Shown here: positions 1-64,000 of the stretch, piece by piece | Layout: the number at the start of each line of letters is the position of its first letter | Position numbering within the stretch: the stretch's first letter is position 1 | Assembly: GCA_963845565.1 (NCBI GenBank) | Contig: CAWJSJ010000005.1 | Span: 416,001 to 480,000 of the forward strand | Length of the DNA: 64,000 nucleotides | Reading direction: 5' to 3' | From: an uncultured Methylomirabilota bacterium | GTDB lineage: Bacteria; Methylomirabilota; Methylomirabilia; Methylomirabilales; 2-02-FULL-66-22 | Notes under the pieces: model-generated | The model's database searches: none | What the model saw: only the letters and a program-made list of their open reading frames with translations | What the model was told of the DNA's origin: nothing | Made by a program: the position numbers and the translations under genes

Positions 1-430
1 GCACCGTGATGCCGTCCACCTCGACGGGCCGATCATCCAGGCGGGCGCGCAAACGAGTCCGCATCCCGCTGGCCCCCGAGAGCAGCAGCGGTTCCCGGGT
101 CTCGATCTCTGCCTGGGAAAGCCCGAAGAACAGGTGGCGCGCCACGGCGGGAAGCGGGCCCGCTTCAGGACTGCCGCAGTCCACGCGAAGGCCAATCGCC
201 GCGGCCAACTCCGGGGAGTGGAAGGCGAGCGCGGCGCCTTCGACGGATAAGGGTTGCCACCGCGCCGGCGGTCGCTGGACGGTAAACCGGTCGCGCGGAT
301 CGCCGTACAGTCCGTCTCCGCGCGGCCCCGACGCGCACGCCGACAGCAACAGCAGGACGAGGGACCAGACTCCGGTGCAATACCAGGCTGCGACGCGAGG
401 AATCGTGTCTACCCTCCCATCTGCACGCAC
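1..430 (-). CDS. Hypothetical lipoprotein, truncated by the window edge (not in the ORF track)
   Basis: Manual translation from GTG at 430 gives ...WSLVLLLLSACASGPRG (hydrophobic run plus LSAC lipobox). The frame stays open to base 1. It lies downstream of hpnG on the same strand. Start codon uncertain. Confidence 0.6.
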   Translation of the reverse strand, partial: MRADGRVDTIPRVAAWYCTGVWSLVLLLLSACASGPRGDGLYGDPRDRFTVQRPPARWQPLSVEGAALAFHSPELAAAIGLRVDCGSPEAGPLPAVARHLFFGLSQAEIETREPLLLSGASGMRTRLRARLDDRPVEVDGITV

Positions 431-519
431 ACGGACCCTTTGCGGAGTGGGCGCACCCGCGCGCCGCTCTCGCCCGGTCGAAAACCGGTCCGGACGGATC
501 CCATCGTACTGGAGATGCG

Positions 520-1356
520 CTAAGGCGTCAAGGCGGCCCACGCGCCGAAGGCCACCTCGAACCCCTGCCAGAGGTTGCGGCCGGCAAGGCGACTCGCCCG
601 TCCCAATTGCAGCAGCGGCTGCCAGAATCGGCGTCCCTCCCGGACTCCGGCCAGCAGGCCGCGCCAGCGCAGGTCGCCTCCCGGGCTGGTGCAGCGGGCC
701 AGCGATGCGGGGAGCGGGTCACCGGCGGCATCCACGACCACTTTGAGTGCGGCCCAGGGAATCCCCAACGCCTGCGCGGCCCGCGCGACCCCCGCGGCTT
801 CCATCTCCACGGCGACGGCGCCGCTCCGCCGGTGGGCCGCGCGCTTCGCGTCCGGTGTCCGGAGGGGCGCCTCGACCGTGATCAGCGCGCCGGAGTCGAC
901 CGGCAGTCGCGCGCGACGCAGAGCGGCACACACGGCGGCATGGGAGGCGTCGAACGCCATGGGGGCGCTCGTGGGCTCTCCATCGTCCAGGACGACGCTG
1001 GGACAGACCAGATCCCCCGGCCGGAGGGTATCGACCAGGCCGCCGGCAAACCCCAGGGACCAGACGGCATGCGCGCCGAATGTACCGGCGGCGGCGATCA
1101 CCGCCTGGCGGGCGCGTTCACGACCGATACCGGCCTGCACGAGCAGGACGTCCCGGCCGGCCAGAGTCCCGCGCACGGTCGCCCGGTTGCCGAGCGTCCC
1201 GTGTTGGGCGGATTGCAGCGACCCGCGGAGGGCGTGGCGCTCGGCCGCCAATGCGACCACTAGGATGACGGGTGAAGCCGCAGTTCCTATACCGGTACCG
1301 CCCGCCGTGGCCGCGCCGTCGCCGTCCGGTTGTCTGGCGCCAAGGGAGGTGCCCAC
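520..1356 (-). CDS. hpnG: Hopanoid-associated nucleosidase/phosphorylase (MTA/SAH nucleosidase fold)
   Basis: Motifs GIG, GFAGGL..LRPGDLV, VEMEAAGVA and KVVVD; directly downstream of shc. Confidence 0.8.
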   Translation of the reverse strand: MGTSLGARQPDGDGAATAGGTGIGTAASPVILVVALAAERHALRGSLQSAQHGTLGNRATVRGTLAGRDVLLVQAGIGRERARQAVIAAAGTFGAHAVWSLGFAGGLVDTLRPGDLVCPSVVLDDGEPTSAPMAFDASHAAVCAALRRARLPVDSGALITVEAPLRTPDAKRAAHRRSGAVAVEMEAAGVARAAQALGIPWAALKVVVDAAGDPLPASLARCTSPGGDLRWRGLLAGVREGRRFWQPLLQLGRASRLAGRNLWQGFEVAFGAWAALTP

Positions 1357-1361
1357 CGCGA

Positions 1362-3344
1362 CTACCGGGGCAGACCCAACGGGATCACGGGCGATCGCGC
1401 ACCGGCATCCTGCTGTGTGCGGAGTCGGCGATAGAGCGCGAGTGCCCAGATGGGGAAATACGCCCGATAGCCGTGATAGCGGAGATAGAAAATGCGTGGG
1501 AACCCTGTTCCGGTAAATTCCGCCTCGTTCCAGAAGCCGTCCGGCCGCTGAGTCGAGAGTAAGAACCGGACCCCGGTCGCGATAGCGGGATCCCGCACCT
1601 CGCCGGCGAAGAGCAGCCCGAGAAGCGCCCAGGCCGTCTGCGAGGCCGTGGATTTCCCCATCCCCCCGGTGCGCGGGTCGTCATACGTATAACAGGACTC
1701 CCCCCAGCCCCCGTCCGGATTCTGCCGGCTGAGGAGCCAGGCGACCGCCTTCCGCACGCAGGACTGACCCATGTCTGCGCCGATGGAATGGAGGCCGGCC
1801 AAGACGGACCACGTGCCGTAGAGGTAATTCACGCCCCAGCGCCCGTACCAGGAGCCGTCGGCGCACTGCCGGGCTTGCGTGAAGGCGATGGCCCGCGCGG
1901 CGGCGGGCTCCTCCGGCCGGAACCCCAAATACCCCAATGCCTCCAGAACGCGCCCGGCCAGATCCTCGGTGCTGGGGTCCATCAGGGCGCCGTGGTCGGC
2001 GAAGGGGATCTTATTGAAGATCAGGCGGTTGTTGTCCTTGTCGTACGCACCCCAGCCGCCGTCGCTTCCCTGCAGGGCGAGGATCCAGTTCAAGCCGCGG
2101 GCGATGGAGCGGGTTTTGGCCTCTTCGTCCGGGAGGCGGATCTTGCGAAGCGACATCAAAACGGCTGCCGTGTCGTCCACGTCGGGATAATAGTCGTTCT
2201 CGAACTGGAACGGCCAGCCGCCCGGCTGGACGCCGGGTGCCTTCAGTCGCCAATCCCCCGGGCAACGGGTCTGCCGGTCGAGGAGCCACAGACCAGCCCG
2301 GACGAGCGCGGGGTCATCCGGGGGGAGGCCCGCCTCGACCAGGGTGCTGATGGTGAGGGCGGTGTCCCAGACCGGCGAGAGACAGGGCTGGACGCGGAAG
2401 GTGTCGGGGGTGTCGAGGCAGAGATCTTCGATCGCGGCCAGGCCGCGAACGACCTCCGGGCTGTCCAAGGGGTAGCCGAGACAGGTGAGCGCGATCACCG
2501 CGTTGGCCATGGCCGGGAAGATGCCGCCCAAACCGCCGTTGCCCTGCATCCGTTCCAGCATCCAGCGCTCGGCCATGCGGATGGCCCGCTGCCGGAACGG
2601 CTGTCGGACCAGGCGGTCATGGAGGCGCAGGCAGCGATCCACGAAGAGGAAGAAGTTCCGCCAGGTGAACGTCTCGGCATCGCGGGGGAGCGACAGGTCC
2701 GCCTCGTCTCGCGGGACGAGGTAGAGTTCGTCCAGGTGCGCATGAGCGGGGCCCGGCCGGACAGGCCGGTGCGCGAAGATGATGAGGAGCGGGATCAACA
2801 CGGTCCGGGACCAGTAGGAGATCTCGTAGAGATTGAAGTAAAACCAGCGGGGCAGGAGCATGATCTCCACGGGCATGCAAGGAACGCCCTTCCAGTCCAG
2901 CTCGCCGAAGAGGGCGAGAAGGATCCGCGTGAAGATATTGACCTCGGTGATCCCTCCCAGGTCGCGCACGCAGCGGCACGCCCGGACGAGGGCGGGGTGC
3001 GTGGGGGAATACCCGGCCATCTTCAAGGCGAAGTAGGCCTTGACCGTGGCACTGATGTTGACCGGCCCGTTCGCGTAGATGGGCCAGCCGCCGTCGGGGA
3101 GCTGCAGGGACAGCAGGTGACGGGCCGCCTTGGCCTCCCGGGCGGTGTCGGCGTTCCCCATCCAGCGGCGCAGCAGGAGGTATTCGGATGTGATGGTGGC
3201 GTCCGCCTCCAGTTCGTGCACCCAGAATCCTTTCGGATCCTGTTGGGCGAGCAACGCCTCGATGCCGCGCTGGAGCGCGGCATCGAGCACGGTCGTCTGC
3301 GGAACGTCATGGGCGCGCGAGGCGCGCAGCGGACGTGGATTCAT
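1362..3344 (-). CDS. shc: Squalene-hopene cyclase
   Basis: DVDDTA catalytic motif, QW repeats (QLPDGGW, QGSDGGW, QNPDGGW), RWGVNY, GTGFP. Confidence 0.97.
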   Translation of the reverse strand: MNPRPLRASRAHDVPQTTVLDAALQRGIEALLAQQDPKGFWVHELEADATITSEYLLLRRWMGNADTAREAKAARHLLSLQLPDGGWPIYANGPVNISATVKAYFALKMAGYSPTHPALVRACRCVRDLGGITEVNIFTRILLALFGELDWKGVPCMPVEIMLLPRWFYFNLYEISYWSRTVLIPLLIIFAHRPVRPGPAHAHLDELYLVPRDEADLSLPRDAETFTWRNFFLFVDRCLRLHDRLVRQPFRQRAIRMAERWMLERMQGNGGLGGIFPAMANAVIALTCLGYPLDSPEVVRGLAAIEDLCLDTPDTFRVQPCLSPVWDTALTISTLVEAGLPPDDPALVRAGLWLLDRQTRCPGDWRLKAPGVQPGGWPFQFENDYYPDVDDTAAVLMSLRKIRLPDEEAKTRSIARGLNWILALQGSDGGWGAYDKDNNRLIFNKIPFADHGALMDPSTEDLAGRVLEALGYLGFRPEEPAAARAIAFTQARQCADGSWYGRWGVNYLYGTWSVLAGLHSIGADMGQSCVRKAVAWLLSRQNPDGGWGESCYTYDDPRTGGMGKSTASQTAWALLGLLFAGEVRDPAIATGVRFLLSTQRPDGFWNEAEFTGTGFPRIFYLRYHGYRAYFPIWALALYRRLRTQQDAGARSPVIPLGLPR

Positions 3345-3357
3345 GCCGGCTCCCTGG

Positions 3358-4359
3358 TCAGGCGAGGTTCCAGCGCAGCATCTCCCAGAGGTCCTTCCAG
3401 CTCTTTCCGACCTCGCGAACCACCGTGTGCTCGAAGCCGCTGTGCATCATGCAGTTGGTGCAGCGCGGGTCGCGCTTGTTCTCGTACTTCTCCCAGTCGG
3501 TCTGGGTCATGAGCTCGTCGAAGGTCCGGTAGTGGCCGTCGGTGATCAGGTAGCACGGCCCTTTCCAGCCTTGCGGATTGTAGTTCGGTCCGCCCCAGGG
3601 GGAGCACTTGAGGTCCCGTTCGCCCTTCAGGAAGCGAAGGTACATGGGCGTGCTGAGGATGCGGTATTGCTTGGACAGCTCCCAGATCTTCTGGAACTTC
3701 TCATGTGTCTGCTGCTTTTCCAAAAAGATGTCGCGCCCCTTCAGGATGGTGTACTCGTACCCGGGCGTCACCAGGAAGCCGTCCACGCCGATCCCGGCCA
3801 GCTCGGAGAAAAGCTGGGTGATCTCGTCGACCTTGGTCTCCTTGTAGACGGTGGTATTGGTGACCACTCGGAAGCCCAGCGACTTGGCCAGCTTGATCAT
3901 GCGGATGTCGATCTGATAGAGCCCCTTCCGCGACCGCACCAGATCATGCGTCGGTTCCAGCCCGTCCATGGAGACGTTGATCGTGAGGTAGGGGCTGGGC
4001 GTCCATTTGCGAAGGAATTTCTCCAGCTTGATGGCATTGGTGCACAGGTAAATGAACTTCTTACGGCGGAGCAGCTCCGACACGAGCTCGTCCAGATGGG
4101 GATAAATAGTCGGCTCCCCTCCGCAGATCGACACGATCGGGGCCCCGCATTCCTCGACGGCCTGCAGGCAGGTGGCGACGGGGAGCATGTCCCGGATGGT
4201 GCTCTCGAACTCCCGGATCTTGCCGCACCCCTCGCAGGCGAGATTGCACAGATGGGTCGGCTCCAGCATCAGGACGAACGGATATCGCTTCTTGCCGCGC
4301 ACGGCATTCGCGACGATATACTTCGTCAGCGTCCACTGCAATTGCCAGGGAAACCTCAT
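3358..4359 (-). CDS. hpnH: Adenosyl-hopene transferase, radical SAM
   Basis: MLEPTHLCNLACEGC (CxxxCxxC), GGEP and C-terminal RCTNCMMHSGFE. The ATG at 4359 overlaps the upstream stop (ATGA). Confidence 0.92.
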   Translation of the reverse strand: MRFPWQLQWTLTKYIVANAVRGKKRYPFVLMLEPTHLCNLACEGCGKIREFESTIRDMLPVATCLQAVEECGAPIVSICGGEPTIYPHLDELVSELLRRKKFIYLCTNAIKLEKFLRKWTPSPYLTINVSMDGLEPTHDLVRSRKGLYQIDIRMIKLAKSLGFRVVTNTTVYKETKVDEITQLFSELAGIGVDGFLVTPGYEYTILKGRDIFLEKQQTHEKFQKIWELSKQYRILSTPMYLRFLKGERDLKCSPWGGPNYNPQGWKGPCYLITDGHYRTFDELMTQTDWEKYENKRDPRCTNCMMHSGFEHTVVREVGKSWKDLWEMLRWNLA

Positions 4360-5168
4360 GACGCAGCCCCTTCCCGCCGCGGCGTCGCCCAGACCGCCCG
4401 CGAAAACGTACACGCCCGAAGGGTGGCGATCGTCACCGGCAGCGCGAGAAGAACGCCGCAGAGGCCGAGCCACCACTCCTTCAGGGCAAAAGTGATCGAC
4501 AGGTTGAACACCAGCACGACGAAGTACAGGCCGGGGCACAGCCCGGCCCGCCCCCGGAACAGGACCTCCGTGACGGGGGGCAGCCGACGCTCCCAGATGT
4601 GATACAGGGCTATCGCAACGGCGCCGACCACCGCCCACCCCAGGAAGTTGGCCAGCGGTATCCCGAAGTAGAGACCTGGGTCTGGGTAGCCGTAGATCTG
4701 GCCCAGGAACCATCGGTCGCCCCGCAGGGCCACCGGATCGATGATGACATCCGCCAGCACGAACAGGCCTGTCGCCAGGGCAAGGTGGGGAAGCCGACGC
4801 GGCCGCGGCCACCGACCGCTTTCCCGCCGAGAGCCGCGGTTCTGTCGTCCCGCCAGGAGCAGCCACGCCACCCCGTAACTGGCGACCAGCAGGAACGGAA
4901 ACGAGATCGAGTCGAAAAACGGCACCCCGGCGATCCAGAGTTCCCGGTCGCTGGTCGTAGGAAGGTAATAGTACCACCCGAAGGGGATGCCTGTCCTGAT
5001 CGAACTCGCCTCGGCGACAAACGCCACCAGCCAGGTGAAGCCGGTGAACGCCACGGTGCGCCGCCAGCCCAGCAGGGCGCTGGCCCCCGCGAGGTGCAGG
5101 CCGAGGAGCGCGAAGACGTATGGCCGGAGAAGCAGGCTTCCCAGCAATAACCGCGGTACGTCGCTCAT
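4356..5168 (-). CDS. CruF/DUF422-family membrane protein (carotenoid 1,2-hydratase-like)
   Basis: Motifs AE..SI.TGIPFG.Y.Y, GVP, D.IIDP and GIPLANFLGW; multiple TM helices; SD AAAGGA before the ATG at 5168. Confidence 0.8.
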   Translation of the reverse strand: MSDVPRLLLGSLLLRPYVFALLGLHLAGASALLGWRRTVAFTGFTWLVAFVAEASSIRTGIPFGWYYYLPTTSDRELWIAGVPFFDSISFPFLLVASYGVAWLLLAGRQNRGSRRESGRWPRPRRLPHLALATGLFVLADVIIDPVALRGDRWFLGQIYGYPDPGLYFGIPLANFLGWAVVGAVAIALYHIWERRLPPVTEVLFRGRAGLCPGLYFVVLVFNLSITFALKEWWLGLCGVLLALPVTIATLRACTFSRAVWATPRREGAAS

Positions 5169-5409
5169 GCGTCCTTTCGGAGTTCGCGAGGTGCCTTGAT
5201 TGTTCGTCGCGATTCGGGTAGCCACTGGAGTGCGATGGCCCTCGTCCGAAGAATACGGCGGGGGCAGGGCGTTCGCGCTTCCGGGTTCGCGGCAATCACC
5301 ACCGAATCACAGCGGTTTCTAGCACAGGGTCGCGGGAAAATCAACCCAACTCGGGGCGCACGGGCAGCGCCGCGAGGCGCCACGCTCGCTCAACGCTTCT
5401 GCAAAGTGG

Positions 5410-5438
5410 TTGACAGACCAGGAGCGCGCTGGTAAGAC
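5410..5438 (+). promoter_or_regulatory. Putative sigma70 promoter
   Basis: TTGACA-N17-TAAGAC with an upstream TG. Confidence 0.4.
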
Positions 5439-5484
5439 TCTGGCCCGTGCCTCTCCAGCGCCGCCGAATTCACGGAGGAAAACC

Positions 5485-5718
5485 ATGGCCATTCCGACGG
5501 ATGACAATTCGGTCAAGGTCAAAGTGGTCACCTTGGCAGGCGTATTGGTTGGAAGAATGAGCAAGCCCAAGAATATCCGGACGCTGGACGCCCTGAACCT
5601 CAAGGGGGATTTCTTCGCCCTCACCGACGCCGCGGCCGAGGGAAACCTCCAGGACCGCCGCGGCTTCTTTGCCATTAACAAGTCTCAGGTCATTTCGATC
5701 GAAGAGTTGCCGGAGTAG
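5485..5718 (+). CDS. Small conserved hypothetical protein, 77 aa (DUF6812-like)
   Basis: SD GGAGG; R.LD.LN...FFALTDA and AINKSQVI pattern; codon usage like neighbouring genes. Confidence 0.65.
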   Translation: MAIPTDDNSVKVKVVTLAGVLVGRMSKPKNIRTLDALNLKGDFFALTDAAAEGNLQDRRGFFAINKSQVISIEELPE

Positions 5719-5822
5719 GACCCACCGGGCCTGTGACCCTGTTGGCGGAACCACCATATTCGAGGGCCGGGCGCGTGCCAAGAGGGCGCCCGGTCCCTAT
5801 GTTTTTCACCTCGAACCGTCGA

Positions 5823-7649
5823 TCAGGTCAGGCGTAATGCCTTCAGGCGCGCCTTGGTCGGCGCCCCGTTGGCATCCCAGCCGCGGAGGCGATAGTACTC
5901 GGTCAGCATGCGCTCCATGCCCTCCGGATCGACCGGCCCGATGTCGTCTCGCTGCCGGACGGTGAGGAGTCGCTTGGGAAGATAATCGTCCTTCCGCGTC
6001 AATCCCCGACCGACATTGATCAGGCGCTTGGCGTTGAAGATCCGCTCACCTGTCCGCATCAACTCCTCGGGCGTCACCTTCCAGCCGGTACAATAGTTCA
6101 GCCACTCCGCGAGAATCGTCGGACCGTAGGACACCACGATGTAGAATTTGCAGATGCCGAGGCCGTCGTAGAGGACCATGAAATCGTGCATCTTCATGTT
6201 CAACTCGGCCTTGCCGTCTGTGACGTAGGGGTCCATGGGGGCGGTGTAGCCGAGGTCGGGGAAAGGCAACCCGCTCTCCACGGTGAACGTCACCCCCTCC
6301 ATGTGGCACGCCCCACGGTTGGACACGGCATAGTTGAGGGCGTTCGACCAGAAGGCGCGGGGGTCGTGCATGGGGATCTCCACGCCCTTGACCTCCACCA
6401 GCATCTCTGCGGCGGCTTTCCCGATCCGCTCGGCGGCCGGCCGGGTGCCGTCCGCCAGCAGTTCCCCGATCCCCTCCCGCTTTCCGATCTTGTGCAGCAG
6501 TTGCACGATGGCCTCGCCGTCCCCCCAGACGGGACGGATCCCGTCCAGTGCGGCTTCGGAAAGGAGCCCCTTCTCGAAGGCCTCGATGGCGAATGCGATG
6601 GTGTTGCCCGCCGAGATGGTATCCAGCCCGTAGTCGTTACAGAGTTCGTTACAGTGGGCGATGACCTCGATCTGGTCGCAGTCGCACATGCTCCCGAAGG
6701 CGCCGATGGTCTCGTATTCGGGCGCGTGGCCCACCGCGGTGCCGGGGACATCCACCACCAGGGTGCAGTTCGAGGGACAGGAGAGGCACGAGCGTTCGTG
6801 CTTGCCGTACTTCTGGAACATGGTCTGGCCCGAGACGCGTTCGGCCTTCTCGGCCCAGCGGCCGCCCAGGAAATTCCGGATGGGCATGTCGCCGACCGCC
6901 TCGGTGGCCACCACGCCGCCGGTCGTCCCCAGGTGGAAATTCCGCTTGAAAGCGGCCTTCTCCTTCCCACCGTATGCGGCAACCCGCTGCATCAACCCGG
7001 CACCGTCGGCGACGGCGATGCCGCCGGTTCCCCGGACGACCACCGCTTTCAGGTTCTTGGAGCCCATCACGGCGCCCATGCCGGTGCGCCCTGCGGAACG
7101 GGCGTAGCGACCCTCGAACATCACGCACGCCATCCGGGACAGTGTTTCCCCCGCCTGGCCGATCCCGGCCACGATGGCGTCCTGATGCGTCTCGGCGAGC
7201 AGACGCTCGTCCGTCTCGAAGAACCCCTTGCCCCACACTCGGTCGGCAGGTCGGATCTCCACTCGGTCGTTCTCGATCCAGACATAGACCGGCTGTTTCG
7301 CCTTGCCGGTGAAGATCACGCCGTCATAGCCGGCGAACTTCAGCATGGGCGCCCAGGCGCCGCCTGCCCGAGCCTCTCCCCAGGCGTCGGTGGCGGGGGA
7401 GAGGGCGCACACCGTGGTGCGGTTGGCCCCCGGCACCAGCGTGCCACAGAGCAGCCCAGGCATGAAGCAGAGCGGGTTGGAGGGGTCCAGGGGGCCCTTG
7501 ATGGTCTTCAGTCGATCGCGAATCAGCTTGGCGCCTAGGCCGCTTCCGCCCAGGAAGCTTTTCGCCGTGGCGTCGTCCAGCGGCGTGGTCGTGATCTTTC
7601 CCGACGTCAGATCCACCCAGAGTAGTTTTCCGACATATCCCTTGGGCAT
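5823..7649 (-). CDS. aor: Aldehyde:ferredoxin oxidoreductase family protein (W/Mo-pterin)
   Basis: GY.GK.L.VDL, GR.GMGAVMGSKNLKA, CxxCxxxC, PEYET, GLDTIS, HDPR, RGACH and EYY..RGWD. Confidence 0.93.
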   Translation of the reverse strand: MPKGYVGKLLWVDLTSGKITTTPLDDATAKSFLGGSGLGAKLIRDRLKTIKGPLDPSNPLCFMPGLLCGTLVPGANRTTVCALSPATDAWGEARAGGAWAPMLKFAGYDGVIFTGKAKQPVYVWIENDRVEIRPADRVWGKGFFETDERLLAETHQDAIVAGIGQAGETLSRMACVMFEGRYARSAGRTGMGAVMGSKNLKAVVVRGTGGIAVADGAGLMQRVAAYGGKEKAAFKRNFHLGTTGGVVATEAVGDMPIRNFLGGRWAEKAERVSGQTMFQKYGKHERSCLSCPSNCTLVVDVPGTAVGHAPEYETIGAFGSMCDCDQIEVIAHCNELCNDYGLDTISAGNTIAFAIEAFEKGLLSEAALDGIRPVWGDGEAIVQLLHKIGKREGIGELLADGTRPAAERIGKAAAEMLVEVKGVEIPMHDPRAFWSNALNYAVSNRGACHMEGVTFTVESGLPFPDLGYTAPMDPYVTDGKAELNMKMHDFMVLYDGLGICKFYIVVSYGPTILAEWLNYCTGWKVTPEELMRTGERIFNAKRLINVGRGLTRKDDYLPKRLLTVRQRDDIGPVDPEGMERMLTEYYRLRGWDANGAPTKARLKALRLT

Positions 7650-7840
7650 GGCAGTTCCCCCTGAGGCTCGTGCCGTTCGTCGATTGGCGGGCCACCATCA
7701 GCCCGCCACGCGCGGAGCGTGGGCTGGTCACCACTGTCGCCGGTCGCGCGGTTGGCCGATTCTGGCAAAAACCCCGGGCGGGCGCAAGTCAAATGGCGGT
7801 GCGCCAGGCGCCGGTGGCCGTCAGCCGTCGGCAGGAAACC

Positions 7841-7882
7841 GAAAAAGAACGCCGCCTGTCTCGGACCACGAGACAGGCGGCG
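7841..7882 (-). terminator. Intrinsic terminator of pal
   Basis: 14-bp perfect stem CGCCGCCTGTCTCG/CGAGACAGGCGGCG followed by TTCTTTTT on the minus strand. Confidence 0.85.
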
Positions 7883-7912
7883 CCGGACGATCCGCCGGAG
7901 CGGTGTGAAGTC

Positions 7913-8527
7913 CTACTTGCCCTGGATCGTAAAGTGCCCTCGCCGATTCCACTTCCAGGCGCTCTCGTCGTGACCGAGGACGAAGGGGCGCTCCTTGCCA
8001 TAGGAGATCGTGGACACCCGATCGGCGGCGATGCCGGCGGCGATGAGGTAATCCTTCACCGACTTGGCGCGGCGCTCGCCCAGGCCGAGGTTGTACTCGG
8101 CGGTGCCGCGTTCGTCGGTATGGCCCTCGATGAGGAGCTTGGCGCCCGCATTGCCCTTCAGCCAGCCCACGTTGTCGTTGAGGGCGGCCTTCTGGTCGTC
8201 GCGGATGTTGGACTTGTCGAAGTCAAAGAAGACGTCCTTGAGGGGGGACGGACCAGGCACGGCCGCTGCCGCCGCCGGGGCTGCCGCCGCCGGGGCCGGT
8301 TGAACCGGCGTTTCCGCCGGGGCGGGGGTCCGGGTCACCGGCGTCTCCGCGGTCCGCGGGGCTGGCTGGGCTGGCGCCGCCGGGGCGGGGGATGTGGCGG
8401 CTTGCGGGCCGACCGCGGCCGGGCCAGCCTGCAGCACCTCGGGCCGCTTGGGGCAGCCGTAGAGCGCAAGGGACCCGATCAGGACCACCGCCGCGAAGAG
8501 CACCTGCACGTTCGACCGAAATCGCAT
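7913..8527 (-). CDS. pal: Peptidoglycan-associated lipoprotein
   Basis: LYGC lipobox, Pro/Ala linker, VFFDFDKS, IEGHTDERGTAEYNLGLGERRA, SYGKERP, NRR; SD AGGAGG. Confidence 0.93.
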   Translation of the reverse strand: MRFRSNVQVLFAAVVLIGSLALYGCPKRPEVLQAGPAAVGPQAATSPAPAAPAQPAPRTAETPVTRTPAPAETPVQPAPAAAAPAAAAAVPGPSPLKDVFFDFDKSNIRDDQKAALNDNVGWLKGNAGAKLLIEGHTDERGTAEYNLGLGERRAKSVKDYLIAAGIAADRVSTISYGKERPFVLGHDESAWKWNRRGHFTIQGK

Positions 8528-8864
8528 CAGACTCCTCCTTTCCCAATCGTCAGTGATGTTGAATCTTGGATGGGCGAACTTCGCCAAGTATAACCGAACC
8601 AGCAAAACCGCTCGCAAGGATATGGGCAATCGCCTTTTTATTCAAGAGAAAACGTACAACGGCCCGTTCGGCGAGCACGGACCTGATAAACCGGCCTCCC
8701 GGCTCCATCCTGCGGACCGTGACGGTGGGGACTTTACGCCTCGCGCGACCCCGGAAGATTTCGCTGGCGAGAACGCGCCGGGATGATGGTATCATCCCGA
8801 ACCAGGCAGGTCGTGGCCCCCGAGCGGGGGGATGGGGAGCCTTGCGGACGTGGCGGATACCAAG

Positions 8865-8896
8865 GGAACCCTGGACGGCGCCGACGGTCTTACCCT
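8865..8896 (+). promoter_or_regulatory. ECF-type promoter, probably autoregulatory
   Basis: GGAAC-N17-GTCTTACCCT, with the same spacing and -10 region as the copy at 10809. Confidence 0.75.
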
Positions 8897-8918
8897 AGAG
8901 AAGACGGAAGGCGACACC

Positions 8919-9533
8919 GTGGCGGCGGCCACGGTGGACGAGGATCGTCGGCTGGTGGATCGGGCGCGAGCGGGCGACGTCCAGGCCTTCGAGGCGCTGG
9001 TCCGCCGGTACGAACGGTGGGTGTTCACGTTGGCGGTTCGCATGGTGGGGGACCGCGCCCAGGCCGAGGACCTGGCCCAGGAGGTGTTCCTCAAGGCGTA
9101 TCGCGGGCTGCGGGGTTTCCGCGGGGGTGCCCGCTTCTCCACCTGGCTCTACGCCATCGCCAGCCACCACTGCCTGAATTATCTGACCGGGCGGGAGTCC
9201 CGGATGCGACGGGCGGAGCGGACCGACGGCCCGACGGACGGCCGCGGGGGCAGCCCGTCGTCGGTATGGGACCGTGTGGCGGACGAGGCGCCGGGACCGG
9301 ATGCCGTGCTGGAGCGGCGAGACCTGCGACGGCTGATCCAGGATGAACTGCTGCGCCTCTCGGAGGATCACCGGATGGCGGTCGTCTTGCGGGACATCCA
9401 GGGGATGTCCTACGAGGAGATGGCGGAAACGCTGGGGGTCGAGCTGGGGACGGTCCGCTCGCGGCTGCACCGCGCGCGCATGGAACTCAAGGCGCGACTG
9501 GGGCCGTCTCTGGGCGACAGGAGCCGGACATGA
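8919..9533 (+). CDS. ECF RNA polymerase sigma factor
   Basis: AEDLAQEVFLKAY, FSTWLYAIA and SYEEMAETLGVELGTVRSRLHRAR. Start moved from 8832 to GTG 8919 (SD GGAAGG) because the ECF promoter lies inside the longer ORF. Confidence 0.93.
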   Translation: MAAATVDEDRRLVDRARAGDVQAFEALVRRYERWVFTLAVRMVGDRAQAEDLAQEVFLKAYRGLRGFRGGARFSTWLYAIASHHCLNYLTGRESRMRRAERTDGPTDGRGGSPSSVWDRVADEAPGPDAVLERRDLRRLIQDELLRLSEDHRMAVVLRDIQGMSYEEMAETLGVELGTVRSRLHRARMELKARLGPSLGDRSRT

Positions 9534-10669
9534 CGTGCGAGGAGGCGCGCGAGGCCTTCACGGATCTGTACGACGGCACGCTCTCGGGCCCGCCCTTGGT
9601 GGCCCTCAGCCGGCACCTGGACGGGTGCCCGACCTGTCGCCGGGAGTGGGTGGCGTTTCGCCTGACCGCCGGCGCGCTGGGGGAGTTACGGGACGAGGAG
9701 CCGTCGCCGGGCTTCGCGGCGCGGGTCGCCGAGCGGATCGAGGCACCCCGCGGGTGGCGCCGGCTCGCGTCGTCTCTGGTGTTTCCGCTGCGACTGAAGC
9801 TGCCGATTCACGCCGCGGCCCTCGTGATGCTTGGCGTGGCGGGACTGTGGGTGTCCCAGCGGTCTCCCGAGATCCAGCGGGCCGCCAACCCGGGCGCACC
9901 GGTGGTGGAACGCCCCGCGACGGTAGCGCCGCCCGCGACGGTCCCGGACGTCCCGACACCCGAGGCGAGGCTCGCGACGCAGAAACCGCCCGCGCCGGTC
10001 GCTCCTCGCTCAGCCCCGCCGGCTCCGGCGCCGCCTGCGGCCGCCAAGATCGAGGCGCCCGCGATCGTCCGGGAAGAGCAGGCCGCTCCGCCGCCACCGC
10101 CGGGCGGGGTGTCTCAGCCTGCGGCCGAGGCGCCGACCCCGTCGCTGGCGAAGAGATCGGACTCCGAGGCTTCGGCGCCACGACTCTCGCGGTCCGCACC
10201 CGCTCCATCCGACGTGCGCGATCGATCGCAGGCGGAAGGTCTGACCGCCGCCGCCCCGGCCGCGAAGGAGGCGAGGGCCGCCGCGCCCGGCCGCCGGACG
10301 GCTGACGAGCTCTTCTCCGCCGCGGCCACGGAGTTCGCCGCCCAAAGTTATGCGCAGGCCGTTCCGCATCTGCAGGCGTTCCTGGCGCAGTACCCGTCCG
10401 ATGGCCGTGCGCCGGACGCCCTGTTCCTGCTCGCCGAGGCGCACCGCGCGCAGCAGCAGTACGCCCAGGCGGGCGCGGCGTTCGCGGCGTTCGTCACTCG
10501 GTATCCCGCACATCGGCGAGCCGCGACGGCTCTCTATCGGCAGGGGGAAGTCGCGCTGGCGGCGGGTGACTCCTCCGGATGCGCCATCCTGCGCGAGGCG
10601 TTGGGCCGATACCCCGAGGCCCGCGAGGCCGCCCCTGCCCGGGAGAGCCTCTCCGGGCACTGCCCGTGA
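9530..10669 (+). CDS. Zinc-finger anti-sigma factor with a TM helix, Pro-rich linker and C-terminal CpoB(YbgF)-like TPR domain
   Basis: N-terminal C...HLDGCPTC (ZAS), TM AAALVMLGVAGLWV, and C-terminal FLAQYP...A.DALFLLAE...FVTRYP...ALYRQG...GC..L...YP...C. ATGA-coupled to the sigma gene. Confidence 0.85.
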   Translation: MTCEEAREAFTDLYDGTLSGPPLVALSRHLDGCPTCRREWVAFRLTAGALGELRDEEPSPGFAARVAERIEAPRGWRRLASSLVFPLRLKLPIHAAALVMLGVAGLWVSQRSPEIQRAANPGAPVVERPATVAPPATVPDVPTPEARLATQKPPAPVAPRSAPPAPAPPAAAKIEAPAIVREEQAAPPPPPGGVSQPAAEAPTPSLAKRSDSEASAPRLSRSAPAPSDVRDRSQAEGLTAAAPAAKEARAAAPGRRTADELFSAAATEFAAQSYAQAVPHLQAFLAQYPSDGRAPDALFLLAEAHRAQQQYAQAGAAFAAFVTRYPAHRRAATALYRQGEVALAAGDSSGCAILREALGRYPEAREAAPARESLSGHCP

Positions 10670-10808
10670 TTCCGTGAGAGACGGGCAGCGATCGGGACGG
10701 CGACGACAGGAGAGCTGAACCATTCCGGCCGCCGTGACGACGGACGATCCCTCGCGGTCCCCATCCTCCCCCCCAACCCCTGATCCCGAGATTCCCGTTC
10801 CCTTTCGC

Positions 10809-10840
10809 GGAACTTTTTCCGTCGGCGCCGGTCTTACCCT
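10809..10840 (+). promoter_or_regulatory. ECF-type promoter of the DUF4139 gene
   Basis: GGAACTT...GTCTTACCCT, matching the sigmaE/AlgU-like GAACTT-N16-TCTNA. Confidence 0.75.
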
Positions 10841-10886
10841 GCAGAGCGGTTGTCAGGCGAATCATTGAGCGACAGGAGGAGAAGCG

Positions 10887-12308
10887 ATGCGTGCGTCATG
10901 GTGGATGTTTGTCGGGGTCCTGGTATCGCTGTCCGGAGGCGTCACGGACGCGGTGGTGGCCGCGCCCGGTCGCAGTGCGGTCACGCGCGAGCAGCAGAAG
11001 GAGATGTCCGTCACGATCTACAACGGGAATCTGGGTCTCGTGAAGGACGTCCGGGAACTCCAGCTTCCGGCCGGAACCCATGAGGTGCAGTTCGCCGATG
11101 TGGCCTCCCAGATCGATCCCACCACGGTGCACCTGAAATCGCTCGCAGATCCCACCGGCGTGCGCATCCTGGAGCAGAATTACGAGTACGACCTGCTGAG
11201 TCCGCAGAAGCTCCTGGACAAGTACGTGGGGAAGAGCGTGAAACTGATGACGGGAGACGGCGCGCTGATCGACGCCGTCCTGCTGGCAAACAACAACGGC
11301 CCGATCTACCAGATCAATGGCCAGATCCACCTGGGGCATCCCGGCCGGGTGATCCTTCCCGAACTGCCCGAGAACCTGATCGCCAGGCCGACCCTGGTGT
11401 GGCGCCTGCAGAGCGGCCTGGCGCGCCCCCAGCGGGTGGAAGCATCGTATCTGACCTCTGGGATCACCTGGAAGGCCGATTACGTGGTGGTACTGAACGC
11501 CAAGGATACCGGCGGCGACCTGTCGGGGTGGGTGACGATCGACAACAAGAGCGGGGCCAGCTACCCCGATGCGGCGCTCAAGCTGGTCGCGGGGGACGTT
11601 CATCGGGCCCCCGCGAAGCAGGAACTGCGGGCGGTGATGGAATCTGCCGCGAAGGTGGCCGCGGCGCCCCGGCCGCAGTTCCAGGAGGAGTCGTTCTTCG
11701 AGTATCACCTGTACTCCCTGCAGGGGCGAACCACCATCAAGCAGAACCAGACCAAACAGATCAGCCTGCTGGATGCGCCGGATATCGCCATCAAGAAGGA
11801 GTTGCGGTTCTCCGGGGCCAGCCAGTACTACCGCGGCCAGCTCGGCACGCCGATCTCGAATCAGAAGGTCGGCGTGTTTCTGGAAATCGCCAACACGGAG
11901 CAGCACCGACTCGGCATCCCGCTCCCCAAGGGGACCGTGCGGGTGTACAAGGCCGCAGCCGACCAGAGCCTGCAATTCATCGGGGAAGACGTCATCGATC
12001 ACACGCCAAAGGACGAGAAGGTCACGATCAAGATGGGGGAAGCCTTCGACGTGGTGGGGGAACGCACGCAGCGGGACTGGAAGAAGATCGCCTGGAACCT
12101 GTACGAGACCGAGTGGGACGTCGAGCTCCGGAACCACAAAAAGGAGGACGTCGAGGTCGCCATCATCGAGCCGGTTCCGGGCGACTGGGAGGTCGTGAAG
12201 AGCAGCCACCCCTACACCAAGGTCGAGGCCCATACCCTCAAGTACCTGGTGAAGGTCCCGAAGGACGGAAAGGTGACGGTGACCTATCGCGTGCGAATGC
12301 GCTGGTAG
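10887..12308 (+). CDS. Secreted DUF4139 domain protein
   Basis: Signal peptide, VTIYN.NLGLVKD.R, EQNYEYDL, SYLT.GITWKADY, EYHLY, PLPKG.VRVY, IDHTP; SD AGGAGG. Confidence 0.88.
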   Translation: MRASWWMFVGVLVSLSGGVTDAVVAAPGRSAVTREQQKEMSVTIYNGNLGLVKDVRELQLPAGTHEVQFADVASQIDPTTVHLKSLADPTGVRILEQNYEYDLLSPQKLLDKYVGKSVKLMTGDGALIDAVLLANNNGPIYQINGQIHLGHPGRVILPELPENLIARPTLVWRLQSGLARPQRVEASYLTSGITWKADYVVVLNAKDTGGDLSGWVTIDNKSGASYPDAALKLVAGDVHRAPAKQELRAVMESAAKVAAAPRPQFQEESFFEYHLYSLQGRTTIKQNQTKQISLLDAPDIAIKKELRFSGASQYYRGQLGTPISNQKVGVFLEIANTEQHRLGIPLPKGTVRVYKAAADQSLQFIGEDVIDHTPKDEKVTIKMGEAFDVVGERTQRDWKKIAWNLYETEWDVELRNHKKEDVEVAIIEPVPGDWEVVKSSHPYTKVEAHTLKYLVKVPKDGKVTVTYRVRMRW

Positions 12309-12314
12309 GCCTTT

Positions 12315-12482
12315 CAGGCTGCTGACAACGGCCCATCTGGGGGACAGCCTGCGGCGGGACCCGCTGTTCGGGCGCTCGTTGCGGCGTACCTGAAGTACGC
12401 CTCACTCGGCCCATCACTTGCCGCCTTGCGTCTGGTCCTTTTTGAGCAGCCTGAGCGAGAAATGGTTTTTCCGTAGCCTGCT
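12315..12482. repeat. Palindromic MITE/REP-like element, family A, copy 1
   Basis: CAGGCTGCTGAC...GGCGTACctgaaGTACGCC...CCTTTTTGAGCAGCCTG; similar to copies at 27443, 30755 and 61064. Confidence 0.85.
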
Positions 12483-12563
12483 GAGGCGCGGCGGAGGCGG
12501 TCCGGCCAAACGGTGGGAGCCCGCGTCCGCCGTGTTGTGGCGGGATGTCAGGCAAAGAATATC

Positions 12564-12592
12564 TTGGACAAAACCGGCTGACGTGTTATAGT
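12564..12592 (+). promoter_or_regulatory. Putative sigma70 promoter of the DEAD-box helicase
   Basis: TTGGAC-N17-TATAGT with an extended -10 TG. Confidence 0.55.
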
Positions 12593-12790
12593 GCCACCCT
12601 TCCGCGACGGATGCCGAGCGATTCAGGCCTGAAGCGGGACACAAGAGTAGGGCAGGTCACAGAGCCTGAACGGCGGTCTCTCCGGCGATCCCTCCGTTTA
12701 TCCCACTATTCAAATCCAGCCGGACACAATTGCGGTCACACCCGACCCATGCGGGGCGCTGGTGCGTTCGCGGAAAGTACAGGGAGACGT

Positions 12791-14245
12791 ATGTCGTTTG
12801 CAGAATTCGGACTCGATACAGAACTGTTGAAGGCCACCGAGCGCATGGGGTTCGAGCATCCCACGCCGATCCAGCGGGCGGCCATCCCGCCGCTCATGCA
12901 AGGCCGGGATGTCCTGGCTACCGCCATGACGGGCAGCGGGAAGACGGCGGCGTTCCTCTTGCCGATCTTGCATCACCTGAAAGGCAAGCGGCGGGGGACC
13001 ACCCGGGCGCTGGTCGTGGCTCCCACGCGGGAACTCGCCGCCCAGATCACGGAGCACCTCCACGGTCTGGCGGGGAACAGCGGCGTGGCGGGCGCGGCGG
13101 TCTATGGCGGCGTCGCCATGGGGCCGCAGGAGCAGGCGTTCCGGAAGGGAGTGGACGTGCTCATCGCCACGCCCGGCCGGCTCCTGGATCATCTCCAGCG
13201 TCCGTATGCCCGGCTCGACGGCGTCGAGTACCTGGTGCTGGATGAGGCGGACCGGATGCTCGACATGGGCTTCCTGCCGGATATCCGCCGCGTCCTCGCG
13301 TACCTGCCCAAGAAGCGGCGGACGCTCTTGTTCTCGGCGACGCTGCCGGCGCCCATCGTCGAGTTGGCCAACGACATGCTGGACAACCCGGTGGCGTTGA
13401 ATATCGAGCGGAAGGCGGCTCCGGCGTCCGGGGTGACCCAGACGGTGTACCCGGTTCCGCACGAGCTCAAGTCGCACCTGCTCCTGGCGCTCCTGCGGGA
13501 GGGTGGGGCCAAGAGCATCCTGGCCTTCACGCGGACCAAGCATCGGGCCAATCGGCTGGCCGATTTCCTGGAGCGGAACGGCGTCCCGTGCGCCCGCATC
13601 CACGGCAACCGCAGCCAGATGCAGCGGACCGACGCGCTGGCCGGCTTCAAGAAGGGGCGCTTCCGCGTCCTGGTCGCCACCGACATCGCCGCCCGCGGCA
13701 TTGACGTGGAGGAGTTGGGACTGGTCGTCAACTTCGACGTGCCGCACCTCCCTGATGACTACATCCATCGGGTCGGGCGCACGGCCCGGATGGAGGCGAC
13801 GGGTGATGCTTTCACGTTCGTCTCGCCGGAGGAAGAGGGGGGGCTGCGCGACATCGAGCGGCACATCGGGAAGCGCCTGCCGCGTCAGCAGGTCGCCGGC
13901 TTCGACTACGCGAAGCGGCCCGCGGAGCGGCTGGAGATCCCGCTGGCAGAGCGCATTGCCGCCATCCGCGCGCGCAAGAAGGACGAGCGGACGCGCGCCA
14001 AGGCGAACGCCGATCGCCGGACCGCCAACGGGGGGCCGGCGCGCCCCTTCAGCAGCGGACGGCCGCAGCGCAACGCGCCCGGCGGTCCGCAGACGCGCTC
14101 GGCAGGTCCCAAGCGGGTCGGAGCCGGCATGGCGTGGCTGCAGGCCAATGCGGGACGCCCCGACCGTGGACCGGCGCCGGCCGGCGCCCAGCGCGCTGCG
14201 GGCGTGCGCGCGGCATTCGGCGGGCGCCTCGGCTCTTCGCGGTAG
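12791..14245 (+). CDS. DEAD-box RNA helicase (RhlE-like)
   Basis: Q motif, TGSGKT, PTRELA, TPGRL, DEAD, SAT, ARGID, HRVGRTAR and a basic C-terminal tail; SD AGGGAG. Confidence 0.95.
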   Translation: MSFAEFGLDTELLKATERMGFEHPTPIQRAAIPPLMQGRDVLATAMTGSGKTAAFLLPILHHLKGKRRGTTRALVVAPTRELAAQITEHLHGLAGNSGVAGAAVYGGVAMGPQEQAFRKGVDVLIATPGRLLDHLQRPYARLDGVEYLVLDEADRMLDMGFLPDIRRVLAYLPKKRRTLLFSATLPAPIVELANDMLDNPVALNIERKAAPASGVTQTVYPVPHELKSHLLLALLREGGAKSILAFTRTKHRANRLADFLERNGVPCARIHGNRSQMQRTDALAGFKKGRFRVLVATDIAARGIDVEELGLVVNFDVPHLPDDYIHRVGRTARMEATGDAFTFVSPEEEGGLRDIERHIGKRLPRQQVAGFDYAKRPAERLEIPLAERIAAIRARKKDERTRAKANADRRTANGGPARPFSSGRPQRNAPGGPQTRSAGPKRVGAGMAWLQANAGRPDRGPAPAGAQRAAGVRAAFGGRLGSSR

Positions 14246-14291
14246 CAGGCGGCCGAATACGCCCATCTGCATGGCATCATCGGCGTGTGAA

Positions 14292-14340
14292 AAACGACAA
14301 ACGCCGGTCGGAGTATCCGACCGGCGTTTGTCGTTTGTTG
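14292..14340. terminator. Bidirectional terminator-like hairpin
   Basis: 21-bp perfect inverted repeat AAACGACAAACGCCGGTCGGA-gta-TCCGACCGGCGTTTGTCGTTT between convergent genes. Confidence 0.8.
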
Positions 14341-14403
14341 GGTGGCCATTCGTTGTTCTTCACACGCGGGGCTCGTCAGGCGAGAGGTCGCCTCATTTCC
14401 CGG

Positions 14404-14898
14404 TCACGCGGTGTCGGAAAGTCGTGCGTCCAGTTGTGCGAGAGTCTCGTGGTGCCAGGGAAGGGCGGCAGGCGGGGACTTCCGGGCGAGTTCGGCCACC
14501 AGGACGGCGAGTTTCCGGTGGTACGCCCGCGCCGTCTCGATGTGCCCCATGGCGAGCGCGGCCTGGGCCGCACCTGCGTACACGCGGTCTGGAGCCGTGA
14601 CCCCATAGAGCGCCGGCGACAGCCCCATGGCCTTCTCGGCCTTCTGGAAGGCTTCGAGGGCACCGCGAGGGTCCCGACGATTCTGGAGCAGATCCTCGCC
14701 CTCCGACCGCCACAGCGGGCCCGAGCGTTCGAAGGCTACCTCTTCCAGTGCCGCACGCCGCAGGGCCCGAGCGTCTCCCCAGCGCCGCTCGTCCTCGAGG
14801 TGCCGGATGGCGTGCAGCAGATTGACGACGCGCACTCCCCGTCCAATGCCGGGGAGCCACTCCAGACCCTTGAGAAACGATCGCGTCAGTGTCCTCAT
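14404..14898 (-). CDS. Hypothetical helical/TPR-like protein
   Basis: The ATG at 14898 overlaps the NUDIX stop (ATGA); amphipathic helical repeats. Confidence 0.6.
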   Translation of the reverse strand: MRTLTRSFLKGLEWLPGIGRGVRVVNLLHAIRHLEDERRWGDARALRRAALEEVAFERSGPLWRSEGEDLLQNRRDPRGALEAFQKAEKAMGLSPALYGVTAPDRVYAGAAQAALAMGHIETARAYHRKLAVLVAELARKSPPAALPWHHETLAQLDARLSDTA

Positions 14899-15446
14899 GG
14901 CTGCCGCTCGCGCCGTGCCAGAAAAGCGGTCTGGAGACCGATGATGGTCTTGCCGTCCCGAATCGTCCCATCCGCGATGCGCTGGAGGGCGTGCTCCAGG
15001 GGCATCTCGACCACCTCGAGCACTTCGTCGTGTTCCAGGTTCTGGACGCCCGGGATGAGTTCGGTGGCCAGATAGATGTGGATGATTTCGTCCGTGAAGC
15101 CGGGTGTGGTGAAAAAAGTGAGCAGGTGTTCGAGGTGCCCGGCGCGGCGGCCGGTCTCCTCCTCCAATTCCCGTTCCGCGCACGCCAGCGGATTCTCACC
15201 GGGATCGAGCTTGCCGGCGGGAATCTCGTAGATGAATCCGCCTGCGGCATGCCGATACTGGCGGATCAGGAGGACGGTCCCGTCCTCCTGCAGCGGCACG
15301 ACGGCGGACGCGCCCTGGTGCCGGATCACCTCCAGCTCGACCGTGGCACCGTTGGGCAGCGTCACGGTTTCCACTCCCAGATTCACCACACGCCCGCGAT
15401 AGATCTCTCGCCGCTGGTCCGCCGGGCGATCCGGGGGGTGCGTCAC
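14895..15446 (-). CDS. nudF: NUDIX hydrolase (ADP-ribose pyrophosphatase-like)
   Basis: QYRH, EIPAGKLDPGE..LACAERELEEETG, TPGFTDE, DGKT. Confidence 0.85.
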   Translation of the reverse strand: MTHPPDRPADQRREIYRGRVVNLGVETVTLPNGATVELEVIRHQGASAVVPLQEDGTVLLIRQYRHAAGGFIYEIPAGKLDPGENPLACAERELEEETGRRAGHLEHLLTFFTTPGFTDEIIHIYLATELIPGVQNLEHDEVLEVVEMPLEHALQRIADGTIRDGKTIIGLQTAFLARRERQP

Positions 15447-16975
15447 GGTGCGACCTGGATTCGCCCGTCGGTCGTCGGGGCGATGGGGCCGATCTTCAGG
15501 CGCTCGAGGACGAGATCCGAATCCATGGGCCCGCTCATGGGATTCACCAGGACCTTGGCCTGCTGGAGCATCGTGTAGCCGTCGCCTCCTCCCATCAGGA
15601 ACTCGAAGGTCGCCACGGTGTACCGGGCGGCGGGGTCCAGCGGCTTGCCGCCGACCGTCGCCGAGACGAGGCGGGAGCCGGCCGGTTTCGTCGGGTCAAA
15701 CACATACCGGAGGCCGGAGACCTGGGGGAACCGGCCGGCGATCTTCTCGTGCTGGCTGAGGCCGTTCTCCAGGGCGGCGCGCAACGTCTCGCCGGTCACC
15801 TCCAGTTTCACGACCTTGTTGGCGAAGGGCAGGATCTTCAGGACGTCCCCCCGCGTGAGTGGGCCGGCGGGGGTCACCGCGTTTCCGCGAATCCCACCGC
15901 CGTTCACCAGGGCCACGTCCGCCCCCATGGCCTCGCGCATCAGGTCGGCGATCAGGTTCCCCACCGGGGATTCCTTCACGCGGACGATCTCGTTCCGGGT
16001 ATCCAATGGAACCGCGGTCGCACCCGCGCCCACACCCAACTGGGCGGACATGCGACCCTCGAAAGACTTGACCAGAGCGGCCACCTCGGGCTTCTCGGGG
16101 ATCTCGTCCGTGACGGCGATCAGTTCCCACTTGGTCTCGACGCGCCGGCCGTCCTTGCCGACGGAGACTAGAAGGTCGATCCGCCCGAGGTTCACCGCTT
16201 CCGAGCCCGTCTTGAGGATGAGCGTCTTCCCCACCTTGGCGTCCAGCGGGTCGTGCTCGTGCCCGCCGAGAATCAGGTCGATCTCCGGGACGGCCGCGGC
16301 CAGCCTCTTGTCGGCCGCCATGTCCTGGTGGGTCAAGGCCACGATCACGTCCGCCTTTGTCCGCCGGGCATGGGCCACGGCCTCCTTCGCCGCCGCAACG
16401 GGATCCAGGAACTTCAGGCCCTTGCCGCCCTTGGAGAGGACGCCGGTCTCGGGCGTGGTGAGGCCGATGAAGGCCACCCGGATGCCGCCGATGTCCCGCA
16501 GCACGAACGACACCGCATCGCCGAAGGGGAGGCCCGTGCCGGGGTCGAGCACGTTGCTGGACACCCAAGCGAACCGGGACTCCCGCATCCGCTGCAGGGT
16601 GACCTGCTCGCCGAAGTCGAACTCGTGGTTGCCGAAGGTGACCAGATCAACGCCCACGGCGTTGAGGCCGGCCACCATCTGGCTCCCCTGGAAGACGCTG
16701 GACATGGTAGAGGGCGACAGGAAATCGCCCGCCAGGACCAGCAAGGCGTCCGGTGCGTCCTTGGCAATCCGATCGCGCAGCGTGGCGATGCGCGCCAGGC
16801 CGCCCTTCTTTCCCTTCTCCACCGGCATGATGTCGTAGAGGTCGTTGAGTTGCAGGAGGGTGACGCGGCCCGAACGCTCAACCGGCGCTGCGGCGTGCAA
16901 CGACGGGATAGCCGTGACGAATAGCAGGCTGGCAGTGAGCAGTGCGAGGAACGTCCGACGAGTGACCGTGCGCAT
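15443..16975 (-). CDS. Periplasmic 5'-nucleotidase/metallophosphatase with a Tat-like signal
   Basis: TRRTFL signal, NDLY, AGDF, GNHEFD, GGHEH, NGGGIR, LPFAN, GRFPQVSG, GGDGY; SD GGAGG. Confidence 0.9.
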   Translation of the reverse strand: MRTVTRRTFLALLTASLLFVTAIPSLHAAAPVERSGRVTLLQLNDLYDIMPVEKGKKGGLARIATLRDRIAKDAPDALLVLAGDFLSPSTMSSVFQGSQMVAGLNAVGVDLVTFGNHEFDFGEQVTLQRMRESRFAWVSSNVLDPGTGLPFGDAVSFVLRDIGGIRVAFIGLTTPETGVLSKGGKGLKFLDPVAAAKEAVAHARRTKADVIVALTHQDMAADKRLAAAVPEIDLILGGHEHDPLDAKVGKTLILKTGSEAVNLGRIDLLVSVGKDGRRVETKWELIAVTDEIPEKPEVAALVKSFEGRMSAQLGVGAGATAVPLDTRNEIVRVKESPVGNLIADLMREAMGADVALVNGGGIRGNAVTPAGPLTRGDVLKILPFANKVVKLEVTGETLRAALENGLSQHEKIAGRFPQVSGLRYVFDPTKPAGSRLVSATVGGKPLDPAARYTVATFEFLMGGGDGYTMLQQAKVLVNPMSGPMDSDLVLERLKIGPIAPTTDGRIQVAP

Positions 16976-17205
16976 GGTGAGACTCCTCCCGCAAGGGTTC
17001 ACTTCAGACTCGTTACGCAAATCTAGTGGGTGGCCGACGACCCTGTCAAAGGAATTTCCACCGGCGAGACAGATTGCAGCGGTGGGAGGCGTGTGGTATG
17101 AAGAACCGCGGAGAGGCAAACCAGCAGGCAGCGGGCAGCTGGCAGACTGGGAAGAGGCGACAGGGCGACAGGGGCAGGGATAGCGACAGCGACAGGGACA
17201 GGGAA

Positions 17206-18117
17206 ATGCGTGACATCTGTGTGGTCGGCGGGATCAACATGGACCTGGTGGTCCAGGTGCCGCACATCCCGCGGCCGGGAGAGACGGTCCACGGTGGGGA
17301 GGTGGCGCGGTTTCCCGGCGGCAAAGGGGCCAACCAGGCGGTGGCGGCACGCCGCCTCGGTGCGTCCGTGGCGATGCTGGGCCAGGTCGGCGCCGACGCG
17401 TTTGGGGACGAGCTGGTCCAGACGCTGGAGGCGGCGGGTGTGGAGTCCTCCGGGGTGCGGCGTGCCGCCGACCGCGCGACAGGGGTTGCCATGATCTCCG
17501 TCGCCTCCGACGGCCAGAACGCCATCGTGGTGGCGCCCGGCGCGAACGCGAACTGGGACGAGGCCGGCGTCGTCGGCGTGGAACGGGCGGTGAGGGGCTG
17601 TCGGGTTCTCGTCCTGAACCTGGAGGTGCCCCCCGCGGTCATCGCGCGCGCCGTTCGAGCGGGGAAGCGGGCCGGCGCCCGGGTCATCCTCAATCCCGCA
17701 CCGCATCGGGTCGGGGATGAGTCGGTCTTTGGGGATGTGGACGTCTTCGTTCCCAATCAGGTGGAGGCCGCGCTCTTCGCCGGCATGGAGCCGTACGCCG
17801 TGACGGACTGGGGTGAGGCGGCCCAGCGGCTTCGACGGCTCGGTCCCCGCATGGTGATCGTCACGCTGGCGGACGAGGGGGCAGTGATCGTTGACGAGGC
17901 GGGTCCGCAGCGCGTTCCGAGTTTTCCGGTGTCGGTGGTGGACACGACGGCGGCGGGGGACGCGTTCGTGGGTGGACTGGCGGTCGCACTGCTCCAGGAC
18001 GCGCCGGTGCGTGATGCCGTACGATTCGCCAATGCCTGCGGCGCGCTGGCGGTGACGCGAGCCGGCGCACAGCCATCGCTCCCGGCGCTGGGTGACGTGG
18101 AGCGCTTGATCGATTAG
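17206..18117 (+). CDS. rbsK: Ribokinase
   Basis: GGKGANQAVAA, NPAP, PNQVEA, DTTAAGDAF. Confidence 0.92.
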   Translation: MRDICVVGGINMDLVVQVPHIPRPGETVHGGEVARFPGGKGANQAVAARRLGASVAMLGQVGADAFGDELVQTLEAAGVESSGVRRAADRATGVAMISVASDGQNAIVVAPGANANWDEAGVVGVERAVRGCRVLVLNLEVPPAVIARAVRAGKRAGARVILNPAPHRVGDESVFGDVDVFVPNQVEAALFAGMEPYAVTDWGEAAQRLRRLGPRMVIVTLADEGAVIVDEAGPQRVPSFPVSVVDTTAAGDAFVGGLAVALLQDAPVRDAVRFANACGALAVTRAGAQPSLPALGDVERLID

Positions 18118-18217
18118 GAGCCGTTACGAAATAACCTATACATCTCTTCCTATTTCGTTACGGCTCCTTATGCCGTTTCGGAATGTCTCCGCTCAACGAA
18201 TTCTTTGACAACGGCTT
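18114..18217. repeat. Palindromic MITE/REP-like element, family B, copy 1
   Basis: TTA-GGAGCCGTTACGAAATA...TATTTCGTTACGGCTCC-TTA plus a tail ending GACAACGGCTT; reverse-complement copies at 21859 and 29982. Confidence 0.88.
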
Positions 18218-18232
18218 GGGGGAGGTAGCGCC

Positions 18233-19363
18233 ATGAGTCGGAAGAAGATCCGGGTCGGCATCATCGGGGCGGGACGCATCGCCAACCTGGTGCATGTGCC
18301 GTCGCTGAAGCTTTGCTCGGAGATGTGCGAAGTGCTGGCCGTGACCTCGCGCACCGAGGAGAAGGCCGCGGCCTTCGCCGCCCAGTGGGGAATCCCGCGG
18401 GTGTACCCCGATTGGCGCGTCCTCCTCGGCGATCCGCAGATCGATGCGGTCGTGGTCTGTCCGCCCAGCGGGCTGACCGCCACGGTGGCCAGCGCGGTGA
18501 TCGCAGCCGGGAAACATATCTTGTGCGAGAAACCTCTTGGCTTGACCTATGCCAACGCGCAGGCGCTGCAGACGGCCGCCGCCGCCGCGGACATCGTCCA
18601 CATGGTGGCGTTCACCTTCCGGTTCGTTCCCGCCCTTCGCTACCTGAAGCGCCTGGTCGCCGAGGGGCACTTCGGCGAGATTCGTCACTGGCGGCTATCA
18701 TACTTCACCGATTTCATGCTGGACCCGGCGACGCCTGTCGCCTGGCGAAACCAGCGTGCCCAGGCGGGGGCGGGTATCCTGGCGGACATGGGATCCCACG
18801 CGATCGATTTCGCCCGGTATCTGTTGGGGGACATCGCGGCGGTCTCGGGCGCGAGCCGCGTGTACGTGCGGGAGCGCCCCAGCGCCTCCGGCGGTGCGCG
18901 CGTACCGGTTGACGCGGACGATGCCTGCACCTTCGCGGTGGAGTTTGCCGGCGGGGCCATCGGGAGCTTCGACTTCAACCGAGCCGTCGCGGGACGGGGC
19001 GGCACCGGCCGGGCCAACTACCAGTCCATCGAGGTCCACGGAACGGGCGGGGCCGCGATCTATGAACTGATCCACCCGTTCGAACTGCAGATCAGCCTGG
19101 GTCCCGCCATGACCCGGACCCAGCAGTGGGCCCGGGCCGAGGTGCCTCTGGACCTCCGGAAGTACCCGGGCTCGCCCCGGAATCCGCGGGTGGACGACCC
19201 GCTTCTGGGGTACAAGCTCGACCAGGGAGTCGCTTTCCTCAGGGCGATCCGCGGTGAGACACAGGAATACCCCACCTTCCACGACGGAGCGGCGGCCCAG
19301 AAAGTAGTGGACGCCGTCGAAACGGCCGCGCGGGAGCGGCGTTGGGTAGATCTGCAGGGATAA
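18233..19363 (+). CDS. Gfo/Idh/MocA family oxidoreductase
   Basis: GIIGAGRIA, GKHILCEKP, DMGSHAID. Confidence 0.92.
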   Translation: MSRKKIRVGIIGAGRIANLVHVPSLKLCSEMCEVLAVTSRTEEKAAAFAAQWGIPRVYPDWRVLLGDPQIDAVVVCPPSGLTATVASAVIAAGKHILCEKPLGLTYANAQALQTAAAAADIVHMVAFTFRFVPALRYLKRLVAEGHFGEIRHWRLSYFTDFMLDPATPVAWRNQRAQAGAGILADMGSHAIDFARYLLGDIAAVSGASRVYVRERPSASGGARVPVDADDACTFAVEFAGGAIGSFDFNRAVAGRGGTGRANYQSIEVHGTGGAAIYELIHPFELQISLGPAMTRTQQWARAEVPLDLRKYPGSPRNPRVDDPLLGYKLDQGVAFLRAIRGETQEYPTFHDGAAAQKVVDAVETAARERRWVDLQG

Positions 19364-19466
19364 TCGAGTTCGGAGGATTACCGACTTGACCATCGGATTC
19401 TGAGCAGGCATCATCATACCCTATGATCTCGGCGTACTTTGGCCGGTCGTGTCCGTGGAGGCAGGC

Positions 19467-20153
19467 ATGAATCCCTTCTTGATCCGGGCCATCATCTTCG
19501 ATTTCGACGGGGTGCTGTTCGACAGCGAGCCGGTGCGGTTCCGGGCGGGCGCCCAGGCGCTGGGGGAGATCGGCGTCACCCTCAGCTGGGAGGACTTTAC
19601 CCGGTGCTGGCTGGGCCGGACCGACGACGCCGGGCTGCGGGAGATCCTGGGGAAGCGGTTCGCCGCCGACGGCCCCCGAGTGATCGAGCGTCGGAACGCC
19701 GTCTACGAGCAGCGACTGGAAGAGGTCCAGCCGTTCACGGACGCCGCGCGCTTTTTGCGGCGGATCCCCGACGGGATCCGGCTGGCCATCGCCACGGGCT
19801 CCCGGCGGCTGGAGGTCGAGGGCATCCTGTGGCGCGCCGTCATGACGCAGAGTTTCCAGACGATCGTCACGGCCGAGGACTACACCCAGCCCAAACCGGC
19901 GCCCGATCCGTTCCTCACCGCCGCCCGCCTCCTCCAGTTGGTGCCGGCCGCCTGTCTGGTGGTCGAGGACAGCCCAGCCGGCGTGGCCGCCGCACAGGCT
20001 GCCGGGATGCCTGTGGTGGCGGTGGAGCGCGGCCAGGAGGTCCCGGGCCTGGAGCGGGCGACCTGGAAGGTGTCCACCCTGGACGATCTGGGGTTGACGC
20101 CTCGCGGGGAAGTGGTCGTCAAGGCAGGTGCGAGCGGAAGCACTCTGCTCTAG
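19467..20153 (+). CDS. HAD-family phosphatase (beta-phosphoglucomutase-like)
   Basis: FDFDGVL, ATGS, KPAPDPF, VEDSPAG. Confidence 0.9.
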   Translation: MNPFLIRAIIFDFDGVLFDSEPVRFRAGAQALGEIGVTLSWEDFTRCWLGRTDDAGLREILGKRFAADGPRVIERRNAVYEQRLEEVQPFTDAARFLRRIPDGIRLAIATGSRRLEVEGILWRAVMTQSFQTIVTAEDYTQPKPAPDPFLTAARLLQLVPAACLVVEDSPAGVAAAQAAGMPVVAVERGQEVPGLERATWKVSTLDDLGLTPRGEVVVKAGASGSTLL

Positions 20154-20320
20154 TCGGCGGATCGTCAGACGAGGACCGCCCACCGACGCGACTTGCCCAG
20201 ACGGCGGTCCATGAACGTGGCGTCGCGGGACAATCAGACGGTGACGCCCCCCTATTCCATTCTCTTCGCCCTCCCCTCGGCCCTCAAGAGTTTGGTTTGT
20301 TCTGATGGCTCAGGGTCCAC

Positions 20321-20434
20321 ATCGAGACCAAGCTGCTCCTCAGCAAGACGGCGCCCTTGTCCGAGGGGCAGGCGATCTTCGACGCCCTGCACAAGGGCAA
20401 TCCCTCGCTGATGAAGATCATGTTGCACCCCTGA
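20321..20434 (+). pseudogene. Orphan 3' fragment of a zinc-binding sugar-alcohol dehydrogenase (MDR family)
   Basis: IETKLLLSKTAPLSEGQAIFDALHKGNPSLMKIMLHP* resembles the C-terminus of GatD/sorbitol-dehydrogenase-like proteins; in-frame stop at 20303 and no start codon. Confidence 0.6.
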
Positions 20435-20544
20435 CGAACTCGCGATAGTTTGTGAAAGCGTTACCCACGAAAGGAGGAGATCCGCGGAGCCTGCGCGTTC
20501 TATGGTGGACCTATTACCCGATGGCTTGCAGGAGGAGAGGACCT

Positions 20545-21861
20545 ATGAGAAGCACGTGGGGAGCCTTGCTCGTCGGTATCGTGCTGATCGCGGCGGCGGT
20601 CGTGCTCTGCCCGGATGCCGGACAGGCGGGAGAGTTCAACTGGAAGCAGGCCCAGGGCACGGAGATTCGGTTCTTGGCCCTGCGGGCGTGGTTTACGGAC
20701 CACTGGAAGGCCAATCTGCCGGAGTTCGAGAAGCTGACGGGCATCAAGGTCGTCATCGAGGATTACCCGGAAGACCCCTTCCGGCAGAAGCTGGCGGTGG
20801 AGATGTCGGCCAAGAGCAAGGGCGTCGACGTGTTCTCGACCGGGACCATGCGCGAGGGGCGGCAGTTCTTCACGTCGGGCTGGTATGCCGACCTGACGCC
20901 CCTGGTCAACGACCCGACCGCCACCAGCGCCGAGTGGGACAGGAACGACTTCATCGATGCGGTCTGGAAGGCCCACCAGTTCGACGGCAAGCAGGTCGCG
21001 GTGCCGGTGCAGTCGAACGTCCAGATCCTCTTCTACCGCAAGGACCTCTTCGACGCCGCCGGGCTGAAGCCCCCCAAGACCCTGGACGAGCTGGAGGCCG
21101 CGGCCAAGAAGCTGCACAACCCGCCGTCGGTCTACGGGTTCGTGGCCCGCGGGCCGGAAGACCCAGGCGCCCTACACCTGGTCCCACTGGCTGTACGCCA
21201 ACGGCGGGAGCTGGCTGACCCCGGACGGCAAGCCCGGGATCAACACCCCGGCGGCCCTCGCGGCCGTGCAGCAGTACGTCCGGCTGCTGCGCACCTACGG
21301 CGAGCCGGGGGTGACGGACAGCGGGCCCATCGAGGTGCAGACGCCACTTCCTGCAGGGGCGGGCGGCCATGATTCTGGACGCCGTCTCCTGGGGCGGGAT
21401 CTTCAGCGACCCGCAGAAGTCCAAGGTCGTCGGCAAGTGGGAAGGGGCCCTGGCCCCGCCGGGCCCGGCGGGCGTGACCTACGAGCTCTGGGCCTGGAGC
21501 CTGGCCATGTCGCCCTTCTCGGAGAAGAAGAAGGCCGCCTGGCTCTTCATGCAGTGGGCCACCAGCAAGGAGATCCAGAAGCCGCTCCACCTCCGCAGCT
21601 TCCCCATGCCGCGGAAATCGCTGTGGACGGACCCGGAGTGGAAGTCCAAGGTCCTCGCCGGGATATTATGAAGCGGCCATGACGCAGGTGCAGAACGCGC
21701 GGCCCATCGGCCACCCGCCGTGCGTGGCGTCGCCCGAGGTCACGGACATCGTCGGGGTCGCCATCAACAACGCCCTGGCGGGCAAGGACGTGAAGGCGGA
21801 GATGGACGCCGCGGCCAAGAAGATGGCCGACGTCCTGGAAAAGACCGAGCCGAAGCGGTAA
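20545..21861 (+). pseudogene. Sugar ABC transporter substrate-binding protein, about 3 frameshifts (real decay or sequence error)
   Basis: Signal peptide, FEKLTGIKV and LFYRKDLF...PKTLDEL. Coding signal switches frame near 21150, 21345 and 21655. Confidence 0.8.
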
Positions 21862-21956
21862 GCCGGTAAGGAAGAACTTGCCGGAGAAATGCGGGAACGG
21901 CATAAGGAGCCGTAACGAAATGACAAAGCGTGGCCAAGCTATTTCGTAACGGCTCC
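21859..21956. repeat. Palindromic element, family B, copy 2 (more diverged)
   Basis: TAAGCCG...ACGGCATAAGGAGCCGTAACGAAAT...TATTTCGTAACGGCTCC, starting at the stop codon of the binding-protein gene. Confidence 0.8.
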
Positions 21957-21994
21957 GAACGCGAGAAGACCGGGGAGGACGAAGGGGACGCGAC

Positions 21995-22936
21995 ATGACG
22001 GCACACGCGACAGGGGGTATCCGGGGCACGCCAGACGGTCGGGGCCGACGCCCGGCCTCGGCCGCTGGGTCGACCGGCACATCTCGTGGTTCTTCGTCCT
22101 CCCCGCCGTCTTCTTCCTCGCGGCGGTCCTCGCCTTCCCCGTCGCTTTACACCGCGGGCCTGAGCCTCTTCCGCTGGTCCGGCGCCGCGACGACGTCGCC
22201 GGCCTGGGTCGGCCTCGGCAATTATGCGCGATGTGTTCTGCCGGCGACCCCGGCTTTCGGAACGCCCTCTTCGTGACGGCTCTACTTCACCGGGGTCTCG
22301 CTCCTGGTCGAGGTGGGGCTCGGGCGTGGGGCTCGCCCAGCTCCTGAACCGGGAGTTCGTCGGCAAAGGGATCGCCCGGACCCTCCTCATCCTGCCCGTC
22401 GCCGGGACCCCCGTGGCGCTGGCCTTGGTCTGGCGCCACATGTACAACCCCTCCAACGGGATCTTCACCTGGTTCGCCGAGATCCTGCATCTCCCGCCGC
22501 AGCGCTGGCTGGCGGACGCGACCACGGTGATTCCCTCGCTCATCCTCTTCGACGTCTGGCAGTGGACGCCCGCTGATCATGCTGATCACGCTGGCCGGCC
22601 TCGTCTCGCTGCCCGCGGACATCTACGAGGCGGCGCAGATCGACGGCGCCAGCCCCTGGCAGGTCCTTCTGGCGGATCACGCTGCCCTTGGTCCGGCCGA
22701 CCATCGTGGCGGCCGCCATGCTGCGGTTCATGGACTCGGTCAAGACCTTCGACCAGATCTACGTGACCACCCAAGGGGGGCCCGGCATCGCCTCGCAGAC
22801 GCTCAACCTGTACGTCTTCGACCAGGCCTTTCAGTACCTGCACTTCGGGTATGCGAGCGCGCTTCTGGTCGTCCTCTTCTTCGTCATCCTCGCGGGGAAC
22901 GTGATGCTGGCGTCGGTCCGCAGGGGGAGGGAATGA
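21995..22936 (+). pseudogene. Sugar ABC permease (MalF-like), multiply frameshifted
   Basis: Fragments [27 protein letters not shown] and [13 protein letters not shown] are spread across frames. Confidence 0.8.
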
Positions 22937-23777
22937 TGGGCGGACAGGGTGGGGCCCACGGCGCGGGCGTTTCGCCCGGCGCGTCTTTTTTTACGGCGCG
23001 CTCGTCCTCGTGCTGGTGGTCTTCGTATTTCCCGTTCTTCTGGATGGCCTTCAACAGCTTCAAGACCCACGAGAAGATCCTGGAGTATCCGCCGGCGTTC
23101 GTCTTCTCGCCGACCCTGGACAACTTCAGGAACGTCCTCTGGCAGACCCCCGTCCTGAAGTTCACCTGGAACAGCGTCCTGGTCGCCTTCGGCTCCGTGG
23201 CGGTCGGCATGGCTCCTCGGCCTTGCCCGCCGCCTACGGGATCGCGCGCTACGGCCACCGGACGCTGGCCCTGGGCATCCTGGTCTGCCGGATGATCCCG
23301 GGGATCTCGTTCCTGGTGCCCTGGTTCATCGTCTTCCGGGCCCTGGGCCTTATGGACACGTACACGGGGCTCGTCATCGCCCATCTGGTCATCACGGTCC
23401 CCCTCATCACCTGGATCATGATCGGCTTCTTCGAAGAGGTCCCAGTGGAGCTGGAGGAGGCCGCCCGCATCGACGGCTGCTCGCGGGCCGGGGTGTTCCT
23501 GCGGATCGCCCTGCCGCTCGTCCGGCCCGGCCTCGTCTCGGCCGCGATCCTGGCCCTGATCTTCACCTGGAACAGCTTTCTCTTTCCTCTCATCCTGGCG
23601 GGCGTGAAGACGAAGACCCTGCCGGTCGTCGTCTACAGCTTCATGACCTTCGACTACCTGGACCTGGGCGGCGTCTACGCCGCCTCCACCCTCGTGACCC
23701 TCCCGGTCGTCATCATGGTGCTCCTCGTGCAGCGCCAGTTCATCCGCGGGCTTACGCTCGGCGGGCTCAAGGGGTAA
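22933..23777 (+). pseudogene. Sugar ABC permease (MalG-like), frameshifted in the 5' half
   Basis: FPFFWM..SFKT, PTLDNF, ELEEAARIDG and QRQFIRGLTLGGLKG; frame changes near 22960 and 23215. Confidence 0.8.
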
Positions 23778-23905
23778 CCGGAGATCTGGCAAGTGTCGAT
23801 ATCGCGCAAGAGCAAGAGGATGACACGTCGAGGGATGAGACAGGGAGAGGACGGGACAATACGCCATCCCTTGCGACCGCCGTGGTCCGGGTAGGGGGAA
23901 GCATC

Positions 23906-25711
23906 GTGTCGAGACGCGCCGTTTCGCACCAAACTACCCGACGTCGCGGGAGGAAGGCCGGGGCATCGCGGTGGACACGCCGCACCCGAGTGTCGCTGCG
24001 CAGCGCGTGGCGGGCCAATCGCCTGTTCTGCTATTCGATCTTGGTCGGCGTGCTCGGGGCGTTCGGCGCACGGATCTTCATCTGGATGCTCGAGTGGGGC
24101 GAGCGGATCTTCATGGGGGGAATCGCCGGGTACATTCCCCCGGCGCTCGGGGTGTCCGATCCCGCTCCGGTCTTTGCCGGGGCCAGTGTCTGGCTTATTC
24201 CGGTGTCGACCGCGGTCGGTGCATTGCTGTGCGGGCTCCTGGTGTACACAGTGGCACCCGAGGCGGAAGGGCATGGAACGGATGCCGCCATCGCCTCGTA
24301 TCACTTCCGGGGCTCCCGCGTTCGGCCGATCGTGCCTCTCATTAAGGCGGTTGCCTCGTCCATCACCATCGGATCGGGTGGCGCCGCAGGCCGCGAGGGC
24401 CCGGCCGCACAGATCAGTTCGGGTGCGGCGGCGGTCCTGTGCGACGTGCTCCGGGTTCCCCTCGCGGAGCGGCGGATCCTGGTTCTTGCCGGGATGGCCG
24501 CCGGGCTATCCGCGATCTTCCGCGCCCCTCTAGGTATGGCGATCTTTGCCAGCGAGATCCTGTACTCCGGGCTCGCCTTCGAGTACGAGGCCATACCATT
24601 CACACTGGTCGCTTCGGTCGTCGCGTACGCGGTGAATGGACTCTTCGTCGGCTGGGACACCCTGTTTCTCATTCCGCCCGGGTTGACGTTTCTGCGACCC
24701 GTCGAGCTGGGAGGCTACGCGATCCTCGGCGCGGCGGCCGGTGTGGTGGGAGCCATCGAGCCCACCATTTTCTACGGGGTGCGTGACCTCTTCGCGCGAC
24801 TACGCCTACCGCGCCATCTGAAGCCCGCAGTCGGCGGAATTCTCATGGGCCTCATCGCCATGGCGCTTCCGCAGACGCTCGCTACCGGGTTCGGCTGGGT
24901 GCAGATGGCACTCACCGGGGGATACGCGGGCTCCGTGCTCCTCCTGCTCGTTTTTGCCAAGATCGTTGCTATGTCCCTCACGATTTCTTCCGGAGGCTCC
25001 GGAGGCGTGTTTGGGCCGAACGTGTACATCGGGGCCATGCTCGGAGGTGGGGTAGTATCGGTCTTGAACGGCTGGTTCCCGGGTGCCCATTTCTTGGTGC
25101 CCGCCTTCGTGGTGGTGGGGATGGGGGCGGTGTTTTCGGGTACGGCGCGCGTTCCGGTGTCCACACTGATCATGGTCGTGGAGATGACCGGAGGTTATGG
25201 CCTGATCGTCCCATCCATGCTTGCGTCGTCGGTCAGCTTCATCGTACAGCGGGCCGTCGGGAACCGCCTTCCGTACCCTCGTCTCTACGAGTCGCAGGTC
25301 GAGACGCGGCTGGACTCCCCGGTTCATCACCGCCGGATTGCCCGAGGGGTCTTCTCGCTTCTCGAGCGGCCAGAAGCCTCCCAGGCGCTGGCCGGCCTGA
25401 CGCCCCCGACGCTGAGCAGCCTGGTACGGTTCGGGCGCTCTATTAGTATCCACGGAGGGCGCGGGCGGGTCTTTTCGTGGGTTGTCCCGGATGCCGGGCT
25501 CTTGGTCGGCCGCTCCACGACCGGTGTATTCGCGGAGGACGGCAGTCCGCTGACCCTGGTCGGTGTGGTGCGCGGTGGAGACTTGCTGCCGCCGGATGAC
25601 AGGGGTCGGTTGCAGGCAGGCGATTCGTTGATCCTGGCCGGCACCGAGGAGGCGCAGCTGCGCTTTTTCGAACGCCATGGAGAAGGGGTTCAGCGGACGA
25701 TCACGGATTGA
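23906..25711 (+). CDS. ClC-family chloride channel/antiporter with a C-terminal TrkA-C-like domain
   Basis: AEGHGTD, GREGP, GGSGGVFGP, EMTGGY, LYESQ; C-terminal GVVRGG.LLP...LQAGDSL. Start uncertain. Confidence 0.88.
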   Translation: MSRRAVSHQTTRRRGRKAGASRWTRRTRVSLRSAWRANRLFCYSILVGVLGAFGARIFIWMLEWGERIFMGGIAGYIPPALGVSDPAPVFAGASVWLIPVSTAVGALLCGLLVYTVAPEAEGHGTDAAIASYHFRGSRVRPIVPLIKAVASSITIGSGGAAGREGPAAQISSGAAAVLCDVLRVPLAERRILVLAGMAAGLSAIFRAPLGMAIFASEILYSGLAFEYEAIPFTLVASVVAYAVNGLFVGWDTLFLIPPGLTFLRPVELGGYAILGAAAGVVGAIEPTIFYGVRDLFARLRLPRHLKPAVGGILMGLIAMALPQTLATGFGWVQMALTGGYAGSVLLLLVFAKIVAMSLTISSGGSGGVFGPNVYIGAMLGGGVVSVLNGWFPGAHFLVPAFVVVGMGAVFSGTARVPVSTLIMVVEMTGGYGLIVPSMLASSVSFIVQRAVGNRLPYPRLYESQVETRLDSPVHHRRIARGVFSLLERPEASQALAGLTPPTLSSLVRFGRSISIHGGRGRVFSWVVPDAGLLVGRSTTGVFAEDGSPLTLVGVVRGGDLLPPDDRGRLQAGDSLILAGTEEAQLRFFERHGEGVQRTITD

Positions 25712-25898
25712 CTCGTCCGACCGCAACAATGCGGCGCCATGTGGGCGGATTGTCGCCCTCTCGGCGCCTTCTGGCTGGGCGCCGAAAAAAGTCTATTGCG
25801 GGAGATCGGTGCGGATAGTATAAGGGATAGTACCCAAGACGTCACATCCTCGACTGACCGGTTCGAATCCGCCGGAACTTTTCGACAAGGAGTGGAAC

Positions 25899-26883
25899 AT
25901 GAAGGGGAAAGCGCTGGTCTCGGCTGTGTGCTACCTTGTTCTGGTGGTGGGCCATCTGCGTTACGTCGGCTTCGGCGGCCGATAAGCCTAAGGACTTTCC
26001 GAACCGGCCCATCACCATCATGGTCGGCTTCGGCGCCGGCGGGTCGAGCGACGTGGGGGTCCGGATTCTGGGCGAGGCGTTGAAGAAGGTCATCGGGCAG
26101 ACCGTCTTGGTGGAAAACAAGCCCGGCGCCGGCGGCCAGGTGATGTGGACCGACTTCAAGAACAACGCCAAGCCGGACGGCTACACCCTGGCGCTTATCA
26201 ATGTGCCTCAACTCCAGACCACCGTCTTCGACCCCACCCGGAAGCCGGCGTTCACCATGAAGGATTTCCAGCCGGTGGCGAACCACGTCCAGGACCCCGG
26301 CGCCATCTTCGTTCGGACGGAGAGCCCGTACAAGACCCTGGAGGATCTGCTGAAAGACGCCAAGGCGCGGCCGAAGCAGATCAAGGCCTCGACCACCGGG
26401 ATCGGCAGCGACGACCACTTGTCGGTGCTGGACGTGGAGCGCAAGGCGGGGGTACAGTTCAACACCGTGCATCTGGTGGACACGCCCACGGCGCTGCGCC
26501 AGGTTCTGGGTGGACACACCGACGTGAACTTCGACAACGTCGGAGGTTTCCTGCCCGCGACGAAGTCGGGCCAGGGGCGGATGCTGGCGGTCTTTGACGA
26601 CAAGCGGTTCCCGGATGCCCCCGATGTCCCGACCATGCGCGAGAAGGGGATCGAACTGATCTCGTCCTCCACCCGCGGCTACGTCTATCCGGCCGGGACC
26701 CCCATGGAGATCGTGAAGTACATGGAAGACAGCATCAAAAAGGCCATGGACGATCCCGACCACGTCAAGCGCATGAAGGAGTCGGGGTTGGCCCTGAAGT
26801 TCATGGGGGTGGATGACTTCGCCAAGTTCCTGGAGTCCCAGAACGAGCGAGCCAAGGACCTGATCGGCCTCTATCGCAAATAG
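25899..26883 (+). CDS. tctC: Tripartite tricarboxylate transporter substrate-binding protein (Bug), with an apparent +1 frameshift in the signal peptide
   Basis: FP.RPI...VGFGAGG.SD, VENKPGAGG, KPDGYTL, PDVPT. The SD AAGGAG and ATG at 25899 are one base out of frame with the mature domain (extra G near 25950). Confidence 0.85.
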
Positions 26884-26904
26884 CCGGACCGCAGGCGCCG
26901 GCTG

Positions 26905-26944
26905 CCCGGCACCCCGCGGGCGGGGGGTGCCGGGTTTCCTTTTT
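26905..26944 (+). terminator. Hairpin with U-tract after tctC
   Basis: CCCGGCACCCC...GGGGTGCCGGG followed by TTTCCTTTTT. Confidence 0.7.
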
Positions 26945-26986
26945 CGCTGCGGATACGACCGGCCGTCCGGCCGTGACGGGTGACGC

Positions 26987-27442
26987 ATGAGCATCGTGGA
27001 TCGCGTGTCGTGGAGCGTCCTGTTCCTCTTCGGGGGTTTCGTCGTCTACGAATCGCTCCAGATCAAGTACTACGGGAGCGACTTCGGCCCCGGTCCGGGC
27101 TTCTTCTCGTTCTGGCTGGGGGTCCTGGTGATGCTGCTGTCGCTCTACGAGATTGCCCGGAACCTGCGTCGCCACGAGTCGCTGGCCCCGGGTTTCTTCC
27201 CAGATCGGGCGGCGCTCCTCCGGATCGGCAGCCTGCTGGGGGCGCTGGTTGCTGCGGTCTTCCTGCTGGACCGGTTGGGGTACAGTCTGACGATGTTCCT
27301 GTTCTGCGGGTTTCTCCTGCGGGTCCTGGGGAAGCAGTCCTGGTGGCTGACCGCGATCCTGACGCTGCTGGGAAGTTTCGGCACGGCGTTTCTCTTCCGG
27401 CAGCTTCAGGTGCTGTTACCAAGGGGATTCCTGGGGATCTGA
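26987..27442 (+). CDS. tctB: TTT small membrane subunit
   Basis: GPGPGFF, four TM helices, C-terminal LP.G. Confidence 0.85.
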   Translation: MSIVDRVSWSVLFLFGGFVVYESLQIKYYGSDFGPGPGFFSFWLGVLVMLLSLYEIARNLRRHESLAPGFFPDRAALLRIGSLLGALVAAVFLLDRLGYSLTMFLFCGFLLRVLGKQSWWLTAILTLLGSFGTAFLFRQLQVLLPRGFLGI

Positions 27443-27594
27443 CAGGCCGCTGAAGAGGGCCCATTTGCAGCGTTGGCCCGCTCGAGCGCTCGCTCAGGCG
27501 TATCGTGCATACGCTCATTCGGTACTCCGCGACCCGCCTTGCATCCGGGCCCTTTTGAGCTGCCTGACGTCGAACCGGTTTTGTGGCATCCTGT
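27443..27594. repeat. Palindromic element, family A, copy 2 (diverged), between tctB and tctA
   Basis: CAGGCCGCTGAAGAGGGCCCAT...GCGTATcgtgcATACGC...CCTTTTGAGCTGCCTG. Confidence 0.75.
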
Positions 27595-27608
27595 TGGAGG
27601 GGCGACGC

Positions 27609-29120
27609 GTGGAGACGCTTCAACATCTGCTCAACGGGTTCTGGGTTGCACTCTCGCCCCTGAACCTGCTGTTTGCCACCATCGGCTGCTTCCTGGGGAC
27701 GCTGATCGGAGTCTTGCCGGGTCTGGGTCCCGCGGCGGGAACGGCGCTCCTGATCCCCATCACGTTCAAGTTGGAGCCGACCTCTGCCATCATCATGCTG
27801 GCGGCCATCTACTACGGGGCGATGTACGGGGGAACCATCACTTCGGTCCTGGTCAACGTCCCCGGCGAGGCGGCGAGTGTCGTGACCTGCCTGGACGGCT
27901 ACGCGATGGCCAAGCAGGGCCGAGCCGGTGCGGCGCTCGGCATCGCCGCCATCGGCTCCTTCATCGGCGGCAGCATCGCCACGCTCGGATTGGTCGTCAT
28001 GGCGCTGCCCCTGTCCCGCTTCGCCCTGAAATTCGGACCGCCGGAATACTTCTCGCTGATCCTGGTCGGGCTCTCGCTGGTGATGGCCTTGGCCGGAAAG
28101 TCGCTCTCCAAGGCCCTGGTGATGGGGGTCGTCGGTCTGATCTTTTCGTTTGTTGGTATCGACCCGATCGAGGGGGCGCCGCGGTTTGATTTCGGCATCA
28201 CCCCGCTGCTCGACGGCATCCGGTTCGTCCCGGTCGTCATGGGCTTCTTCGGTATCGGCGAGATCCTGATGAATGCCGAGAAGTCGCTGGAAGGCAAGGT
28301 GGTGGAGGAAGGCAAAGTGTCCACGTTCCTTCCCCGGCGCGAGGAGTACCGGATTTGCCTGAGCGCGATCAACCGCGGGACCTGGCTGGGCTTCTTCCTT
28401 GGCCTGATCCCGGGGACCAACTCTGCGGTGGCCTCCTTCATGTCCTACGCGATCGAGAAGAAGGTCTCCAGGCACCCGGAGAAGTTCGGAACCGGGGTCA
28501 TCGAAGGGGTGGCGGCTCCCGAGACGGCCAACAATTCTTACGCCAACGCGGCCCTGATACCGCTCTTCACGCTGGGAATCCCCGGCTCACCCACGGTGGC
28601 CATCCTGATGGGGGCCCTGATCATGAACGGGCTGACCCCCGGGCCCCTGCTCTTTTCTCAGCACGCCACATTCGTCTGGGCGGTGATCGCCAGCCTGTAC
28701 ATCGGCAACGTGATCCTGCTGATCCTGAATCTTCCGCTGGTGAACTTGTGGGTGAAGCTCCTCAAGATTCCCTACAACATCCTGGTGGTGTTCATCCTGG
28801 TCTTTTGCATCATCGGGGCCTACAGCCTGAACAACAGCGTCTTCGACGTCGGGATGATGATCTTCTGCGGCCTGCTGGGGTATGTCTTCAAGAAGCTGGA
28901 CTTCCCGCTGGCGCCGGCCATCCTGACGCTGATCCTGGGCCCCCAGATGGAGCGGAGCCTGCGGGAGTCCCTGTCCATGTCCCAGGGGGACTACAGCACC
29001 TTCTTCACGCGACCGATCTCCCTGGTGCTCCTCATCATCACGGCGATCATCTTCATCACCTCCGCCTGGCAGGCGCTGCCGTCAGCGGTGCGGGAAGAGA
29101 GCAAGGAAGCGCAAGTGTGA
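27609..29120 (+). CDS. tctA: TTT large membrane subunit
   Basis: [18 protein letters not shown]...DGY.MA, PETANN, LGIPG; GTG start after GGAGG. Confidence 0.93.
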
Positions 29121-29216
29121 CGGGGGAGTCGTGGGCCGCGGAACCGGCCGGCCACAGGAAGCACAGGAGAACCCGAGCCACGAGCATATAGCGGCGCGTT
29201 GAGACTGGAGGGAACC

Positions 29217-29984
29217 GTGCGTGCGAACATCCTGAAACGAAAGCTGACGGCGGGCAAGCGCGTCTGCGGCGCGCTGGTCGAGTTCAACTGCCCGGACCTG
29301 GTCGAGATCGTCGGCCATCTGGGGTATGACTTCGTCTTCCTGGACGGGCAGCACTGCGGGCTGAATCCGGAGACGGCACGCGGACTCATCCGGGCGGCGG
29401 ATGCCACCGGGATGACGAGCCTGGTGCGTGTGCCGAAAAACGACCCAACGATCATCCTGGAATATCTGGAGGTCGGCGCCGGCGGGATCATCGTCCCCAA
29501 CATCCGCACCCGGGTCGAGACCGAGGCCATGGTGGCAGCCATGAAGTATCCGCCCGTCGGCGTGCGGGGCGGCTTTGGCCGGTCGCGGGCGTCCAACTAC
29601 GGGATCACGCAGAGCCAGGTCGAGTACTTCACCAAGGCAAACGACGAGGTCCTGTGCATTCCGTTGATCGAGGATCAGGAAGCGCTCCCGAACCTCGCCG
29701 CCATCTGCGGGACGCCGGGCGTGGACATCGTGCTTGGCGGGCCGGGCGACATGGCGCTCTCGATGGGTATCCCGGGCGGCTGGAAGGATCCCCGTGTCCA
29801 GGCGGCGGTGGAGCAACTGCGCACCGCGGCCCAGGCCGCCGGGAAGCCCGCCATGCTCTTGGCGCTGGATGCGGCCAACGGGCGTGCGCTGTATGCCCAG
29901 GGATTCCAGGCGATCGCGGTCAGCGCCTGCGCGACCTTCACTGCCGCCGCCAAGGATTTTCTCCAGCAGGTCGGGCGAGAGTAA
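29217..29984 (+). CDS. HpcH/HpaI aldolase family protein
   Basis: GYDFVFLDGQH, LVRVP, KYPPVG.RG, PLIED, GPGDMA.SMG. Confidence 0.9.
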   Translation: MRANILKRKLTAGKRVCGALVEFNCPDLVEIVGHLGYDFVFLDGQHCGLNPETARGLIRAADATGMTSLVRVPKNDPTIILEYLEVGAGGIIVPNIRTRVETEAMVAAMKYPPVGVRGGFGRSRASNYGITQSQVEYFTKANDEVLCIPLIEDQEALPNLAAICGTPGVDIVLGGPGDMALSMGIPGGWKDPRVQAAVEQLRTAAQAAGKPAMLLALDAANGRALYAQGFQAIAVSACATFTAAAKDFLQQVGRE

Positions 29985-30086
29985 GCCGTTGTCAAAGAAT
30001 AAGTTGAGCGGAGCCATTCCGAAACGGCATAAGGAGCCGTAACGAAATAGAAAGAGATGTATAGGTTATTTCGTAACGGCTCCTAA
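29982..30086. repeat. Palindromic element, family B, copy 3
   Basis: Close reverse complement of 18114-18217; begins at the aldolase TAA stop. Confidence 0.88.
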
Positions 30087-30121
30087 GCGACCGGCCGGGA
30101 CGCCCGCCCGGCGAGTGGCGG

Positions 30122-30829
30122 TCAGTGGCGCTTCCCCTGGGTGGGCATGGAGAACGGCGGCAAGACCCCCTGGGCGACGGTGTCCGTAAACCCAACGGGA
30201 GTGCGCGTCCGGGCATCGGCCAGCCAGTCCGCCACCGCCCGGTCAATCGCCTGAAGGCGCAAGAGTTCGCGCGCGCGTTCGAGGGCATCGGGGCCATGCA
30301 CGCCAGGCCCAAGGGCGGCGGTGACATCGGCGTCGCTGACGAAGGCGAAGGCTCGGAATCGAAGGTCGATGAACCGCTGCCGTCGAAGGTCCCTCTCCAC
30401 GAGGCTCTTGACCCACGCCTCGTCCAGTCCCGCCTGCGTCATCCACGTCCGGAATGCCGGCATTCCTCCGACCCGGTCCGCTGCCTCATCCCACGCCGCC
30501 TGGGTCTCTTCTCGATTGTCGCCGATCGCCAATTGCGCCGCTTCTCGTTCCATCAGCACGGCGTTCGCCAGCGATTCGACGTCCGCCCTGCCGATGGGCG
30601 CCTCCGATGGCCGCAAACCGAAGAGTGACAGCGCCCGTCCGATGGCCACGTCGGTCACGGTGACGGTCTTGCCCGCGACAGACGCCAGGACGGCATCCAG
30701 AAAGGCACCCGCGGCGAGCGCCGGCGACGACGCGCCAAGCGCACCGACACATACCAGGCGCGAAAAAGGCCCATCTGCTGCGTTGGCGTGCTCGGGCGCT
30801 CGTTGCGGCGTACCTGGAGTACGCCTCAC
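30122..30829 (-). CDS. SurA N-terminal-domain-like periplasmic chaperone; the annotated start lies inside a repeat
   Basis: LDAVLASV.G.TVT..DV, VSDADV and W.A..R pattern of SurA N/C cores; downstream of the Omp85 gene. Confidence 0.6.
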   Translation of the reverse strand: MRRTPGTPQRAPEHANAADGPFSRLVCVGALGASSPALAAGAFLDAVLASVAGKTVTVTDVAIGRALSLFGLRPSEAPIGRADVESLANAVLMEREAAQLAIGDNREETQAAWDEAADRVGGMPAFRTWMTQAGLDEAWVKSLVERDLRRQRFIDLRFRAFAFVSDADVTAALGPGVHGPDALERARELLRLQAIDRAVADWLADARTRTPVGFTDTVAQGVLPPFSMPTQGKRH

Positions 30830-30906
30830 TCGGCCCTTTGCCCGCCGCCTGGCATCTGGACCTTTTTGAGCAGCCTGGGGGAAAGCGGGTTTTTCCGCAT
30901 CCTTCT
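30755..30906. repeat. Palindromic element, family A, copy 3
   Basis: AAAAAGGCCCATCTG...GGCGTACctggaGTACGCC...CATCTGGACCTTTTTGAGCAGCCTG. Confidence 0.85.
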
Positions 30907-33655
30907 AAAACGCCTGGCCGATTGCGAGATAGAATTGCCATCGTCCCGTGTCCTTGATCGGGTTCAAGGCGTAGCCGACGTCGAAACGGATGGGACCCAC
31001 CGGGGTCTTGATGCGCAAGCCGCCTCCGACGCCGGTCTTGAACGCGGACGCGTCGAGCTGACTCACGTCCGGGGTGACGGCGCCGACGTCCAGAAACGCC
31101 ACCCCGCTCAGCCAGCGCCAGAGGGGCACGCGCCACTCCGCGTTGGCGATCACCAAGGCGTTTCCGCCCAACGGGTTGCCGTTCGCGTCCAGGGGGCCGA
31201 CCTTGTCCTGCGGGTAGCCCCGGATCGTGCTGCTGCCGCCGGCATAGAACCGCTCCTGGCTCGGCAGCGAGGTCGAGGTGCCCAAGGGTGTTGCCAGGCC
31301 GAGCCGCGCGGCCAGGGCAATGGTCGTCGTCGGCGGCCAGTTGAAATACCACGCCGTCTCCGCCTGTGACCGGACGAAACTCGCCTGGCTGCCAAAATAC
31401 GGGCCCGCCAGGGCCACCGAGAGGGTGTGCAGGCTTCCGGTCTTGGGATCGAGGGGGTTGTCCCGGTAGTCGGCGGTCACCGCGGGCGTCACCTTGCCCA
31501 CTCGCTCCGAGCCGGGGACGATGGAGTCGGCGCCGGCCGACTCCAGTGACGACGTGACGTCGTACACCCGAACCCACGCGAGTTGATACCGCAGGCCGAG
31601 CCGCAGCCGGTAGATGTCCGTGAACGGTACCGGCAGGAGGGTGCGCTCCACCCCGGCCGCGAGACCGGTTTCCTGCCGCTTGTACCCGAACTGGTCTTGG
31701 TACTCGTGAAAGAGGCCCACGTCGCTCTTGAGGGGGAGGCCGAAGGTCCAGGGAAAGCGATAAGTGAGGTCGGTGCGATCGCCGTATTGGGCGACCCTCG
31801 CGCGAAGGCCGGCACTCTGGCCGGTGCCCGCGACGTTGTCGTGTCCAACCTCGACCACGCCACGCCAGCCCTGATCGCTGCCGTAACCGCCGCCGAGCTC
31901 CACGCGCCAGGGCTTCCCCTCCCGGACGACAATCTCCACATCGACGAACGGCGCAGGCGGCGGCTGGAGCGGCCCGACCTGCACCCGCTCGAAGAGGCCG
32001 AGAACGGCCAGGCGCCGCTCGGTATCCGCCAGGACTTCAGGGTTGAACGGGTCACCCGGCGCGAACAGGAGCTCTCGCCGGACGACATACTCCTGTGTTG
32101 CCACCAGACCGGTGATCAGGACGCGGCCGACGCGGGTGGAGGCGCCCTCGTGAATCTGGATGACCACGTCTGCGCGATCCTCCCGCCGGGTGACATCCGC
32201 CGCGATCCGGGCACCCAGATATCCACGCCGGGCGTACACACGCCCGAGGCTTTTTTGCGCCTCGGCCTCTCGCTGCGTTGTCCAGGGATCCCCGGGCTTG
32301 AAAGGCAGAGCGGCCAGAACCTCGGCGGGGGAGAGGACGGCGGAACCCTCCACCGACACCGCGCCGACCGTGAGGCGGGCGCCCTCGACGACGGGGATGA
32401 CGATCTGCGCTCGACTCCGGTCATCGGAAAACCGGACGTCGGGGGGGCCGACGACCGCATCCAGGTATCCCTGGCCACGATAGAACGCGGTGAGGGCGCG
32501 GATGTCCTGGTCGAGTTGCGCTTCCCGGAACACGCCCGGACGCAGAAAGCCGGGCAGGCGCGTACCCATTTGCGCCTCCAGCCGTTCCGCGGAGAAGGAC
32601 TGGTTTCCGGAGAACGTGATGGCTGCGACGAGCACCCGGGGTCCTTCCGACACCTCGAAGCGAATCGTCCGCGGATCGCTCTCCGGGCCCAGCGACCCGT
32701 CGACGCGTACGAAGTGGAAGCCGGCCTCCCGATAGGCACCCTCGATCTCCCGCGCGCTGGCGCCGACCTCCGCCTCATCCACCGCGCCCGCGTCCCCGAA
32801 GGTGAGTCGAGACCGGAGGAGCGATTCGCCGAGACCCGCGACGCCGGAAAACTCCACCGCATACGTGGGGCCGAGCTCCACGTCGAGCGTCAGGTTGACA
32901 CGGTTCGTGGGTTGATCCCACGCCGACTCCACGACGGCCACCCGGGCTTCGAAGCGTCCCTGGTCGCGAAGCGTCTCCTCCAGGGCCTGGACGCGTCTCC
33001 GGACGACGGCGTCGCCGTACTCGGTACCAGGGTCCAACCGCAACTGCGGAGCGAGCGTGTCCGCCTCGGTCGCCGAGACGCCCCGGATCGTCACGCCGCC
33101 GATCCGGGCACGCGAACCCGGTTCCACGACGAACGCAACATCGCGCCCACCGGTCGCAGGCTCGTCCGAGGTTCGGACCGTGACCCGGGCGGCGAAGAAC
33201 CCTTCGCGGGCGTAGGCGGCCAGCACGCGGAGGCGCGCCCGTTCCAGCGGTTCCGCGCCCGCATCCCCGCCGAGCGCGAGATTGGCGGCGTCGGCCAGAT
33301 CCACCGGGGCGAGGCCGAGATCGCCTTCCCAGGCGATGCGCCGGATCTGGGGGCGTCGCGTCAGGTGGAAGCGTAGCCGGATGCCGTCCGGGCCCGCGAC
33401 CTCGTCCACGCGTACCTCCGAGAAGAGGCCGAGGGTCCACAGGCGGTCGAGGCTTTGACGGATGGCCACGCGCGAGCGGGGCCGGTTGGCCAGGTCTCCG
33501 AGTGCGGCCCGGATCAACTCGGTCGGCAACTCCTGGGCGGAGACCAAGTCTACGCCCGTGACGGTCTCCGGCGAGGCGCCGAAGACGGAGGTGGCCGCTC
33601 CCAGGCAGACGCCGAGGGCGAACACGGCTGCCAGTCGTCGCCGGGCGCCTCTCAT
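30905..33655 (-). CDS. Omp85 family (BamA/TamA-like) outer membrane protein with about 7 POTRA domains
   Basis: Repeated POTRA pattern (Y...GY/F...V.EG), RFYAGG..TIRGY, GPIRFD.GY, C-terminal IGQAF. Confidence 0.92.
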   Translation of the reverse strand: MRGARRRLAAVFALGVCLGAATSVFGASPETVTGVDLVSAQELPTELIRAALGDLANRPRSRVAIRQSLDRLWTLGLFSEVRVDEVAGPDGIRLRFHLTRRPQIRRIAWEGDLGLAPVDLADAANLALGGDAGAEPLERARLRVLAAYAREGFFAARVTVRTSDEPATGGRDVAFVVEPGSRARIGGVTIRGVSATEADTLAPQLRLDPGTEYGDAVVRRRVQALEETLRDQGRFEARVAVVESAWDQPTNRVNLTLDVELGPTYAVEFSGVAGLGESLLRSRLTFGDAGAVDEAEVGASAREIEGAYREAGFHFVRVDGSLGPESDPRTIRFEVSEGPRVLVAAITFSGNQSFSAERLEAQMGTRLPGFLRPGVFREAQLDQDIRALTAFYRGQGYLDAVVGPPDVRFSDDRSRAQIVIPVVEGARLTVGAVSVEGSAVLSPAEVLAALPFKPGDPWTTQREAEAQKSLGRVYARRGYLGARIAADVTRREDRADVVIQIHEGASTRVGRVLITGLVATQEYVVRRELLFAPGDPFNPEVLADTERRLAVLGLFERVQVGPLQPPPAPFVDVEIVVREGKPWRVELGGGYGSDQGWRGVVEVGHDNVAGTGQSAGLRARVAQYGDRTDLTYRFPWTFGLPLKSDVGLFHEYQDQFGYKRQETGLAAGVERTLLPVPFTDIYRLRLGLRYQLAWVRVYDVTSSLESAGADSIVPGSERVGKVTPAVTADYRDNPLDPKTGSLHTLSVALAGPYFGSQASFVRSQAETAWYFNWPPTTTIALAARLGLATPLGTSTSLPSQERFYAGGSSTIRGYPQDKVGPLDANGNPLGGNALVIANAEWRVPLWRWLSGVAFLDVGAVTPDVSQLDASAFKTGVGGGLRIKTPVGPIRFDVGYALNPIKDTGRWQFYLAIGQAF

Positions 33656-36600
33656 CGGAACCTTAACCGGAGCAGGACATCGCCACCGACGCCTCCCTGG
33701 AAGTCCTGCTCGGCAGACAGGAGCAGCGGGCCGAAGATCTGGTACTCGACACGGACGACCCGCTTCGCGGCGCCGGAGAGGCTCTGCGAATAGAGCACGC
33801 GGACGTCCTCCGTCAGCTGTTTGCCGACGCGGATGGCGCGGTCGTCCTCGGTCATCGGTTTGCCGCCACGGATGGCGCGGTCGTTCTGGCCGGTCCGCTG
33901 CACCTCGACGGTGTCGGGGACGACGCTCTGGATGGCGTCCGGGCCATAGGTTCCGGCCGTCGCTTCCAGCAGGTCTTCGACCAGCAGGCGGCCGATCTCG
34001 CCCAGCATCGCGCCCCCCGCCGAGGTGCCGGTCTGGCTCTTGGTGACGCCCATGGCGACCAGCATGAGGATGTCTTCCTGGGAGAGGGGGGGCGAGGAGG
34101 AGAGGCGGACCGTGAGCTCGTCCGGCCGCCCGGACAGCCGAAGGGTCACGTCGTATTCCTTGATCCGGGCCTGACCGGTGACGTCCAGGATCGCTTCGGT
34201 ACGGCGCGGATCGACGAAACGCACCGCGCCGGACAGGAGATTCCAGCGTTGGTTCCGAAAGATGATGCGTCCCTCTTGGGTCTCCAGGGACCCAAGCAGA
34301 ACCGGCGCGGCCGTGGTGCCCTCCAGGCTGAGCGTGCCGCCCCCCCGCAGCCGTGCCAGCTTCATGTTGACGCGCAGGTTGTTGTCCAGTCGCAGGAGGA
34401 TCCGGAGGGGGATCGCGAGGGACGACTCGGCTGCCGTCTCGGGAGGACGGCTGAGGAGCAGCGATACGAGAGAGAACTGCCCCGACACGGCGCCCTGGAG
34501 GAGGCGACCCTCGCCGCGGAGCTGGGCCCTGGAGCCCCGGCCGATCAATTCGAGGTTGAGATCCCAGGTTGTTTGCACGCCTTGCGTGGGTGCGATCGAG
34601 ACATTCTGGCCGGTGACCGCGAATCGGTATGCCCCAAGCTGCCAGCCTTGGAGCGTCAGATCGCCGCTGGCACGCACGCGCCCGCGCCCCACCGAGGCGG
34701 TCGCGTCCACCAGCCGGACGCCGTCCTGGGAGAATACCATCCGCGCCTCCACCTCCCGGAGCGTCTCCGGCCGGTCGCGGACCTGGAGTATGCCGTTCTT
34801 GATCGTCGCTTCCCCCGTGAAGCGAGGGGCGGCGGCGGTTCCGCCAACCTGTCCCGCGATCGCCAGGGTCCCTGCCGCCTCGCGAATCTCAGGACGAAAC
34901 AGCGGGAGCATGGTGAGCGGGAACTGACCGGTGATTTGAAGGCCGAGGGCGCCGCGGGGATCCCACCGGCCGGAGGCTTGCAAGTCGCCGAGCCGGCCGG
35001 CGAGGTGCAGGCGATCGATCGCGAGACCGGTAGGCTCCCAGCGCAGCACCACCGGACCGCGGTTCGCCCATTCCTCGTCGACCACGACGAGACGGACCGG
35101 ATCCAACGTCACCATCCCCCGGGCAGCGGAAGGCTCCGCGATGGGCACCGTGACCTCGGCAACGGCACTCAGGGTTCCCTCCACGCCGCTCTCGTGTGCC
35201 AGGCCAAGCCGGCGCAGCGTGGGCGCGAGGGCAAGGTCCTTGGCCTCGACCCGGACGGCGATCGGGCCATTCCGATCCAGTGGCCCTTGCGCCGTTGCCG
35301 CCAAGCGGGACTCGGGAAACGCCAGATCCGCGCGAAGCTGCCCGTCGCGCAGCGTAAATCGTGCGGAGCCATCCCCCAATGGGAACGCCCGGACGGTGAC
35401 CCGATCCAGCGTGGCCGCTCCCGAGACGTCCACCGTCCCCTGGCGTACCGACGCCTGCAGGGACGCCCGTCCCATGCCGCCGAGTTGTGCGGCATCGGGA
35501 AGGCGCGGTATCCGAGAGAGGTCCGTCGGCCCCACGTCGGCGCTGGCCTGGCCGGTGCCATTCCACATCCAGGTCCCGGCGCCGCGGACGGGAATGCCGT
35601 CTACCTCAGCCCGGAGGCGCGCGATCTCCAGCCGGTCCGAGTCCAGCGCAAAGGCGGCCAGCAGGCTTCGAATGGGTATCCCGGATTGAGGGGTGAGGTC
35701 GGCGGCCTCGATCGTACCCGACGCTCGCCAGGTCTCGGGCGTTCCCTCTGCCCGCCCGGCCAGCGCGAAACGACCCAGTCCGTGGAGAGCGGGCGGCAGC
35801 CAGCGGTCGAAGTCCTCCCAGCGCGCCGCCGGCGCGCGCCCCTCTCCGCTGAACCGGAGGCGCGCCGCCACGCGGCCGGACGACGTTCCCCCAGGGTCGC
35901 TCCAGGTCAGGAGGCCCGACGCGACGGCTCGGCTCTGCCCCAGGGTGGCGGTCGCCGAATTCACCTGGAGGGACCCATTCTGGAACCGCCCCGCGATGTC
36001 CACTGCATCGAGTCGGACGCCCGACACGGTCAGCGACGGGATGCGTACCTGGCCGACGACGTCCGGGCTGGCCCAGCGGCCGTGCGCTTCCACCTGCGCG
36101 TCGGCCTGCCCACTCATGACCGGCATTCCCCAGAGGGGTGCAATGGTTTCAAGGTTGGCCCGAAGGGCGACCCGGAGTCCTAACGGGCCTTCCGGTCCGA
36201 CGCGTCCCCCGGCCGTGACGTCGGCCCCCGGCCAGCTCGCGGTGGCCTGCGAGACGTCCGCTACGGCGTCTTGGAAAGATCCGGCGATGCGCACGGAGCC
36301 GGGGCCCAGCCGGGAGAGTTCCCCCGGGAGGATGATACGCCTTCCCGAAAAGAGGACCCGGCCACGCATTTCCTCCGGGCGTCGCGGGTCGCCGGTGATC
36401 TCGGCCTCCGCATCAAGTTCGCCGCGCAAGCCCAGCGGGGTCGGGGCCAGCGGGTCCAGGGCGGGGATCGAGGCCCGCTGCAGGGTGAAGGCGACGCGCG
36501 TCTCCTGCGGCCGAGCGATGCGTGTCGCGAAGGTTCCCCGCAGCGTGCCGTCGAAAAGCCCGGCGGTGACCTGGGACAGATCGAGAAGCCCGTCTTTCCA

Positions 36601-37542
36601 GCGACCGCGCACGGCGACGTCCCGGGCTTGAATCGGGCCCGCGGTCAGTCGGGGGATGGCGAGCCGGCCCGACACCTCGACGGCGTCGAGGGGTCCCTGG
36701 ACGGTCGCCTGCGCGGTCATCACGCCCGCAAGGGGCCAGGGGGAAGCGAATCGCCGGGACAGCGAGGCCAGATCCGCCTCACCCTCGATCGAGAGGTCGA
36801 GTTCGGCCGCGGCGAACGGACGCCGAAGCTCGCCCGTCGCCTGAATCCGACGTTCCTGCCAGCGTCCAGCCACCTTTCGGATGGCGAGCCGGTCCTGGTG
36901 GATCCAGCCCGCCCCCTCCACATCCGCAATCGTCTCGCGGAAATCCGACGTCTGCAGGGAGACGCCGCTCAGGCGCACCTCGAAGTCGATCCCCCGCCGC
37001 ACCGGTCGCGCCGTCAGGTTCAGACCGTGGATGTCCACCACGAGTCCCCGCGTGTCGTCGCGGTAGGTCGCGCGGCCTCGCTCGATCTTGAGTGTTCCAA
37101 GGCGAACCGTGATCGGACCGAGGGCGAACGTGTCGGGGACGTCGAGCGCGAACGGGGTAGCGTCCCGGCTCGGCCCGCTGATCCGCAGGATGGCGTCCTG
37201 GAGCAGGATGGTGGACAGGACGAGTTCGCGCCGCCAGAGACTGCTGATTCCGACGCGGAATCCGGCACGGGCGACCTGCAGAATCGGCTCGGGTCCCTCG
37301 CCGGCTCCGGGCTCCACGCGGAGACGCGTGATCTCGATACCGCCGCGCCACAGGGAGAGAGCCACGGCCTCGATCCGGACCGGCCGGCCCAGAGCGTCCG
37401 TCAGGGCGCTCTCGAGACGGTCGCGGGACAGCGCGGGAGCGTACGCGCGCACGGCGAGCGACGAGGCCGCCGCGAGGCCGGCGAGGACCAGGCCGGCGAC
37501 GGCCAAGCGAACGAGCCACCAGCGAAGGCGCGAGCGAGCCAT
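33652..37542 (-). CDS. tamB: Translocation/assembly module TamB (AsmA-like, DUF490 C-terminus)
   Basis: N-terminal TM anchor, long beta-rich body, [17 protein letters not shown]...YS, RVEY and terminal LRFR; coupled to the Omp85 gene. Confidence 0.85.
33804..33881 (-). repeat. In-frame 39-bp tandem duplication in tamB
   Basis: Units 33804-33842 and 33843-33881 are 34/39 identical ([13 protein letters not shown] / [13 protein letters not shown]). Confidence 0.85.
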
Positions 37543-37760
37543 GTTCTTCCTACGCGGGATCCGTCACGCGTGAAATCTCCGGGCCCCGACCAGCCGGGGC
37601 TCGGGAGATTATATCCGCATACGGGCTCTTCCGTCACGGGGTTGCGGATGGCGCGCAGTTTTTCTTGTTGCGGGGCAGCACGGCCTGTATGGTACGCTCC
37701 AGACCAGGGCGGGCGCCCCGCGCCGCCGGACACACAGGACCGCATACAGGGAGGCTGCTC

Positions 37761-39773
37761 ATGCCGGACGCGAGAGAGCAACTGGACCAGCGCTGCATCA
37801 ACACCATTCGCATGCTGGCGGCCGATGCCGTCCAGAAGGCGAAGTCGGGTCATCCCGGCATGCCCATGGGGGCGGCCGCCATGGCGTACGTCCTCTGGAC
37901 CCGGATCCTCAAGCACAATCCGGCGAATCCGACGTGGCCGGACCGGGACCGATTCGTCTTGTCGGCGGGACACGGGTCGATGCTGCTGTACGCCCTGCTG
38001 CACCTGACGGGGTACGACCTTGGCCTGGAGGATCTCCAACAGTTCCGGCAATGGGGCAGCAAGACCCCCGGTCATCCGGAGTACGGCCACACCCCCGGCG
38101 TCGAGACCACCACGGGACCGTTGGGCCAGGGCTTCGCCACCGGCGTCGGGATGGCCGTCGCCGAGCGCTGGCTGGCCGCCCAGTTTAACCGGCCGGGGCA
38201 GGCACTCGTCGATCATCACACCTACGCCATCGTGAGCGACGGCGATCTGATGGAAGGGGTGGCATCCGAGGCGGCCTCGCTGGCCGGCCATCTCAAACTG
38301 GGAAAACTGATCTATCTGTACGACGACAACAAGATCTCGATCGACGGCAGCACCGACCTGGCGTTCACGGAGGACGTAGGCCGTCGCTTCGAGGCCTACG
38401 GTTGGCACGTGCAGCGGGTGGCCGACGGCAACGACCTGGGCGCCGTCGAGGCCGCCATTCGGGCCGCGCAGGCCGAGACGGGCCGGCCGTCACTCATCAT
38501 GTGCCGCACCCACATCGGGTTCGGCAGCCCCGGCAAGCAGGATACCAGCAAGGCCCATGGAGAGCCGCTGGGCGAGGAGGAACTCCAGCGCACCAAACAG
38601 AAGCTGGGGTGGCCCGAGTCGCCGGCGTTTCTGGTTCCGGACGATGTGCGGCACGAGTTCCGAAAGGCGGGAGCGCGCGGCATGGCGTGGGAAGCCGAGT
38701 GGCGCCAGCAGGCGCAGGCCTACGCCGCCGCGTTTCCGGCCGAGGCGGCACGCTGGGAGCAGTTCCTGAGCGGGCAGCTTCCCGATGGATGGGATGCCGG
38801 GCTCCCGACGTTCGCGCCGAACGATCCGGCCCTGGCGACCCGGGCCGTTTCCGGGAAGGTCATCCAGGCGGTGTACACCCGCGTTGCCAACCTGGTGGGG
38901 GGATCGGCCGACCTGGCGCCGTCCAACAACACCTACGTCGGGGACGGCGGCGAATTCCAGGCCGGGACCCCGGCGGGGCGGAACTTCCGCTTCGGCGTGC
39001 GGGAGCACGCCATGGGGGCGATGGCCAACGGAATGGCGCTCCACGGCGGCCTGCGGCCGTACGTGGCCACGTTCTTGGTTTTCGCGGATTACATGCGCCC
39101 GGCGATCCGCCTCGCGGCCTTGATGCGGATCCCCGTCATCTTCATCTTCACCCACGACAGCATCGGTCTGGGGGAGGATGGCCCGACCCACCAGCCGATC
39201 GAGCATGTCATGGCGCTCCGTGCCATTCCCGATCTGCGGGTCATCCGGCCGGCGGACGCCACCGAGACGGTCGAGGCCTGGCGGGCGGCGCTCACCCATC
39301 ACGGCCCGACGTGTCTCATTCTGACGCGGCAAAACCTGCCGAATCTCGACCGGACCGGCGAACGGCCGGGCGGCGGCGTCGAGCGCGGCGCCTACGTCCT
39401 GGCCGAGGCGGCCGGAGGCAAATCCCGCCTGATCCTGATCGCCACCGGTTCCGAGGTAGCCCCGGCGCTCGGCGCCCAGAAGATTCTGCAGGAGAAGGGC
39501 GTGCCGGCCCGTGTGGTGAGCATGCCATCATGGGAACTTTTCGAGGCGCAGCCGCAAGCCTATCGGGATGCCGTCCTGCCGCCGGCGGTGACGGCCCGAC
39601 TGGCCGTCGAGGCCGGGGTGCCGCTCGGATGGCACAAGTATGTGGGACTCGGCGGCGATGTGGTCGGCCTGTCCCGTTTCGGGGCATCCGCGCCCGCCCC
39701 GGTGCTCTTCGAGCAGTTCGGGTTTACGGCGGCGAATGTGGCGGCTCGTGCCCAGCAATTGCTCGGGCGTTAG
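37761..39773 (+). CDS. tkt: Transketolase
   Basis: [48 protein letters not shown]. Confidence 0.97.
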
Positions 39774-39833
39774 TGTCCTGGACCGCGGGGCGGTTCACCG
39801 GCTCGCCTCGCTTTTTCCGAAAGGGTTGTGACC

Positions 39834-40520
39834 GTGAATTCGAAACAAGCAGCCGCAGAGCGTGGGGCGAGCCTCGTACAGTCGGGGATGGTTTTGGGCC
39901 TGGGCAGCGGGACCACGTCCACCCTGATGGTACAGGCGATCGGGCAGAAACTGCGCGAGAAGACCCTCCGGAACGTGATCGGGGTGCCGTCCTCCAGCGC
40001 CATCGCCGCGGTCGCCAGGGAGTCCGGCGTGCCGCTGGCGACTCTGGACGATCATCCGGCGCTTGACCTCAATCTGGACGGGGCGGACGAGGTGGATCCG
40101 GAACTGAATCTGACCAAGGGTCTCGGCGGTGCGCTGCTCTGGGAGAAGGTCGTCGCCACTGCCTCGCGGGAGGTGGTGATTTTGGTGGACGATTCCAAAC
40201 TGGTTCCCCGGCTGGGGACCAAGGCGCCGCTTCCGGTCGAGGTCATTCCCTTCGGGTGGAAGTCGCACCTGGTTTTCATCGAGTCGCTCGGCGCCGCACC
40301 CGTTCTCCGCACGGAGCCCGACGGCCGGCCGTTTGTCACCGACGAGGGCAACTACATCCTGCACTGCACCTTTGCGAACGGGATCGTAGACCCGAAGGCT
40401 GTCGAGACCGCGTTGCTCACCCGGGCGGGGATCGTCGGCACGGGCCTCTTCCTCCGCGTGGCGCACCGCGTCATCGTGGGTACCCCCGCAGGAGTCGAGA
40501 TCCGAACGCGCACAGAGTAG
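39834..40520 (+). CDS. rpiA: Ribose-5-phosphate isomerase A
   Basis: GLGSGTT, DGADEVD, KGLGGALLWEKVV, PVEV, TDEGNYI. Start may instead be 39828. Confidence 0.95.
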   Translation: MNSKQAAAERGASLVQSGMVLGLGSGTTSTLMVQAIGQKLREKTLRNVIGVPSSSAIAAVARESGVPLATLDDHPALDLNLDGADEVDPELNLTKGLGGALLWEKVVATASREVVILVDDSKLVPRLGTKAPLPVEVIPFGWKSHLVFIESLGAAPVLRTEPDGRPFVTDEGNYILHCTFANGIVDPKAVETALLTRAGIVGTGLFLRVAHRVIVGTPAGVEIRTRTE

Positions 40521-40617
40521 AGGCACCGCACGGGTGAGGAGGCCGCGCTGGCGGCGTGCCGGAACTTGGCTGCCGGCGGACCCTTGTCTTGGGAAGAGGA
40601 TGTTGCGGCGAGGCGGC

Positions 40618-40646
40618 TTGACTGGGTCCGGACGCCTTGTTAGTGT
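40618..40646 (+). promoter_or_regulatory. Putative sigma70 promoter of the TRAP operon
   Basis: TTGACT-N17-TAGTGT with an extended TG. Confidence 0.5.
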
Positions 40647-40706
40647 CCGCCCGTTTCCCTTGGAGTCGTGCAGGCCATGCCGTTTCCCACTTTCGAGGAG
40701 GGTCTC

Positions 40707-41720
40707 ATGAACAGAAGAACAGTTCTCTGGGCGCTCGTGATCGCGGCCGTTGCGGTGTTTCCGCTCTTCGCGGGAGGAGTGCGAGACGCCGACGCGGGGC
40801 AGCAGACCATCAAGCTGATCGGACACACCATGCTGCCGAAGGAACACGTCTACTTCCGAACGGTCCAGAAGTTCGCCGACCTCACCAGCCAGTACTACAA
40901 GGGCCCCATCAAGCTCGAGTGGGACCTTCACCATTCCGGCGACATCGGTACGGAGAAGGATGCCATCGAGTACATGCTGCAGGGCGTGGCCATCGACTTC
41001 TCCATCATCTCGCCGGCGTGGATCGCGAACTGGGACAAGACCGCGACCTTCATGGACGCCCCCTTCATCTTCAAGAGCGTCGACCACTGGAACAAGAGCC
41101 TGGAAGCCGGCGTGTTCGAGCCGATCCAGAAGACAATGATCCAGAAGGGAGTCCGGTTCATCGGCTACGGCGGCGGCGGTGTCCGGCATCTGATCCTGCG
41201 GAAGGAGGTCAAGACGATCGACGATTTCCCGAAGATTCAGATGCGCGTGCAGGGATCCCCGCTGCATCAGAAGGTGTTTTCGGCTACGGGGCTGAAGGCC
41301 ACGCCGATGGACTACATGGAGGTCTACAACGCCATCAAGACGGGCGTCCTGGACGGCCTCGAGAACGAGCCGGCCGGTCTGAAGAGCATGAAGTTCTACG
41401 AGGTCGCCCCCTACTACGTGCTGACCAACCACCAGATCACGACCCGGATCCTGGCCATCAGCGAGAAAAAGTTCCAGTCCTTCCCCAAGGATCTGCAGGA
41501 CGCCGTGTTGAAGGCCGCCAAGGAGGCCTCCGCCTACCACCGGAAGACCGAGGTGGAAGAGGGTGAGGGCCTGATCAAGGAAATGCAGCAGAAGAACGGC
41601 CTGAAGGTGGTCCCCTTCGACAACACCGAGATGCGCAAGCGCGCCATGCCGGTGGTCGAGCAGTTCGCCAAGGAAAACAACGCCGCCGACATGCTGGCCA
41701 AGCTCGACGCCATCAAGTAA
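40707..41720 (+). CDS. dctP: TRAP transporter substrate-binding protein
   Basis: Signal peptide, MRVQ (conserved Arg), EVYNAIKTGVLDGLEN, FYEV. Confidence 0.93.
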   Translation: MNRRTVLWALVIAAVAVFPLFAGGVRDADAGQQTIKLIGHTMLPKEHVYFRTVQKFADLTSQYYKGPIKLEWDLHHSGDIGTEKDAIEYMLQGVAIDFSIISPAWIANWDKTATFMDAPFIFKSVDHWNKSLEAGVFEPIQKTMIQKGVRFIGYGGGGVRHLILRKEVKTIDDFPKIQMRVQGSPLHQKVFSATGLKATPMDYMEVYNAIKTGVLDGLENEPAGLKSMKFYEVAPYYVLTNHQITTRILAISEKKFQSFPKDLQDAVLKAAKEASAYHRKTEVEEGEGLIKEMQQKNGLKVVPFDNTEMRKRAMPVVEQFAKENNAADMLAKLDAIK

Positions 41721-41731
41721 ATCATGTGCCT

Positions 41732-41764
41732 CCCAGTGGGTGGAGGGTCCCTCCACCCACTGGG
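41732..41764 (+). other. Perfect 16-bp palindrome between dctP and dctQ
   Basis: CCCAGTGGGTGGAGGG-T-CCCTCCACCCACTGGG, with no strong U-tract. Confidence 0.8.
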
Positions 41765-41802
41765 TTCGCCTTCATCCTTCCGCCCGACGCGAGGAAGTCT
41801 CG

Positions 41803-42303
41803 ATGCTGGTGAAGCTGTGTGACGCCGTCTCGCGGTGCCTCTACTACGCCCTCGTCGCCATGGGGCTGATCCTGATCGTCTCGGTCGCGCTGCTCGTGGC
41901 CGCCCGCTACCTGCCGTTCGTTCCGCGCTGGCTCTGGCCGCTGGAGATCGCCAACTGGGCCATGATCTGGATGGTCTTCTTCGGGGCCAGCCTCGCCGTC
42001 CGGGAGAACAAGCACTTCAACGTGGATCTGTTCATGGGGAAGACCCCGCCGCGTTCCGTCCAGGTCTTCCTCAAGCTCGTGTACTATGTGTTCGTCGGAT
42101 TCGTCACGCTCACCTTCGTCTTCTTCGGCTACGGCTTTGTCATGAAGTGGGCCATGATCCAGACCTCGGAAGTCCTGATGGTCAACATGGCGTATCTCTA
42201 CGTCTCGGTGCCGGTGGCCGGTCTCCTCTGGCTGTTGTTTCTCATCGAGGACGTTTATAAGGAGTTCTTCATGCCGAAGCCGCAGGCCGAGGAGGCCCGC
42301 TGA
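41803..42303 (+). CDS. dctQ: TRAP small permease
   Basis: W..EI...MIW..FFGA...H..VD; four TM helices. Confidence 0.88.
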   Translation: MLVKLCDAVSRCLYYALVAMGLILIVSVALLVAARYLPFVPRWLWPLEIANWAMIWMVFFGASLAVRENKHFNVDLFMGKTPPRSVQVFLKLVYYVFVGFVTLTFVFFGYGFVMKWAMIQTSEVLMVNMAYLYVSVPVAGLLWLLFLIEDVYKEFFMPKPQAEEAR

Positions 42304-43607
42304 TGCTCGATTCCGCGACCGTCTTCTGGGTGATGTTCGGCACGCTCGTCGTCCTCATCGCGCTGCGGGTGCCGATCTCCTTCGCGCTGGCCTTCGCCGT
42401 GGTCCCCATCCTCATCCTGACCCCGCAGGTCACGCCCATCATGCTGCTCCACCGCATGATGATCCAGTACGGCTCCTTCATCTTGCTGGCGATTCCCTTC
42501 TTCGTCCTGGCCGCCAACCTCATGAACTGGGCGGGCATCACCAACATGCTCCTCCGGCTGGCGCAGGCCATGGTCGGCCACCTGCCCGGCGGCCTGGGCC
42601 ACGTCAACGTCGTGACCAGCATGATCTTCGCCGGCATCTCGGGCTCCTCGAACGCGGACGCGGCGGGCGAGGGCTCCATCATCATCCCGGCCATGCGAAA
42701 GGCGGGGTACGACGTCAATTTCACCGTGGCGGTGACCGCGTGCTCGGCGGTCATGGGGGTCATCATCCCACCGAGCATCATCATGGTGGTCTGGGGCGGG
42801 GTGATGAACGTCTCCGTCTCCGGCCTCTTCCTGGCTGGGATCGTTCCTGGCGTCCTGATCGGGCTCTTCCAGATGGGCCTGACCTACTACTATGCGGTCA
42901 CGCGGCATTATCCGAAGGCGTCGGAGTTTTCCCTTCGGAATCTCGGCCAAGCCGCCAAGGAAGCGATCCTCGCCATCCTGACCCCCGTCATCATCGTGGG
43001 CGGCGTGGTGTTCGGCATCGTGACGCCGACCGAGGCGGCCCTGATCGCGGTACTCTACGCCATGGTTCTGGGGTTCCTGGTGTACCGCACCCTCACCGTC
43101 AAGGGCTTCATCCAGCTCCTCTACGAGACGATGATGCTGTCCTCGGTCGTACTGTTCTGCGTGGGCTGCGCGGCCATCTATGCCTGGGTGCTGGCCTTCT
43201 ATAAGATCCCCCAGTACCTGGTGAAGGTCTTGGGCGCCATGACGACGGATCCCACGGTGATGATGCTCCTCATCGTGGTCGTATTCCTCATCGTCGGCTG
43301 CTTCATCGACGCCGTGCCGGCGATCATCATCTTCGCCCCGATCCTCAAGCCGGTGGCGGAGAGCGTGGGGATCCACCCCATGCACTTCGCGATCGTGGGC
43401 TGCATCACCCTGGCCTACGGCCTGATCACGCCCCCCTACGGCCTGTGCCTCCTGATCTCGTGTCAGATCGCGGGCATCAATGTGGTCCAACCGCTCAAGG
43501 AGGTGGGCGCCTTCCTGGCAGCCATGCTGGTGGTCCTTCTTCTGGCCATCTTCTTCCCGGTGGTCTCGCTGGGGATTCCAAAACTCCTCATGCCGAATAT
43601 CTTCTGA
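42303..43607 (+). CDS. dctM: TRAP large permease
   Basis: LAIPFF, GGLGHV, SGSS.AD, IIPPS, TPTEAA, TPPYG. Confidence 0.95.
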   Translation: MLDSATVFWVMFGTLVVLIALRVPISFALAFAVVPILILTPQVTPIMLLHRMMIQYGSFILLAIPFFVLAANLMNWAGITNMLLRLAQAMVGHLPGGLGHVNVVTSMIFAGISGSSNADAAGEGSIIIPAMRKAGYDVNFTVAVTACSAVMGVIIPPSIIMVVWGGVMNVSVSGLFLAGIVPGVLIGLFQMGLTYYYAVTRHYPKASEFSLRNLGQAAKEAILAILTPVIIVGGVVFGIVTPTEAALIAVLYAMVLGFLVYRTLTVKGFIQLLYETMMLSSVVLFCVGCAAIYAWVLAFYKIPQYLVKVLGAMTTDPTVMMLLIVVVFLIVGCFIDAVPAIIIFAPILKPVAESVGIHPMHFAIVGCITLAYGLITPPYGLCLLISCQIAGINVVQPLKEVGAFLAAMLVVLLLAIFFPVVSLGIPKLLMPNIF

Positions 43608-43702
43608 GGGGGACGCCAGGAGAGGGAAGGATCGTCGGCAGGGCAGAGGGCGTGATACCGAGCGGCGGCGCTTGGGGCTGGCCGTGTACGGTTTTTCGGA
43701 TC

Positions 43703-44320
43703 CTAGCGAGGCCGGGCGGCCCGCAGTGCCCGCCACGCGATCAGCACCAGCGTGACGCATGCGACCATGATCAGCGCCACGTGCTCCACCTGCCCGACCG
43801 TCCGCTCGGCCCGCGTCAGGTAATCGCCCAGCCCGTACCCGATGGCGTATCCCGCGGCCACTGCCCCAGGGACGTAGAGGGATGCGCCCAGCACGTTGGC
43901 GACGATGAAAGGAACGGGACGCAGTCCCGTGATCCCGGCCACCGGGCCGGCGAGAAAGCGCAGCCCGGGGAGGAACCGTGCGACAAAAACGGCCATCGAG
44001 CCGTACCGCGTGACGAACTGTTGGGTTACGTCCAGGCGCTCGGGCGTGACGAGGATCCAGTGGCCGTACCTTTCGATGGCCCGCCGCCCGAACTCACGCC
44101 CCATCCAGTATCCCAGGTTGTCGCCCAGTACCGCGCTGAATATCCCCACGCCGAGGACGATCGGGAGGCGGAGTTGTCCGTCCCAGACCAGGTACCCGGC
44201 CAGGATGAGGATCGTCTCTTCCGGGATGGGAAGGCCCATGTTCCCCAGGATCACCACGGCGAATATGGCGAGGTAGCCCCAGTGCTGAAGGAGCAGGTTC
44301 GGGTCGGACACCGTGTTCAT
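43703..44320 (-). CDS. dedA: DedA family membrane protein
   Basis: GLPIPEE, GD.LGY..GR, ARFLPGLR. Confidence 0.9.
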   Translation of the reverse strand: MNTVSDPNLLLQHWGYLAIFAVVILGNMGLPIPEETILILAGYLVWDGQLRLPIVLGVGIFSAVLGDNLGYWMGREFGRRAIERYGHWILVTPERLDVTQQFVTRYGSMAVFVARFLPGLRFLAGPVAGITGLRPVPFIVANVLGASLYVPGAVAAGYAIGYGLGDYLTRAERTVGQVEHVALIMVACVTLVLIAWRALRAARPR

Positions 44321-44444
44321 CCTCTAAAAAAGCAACGCGTCAAAGACAGACCTGCGGCAGTCTAGCAAAGACCTGGCGGTTGCACAACGTGTGGTGCCAG
44401 GAGGCGCCTTGGTGGGCCGTGAGACCTCACCAGCATTTAGGGAT

Positions 44445-44473
44445 TTGACGGGCCGCGAAACGGGTGCTATTTT
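44445..44473 (+). promoter_or_regulatory. Putative sigma70 promoter
   Basis: TTGACG-N17-TATTTT with an extended TG. Confidence 0.45.
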
Positions 44474-44516
44474 TCACCCATCAAGGCGATCTCTCAGGAG
44501 GCCTAAGGAGACGGGG

Positions 44517-45440
44517 GTGCCGTTGAGGCTGTTTGGTGCCGGAAGCACTCGGGTTCGACCCTGTCCGGCCTGCGAACGCAAGATCAAGGCCGACGCGACC
44601 TTCTGTCCCGCTTGCTATATGGTCTTCCGCCCCGAAGGCGCCGCCGACCTGCGTGAATTCTTGCAGGGTGCCCGGATTCCCGCCGATGTGTATCTTCTCA
44701 GAAAGATGCACTCCGACGACCCGAACGCGGGTCCGGTAACGCGCGTCGCGCCGCCGCCCGTGACGGCGGAGAACTCGCTGGCTCCCGTGGCCCTTCCTCC
44801 TGATGTTCCGACGGAGGTGGCCACACCGGAGATCGAGATTCCGAGCGTTCCACCCTCCCAGCCCATCCCGGAGGCCCTGCTGCAGGAACAGCCGGCGCCC
44901 GCTGAGCAGAAACCCGCCTCCCCGCACGGGGGAAATGGCCGATTTCGATCGAGGCCGAAGAGCGGAATCGAAGGACTCCTCACCTTTACGACCCCGCTTC
45001 CACCCGCGGCCCGCTCCATCGAGGATGTGCCGGCGCTTTTCGCCTGGCTACTGGACCGGGACCCGTTGATCCCCAACCATCTGGGTCGTCTTCAGGCGAT
45101 CCACACCGAGGTCTTTCGAGGTAAGCCGGCGGAGCGCCTGGGGTACGTGGAGCACATCCAGCTTCAGGTCGCCGACGATCTCTCGTTGCACACGACGGAG
45201 GAGGCCCTGGGCTTCCACCTGGCGCATCTGGCGACGGCCTACCGGCGGGCAGCGGAGTGGTACCATCAGACCGAGAGCGGCGGCGACCCTGGGGTGAGCA
45301 ATCGGGCCCTCTGGGAGATGGCGAGCGCGGCCAGCCGGATACGCCTGGAGGCCTGGGTCTACCACGCTCGCTACGGCGAGACGCCCCGGCTTCCCGGCAC
45401 CCGCCAGCGCGAACTTCCGCTGAAGTTTCCCGGAAAATAG
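44517..45440 (+). CDS. Hypothetical protein with an N-terminal zinc ribbon, Pro-rich linker and helical C-domain
   Basis: CPAC-x9-FCPAC; SD AAGGAG before GTG 44517. Confidence 0.7.
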   Translation: MPLRLFGAGSTRVRPCPACERKIKADATFCPACYMVFRPEGAADLREFLQGARIPADVYLLRKMHSDDPNAGPVTRVAPPPVTAENSLAPVALPPDVPTEVATPEIEIPSVPPSQPIPEALLQEQPAPAEQKPASPHGGNGRFRSRPKSGIEGLLTFTTPLPPAARSIEDVPALFAWLLDRDPLIPNHLGRLQAIHTEVFRGKPAERLGYVEHIQLQVADDLSLHTTEEALGFHLAHLATAYRRAAEWYHQTESGGDPGVSNRALWEMASAASRIRLEAWVYHARYGETPRLPGTRQRELPLKFPGK

Positions 45441-45586
45441 ACCGGACGGGGGATCTGAATACAAAAGGACGCTCCTTCGGGGCCGGGACGCGTCGCCTCG
45501 GCGGGCCATTGTGTATTCGGCGACCGCGCTGTCTCCCCCTTCGACCGGGATTGCGGCGTCGCGCAACCAGCGCAACGAGGGAAGGT

Positions 45587-46387
45587 ATGGTGAAGATCGG
45601 TATTGTCGGATGTGGGACGATCGGCACGGGGATTGCGAGGGCCGTCGAATCCGGGCGCATCCCCGCGGTCTTGTCCGGTCTCAACAACCGGACGCGGGCG
45701 AAGGCGGATGCGCTGGCGCGGACCCTTTCCCCGTCGCCGCCCGTGCTGGATCTTCCCGATCTGGTGCGGGCGTCCACCCTGGTGGTCGAGGCGGCCACGC
45801 GCGAGTCGTTGGCGGAGATCGTTCCGATGTGCCTCCGGGAAGGCAAGGACGTCTTCGTCATCAGCGTCGGGGGACTCCTGGATCATCCGGAGTGGTTCTG
45901 CGAGGCAGAAGACCGAGGGTGCACCATCCTGCTGCCGTCAGGTGCCATTGCGGGGTTGGACGGGGTACGGGGCGCAGCGGTCGGTCGTATCGATTCCGTC
46001 ACCTTGACCACGCGCAAGCCGCCGCGCGGGCTCATCGGGGCGCCATACCTCGTGGAGCACAACATCGACGTGAATGCCCTGACGGTGGAGACGCTCGTGT
46101 TCGAAGGAACGGCGCGCGAGGCGTGCCGAGGTTTCCCGTCGAACGTCAACGTGTCGGCGGCGCTGAGTCTGGCGGGCGTCGGCCCAGACAAGACCCACGT
46201 CCGCATCCTCGCCGTCCCGGGCGGAAGGTTCAACCAGCACCGGATCGAGGTGAAAGGGGAGTTCGGGTGCCTAGCGGTGGAGATCGAGAATGTGCCATCG
46301 GCAACCAATCCCCGAACCGGACTCCTGTCGATTTTTTCCTCCATCGCGATGCTGGCAGAGTACGCCCGCACGCGGAGGAGAGACTGA
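45587..46387 (+). CDS. nadX: L-aspartate dehydrogenase (NAD biosynthesis)
   Basis: GCGTIG, VVEAA, PSGAIAGLD, TRKPP, FEG.AREA..FP.NVNV, NPRT. Confidence 0.9.
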   Translation: MVKIGIVGCGTIGTGIARAVESGRIPAVLSGLNNRTRAKADALARTLSPSPPVLDLPDLVRASTLVVEAATRESLAEIVPMCLREGKDVFVISVGGLLDHPEWFCEAEDRGCTILLPSGAIAGLDGVRGAAVGRIDSVTLTTRKPPRGLIGAPYLVEHNIDVNALTVETLVFEGTAREACRGFPSNVNVSAALSLAGVGPDKTHVRILAVPGGRFNQHRIEVKGEFGCLAVEIENVPSATNPRTGLLSIFSSIAMLAEYARTRRRD

Positions 46388-46390
46388 GGT

Positions 46391-46477
46391 AACCACAGAT
46401 TTCGCAGATTACGCAGATGTCCCGGCGAAGAGCCCCGGCAGCCTATCTGAACTGTGAAATCTGTGTGATCTGCGGTT
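46391..46477. repeat. REP-like palindrome built from 9-nt (RCAGAT-core) units, family C
   Basis: Left arm AACCACAGATTTCGCAGATTACGCAGAT; right arm AAATCTGTGTGATCTGCGGTT. Confidence 0.8.
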
Positions 46478-46499
46478 GCGTTATCCTCGGGAGGTGGAG

Positions 46500-47291
46500 A
46501 TGGACAAGACGGTGTTTCTGACGGACATGACCTGGCCCGAGGTGAAGGCGCGGCTGCCCAAGGTTCGGCTGGCCATCCTGCCGACCGGCTCCATGGAGCA
46601 GCACGGACCGCACCTGACTTTCGAGACGGACATTGCCATCGCCACGGAGTTGGCGCGCCGCCTGGCCCTGCAGCACTATCCGCACGTCGTCGTGGCGCCA
46701 CCGCTTCCCGTGGGGATGTCCAATCATCACATGAAGTTCCCGGGAACCATCACCTGGCGATACGATACCTTTATGGCCTGCCTGGAGGATACGATCCTCG
46801 CGCTCGCCGAGCACGGGATAGAGCGGTTCCTGATTCTGAACGGCCACGGGGGAAACCGTGCGGCCATCTCGGTGCTCTCGACGCAGCTTCGCTACGAGGA
46901 TAACCTGATGGTGTCGGCGTGCACCTGGTTCGAGTTGGTGCGGGAGGCGTGCCAGAAGTTCATCCCGAAACGGCGCGTTCACGCGGACGAGATTGAGGCA
47001 GCCATGGGGTTGTACCTGGCGCCGCGCATCGTCCGAAAGGCCTCCCTGACCAAGGGCACGGCCCACCCGGATCCATATCCCTTCACCGATCCGGGTACGG
47101 GCGGCGGTTTCGAGGTGCCATATCGGTGGGAGGAATTAACGCCAAACGGCGCGTACGGAGACGCCCGCCGCGCGACGGTCGCCATGGGAAAGGAATTGAC
47201 CGACGCGTTTCTCACACGCGCCGGCGAGTTCATTGAGTCGTTCATTGCCAAGAAAACCCGGCAGGGGAAGAAAAGCAAGATCGCAAGGTAA
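46500..47291 (+). CDS. Creatininase/amidohydrolase family protein
   Basis: PTGSMEQHGPHL...TD, HH..FPGT, NGHGGN, HADEIE. Confidence 0.92.
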   Translation: MDKTVFLTDMTWPEVKARLPKVRLAILPTGSMEQHGPHLTFETDIAIATELARRLALQHYPHVVVAPPLPVGMSNHHMKFPGTITWRYDTFMACLEDTILALAEHGIERFLILNGHGGNRAAISVLSTQLRYEDNLMVSACTWFELVREACQKFIPKRRVHADEIEAAMGLYLAPRIVRKASLTKGTAHPDPYPFTDPGTGGGFEVPYRWEELTPNGAYGDARRATVAMGKELTDAFLTRAGEFIESFIAKKTRQGKKSKIAR

Positions 47292-47330
47292 TCAAGGTCT
47301 CCCGGGGCGCGGTCGTGTTTTCACTCCGAA

Positions 47331-47359
47331 AATCTGTGTAATCTGCGAAATCTGTGGTT
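47331..47359. repeat. Family C right arm
   Basis: ATCTGTGTAATCTGCGAAATCTGTGGTT, a 27/28 match to the reverse complement of 46391-46418. Confidence 0.8.
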
Positions 47360-47381
47360 TGGAGCCTTTGGAGGAGGGAAC

Positions 47382-48323
47382 ATGGAACAGGCAGAACGTG
47401 ACAGATTGCTGGCAATGGTGCGGTCCACGCCGGACCGGCTGAAGGCGGTCCTGGCGGGCGTTCCACGGAAACTCGTGATGTGGCGACCCGCTCCAGGGAA
47501 GTGGTCCGTCCACGAGATCGTGTGTCACATGCGGGACGCCGAGCGGCTGGGATATCTCCATCGCTACACGGAGATCGTGACCAAGGACAACCCGACGTTT
47601 CCCGACGTGGACGGGGACGCGCTGGCTCTGGAGGGGCAGTACCGGCGCGCGAATCTCCGGGACGTTCTACGCGACTGGCGCGCGGCACGCAAGGCGTGCC
47701 TGGCGGTTCTGAGGAAGGTCAAGGCGAACCAGTGGACGCGGACCGGCACGCACGCAACGGCCGGGCCGATGTCGCTGGAGACGGTTCTGCAACGGCAGGC
47801 GCTCGGGAACGACGAGGCGCACCTCGCGCAGATCGAGAATATCAAGACGCGCTGGGAGCTACTGGCAAAGCTCCAGGAGACACCGAAGGCCCTGGCGGCG
47901 CTCGTCCGCGGCGTCTCGGATGATCTGCTCCGGCGGAAGCCCGCGCCCGAAAAATGGTCCATACTGGAGATCGCCTGCCACCTGCGGGACGTGGAAGCGT
48001 TCTTTGTAGAGCGATACGGGAAGCTGGCGAACCACGACCGGCCACAGCTTCGAGGGATCAAGCAGGACGAGCTGGCGGTGAAGCTTCGCTACAACGAGGA
48101 CGATCCGGCATTGGTCCTCAAGGAGTTTCAGGCCCTCCGGGTGGAAGCGGTCGCCATCGTCGGCGCGCTGGCGCACCAAGCCTGGCAACGGGTGGGCATG
48201 CATCCAACGCGAGGCGAGGTCAGCTTCGCCTGGTCCGTCGAACACCAGGTCGAGCACGACGCCAACCATCTGGACCAGATCCGAGGTCTGCGGGAGCGCT
48301 TCGTCGGGCCGACGCCTCGGTGA
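47382..48323 (+). CDS. Tandem DinB/YfiT-like domain protein
   Basis: Two repeats of P...KWS..EI..H.RD.E...H...H..QI. Confidence 0.88.
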   Translation: MEQAERDRLLAMVRSTPDRLKAVLAGVPRKLVMWRPAPGKWSVHEIVCHMRDAERLGYLHRYTEIVTKDNPTFPDVDGDALALEGQYRRANLRDVLRDWRAARKACLAVLRKVKANQWTRTGTHATAGPMSLETVLQRQALGNDEAHLAQIENIKTRWELLAKLQETPKALAALVRGVSDDLLRRKPAPEKWSILEIACHLRDVEAFFVERYGKLANHDRPQLRGIKQDELAVKLRYNEDDPALVLKEFQALRVEAVAIVGALAHQAWQRVGMHPTRGEVSFAWSVEHQVEHDANHLDQIRGLRERFVGPTPR

Positions 48324-48358
48324 TTTCTCTCCCTACTCAGGATATCTCCGCCAGCCAG

Positions 48359-49150
48359 TCAGGCGACGAAGCGGAGCGACATCCTTCCGAAGAGACCGAA
48401 GTCTGCCTCGACTGTATCGCCGGGAGCGACCGCCAGCGGCACCATGCAGGTGCCGGTGGTCACCACCTGCCCCGCCGCAAGCGTGACGCCCTGCTGCGAC
48501 AGTTCATTGGCGATCCAGGTCAGCGCGATGCGCGGATCGCCGAGCACATTCGCCCCGGATCCCTCGCGGTGCAGCTTGCCGGCGACAGTGCCGATTACAC
48601 GATGCGCGGCGAGGTCCATCGTCTGCCAGTCCGCCCGCACCTCCGGGCCAAGCACCCATTGGTGCGCGCACGCATTGTCCGCGATGAGTTGTGCCGCGCC
48701 GACCTCGGCAAAGTCGTTGAAGCGCGAATCCGGCACCTCGACCGCTACGTGCAGCGCTCCCACCGCATCCAGCACCTCTTGGGCGGTGTAGGGCGCCGTC
48801 CGTGACGGCAACGCGCGAGCCATGCGGAAGGCAAATTCCGGCTCGGCCACGCGCATGAGATTGGCGCCGAGTGAGATCGTGGCGCCGTCCGGCAGCACCT
48901 GCTCGGCCAGCAGTCGCCCCGCCAGCGGGCCGTCCACGCGGATGTGCCGCTGGCCAGCGGCGCTGGTGGCGGCGATCTTCCAGCCGACCAGCGGCCGTGC
49001 GCTGCGTCGCTCCAGCAGCGCCTGGATGGCGTAGCCCTCGGCGCGTGTGCCAGGCCGGATGTCCTCCGGAAGCGCCGGCACGCGCCGGCCCTCGCGCCAG
49101 CACTGCCAGATCAGATCGGACGCGGCCCGGATCTCCGCCTGGTTCAGCAT
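48359..49150 (-). CDS. 2-keto-4-pentenoate hydratase-like (FAH superfamily)
   Basis: YAIQ, GWKIAATS, EPEFAF, EVPDSR, ADNA, G.VVTTG. Confidence 0.88.
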   Translation of the reverse strand: MLNQAEIRAASDLIWQCWREGRRVPALPEDIRPGTRAEGYAIQALLERRSARPLVGWKIAATSAAGQRHIRVDGPLAGRLLAEQVLPDGATISLGANLMRVAEPEFAFRMARALPSRTAPYTAQEVLDAVGALHVAVEVPDSRFNDFAEVGAAQLIADNACAHQWVLGPEVRADWQTMDLAAHRVIGTVAGKLHREGSGANVLGDPRIALTWIANELSQQGVTLAAGQVVTTGTCMVPLAVAPGDTVEADFGLFGRMSLRFVA

Positions 49151-49332
49151 TGTCGTTCCTCCGACCTCATCGTGTCTGCCTCAGAACCTATGATGGCCCG
49201 GACGCGGTCCAGGAGCGTGGAGTCGAGATCCTGACATAGGGGATGGCCTTCAGGTATGCCGACGGGATGCCCATAACCGAGGACCAGGAGTGCAGTCCGT
49301 TGTGGCGCTTGGGGTACACCTGCCGAGTGTTC

Positions 49333-50256
49333 CTACACGGCGCGACGAGCGATGAGGCCGTTCAACTTCTCGAAGAAGTCGTCCACCCGGATGGGTTTGA
49401 GCAGGAACAGATCCACGCCCGCCTGTTCCGCGTACGCCAGGTGATCCTCGTTCCGGAGGTTGGTGAGCGTCACGACGGAGATGTGGGCGAGGGCCGGGTC
49501 ACTCCGGACCGCTTTACAGAGGGCGATCCCGTCCATCCCGGGGACGAGGACGTCGGTGATGATGATATCCGGCGACCAGACCTTCGCCAGCCGTAGGGCG
49601 TCATTCCCTTCCCGCGCCGTGACGACGTAGTGACCTGCCTCCGTCAAGAGGTCGAGGAGGTACAGGCGGAAGTCCTCGGTGTTCTCCACCACGAGGATCC
49701 GCCGCCGGAGCGACTCGGGTGCACTGGGGACCCGGGCGGCCTTGGCCGGCTCCTGTGCCTCGCGCCGCGCCGCGCGAACGCTTCCGCAGTTCGGGCAGCG
49801 CATGCGGAGCGTCTCCTGGTGGACGTCCCGGACCCGGCCCTCGGCCCCGCATTCCTCGCACCGGAAGCTCAGCAACGTCGGGAGGACGGTGGCGGCCGCC
49901 TTCGACGATTTCTGAATGGCGTCAAAGAGGGCGGAGGCCTCGAAGGGTTTTCGTAAGAACTCGGCCGCGCCCACGGCGCGGGCCACCCGGGCGTCCGCCT
50001 CACTGGTGTAGGCGCCGGTCATGAGGATGATGGGGACCTTGGGGCGCAGGCTCCGGAATGCTTCGCAAGCCGCATAACCGGACAGCCCGCCGGGCAGGTT
50101 TACGTCCAGGAGGATGAGATCAACGGTCTGATGCCGCAGAAGGTCTAGGCCGTCCTGGGCGGTCGAGGCCACGAGGCTGTGGTGTCGCTCGGTAGCCAAG
50201 AGTCCGCAGATCGTGCGGGCAACATCCGAGTCATCTTCGACGACAAGCAGACGCAT
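49333..50256 (-). CDS. Response regulator with two receiver domains joined by a zinc ribbon
   Basis: REC1 (VVEDD, LLDV.LP, KP); CEEC-x17-CPNC; REC2 (ITDV..PGMDG, KP). Confidence 0.85.
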   Translation of the reverse strand: MRLLVVEDDSDVARTICGLLATERHHSLVASTAQDGLDLLRHQTVDLILLDVNLPGGLSGYAACEAFRSLRPKVPIILMTGAYTSEADARVARAVGAAEFLRKPFEASALFDAIQKSSKAAATVLPTLLSFRCEECGAEGRVRDVHQETLRMRCPNCGSVRAARREAQEPAKAARVPSAPESLRRRILVVENTEDFRLYLLDLLTEAGHYVVTAREGNDALRLAKVWSPDIIITDVLVPGMDGIALCKAVRSDPALAHISVVTLTNLRNEDHLAYAEQAGVDLFLLKPIRVDDFFEKLNGLIARRAV

Positions 50257-50503
50257 GCCGACCCCCTTCGCCAGTGGCGGCCACTGAGTATACGATAGCG
50301 TCTCGCTTGTCAAGGCCTTCCTCTGGGTTGACGGTGCCGGCAATGCTCGGCGGTATGCGGCGGGCCACACACTCCGTGGGTGCCGACAGGGTAAAGGTCG
50401 TTCTTGCGCCGCCCGGCTGCCTTCGGTATGATCGCGCAACGTTTCAGGCCGCGACTGAGGTGCGGCATTCCTCACGGGAACATGCAGGGAGGATCACGCG
50501 GCC

Positions 50504-52582
50504 ATGTCCATGACCCTCCGTAGGCTCTTTCGGAACTACCTGAGCTTGGTCGGCGCGATCATCGCCACGTTCAGCTTCCTGCTGGACGTGGTGCTGCTGG
50601 CCATCGACCTCCTGGCGCCGCACCAGAACCCTTACCTCGGCATCGTCACCCACATGATTCTGCCGGGGATCACGCTGAGCGGGATCGGCCTGATCTTCGC
50701 CGGCGCGGTGCTCCAGTTCTGGCGCTTGCGCCGCGGACTCGAGGTGCTGGAGTTTCCACAGCTCAACCTGAACAACGCCCGGCACCGGTGGATCCTGGTC
50801 GGGTCGTTCGTGGTCGTTCTCACATTCCTCGGACTCTCGATAATCGGTGGCTATCACAGCTACCACTATACGGACTCGGTGGCGTTCTGCGGTACGACCT
50901 GCCACGAGGTCATGGAGCCGGAGTATACCGCCTACCAGAACTCCTCTCATGCGCGCGTGGCGTGCGTCTCGTGCCATATCGGACCGGGCGCGGAATGGTA
51001 CGTGCGGTCCAAGATCAACGGCGCCTACCAGGTGTACTCGGTCTTCTTCAACAAATTCTCGCGGCCGATTTCCACGCCTATTCATCAACTGCGCCCCTCC
51101 CAGGACATCTGCGAGCAGTGCCACTGGCCGGCCAAGTTTTGGGGGGAGCAGTTGGCCTCGCGGGTTCACTTTTCCGAGGATGAAAAAAACACTCGGCGTG
51201 AAGTCGACTTGCTCATCAAGACGGGTGGCGGCGGACAGCACGGGCTAAACAAGGGCATCCATTGGCACATGAATATCGCCAACAAGGTGTTCTACGTGGC
51301 CGCGGACGAAAAACGCCAGGTGATTCCCTGGGTCAAGACCGTGGGCCCCAACGGCGAGGTGGTGGAGTATGTGTCCACCGAAAATCCTCTCTCGCCGGAG
51401 CAATTGAAGCAGGCCGAAGTGCGCCAGATGGATTGCATGGACTGTCATAATCGACCCAGCCACCGATACCTTCCTCCAGGTCGGGCATTGGATCCCTCGT
51501 TCCAGGCCGGGAAGATCTCCACCGAGCTTCCCTCCATAAAACGCGTCGCGGTCGAGGCCATGGTGCAGCCCTTCACGACCACGGCGGAGGCCGAGCGAGG
51601 GATCGAGCGGCACATTCGGGACTTTTACGCCAAGGCATATCCGAGTGTTCTCAAGGATTTCGAAGCCAAGCTGCGAGACGCCATTGCGGAGGTGCAGCGG
51701 GTTTACCGGCAGAATTTTTTCCCGCAGATGCGCGTGAACTGGCAGGCGTATCCCGAGAATATCGGTCACAAGGAGTTTCCCGGCTGCTTCCGCTGCCACG
51801 AGGGCAAGCACGTGAGCAAGGACGGTCGGGTCATCCGGAACGACTGTGCGGCCTGCCATGACTTCCTGGAGCGCCGCAAGGGTGGGGCCTTCGTCCGAGC
51901 CGAGGCGACGGCCGCGTTCGCGCATCCCTGGAAGCTGGGAGGAAAGCACGCGGAGGTCCTGTGCGGTACCTGCCACACCGGGGGGCCGATGAAGCCCGCT
52001 ACCTGTCGCGGATGCCACGGCATCGCCGATTCGGGCGCCCCGATGGCTGCCATGCAGTGCAAGGAGTGCCACCTCAAGGAGCAGCAGGTAAAGCCACTGG
52101 CGAGCTGCGCCACCTGCCATCCCGCGGTGGCCGGTCTCCACAAGAAGCAGCCGCACAAGGACGCGGGCTGCGTCGCGTGCCATGCCCCGCACGCATGGTC
52201 GATCGAGGGGCGAGATCGGTGCCTGACCTGCCACGGGGACAGGGCGCAGCACAATCCGGGTCCGCCCTGCGCCCAGTGCCACGACTTCCGGCCGGCGACC
52301 ACGGCCGGAAAAGCGGCCGCGCCTTCGGGGCCGCCGGCAATCGTCTTTCCCGCAGACGCCAACTCGCCGGGCAAGGTCACCTTCGCGCACGCCAAGCACC
52401 TTGCGAAGGGAGCAAAATGCGCCGACTGTCACCCCAAGCTGTTTGCCATGAAGAAGGGCGGCACAAAGCTCGCCATGGACAGTATGGGGGAAGGCAAGAC
52501 CTGCGGGGCATGCCACGACGGGAAGAAGGCCTTCGGCGTCATGGACGGAGAGAAGTGCCTCACCTGCCATAAGGAATCCTGA
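50504..52582 (+). CDS. Membrane-anchored multiheme cytochrome c: NapC/NirT (ImcH-like) core, 7-heme extension and c7-type domain
   Basis: 3 N-terminal TM helices, CGTTCH plus 15 CxxCH, GIHWH, C-terminal VTF.H..H...CADCH...G.TCGACHDG..AF...CLTCH. Confidence 0.9.
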   Translation: MSMTLRRLFRNYLSLVGAIIATFSFLLDVVLLAIDLLAPHQNPYLGIVTHMILPGITLSGIGLIFAGAVLQFWRLRRGLEVLEFPQLNLNNARHRWILVGSFVVVLTFLGLSIIGGYHSYHYTDSVAFCGTTCHEVMEPEYTAYQNSSHARVACVSCHIGPGAEWYVRSKINGAYQVYSVFFNKFSRPISTPIHQLRPSQDICEQCHWPAKFWGEQLASRVHFSEDEKNTRREVDLLIKTGGGGQHGLNKGIHWHMNIANKVFYVAADEKRQVIPWVKTVGPNGEVVEYVSTENPLSPEQLKQAEVRQMDCMDCHNRPSHRYLPPGRALDPSFQAGKISTELPSIKRVAVEAMVQPFTTTAEAERGIERHIRDFYAKAYPSVLKDFEAKLRDAIAEVQRVYRQNFFPQMRVNWQAYPENIGHKEFPGCFRCHEGKHVSKDGRVIRNDCAACHDFLERRKGGAFVRAEATAAFAHPWKLGGKHAEVLCGTCHTGGPMKPATCRGCHGIADSGAPMAAMQCKECHLKEQQVKPLASCATCHPAVAGLHKKQPHKDAGCVACHAPHAWSIEGRDRCLTCHGDRAQHNPGPPCAQCHDFRPATTAGKAAAPSGPPAIVFPADANSPGKVTFAHAKHLAKGAKCADCHPKLFAMKKGGTKLAMDSMGEGKTCGACHDGKKAFGVMDGEKCLTCHKES

Positions 52583-52713
52583 TCTATCGTCGCTCCCGGC
52601 GGCGCGCGGTGCGCCGGGAGCGGCCTGCAGACCGCCTCAGGTTTTTCCTCGATTCGACCGATATCATGTCCGAGAGACGTCCGCACCCTCCCCCTTCACC
52701 CGGAGTGTTCTCG

Positions 52714-53943
52714 ATGGAACTGTTCATCGCCCGACAGCCGATCTTCACCCAACAACAGCAAGTGTATGCCTACGAATTATTGTTTCGATCTGGGACCGCG
52801 AATGCCTTCCCCGAGGTCGATGCCAACCATGCCTCGGCCCGGGTTATGGTGGATAGCTTGTGCACGTTGGGGCTGGAAACACTCACGGGTGGCAAGCGTG
52901 CCTTTATCAACATGACGCGCGACCTTCTGGTGGGCGACTACGCCACCTTGTTGCCCAAGGACGCCGCGGTGATCGAGGTGCTCGAGAGTGTCGCGCCCGA
53001 CGAGAAGGTCGTGGCAGCCTGCCAGCGGCTGAAGGAGGCGGGGTACACCATCGCCCTGGACGATTTCACCGAGAAAGCCGCGATGGCGCCCTTGACGGCG
53101 CTGGCCGACATCATCAAGGTGGACTTCCTTACCACACGGCCGGGGGAGCGGCGGGCGCTGGTGAAGCGGTACGGCCCGCGGGGCGTACGTCTTCTCGCGG
53201 AAAAGGTCGAGACGCCGGCCGCGTTCCAGGAGGCGGTGACCTTCGGGTATCACTATTTCCAGGGCTACTTCTTCGCCAAGCCGGCGGTGCTCCAGACGAA
53301 GGCCGCCCCCGAGTTCCGGTTGACGTATCTCAGCCTGCTCCAGGAGGTCGTGAAGCGCGACGTGGACCTCCGCAAGGTGGCCTCCATCGTCGGTCGGGAC
53401 GTCACCCTCTCCTACAAGCTCCTCCGATATATCAATTCGGCGTACTTCGGTTTGCGGCGCACGATCAGTTCGATCCCGGAGGCACTCGGCCTTCTCGGGG
53501 AGAAGGAGTTGAAACGGTGGGCCGGGTTGCTCAGCCTGGCCTCGCTGGCATCGAACAAGCCGGCCGAACTGGTGGTCGAGGCGGCTCTGCGGGCCCGCTT
53601 CTGCGAGGGGCTCGCCGAAGACACCGGCCTGGTCCAGAACAGCGAAGAGTTGTTCCTGCTGGGGATGTTCTCCTTACTCGACGCGATCCTGGATCGTCCG
53701 CTGGAGGCGCTGCTCCAGGAGTTGCCGATCCCGCCGGCGGTCAAGGCCGCCCTCTTGGGCGGGACGGGCCCGCTGCGGGACGTCTTTGACTGTGTCCTAA
53801 CCTACGTTACCGGAGATTGGGACAACCTCTCCGCCCGAATGGATAAGCTGAATCTCGGCGAGGAAGAGGTACCACGGCGCTACCGCGAGGCCGTCGCCTG
53901 GGCGCAGAAAGTCCTCTCCGTCGAGGCGACCGCGGCCAAGTAG
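52714..53943 (+). CDS. EAL + HDOD domain protein (YuxH/PdeH-like)
   Basis: FIARQPI, YELLFR, ALDDF, LAEKVET, FQGYFF.KP, LLRYINS, GMFSLLD. Confidence 0.9.
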   Translation: MELFIARQPIFTQQQQVYAYELLFRSGTANAFPEVDANHASARVMVDSLCTLGLETLTGGKRAFINMTRDLLVGDYATLLPKDAAVIEVLESVAPDEKVVAACQRLKEAGYTIALDDFTEKAAMAPLTALADIIKVDFLTTRPGERRALVKRYGPRGVRLLAEKVETPAAFQEAVTFGYHYFQGYFFAKPAVLQTKAAPEFRLTYLSLLQEVVKRDVDLRKVASIVGRDVTLSYKLLRYINSAYFGLRRTISSIPEALGLLGEKELKRWAGLLSLASLASNKPAELVVEAALRARFCEGLAEDTGLVQNSEELFLLGMFSLLDAILDRPLEALLQELPIPPAVKAALLGGTGPLRDVFDCVLTYVTGDWDNLSARMDKLNLGEEEVPRRYREAVAWAQKVLSVEATAAK

Positions 53944-54092
53944 GATCCCGTGATTCCCCTCACGGCGCGTGTATCCCCTCCCGGATGCGCTACACTTACC
54001 TGCCAGTGGTCATTCCAACCAAACTCATCCGAGAACGACTAGGCAACCTGTCCCGCATGTGATATGGATGTGCGGTTTCGCGGAGCGACCAC

Positions 54093-55334
54093 ATGCGCGT
54101 CTTCTACGGCTGGATCATCGCGGGGACCATCCTGACGGTCTGGGCCATCTCCATCGGTCCGCGCCAATCGTTCTCCATCTTCCTCCTTCCCTTCATTGAC
54201 GAGTTCGGCGCCAGCCGCAGCGTCATCTCCGGGATCTTCTCGCTGCACATGGCGCTCTACGCCTTGGGCGGGTGGGGCCTCGGCATCCTCGTGGATCGCG
54301 TCGGACCGAAGCGGATCATCGCGTATAGCACCGCGGGGTGGGCGCTCGTCTTGGTTGCGACCGGATGGCTGGAGAGTGTCTGGCAATTGTATGTCGTGTA
54401 TGGCGTCCTCGGGGGCATCGGGACCGGGGGGCTGGCTTACGTGGCGAACAACGCGCTCATCTCGCGCTGGTTCGTTCGCTATCGAGGATTGGCGACCGGC
54501 ATCGCGCAGGCCGGTGTCCCGCTGGGGACCGCGCTCTACGGACCGCTCAGCCAATTAGGGGTCTCCACGCTTGGTTGGCGACATACGCACCTGGCCTTCG
54601 GTCTCGCCATACTGGCCACCGCCATGCCGCTCATCCTGTTCGTCCATCGGGATGATCCGAAGGAGATGGGACTCCGGCCGGACGGCTTGGCGCCGAGGGA
54701 GGGCGCAAACGCGATGTCCGTCGCGCCGCCGGACAGGCCCATCGGGCATGTCGGGCCGGGGCTCCCGCGCGGGTACTGGGTCATCTTCGGCGCCAACTTC
54801 CTCCGGGGGCTGGCGATGTATGCGATCCTCGTGCACCAGGTGGCATACCTGGTGGACGTCGGGTTCAGCCGGATGGCCGCGGCCTCGTTTTTTTCGACGA
54901 GCGCAGTGATCTCCATCGGCGGCGGACTGGCCGCCGGCGCGATCTCGGACCGCATCGGACGGCCCAGGACCTATCTCGGACTCGCCGGGGTTTTTGCTCT
55001 TGGATACGTGAGCCTGCTCCTCACCCGGGACGCAACGCACGTCGTTACGTTGGCGGTGTACATCGTTGCCATCGGCGTGGCCAACGGCGGTGTCGGCCCC
55101 GTCTTCACCTCTTTCTTGACCGATCGACTCCAAGGCCCGCGGCTGGGATTCCTGCTCGGGCTGCAGAACATCGGGTTTGGCGCCGGGGCGACGCTGGGGC
55201 CCTATTTCGCCGGAGCAGCCTTCGACCTCCTGGGCGGATACACCCTCATCTTCCTCCTGATGGCGTGCTCCATCATCGGCTCCTCGGTCATCGTCTCCAC
55301 CGCGGCACGACGCCCATCGGCATCCGGTCGTTGA
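54093..55334 (+). CDS. MFS transporter
   Basis: FYGW, G.L.DR.G.K, RWF...RGLA.G, ISDRIGR; about 12 TM helices. Confidence 0.9.
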   Translation: MRVFYGWIIAGTILTVWAISIGPRQSFSIFLLPFIDEFGASRSVISGIFSLHMALYALGGWGLGILVDRVGPKRIIAYSTAGWALVLVATGWLESVWQLYVVYGVLGGIGTGGLAYVANNALISRWFVRYRGLATGIAQAGVPLGTALYGPLSQLGVSTLGWRHTHLAFGLAILATAMPLILFVHRDDPKEMGLRPDGLAPREGANAMSVAPPDRPIGHVGPGLPRGYWVIFGANFLRGLAMYAILVHQVAYLVDVGFSRMAAASFFSTSAVISIGGGLAAGAISDRIGRPRTYLGLAGVFALGYVSLLLTRDATHVVTLAVYIVAIGVANGGVGPVFTSFLTDRLQGPRLGFLLGLQNIGFGAGATLGPYFAGAAFDLLGGYTLIFLLMACSIIGSSVIVSTAARRPSASGR

Positions 55335-55476
55335 TCCATCCTCCGGCCAGTCGTTTTCACCTCCTGTGGCGCGGACTGGTGAACCACACCCCCGCTCGGC
55401 GTCGTGTTGACCAGGCCGGTGATCTTGTGTAGAGTCCGGATCGGCAATCAGAGGCTACAGGAATCAGGAGCCGACC

Positions 55477-56415
55477 ATGGCGGTGCTGGCAATCGACATC
55501 GGGGGGACGAAGCTTGCGGCGGGTATCGTGGATACCGAGGGACGCATCCTGGCCAGGGGAGAGGTCCCGACGCTCGCCGCGGAAGGGCTCGAACCGGTGC
55601 TCGGTCGCATTGTTGGGCTTGGTCGGGGTCTCCTGTCCCGGCCCGAGGTGGCCGATGTATCCGTCCATCGAGTGGGTGTGGGCTGTGCGGGACCGGTGGA
55701 CCTGAAGGCCGGAATCGTCTTCAATCCGCCGAACCTGCCCGGGTGGTTCCGCGTCCCGCTGATTGACCATCTCCAACAGGCACTCGCCCTGCCGGCTGTC
55801 CTAGAAAACGACGCCAACGCGGCCGCGCTTGGGGAATTCCACTACGGAGCTGGCAGAGGGGCGCAGACCATCGTGTACCTCACCGTCAGCACCGGGATCG
55901 GCGGCGGGATCATCCTAAACGGCAAGGTCTGGCACGGCTTGAAGGATGCCGCGGGCGAGGTCGGTCACATGACGGTCTGTCCTGACGGCCCCCTATGCGG
56001 CTGCGGAAACCGGGGGTGTCTGGAGGCGATGGCCTCCGGTACCTCTATCGCACGCCGGGCCCGGGAGGCGGTTGCCGCCGGCCGCCAGACGGGACTCAGC
56101 GAAATTCCGGCGCTGACCTCTGTGGACGTGGTGCGGTTGGCTCAGGCAGGGGATGTCGTCGCCCGTGAGGTGTGGGACAGCGCCGTGACGTATCTCGGGA
56201 TCGGCGTGGCGGCCGTCATCACGATCTTGGCGCCCGAGCGGATCGTGATCGGGGGCGGCGTCACGCGCGCCGGAGACTTCTTGTTTAAGCCCGTGCGGGA
56301 AGAGGTTCTCCGACGGGTCAAGCTGGTTCCGGTAGAGTCGGTCCCCATTGTTCCCGCCGCACTGGGTCCGGATGTCGGCATCCTGGGGGCCGCGGCAGTG
56401 GCCTTGGATGCCTGA
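55477..56415 (+). CDS. ROK family sugar kinase (glucokinase-like)
   Basis: IDIGGTK, ENDANAAA.GE, STGIGGG, GEVGH, CGCGNRGCLE. Confidence 0.92.
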   Translation: MAVLAIDIGGTKLAAGIVDTEGRILARGEVPTLAAEGLEPVLGRIVGLGRGLLSRPEVADVSVHRVGVGCAGPVDLKAGIVFNPPNLPGWFRVPLIDHLQQALALPAVLENDANAAALGEFHYGAGRGAQTIVYLTVSTGIGGGIILNGKVWHGLKDAAGEVGHMTVCPDGPLCGCGNRGCLEAMASGTSIARRAREAVAAGRQTGLSEIPALTSVDVVRLAQAGDVVAREVWDSAVTYLGIGVAAVITILAPERIVIGGGVTRAGDFLFKPVREEVLRRVKLVPVESVPIVPAALGPDVGILGAAAVALDA

Positions 56416-56441
56416 AACCGACGAACCCTTCCCAGAACAGA

Positions 56442-56473
56442 ACAGGCCAGAGGGGTCATACCCTCCGGCCTGT
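56442..56473. terminator. Hairpin between convergent genes
   Basis: ACAGGCCAGAGGG...CCCTCCGGCCTGT. Confidence 0.55.
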
Positions 56474-56512
56474 CCTCGTTTCCGTCCGATCGCGCAGCTC
56501 GTTACCCGCTAG

Positions 56513-58516
56513 TTAGGTTGCCGCTGTAGGCGACCCAGCCGCAACCCAGACCTTCTTCTTGCGGTACTGAATGATCAGCCCCACGGCCAGGATTGCGACT
56601 CCGATGATATCCGTCAGCAAACCTGGATCGATGAGCATCAGGCCGGCGATGCCGAACAGGATACGCTCGAACCAGTTCATCGGCGCCACGCAGAATCCGA
56701 TCATGGCCGCGCCGATCCCGAACATGCCGCCGAAGGCGGTCACGAGATTCATGGTCAGGAGGTACGGCGTCGTCCCAATCAGCACCATGGCAGGATTCAG
56801 GACGAAAATGTACGGCACGATGAAAGCCCCGATGGCCAACTTCGAGGCGGTGACGCCCGTCCAAAATGGATTGGCCCTGGCGATTCCCGCCCCTGCGTAG
56901 GCCGCGAGGGCCACCGGCGGCGTGATGTCGGCGATGATGCCGAAGTAGAAGACAAAGAGGTGTGCGGCGAGCAGCGGAACCCCGAGCAGGACGAGTGCGG
57001 GCGCGCACATGGTCGCGGTGATGACGTAGTTGGCCGTGGTTGGGACCCCCATGCCCAGGATGAGGGAGGTGATCATCGTGAAGAACATTGTGAGGAGGAG
57101 ATGGCCGCCGGCCAGGTCAATGAGGCCGTTGGCCATCTTCAGCCCAAGGCCGGTCAAGGTCACGACGCCGACGATGATTCCTGCCGTGGCGCAGGCGATA
57201 GCGACCCCCAAGGCGCCGCGAGCCCCCGACTCGAGCGCGTTGACGATATCCGGAATGCTCATCCGCGTGGCCTTCTTGAGCATGCCGGCCACGACCGAGA
57301 GGCCAAGGCCAATGAGAGCGGCATACGCCGGGGTAAAGCCCTCCATCAGGATATAGATGATCGCGATGAGGGGGACGAAGAGGTGGCCGCGCTCCTTCAG
57401 CACCGTCATGACGCGGGGGATCTGTTCCCACGTCTTACCCTTCAGGCCGCAGCGCTTGGCCTCGAAATGGACCTCGATGAAGATGCCGAGGAAATACAGA
57501 CAGGCCGGGATGGCGGCCGCCTTGGCGATATCGACGTAGGGCATGCCGATGAACTCGGCGATGAGGAAGGCCGCCGCCCCCATGATGGGGGGCATGATCT
57601 GGCCGCCGGTGGAGGCCGCGGCCTCGACGGCGCCGGCAAACTCGGGGCGGTAACCGAGTTTCTTCATCATGGGGATGGTGAAGCTTCCGGATCCTACGGT
57701 GTTGGCCACCGAACTTCCCGAGATGGTGCCTTCCAGGGCGGACGTGATGACCGCCACCTTGGCCGGACCACCGGCCGCCCAGCCGGCGATCGCATCGGCG
57801 ATGTCGATGAACAGTTTCCCGATGCCGGTTTTCTCGAGGAACGCGCCGAAGAGGATGAACAGGAAGATGAAGGTGGCGGAGACGCCCAGGGGGATGCCGA
57901 GGATTCCCTCGGTGGTGAAGTACATATGGGAGACGATCCGCTCGATGGAATAGCCACGGTGCGAGAGGAAGCCCGGGAGATACGCGCCGAAGTAGGCGTA
58001 AGCCAGGAAGCCGCTGGCGATCACGACAATGGGGGTGCCGACTACGCGGCGCGCGGCTTCCAGCGTCAAGAGGGTCCCGCAGATGCCGACGACCATATCG
58101 ACTTTCGAATAATCGCCGGCCGTCTCCATCAAGCGGGTATAATTCATGGTCAAATACATTCCGATACACGCGGCAAAGGCCGCAAAGAGATAATCTTGCA
58201 CCCGCAATCGGTTGACGGCGGTCTTGGTGCGGAAGGGGTACAGGAGGAACGTGAGCACGAAGGCAAACGACAGGTGGACGGAGCGCTGGATCTGTGCGGG
58301 GTACGCCCCGAACATGGCGGTGTATAACTGAAAACAGGAGAAGGCGACCGCCAGCCAGTACACAATACGAAACTGGTATCCGGAAAGCTTGCGAAAGGTG
58401 GACTCCTTGTCGACCTTCGCAAGCAGTTTCGTGATCTCTTCCTCGGTTACCTCCGATTTGATATCGGACATGCGCATGACGTCGGGCCGGTCTTTGGGTT
58501 GTTCTTTGTCGCTCAC
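56513..58516 (-). CDS. TAXI-type TRAP fused permease (4TM/12TM)
   Basis: GGPAKVAV, SGS.VAN, EAAASTGGQIMPPIMGAAAF, GMGVPT, ITPPVA; GTGA overlap with the upstream gene. Confidence 0.93.
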   Translation of the reverse strand: MSDKEQPKDRPDVMRMSDIKSEVTEEEITKLLAKVDKESTFRKLSGYQFRIVYWLAVAFSCFQLYTAMFGAYPAQIQRSVHLSFAFVLTFLLYPFRTKTAVNRLRVQDYLFAAFAACIGMYLTMNYTRLMETAGDYSKVDMVVGICGTLLTLEAARRVVGTPIVVIASGFLAYAYFGAYLPGFLSHRGYSIERIVSHMYFTTEGILGIPLGVSATFIFLFILFGAFLEKTGIGKLFIDIADAIAGWAAGGPAKVAVITSALEGTISGSSVANTVGSGSFTIPMMKKLGYRPEFAGAVEAAASTGGQIMPPIMGAAAFLIAEFIGMPYVDIAKAAAIPACLYFLGIFIEVHFEAKRCGLKGKTWEQIPRVMTVLKERGHLFVPLIAIIYILMEGFTPAYAALIGLGLSVVAGMLKKATRMSIPDIVNALESGARGALGVAIACATAGIIVGVVTLTGLGLKMANGLIDLAGGHLLLTMFFTMITSLILGMGVPTTANYVITATMCAPALVLLGVPLLAAHLFVFYFGIIADITPPVALAAYAGAGIARANPFWTGVTASKLAIGAFIVPYIFVLNPAMVLIGTTPYLLTMNLVTAFGGMFGIGAAMIGFCVAPMNWFERILFGIAGLMLIDPGLLTDIIGVAILAVGLIIQYRKKKVWVAAGSPTAAT

Positions 58517-59019
58517 CGGACGCACCTTCCTTTCCAGAGATCAAACCACGAATAGGCCGTCGGACGCAGCGCAACCGCGGTACCGGGCGGGGCGAGATCG
58601 GCCAGATGGATATGCCGGTCTTTCAGTTGGAGCGTGTGGTCGGCCACCCAGCCAATCCGAACCACCACCTCGGGCATTGGCCGGTTGATCGTCCACTCCA
58701 GCCAGCCGTCCTCGGTGACCCGCAGCGTACCTTCGTCCGTCGAAGCCTCCGGCATGCCCGCGCCGAAGGCATCGAAAACGGACTTTACGACAACCAGGTG
58801 ATCGCTGGCAACGCGAATCGTATCGTAAACCGGCCGCCGATTGACCGAGTGGACGAATGCCAGGACGACCTCTTCGCCGACGCGCATCTTTGCGCAGAGC
58901 AACGGCGCAGGAAAATCGGCCCGCGCGACATCGAGAACAAGATATCGTGGCCAAAAAACAAGCGCGGCAAGGGCCGCGCCCATCATGACCACCAGAATAG
59001 CCGTCCATTGTTTCCGCAT
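58513..59019 (-). CDS. DUF1850 domain protein
   Basis: F.HSV, FGAGMP; typical position inside TAXI operons. Confidence 0.85.
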   Translation of the reverse strand: MRKQWTAILVVMMGAALAALVFWPRYLVLDVARADFPAPLLCAKMRVGEEVVLAFVHSVNRRPVYDTIRVASDHLVVVKSVFDAFGAGMPEASTDEGTLRVTEDGWLEWTINRPMPEVVVRIGWVADHTLQLKDRHIHLADLAPPGTAVALRPTAYSWFDLWKGRCVR

Positions 59020-59082
59020 GCCGTCCTACAAAGAAACAGCCGGGCAGCCTTCTAGGCTGCCCGGCCGCGTCAGGCGTTTTCC

Positions 59083-60033
59083 CTACTTCAGGATGCCCTT
59101 TTCCTTGTAGTACTTCTCGGCGCCCGGGTGGAGGGGAATGGAAATACCCGTGGCTGCGCCCTGGAGGCTCAACACCTTGCCCTTGGCATGGGCAGCCGCG
59201 AGTTCGGCCTGATTCTCGAACAACGCTTTGGTAAGATTGTAGACCACATCCGTGCTCAGTTTCGGATGGGCGATCAGGACCGCGTTGACCGCTGCCGTCT
59301 TCACGTCGCTCGTCACGCCTTTGTACGCGTTGGCAGGGATCACGGCGCCTGAGAGGAACGGGTACTTGTTCGTCAAGATGGAGAGCATCGTGTCTGGGAT
59401 GGCGAGGATCTTGATGCTCCGCTGAGTCGCCACGTCCATGATCGCTGAGGTGGGAACGCCGCCGGTGACCATGAAGGCGTCGATGCGCTTATCCTTGAAC
59501 TGATCCGCGCTCTCGGCGAACGACAGGTACTGCGCACTGACGTCGTCCTTGCTCATCTTATGGACATCGAGGAGTTGGCGGTAGTTCGCCTCAGTCCCGC
59601 TACCCGGCGCGCCCACGCCGATCTTCTTCCCACGCAGGCCGGAAAACGAATCGATGTCGAGGTCGCCGCGAACTACGATGTGGATCAGTTCGGGGTACAG
59701 CACGGCAACCCCCGCCATCTTCGTCAGCTTCTCCTTGAACGTCTCTTGGGCTTTGAACGCGAAGTCGATAGTGTCGCTCTGGACCAGCGCCAGCTCGACC
59801 TCATCCTTGTTCATGAGACGCACATTCTCGACCGATGCGCCGGTGGCCTGTGCGGTGACGTTCATGCCAGGGATCTTGGAGTTCCAGATCTTGGACATGG
59901 CCCCGCCATACGGGTAGTAGGTGCCCGCGGTGCCGCCGGTGGCCAGGATCAACTTCGCCTCGCCGGCCATCGCCGCGGAGGCGAGGCCGAGCATCGCCAC
60001 ACACAACGTCAGAACAATCGCTACTTTCTTCAT
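59083..60033 (-). CDS. TAXI family TRAP solute-binding protein
   Basis: ATGGTAGTYYP, GASVEN, VQSD, LYPE, GSGT, PLHPGA.KYY. Confidence 0.93.
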   Translation of the reverse strand: MKKVAIVLTLCVAMLGLASAAMAGEAKLILATGGTAGTYYPYGGAMSKIWNSKIPGMNVTAQATGASVENVRLMNKDEVELALVQSDTIDFAFKAQETFKEKLTKMAGVAVLYPELIHIVVRGDLDIDSFSGLRGKKIGVGAPGSGTEANYRQLLDVHKMSKDDVSAQYLSFAESADQFKDKRIDAFMVTGGVPTSAIMDVATQRSIKILAIPDTMLSILTNKYPFLSGAVIPANAYKGVTSDVKTAAVNAVLIAHPKLSTDVVYNLTKALFENQAELAAAHAKGKVLSLQGAATGISIPLHPGAEKYYKEKGILK

Positions 60034-60225
60034 GGGTGTCCTCCTTTGACATTGAACGGTGGATGGGTGAGGTGTGCTCTCGCCTGAGTGAATATCCCTC
60101 CTCCCGAAGATCGAACAGGAGATAAGAAGTCGCCCAAAACGAGCAGTTCACCCGGCGCCCGCAGCAGCGGAAAGCGTCGAAGACGAATGTCAGTCACGCG
60201 CTTCGTGCTTGGAAGTTCAAGCGTG

Positions 60226-60254
60226 AGCATTGCCCGAATCGGTTGCAGTGTCAA
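60226..60254 (-). promoter_or_regulatory. Putative sigma70 promoter of the TAXI operon
   Basis: TTGACA-N17-AATGCT on the minus strand. Confidence 0.5.
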
Positions 60255-60408
60255 GGGGAAATCCCCGGATGTACTCTTCGATTGTGCTGGCCTTCTTCCC
60301 TCGGTTAGACGCAACTTCTCGGGAGGAAAATTCAACCGGGGATCGACGTTCGACACACCTGATGATCCTGACCTGTCACACCAGGGGGCTTGCCCCCGAT
60401 CCTCGCGG

Positions 60409-61038
60409 TCAGGTGCCGGGACAAACGAAGGCCATCTGCCAGAAAGCCCGTTCCAGTCTGAGGACCTCGAGAAACTCGGCCTCGGCCTGCGCCTGATCCG
60501 CTTCGGGTGCGGCGTCAAGCGCCTCGTCGGCCTGGCGACGAAGGTGTCCGACGTACGCGCCAAACTCGGCACTCCCCCAGCGTCGGGCAAACTCATCGTA
60601 GGGGGGGACCATCGGGGAGGCGTCTTGCCACGCGTGGTTGTACACCGCCTCGATGGCCCAAAAGGCCGTGGCCTGGACGGGATATGGCGCATGAGCGAGC
60701 CGGTCCATGAATTGACAATACTGGACGCAGGCCGTCTGCTGCGGGACGGTGAGTTGGAGACCCCGTTCGCCGGCGTGCGCGCGGAACCATGATAGTTCGT
60801 CCCGGAGGGCGGTGAGGCCGCCAAGGAGGACATCGAAGTGCTCGACCGGGGCGGTGGTCAGAACGCGGGCGGCGAAGCGGGTGAACTCGACGACAAAGAG
60901 ATAGTCCTGGACAAGCCAGGTCGCGAACTGGCCGTACTCGATCGTTCCCGTTCGGCATCCCTCGAGGAAGGGGTGGCGCGTCGCCTCGTCCCACGCCTTG
61001 GCATGTCGCGCGACGAATTGATCGCACGTAAGGCCCAT
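60409..61038 (-). CDS. TenA family protein (TenA_E-like)
   Basis: HPFL, WLVQDYLF, AIEAVY (Glu rather than Cys), RW, LE..FW.MA; SD GGAGG before ATG 61038. Confidence 0.88.
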   Translation of the reverse strand: MGLTCDQFVARHAKAWDEATRHPFLEGCRTGTIEYGQFATWLVQDYLFVVEFTRFAARVLTTAPVEHFDVLLGGLTALRDELSWFRAHAGERGLQLTVPQQTACVQYCQFMDRLAHAPYPVQATAFWAIEAVYNHAWQDASPMVPPYDEFARRWGSAEFGAYVGHLRRQADEALDAAPEADQAQAEAEFLEVLRLERAFWQMAFVCPGT

Positions 61039-61063
61039 GGCGTCATCCTCCGTGCTTCTTTCT

Positions 61064-61217
61064 GGCAGGCCGTTGAAATGCTCGTTTCCCCCAGGCTGCT
61101 CAAAAAGGCTCAGATGCAAGGCGGAGCACGGAGCGCCGAGTGAGGCGTACTGGGATGTACGCCGCAACGAGCGCGCGAGTGGTCCAACGCCGCAGATGGA
61201 CCTTTTTCAGCAGCCAG
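61064..61217. repeat. Palindromic element, family A, copy 4 (opposite orientation)
   Basis: CAGGCTGCTCAAAAAGG...GGCGTACtgggatGTACGCC...CAGATGGACCTTTTTCAGCAGCC. Confidence 0.85.
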
Positions 61218-62898
61218 GACTTGGCGGGGACCAGGGCTCCGGTGCCGGGCAATTCACATCGGTGATGACCTCGACCACTGCAGGGAGGTTTGCTGCCATC
61301 GCCTGCCTGATGGCCGGGGCGATTTCGTCGGGTTGCGTCACCTGAAGACCCACGCAACCCATCTCACGGGCCAGAGCGGCAAAGCTCACGTTCCCGAAAT
61401 CGAATAGATCGCCGGGATTGCCCGGACGATTCGCATACAACTTCCGGATCGTGACGGCACACTGGCCAAGAGCGCGGTTGTTGTTGACCACGGTTACCGT
61501 ATGGATGCCGCAACGTCGCGCGGTCTCCAGTTCGCTCAGATGATACCACATGCCTCCGTCGCCGGTGAAACAGACGACGGGCCGATCCGGGGTGGCGCAC
61601 TTTGCTCCCAGCGCGGCAGGGAACGCCCAGCCGAGCGAGCCCGCGCAGCGGATGTAGTCTTGCCCGGGGGCCGTCAGATGCACCTGGGTTCCGGTCCAGA
61701 TCCCGGCGAAGCCGGTGTCTCCCACCAGAATGCCGTTGGGCGGCAGGCAGTCGGTCACCTCTTTGCACAGCCGCTCGGGGCGGATGGGGACAGCCCCCGA
61801 GGCGCGGTGCGGCGCCAGCTCCTCCCGCCATCGGCGCACCAGTTCCTGGGCGCGGACGGCCCAGGCCGATTTCGGCTGGACGTCCGACCCCACGGCCTCC
61901 AGGAGCATCTTCAGGGTCACCTTGGCATCCCCAGGCACTCCCAGGGTGTGGGGGTAGTTCCGCCCAAGTTCGACTGGGTTGATATCGATCTGGACGATCC
62001 GAGTTCCCGGGCGGGGAATCTTCCATCCAAGGGTTACCATCTCCCCGGTAGCCGATCCGACGAAAATGGCTAGGTCGGCCTCGGCAACCGCCTGGTTGGC
62101 GCACCAGCGCGAGTAGCGGCCGACCACGCCGACGTTCAACGGGTGATCGTCCAAGAGGGCGGATTTGCCATTCAGGGAAGTTGCGACGGGGATGGAGAGC
62201 CGCTCGGCCAGGGCTCGAAGCTCGGCGCCGGCCCGGGACGCCGTGACACCGCCGCCGGCGACGATGACGGGCCGCTCCGCAGCCGCCAACAGGCGTGCCG
62301 CCTCGGCGACCTGGGTGGCGTCGGGCGGCGTCCGGTAGGGGGGGATGCGCGCGAACGGTTCCTCGACCAGGACCTCCAGATCCATCTCCGCTTCCTCGAT
62401 CGCCTGGCCCTGATACCCCAGGAGGTCAAGGTGGACGGGGCCGGGAGTCGCGGAAGTTGCTTCACGGAAGGCCTGGCGGAGGAGGTGAGGTAGCTGAGCG
62501 AGCGTATCCACGTTAGCGTTGTACTTCGTGACCGCATCGAACATCGGGCCGTGGAGGATCTCCTGGTACGCGTGCCGGTACTGCGCCATGGGGATCTGCC
62601 GCCCGGTGATGGCGATGACCGGGGAGCGACCGAGGAACGGATCCTGGAGGCCCGAGGCCAGATTTGCGGCTCCCACGGACTGGGCCATGCACACGCCGGG
62701 TCGGCGGGCGATCCGGGCGTATCCATCGGCCATGTACGCGGCGGCCTTCTCGGAATGGGTGAGGACCCTGCGAATACCGAGGCTCTCCATCTCCATCAGG
62801 GTGCGCCGCAGGATCGCCTCGACGAAGAAGACGTGGGTGACGCCGTACCCTTTGAGCGATTCAGCAATGAACCTCGCACCGATCATTCGATGTGGCAT
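61207..62898 (-). CDS. Thiamine-diphosphate-dependent enzyme (acetolactate synthase-like)
   Basis: HSE.AA.YMADGYAR, GPVHL, GSLGW..PAALGA, GDGG...NN. Confidence 0.92.
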   Translation of the reverse strand: MPHRMIGARFIAESLKGYGVTHVFFVEAILRRTLMEMESLGIRRVLTHSEKAAAYMADGYARIARRPGVCMAQSVGAANLASGLQDPFLGRSPVIAITGRQIPMAQYRHAYQEILHGPMFDAVTKYNANVDTLAQLPHLLRQAFREATSATPGPVHLDLLGYQGQAIEEAEMDLEVLVEEPFARIPPYRTPPDATQVAEAARLLAAAERPVIVAGGGVTASRAGAELRALAERLSIPVATSLNGKSALLDDHPLNVGVVGRYSRWCANQAVAEADLAIFVGSATGEMVTLGWKIPRPGTRIVQIDINPVELGRNYPHTLGVPGDAKVTLKMLLEAVGSDVQPKSAWAVRAQELVRRWREELAPHRASGAVPIRPERLCKEVTDCLPPNGILVGDTGFAGIWTGTQVHLTAPGQDYIRCAGSLGWAFPAALGAKCATPDRPVVCFTGDGGMWYHLSELETARRCGIHTVTVVNNNRALGQCAVTIRKLYANRPGNPGDLFDFGNVSFAALAREMGCVGLQVTQPDEIAPAIRQAMAANLPAVVEVITDVNCPAPEPWSPPSPGC

Positions 62899-62913
62899 GT
62901 GATCCTCCCAGGA

Positions 62914-64000
62914 CTACGCGGGCGACGCGTCGCCCGCATTTCTCCGGCGCAGGGCCGAGATGATGGGTGGGGCCAGGACGATCAAGAGTCCGGCGATAAG
63001 AAGGGCCGCGCAGATCGGCCGCGTCACGAACACCCCCAAGTTACCCCGACTGATCATCATGCTTTCACGGAAACTCCGCTCCATCATCGGACCGAGAACC
63101 AGGGCCAGGACCAATGGCGCCGAGTCGTACTTCAGCTTCCGCAGGACATAACCCAGGACGCCGAAGCCGATCATGAGCCAGACGTCCAACAGGGCGTTGT
63201 TGATGGAGTAGACACCCACCAGGCAGAGGAGGAGTACGAAAGGCATCAGGATGTAGAGTGGGGTCTTGATGATGTTGGCAAAGACGCCGACCAGGGGCAG
63301 ATTGAATACCAGCAACATGAAGTTCCCGATATACATGCTGGCAATCACGCCCCAGAAGAGGTCGGGCCTGTCGCTGATGAGGGTCGGACCCGGACTGATC
63401 CCGTGGATGAGTAGGACCGCCATGATGACCGCCATGGCTGGAGTGAAGGGAATACCCAGCGCCATGAGAGGCACGAACGCGCCGCCCACGGCGGCGTTGT
63501 TGGCGGCCTCGGGGCCGGCCACGCCAGCGATGGCGCCCTTGCCGAACTCCCCGGTCTTGTCCAGCCGGCGTTCGGCCGAGTAGGAGACCATGGTGGCGAT
63601 GACGGGAGAGGGGCCGGGGATGAGGCCCGTGAAGAAGCCGATGAACGAGCCGCGAATCATCGGCCAGAAAGACCGCCGCCATTCCTCCAGCGTGGGCCAC
63701 AACTCCCAGAACCGGACCTGCTGCAACGAGACGTTTTCCTCGGGCTGCTCCGCGGTCATCAGGACCTCGGAGATGCCGAAGAGCCCCATGGCGACAGGCA
63801 GGAAATCGATCCCCTGCGCCAGCATCGGCTGCTTGAAGGTGTATCGCATGTACCCGGCCACCGTCTCCATCCCGACCGTCCCCAGGGCCAGGCCGATTCC
63901 CATCATCATCAAGGCTTTGAGCAGGTTCCCCCCGGTGAGCCGCGACATGATCATGAGACCCACCAACGCCACGGTGAAGTATTCCGGGGGACCGAACCTC
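62914..64000 (-). CDS. tctA: TTT large membrane subunit; 5' part lies outside the window
   Basis: FGPPEYF at the window edge, PEAANN, LGIP, LGPMME. Confidence 0.9.
   Translation of the reverse strand, partial: RFGPPEYFTVALVGLMIMSRLTGGNLLKALMMMGIGLALGTVGMETVAGYMRYTFKQPMLAQGIDFLPVAMGLFGISEVLMTAEQPEENVSLQQVRFWELWPTLEEWRRSFWPMIRGSFIGFFTGLIPGPSPVIATMVSYSAERRLDKTGEFGKGAIAGVAGPEAANNAAVGGAFVPLMALGIPFTPAMAVIMAVLLIHGISPGPTLISDRPDLFWGVIASMYIGNFMLLVFNLPLVGVFANIIKTPLYILMPFVLLLCLVGVYSINNALLDVWLMIGFGVLGYVLRKLKYDSAPLVLALVLGPMMERSFRESMMISRGNLGVFVTRPICAALLIAGLLIVLAPPIISALRRRNAGDASPA

Follow-up and report, generated by a model that had tools for sequence, protein, structure and literature searches.

The question raised by this locus is why the anti-sigma factor of an ECF sigma factor should end in a periplasmic TPR domain resembling that of CpoB (YbgF), and what such a domain would report. 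The window is the whole stretch of DNA analysed, 64,000 nucleotides of a Methylomirabilota genome. Its positions 7913-12308 hold a divergent pal gene, an ECF sigma factor gene, a zinc-finger anti-sigma factor gene and a gene for a secreted DUF4139 protein, all of which were confirmed. The features are as follows.

7913-8527, minus strand: pal, peptidoglycan-associated lipoprotein (TIGR02802, 131.8 bits; synteny)
8865-8892, plus strand: predicted autoregulatory ECF promoter, GGAACC-N16-GTCTTA (score 14.4; positional conservation)
8919-9533, plus strand: ECF sigma factor, putatively ECF281-like, 204 aa from an inferred GTG (Sigma70_r2, r4_2)
9530-10669, plus strand: anti-sigma factor, 379 aa, with zinc finger, membrane helix, Pro/Ala linker and CpoB-derived TPR
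9536-9640, plus strand: zinc-binding anti-sigma (ZAS) domain, C3...H30xxxC34xxC37 (zf-HC2, 33.4 bits)
9800-9856, plus strand: single predicted membrane helix, residues ~91-109 (top hydropathy window, mean 1.79)
9863-10294, plus strand: low-complexity periplasmic linker, 144 aa (22% Pro, 26% Ala)
10295-10666, plus strand: three-TPR domain derived from CpoB, with Cys351/Cys378 (profile scores, fold, trees)
10809-10836, plus strand: predicted ECF promoter of the DUF4139 gene, GGAACTT-N15-GTCTTA (score 27.8)
10887-12308, plus strand: secreted DUF4140/DUF4139 protein, 473 aa, all-beta (domain profiles, model; signal peptide by eye)

The architecture that the first-pass annotation had read from the anti-sigma factor was borne out. 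The ZAS motif matched zf-HC2 at residues 3-37 (cut-off 22.2 bits) and is present, as the Cys/His-x-Hx3Cx2C type, in 72 of 73 orthologues. It is followed by the one hydrophobic helix, the Pro/Ala linker and a C-terminal seven-helix, three-TPR fold, modelled with a pLDDT of 97.2. The orthologues measure 278-447 aa overall, with linkers of varying length. Cys351 and Cys378, invariant in the anti-sigma TPRs (21/21), form a probable disulfide, and an M50 intramembrane protease is encoded in the genome.

The suggested kinship of the TPR domain with CpoB was also upheld. In profile searches its best family was tol_pal_ybgF (TIGR02795), at 78.5 bits against a cut-off of 90.1 that 5 of 21 orthologous domains pass, while the BamD model (OM_YfiO) reached 48.6 bits against a cut-off of 81.4. 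The best solved relatives were YbgF (2xev, TM 0.88) and CpoB (6g5s), and fold comparison could not separate a YbgF from a BamD origin. In the tree the domain nests among the CpoBs of its own lineage, grouping with outside CpoB or BamD being disfavoured (AU p 0.028), and its neighbour is a tandem cpoB duplicate within a tol-pal operon, a donor-like paralogue in family f3. A generic TPR or BamD origin was thus ruled out by profile scores and trees. Among 50% representatives, the best 150 matches to the TPR profile were long repeat proteins only, and a plasmid search with the TPR gave no match.

The GC...C pair had been taken as characteristic of CpoB, a view that failed on comparison: at the corresponding position it is missing from the two solved CpoB domains, from three of four outside CpoBs and from the 36 CpoBs of operon type in the lineage. 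All 21 anti-sigma TPRs have it, and they share it with the two f3 CpoB paralogues and with Sinorhizobium YbgF. The last of these falls outside the lineage clade, and the pair was therefore rejected as evidence that the domain came from alphaproteobacteria. The surface of the domain has also changed. Residues N179, Y182, W183, Y189 and K220 (Enterobacter numbering) are kept in 33-36 of the 36 lineage CpoBs and in 0-2 of the 21 anti-sigma TPRs; in the N-A-x-Y-W-L-G surface motif, the Asn survives in none of the 21, and the Tyr and the Trp in one each. Several changes are conservative (N to D, Y to F, K to R), some are shared by the CpoBs of family f3, and binding to TolA may persist despite them. 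The TPR-type anti-sigma factors keep invariant surface residues of their own (D291, R293, G346-D347). The specificity of the domain has thus most likely drifted from that of CpoB, judging from the aligned sequences. The N-terminal trimerising coiled coil and export signal of CpoB are absent, their place being taken by the ZAS domain and the helix.

A link through this domain to PBP1B-LpoB, as had been proposed, found no support. No match to LpoB was obtained in the genome (98.7% complete), and the only match resembling the UB2H domain of PBP1B-type synthases was Mfd. With these partners not found and the CpoB surface residues changed, sensing of PBP1B-LpoB was rejected; five transglycosylase-domain genes are present in the genome and may supply another synthase partner.

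Comparison with relatives indicated how the domain was acquired. In most of them the anti-sigma C-terminus is DUF4349-like: for 19 of 31 relatives it gave a DUF4349 match at E <=0.1, the lowest value being 1.7e-5, and that of the first member scored 22 bits against a cut-off of 27.7. The TPR-type loci form one clade (16 rows, support 100/98) nested among the DUF4349-like loci, which corresponds to one change. The trees thus point to a single replacement of a DUF4349-like domain by the TPR of a duplicated cpoB, in the ancestor of f1 (the genus of this genome), f3 and f5. In the same order, DUF3568 lipoproteins carry fused CpoB-like TPRs as well, and proteins that combine a zinc finger with TPRs turn up repeatedly in Myxococcota, Acidobacteriota and Bacteroidota.

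Gene order across the phylum indicates that the conserved unit is sigma factor, anti-sigma factor and DUF4139 protein. The sigma and anti-sigma genes, which overlap here (stop/start at 9530-9533), lie immediately upstream in 54 of 80 DUF4139 loci and are absent in 10, from other phyla; the remaining 16 were too short to show the upstream genes. DUF4139 is the neighbour at 16 of the 18 TPR-type loci with sufficient sequence, and some sigma/anti-sigma pairs occur without it. The pal gene passes its cut-off of 125.35 bits, is divergent and, as had been described, has neither tolQRAB nor cpoB adjoining it; it is one of three pal genes in the genome that pass the cut-off. The adjacency of pal, which the first-pass annotation expected to be conserved, is kept in 14 of 14 relatives within the genus and in none of four TPR-type loci outside. 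No promoter of the sigma factor's type faces pal, the lone site scoring at least 14 among the 14 loci falling in TetR codons, and the Pal tree, poorly resolved, only groups the pal genes of the genus together (91/82). In view of the genus-limited synteny and the lack of a facing promoter, pal was rejected as a member of the system: it probably lies outside the conserved module, being a genus-specific neighbour rather than a sigma target. The true cpoB (121.1 bits) lies on another contig, C1, as the last gene of a tolQ-tolR-tolA-tolB-cpoB operon without pal, a place held by this gene and not by the anti-sigma factor.

Both the sigma2 and sigma4 domains were detected in the sigma factor. Of the NCBIfam sigma models only general ones exceed their cut-off; the RpoE model is among the best, yet remains under it. 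Translation most likely starts at GTG 8919, as also inferred from orthologues, and not at ATG 8832 where the open frame begins, because the promoter of the gene sits at 8865-8892. The factor appears ECF281-like, the group being set by its published text description and not by ECF group models, since that description gives the same promoter motif and the same anti-sigma type. The following (+1) gene encodes a zinc-finger anti-sigma factor with one membrane helix, and at 66 of 71 loci the sigma gene is preceded by an autoregulatory site, GGAACTT (-35) / GTCTAA (-10), with none on the opposite strand; the site here is a weaker GGAACCC variant. DUF4349, a trait of subgroups s3 and s4 only, is absent from this anti-sigma factor, where the TPR stands in its place.

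The proposal that the DUF4139 gene is an output of the sigma factor gained ground. The strict motif GGAACTT-N15-GTCTAA precedes DUF4139 in 62 of 67 loci, compared with 20 of 13,200 shuffles, and the site at 10809-10836 is the best-scoring match in the genome. None of the genome's six other ECF genes exceeds 3.2 for the motif. A loose pattern counted genome-wide showed no excess over a reversed control, so only positional conservation was used as promoter evidence. On this evidence DUF4139 is a predicted output; a second DUF4139-type gene and a VIT-vWA gene elsewhere also have the motif. Public RNA runs contained only small, divergent contig fragments. The DUF4139 protein itself exceeds the cut-off for DUF4139 and falls under that for DUF4140. 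Its model (pLDDT 76.9) yielded no convincing whole-chain fold match; beta-sandwiches were matched with Z as high as 9.2, and residues 78-137 form an Sm-like insert whose matches reach Z 7.0. DUF4139 may be linked to the P. aeruginosa protein MuiA, a connection on which nothing here draws.

A link to Tol was found at a place that the earlier view had not covered, namely a matching promoter upstream of tolQ, here (score 20.4) and, across the genus, in 11 of 20 genomes, although the score alone does not exceed genome-wide chance (three real sites of at least 19 against 2.0 in shuffles). The site is absent in 7 of the 16 f1 genomes having the sigma factor; elsewhere it is present in the one genome of f3, in 6 of 15 of f4 and in none of 6 of f5. 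As the site occurs in f4, which lacks the TPR, and is missing from f5, which has it, control of the tolQ promoter seems to be uncoupled from presence of the TPR. Seven genomes of family f7 in which the sigma factor was not found have a variant tolQ site, and thus another ECF factor may read such sites. The sigma factor appears, from these sites, to activate DUF4139 and, in many relatives, Tol envelope genes.

The reading that we favour, and hold at about an even chance, is that of an ECF281-like envelope-stress switch whose CpoB-derived sensor domain reports general envelope-protein status. The cytoplasmic zinc finger would, as in known ZAS systems, retain the sigma factor at the membrane, and the TPR, on its long flexible tether and probably disulfide-locked, would form a peptide-binding cap, the state of which determines cleavage of the anti-sigma factor by periplasmic and then intramembrane proteases. 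The freed sigma factor would transcribe its own operon, DUF4139, a further secreted protein and, in this genome and roughly half of the genus, tolQRAB-cpoB. The drift of the TPR suggests that it would signal envelope-protein status in general rather than Tol-Pal or PBP1B specifically.

Alternatively, the TPR may have been taken as a sensor from CpoB, itself a target of the sigma factor, so that the anti-sigma factor counts free TolA directly and a homeostatic loop is closed around the Tol machinery, a possibility that we entertain only tentatively. The TPR would still bind TolA, perhaps at the EELTLPGR stretch of its linker; free TolA would protect the anti-sigma factor, and shortage or engagement of TolA would free the sigma factor to make more TolQRAB and CpoB. 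The origin of the TPR in the cpoB of a tol-pal operon, the tolQ sites in f1 and f3 and the order-wide conservation of this short motif in an otherwise variable TolA linker are all consistent with such a loop, and in E. coli the CpoB TPR does bind TolA domain II (PMC7391070). However, the invariant CpoB surface residues, Trp included, have been lost, and the tolQ sites fail to follow the TPR in f4 and f5, or the sigma factor in 7 of 16 f1 genomes. Furthermore, the TolA linker here is Pro-rich and TonB-like, unlike the helical segment of E. coli TolA. It is rather improbable that the TPR is a mere folded cap shielding the anti-sigma tail, with the signal read at the linker or helix: two unrelated folds do fill the same position, as any small periplasmic domain then could, the domain is mobile, as its lipoprotein fusions attest, and zinc-finger plus TPR proteins are known from other phyla, but its own invariant surface residues exceed what a mere cap would appear to need. 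That the DUF4139 protein encoded alongside is bound by the TPR as an RseB-like co-repressor, made from its own sigma promoter as negative feedback, is doubtful. Its constancy as a neighbour and its own promoter speak for this role, but DUF4139 stayed at 62-67% identity when the DUF4349-like domain gave way to an unrelated TPR, a replacement that a specific contact would be unlikely to outlast. DUF4139 and the sigma/anti-sigma pair each occur without the other, and the second DUF4139-type and VIT-vWA genes carry the motif as outputs would.

The anti-sigma factor offers a traceable gain of a sensor domain, with the ancestral domain, the single replacement and the donor-like cpoB duplicate all visible in genomes. 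DUF4139 proteins are predicted to belong to an envelope-stress response. Should the TPR still bind TolA, the anti-sigma factor would sense Tol status directly in a feedback and, if the homeostatic loop holds, be the first dedicated sensor of this status wired to transcription; should it not, the finding would be a lineage-limited domain swap in uncultivated bacteria.

Among known systems, RpoE-RseA-RseB and AlgU-MucA have a GAACTT-N16-TCnnA promoter, autoregulation and envelope outputs, all similar to those predicted here; RseA, however, lacks both a zinc finger and a folded domain like that of CpoB, and no RseB gene is present in the locus. CpoB/YbgF shares the three-TPR fold and ancestry. 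In contrast to it, the anti-sigma factor lacks a signal peptide and trimerising coiled coil, is membrane-tethered to a ZAS domain, has an altered N-x-x-Y-W and lacks recognisable LpoB and UB2H partners in the genome, which keeps a separate true cpoB. ECF281 has a +1 zinc-finger anti-sigma factor with one membrane helix, a predicted GGAACTT / GTCTAA promoter and, in subgroups s3 and s4, DUF4349 fused to the anti-sigma factor, comparable to the DUF4349-like ends of most relatives here; its description names no characterised member, proposes a heavy-metal response, mentions no TPR, DUF4139, pal or tol link and does not list Methylomirabilota among the phyla (Casas-Pastor et al. 2021, PMC7826278). 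In place of that inherited guess, ECF281-like factors would gain a concrete predicted envelope regulon of DUF4139, the VIT-vWA protein and tolQRAB. DdvA of Myxococcus xanthus likewise combines a zinc-bound cytoplasmic domain, a membrane helix and a TPR-containing periplasmic sensor, with release of DdvS proposed to occur by intramembrane proteolysis (PMC11506125); there, however, the sensor is a large TPR-CHAT protease-like domain controlling CBASS and CRISPR-Cas, whereas here three CpoB-derived repeats without a protease domain are predicted to control envelope genes. ECF35 and ECF267, both proteobacterial and the latter FecR-like, have putative +1 anti-sigma factors with periplasmic TPRs, neither described as a ZAS domain with a CpoB-derived TPR or with DUF4139 (PMC7826278). 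The first-pass annotation knew of no described system with this architecture; TPR-bearing anti-sigma factors as such are already known, and what is new here is an apparently ECF281-like envelope regulator in which a ZAS domain is joined to a sensor domain derived from CpoB.

The locus carries pal and, divergent from it, a module of ECF sigma factor, zinc-finger (ZAS) anti-sigma factor and DUF4139 protein genes (window coordinates):

7913-8527, minus strand: pal
between pal and the anti-sigma gene, overlapping the latter: ECF sigma gene
9530-10669: anti-sigma gene, overlapping the ECF sigma gene
10887-12308: DUF4140/DUF4139 gene

The anti-sigma factor comprises a zinc finger (residues 3-37), one hydrophobic helix (~91-109), a 144-aa Pro/Ala linker and a three-TPR domain. 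A fold search of the DUF4139 protein (window 10962-12305) gave a weak Sm/Hfq-like insert between its beta-sandwich domains (model residues 78-137, Z up to 7.0), a feature of the model that could faintly hint at ring formation. After DUF4139, window 12310-12500 is a GC-rich intergenic stretch with words resembling the site upstream of the gene at C2:2119082 in the same genome; it matched RNA contigs and is possibly a small repeated element. Window 520-5168, presumably encoding a squalene-hopene cyclase, a radical-SAM protein and other hopanoid-type proteins, stays near the module in many genomes of f1, the source genome's own family and genus.

Among the best 80 of 247 DUF4139 relatives, sigma and zinc-finger anti-sigma genes lay directly upstream of DUF4139 in 54 loci; in 16 the sequence was too short for a call, and 10 loci, whose titles all name Binatia, Geobacter or Nitrospirae, had no such pair. 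Only 8 of the 54 anti-sigma factors carried a C-terminal TPR, while the others, bar three with frameshifts, ended in an unrelated domain of ~85 residues with a weak DUF4349 match in 19 of 31 aligned members. A profile search of 251 genomes of the phylum found the anti-sigma-type TPR in 16/21 f1, 1/1 f3 and 4/6 f5 genomes and in no other family, with scores that are partly circular because the profile was built from those same sequences. A tree of sigma and anti-sigma N-termini (53 chosen rows) united the 16 TPR-type rows in a single clade (100/98), whose sister group was f7 rows of the DUF4349-like kind (99/94). Since this requires one change of state, the DUF4349-like form is, on these sequences, ancestral and the TPR was gained by a single replacement.

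The first-pass annotation had called the TPR CpoB-like. Its best family was tol_pal_ybgF (78.5 bits, cut-off 90.1; BamD 48.6 bits), and 5/21 orthologous domains passed that cut-off. Among solved structures, YbgF and CpoB came closest in sequence, and YbgF and BamD tied in fold (TM 0.88-0.90). An 82-row tree placed the 21 anti-sigma TPRs (99/95) within the CpoBs of the order, grouped (100/98) with two TPRs from the f3 genome, one being the f3 cpoB and the other a full lipoprotein CpoB paralogue, cpoB2 (gene order tolA-tolB-pal-cpoB2-cpoB1). A 54-row tree, with 33 near-duplicate or long rows dropped and five cpoB2 proteins added, gave a clade of anti-sigma TPRs, cpoB2 and f3 cpoB1 (100/99), the branching order inside it being unresolved (89/18), and forcing the anti-sigma TPRs to group with BamD and outside CpoBs was rejected (p 0.028). 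A one-residue deletion and the GC...C pair are common to this clade. Trees and shared characters thus uphold the earlier call and, as far as sequence comparison reaches, establish CpoB ancestry; the Cys pair, described there as characteristic of CpoB/YbgF, instead marks this clade and not CpoB at large. The source genome's own CpoB has a lipoprotein-like N-terminus and a differing C-terminal pair (LCEL...RCR). The CpoB-like TPR domain is mobile in this order: pal and cpoB are tandemly duplicated in f8, where one CpoB-like product reaches 947 aa (L230, L231), cpoB is duplicated in tandem in f3 (L338:1978-4747), and f4 and f6 have DUF3568 lipoproteins fused to such a TPR (L103, L105-L108, L120).

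The pal adjacency noted in the first pass did not extend beyond the genus. Pal was divergent from the sigma gene in 14/14 f1 relatives with upstream sequence, in 11 of them behind a TetR-family gene; this gene, which has the orientation of pal and separates it from the sigma gene across most of the genus (L041:8081-8740 and ten other loci), is missing from the interval in the source genome and three relatives. Outside f1, pal was beside the sigma gene in 0/4 TPR-type loci of f3 and f5, 0/7 f4/f6 loci and 0/39 non-TPR loci with at least 1.5 kb upstream of the sigma gene. Pal lies outside the tol operon in 13/14 judgeable f1 loci and precedes cpoB in 10/10 judgeable loci of other families, and the ECF promoter was absent from all three pal genes of the source genome. 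This adjacency most likely reflects a rearrangement at the level of the genus, which may have a functional reason for keeping it.

A putative regulon had gone unnoticed in the first pass. The motif GGAACTT-N15-GTCTAA occurred between the anti-sigma and DUF4139 genes in 62/67 loci, against 20/13,200 shuffles, after removal of seven loci with frameshifts or gaps and of eight duplicates; the five misses comprised one locus without sequence, two without DUF4139 there, one insertion and one site beyond the 420 bases scanned. A looser pattern preceded the sigma gene in 66/71 loci (0 on the opposite strand), and none of the six further ECF genes identified in the source genome had the motif. The best genomic site (score 27.8) precedes DUF4139. 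The second (25.3) precedes a gene for a secreted protein of ~253 aa without known family or Pfam match (G000:C2:201814-202641, L307), whose orthologue has a site in three more genomes; in this assembly its signal peptide and body are in different frames, and three orthologues are whole. The third (20.4) lies 208 bases upstream of tolQ, in a tolQ-tolR-tolA-tolB-cpoB operon without pal (G000:C1:397157-401945, L061). Sites scoring at least 14 within 700 bases upstream of tolQ (11/4,650 shuffles) were found in 11/20 f1, 1/1 f3, 6/15 f4 and 7/18 f7 genomes, counts that include kin and are not independent (two f7 loci were too short), and in 0/6 f5, 0/3 f2/f6/f8 and 0/30 Rokubacteria-side loci, the last being 30 of 40 matches identified as tolQ-like only. 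Several observations speak against a tight link between tolQ site and TPR: the site occurs in f4 in the absence of the TPR; f5 carries the TPR and no site; 7/16 f1 genomes with the sigma are without the site; and the f7 sites, a CGAAC variant, belong to genomes that yielded no copy of this sigma. Another 20 high-scoring sites were selected by eye. Of these, three precede VIT-vWA genes and one precedes, in f4, a second gene of DUF4139 type; many others look like chance. In genome G002 (L391:572-4758), a more distant ECF and zinc-finger anti-sigma pair, followed by a VIT-like protein, has the same promoter type.

In ZAS systems the anti-sigma factor sequesters sigma at the membrane until regulated proteolysis releases it. 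By analogy, this anti-sigma would hold its sigma at the membrane, proteolysis would free it (an M50 protease is encoded in the source genome), and the tethered TPR would gate release. We give even chances to the TPR being a general envelope sensor whose specificity has drifted. In a surface comparison with 36 operon-type lineage CpoBs and four outside CpoBs (Enterobacter numbering), five positions invariant or nearly so in the 36, and mostly also in the four, were altered in the 21 anti-sigma TPRs (N179 kept in 0/21, Y182 1/21, W183 1/21, Y189 0/21, K220 2/21), mostly conservatively, except for W to R or L. A feedback sensor of TolA is a rather unlikely reading. The E. coli CpoB TPR is described as binding TolA domain II and PBP1B, the PBP1B system requiring LpoB and UB2H, both of them confined to enterobacteria and Vibrionaceae according to these papers (PMC7391070, PMC4458516, PMC6220978); neither LpoB nor UB2H was found in this genome. 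TolA of this order has a Pro-rich, otherwise variable linker with one conserved stretch, EELTLPGR (L061:5874-5900 and orthologues), recognisable in 26/26 TolA rows by a pattern that was drawn up post hoc from the alignment; at most it is a candidate epitope, to which CpoB or some other partner in the Tol system might bind. The anti-sigma TPRs also have new invariants (D291, R293, G346-D347, C351, C378), and a passive cap seems improbable; that the DUF4139 protein is the ligand we find slightly more doubtful still. The first-pass observations largely stood, and their interpretation, a sensor of Tol-Pal or PG-synthase status, was half right. Two unpublished genomes contribute to these counts: G028 is one f5 row (TPR over the cut-off, no pal, no tolQ site) in alignment A1 and in the trees, and G050 accounts for one TolA row and for one f4 genome counted as lacking the tolQ site. 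Dropping both leaves 4/20 over the cut-off, 0/3 pal-adjacent outside f1 and tolQ sites in 0/5 f5 and 6/14 f4, and alters no conclusion.

Literature searches on DUF4139/sigma, ECF281, anti-sigma/YbgF and tol-pal/ECF, with subscription journals and preprint supplements outside their reach, returned no description of this module and, for ECF281, the classification paper only. Term searches of that paper's supplement gave no match for DUF4139, DUF4140, YbgF, YfiO or NC10 in the portions available (PMC7826278). As described in the same supplement, ECF281 has the promoter seen here and a one-helix zinc-finger anti-sigma, sometimes with DUF4349; TPR-bearing anti-sigmas are listed there in ECF35 and ECF267. 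Zinc-finger and TPR protein clusters occur in three other phyla, and DdvA is a characterised zinc anti-sigma that likewise bears a periplasmic TPR, in its case within a TPR-CHAT domain (PMC11506125).
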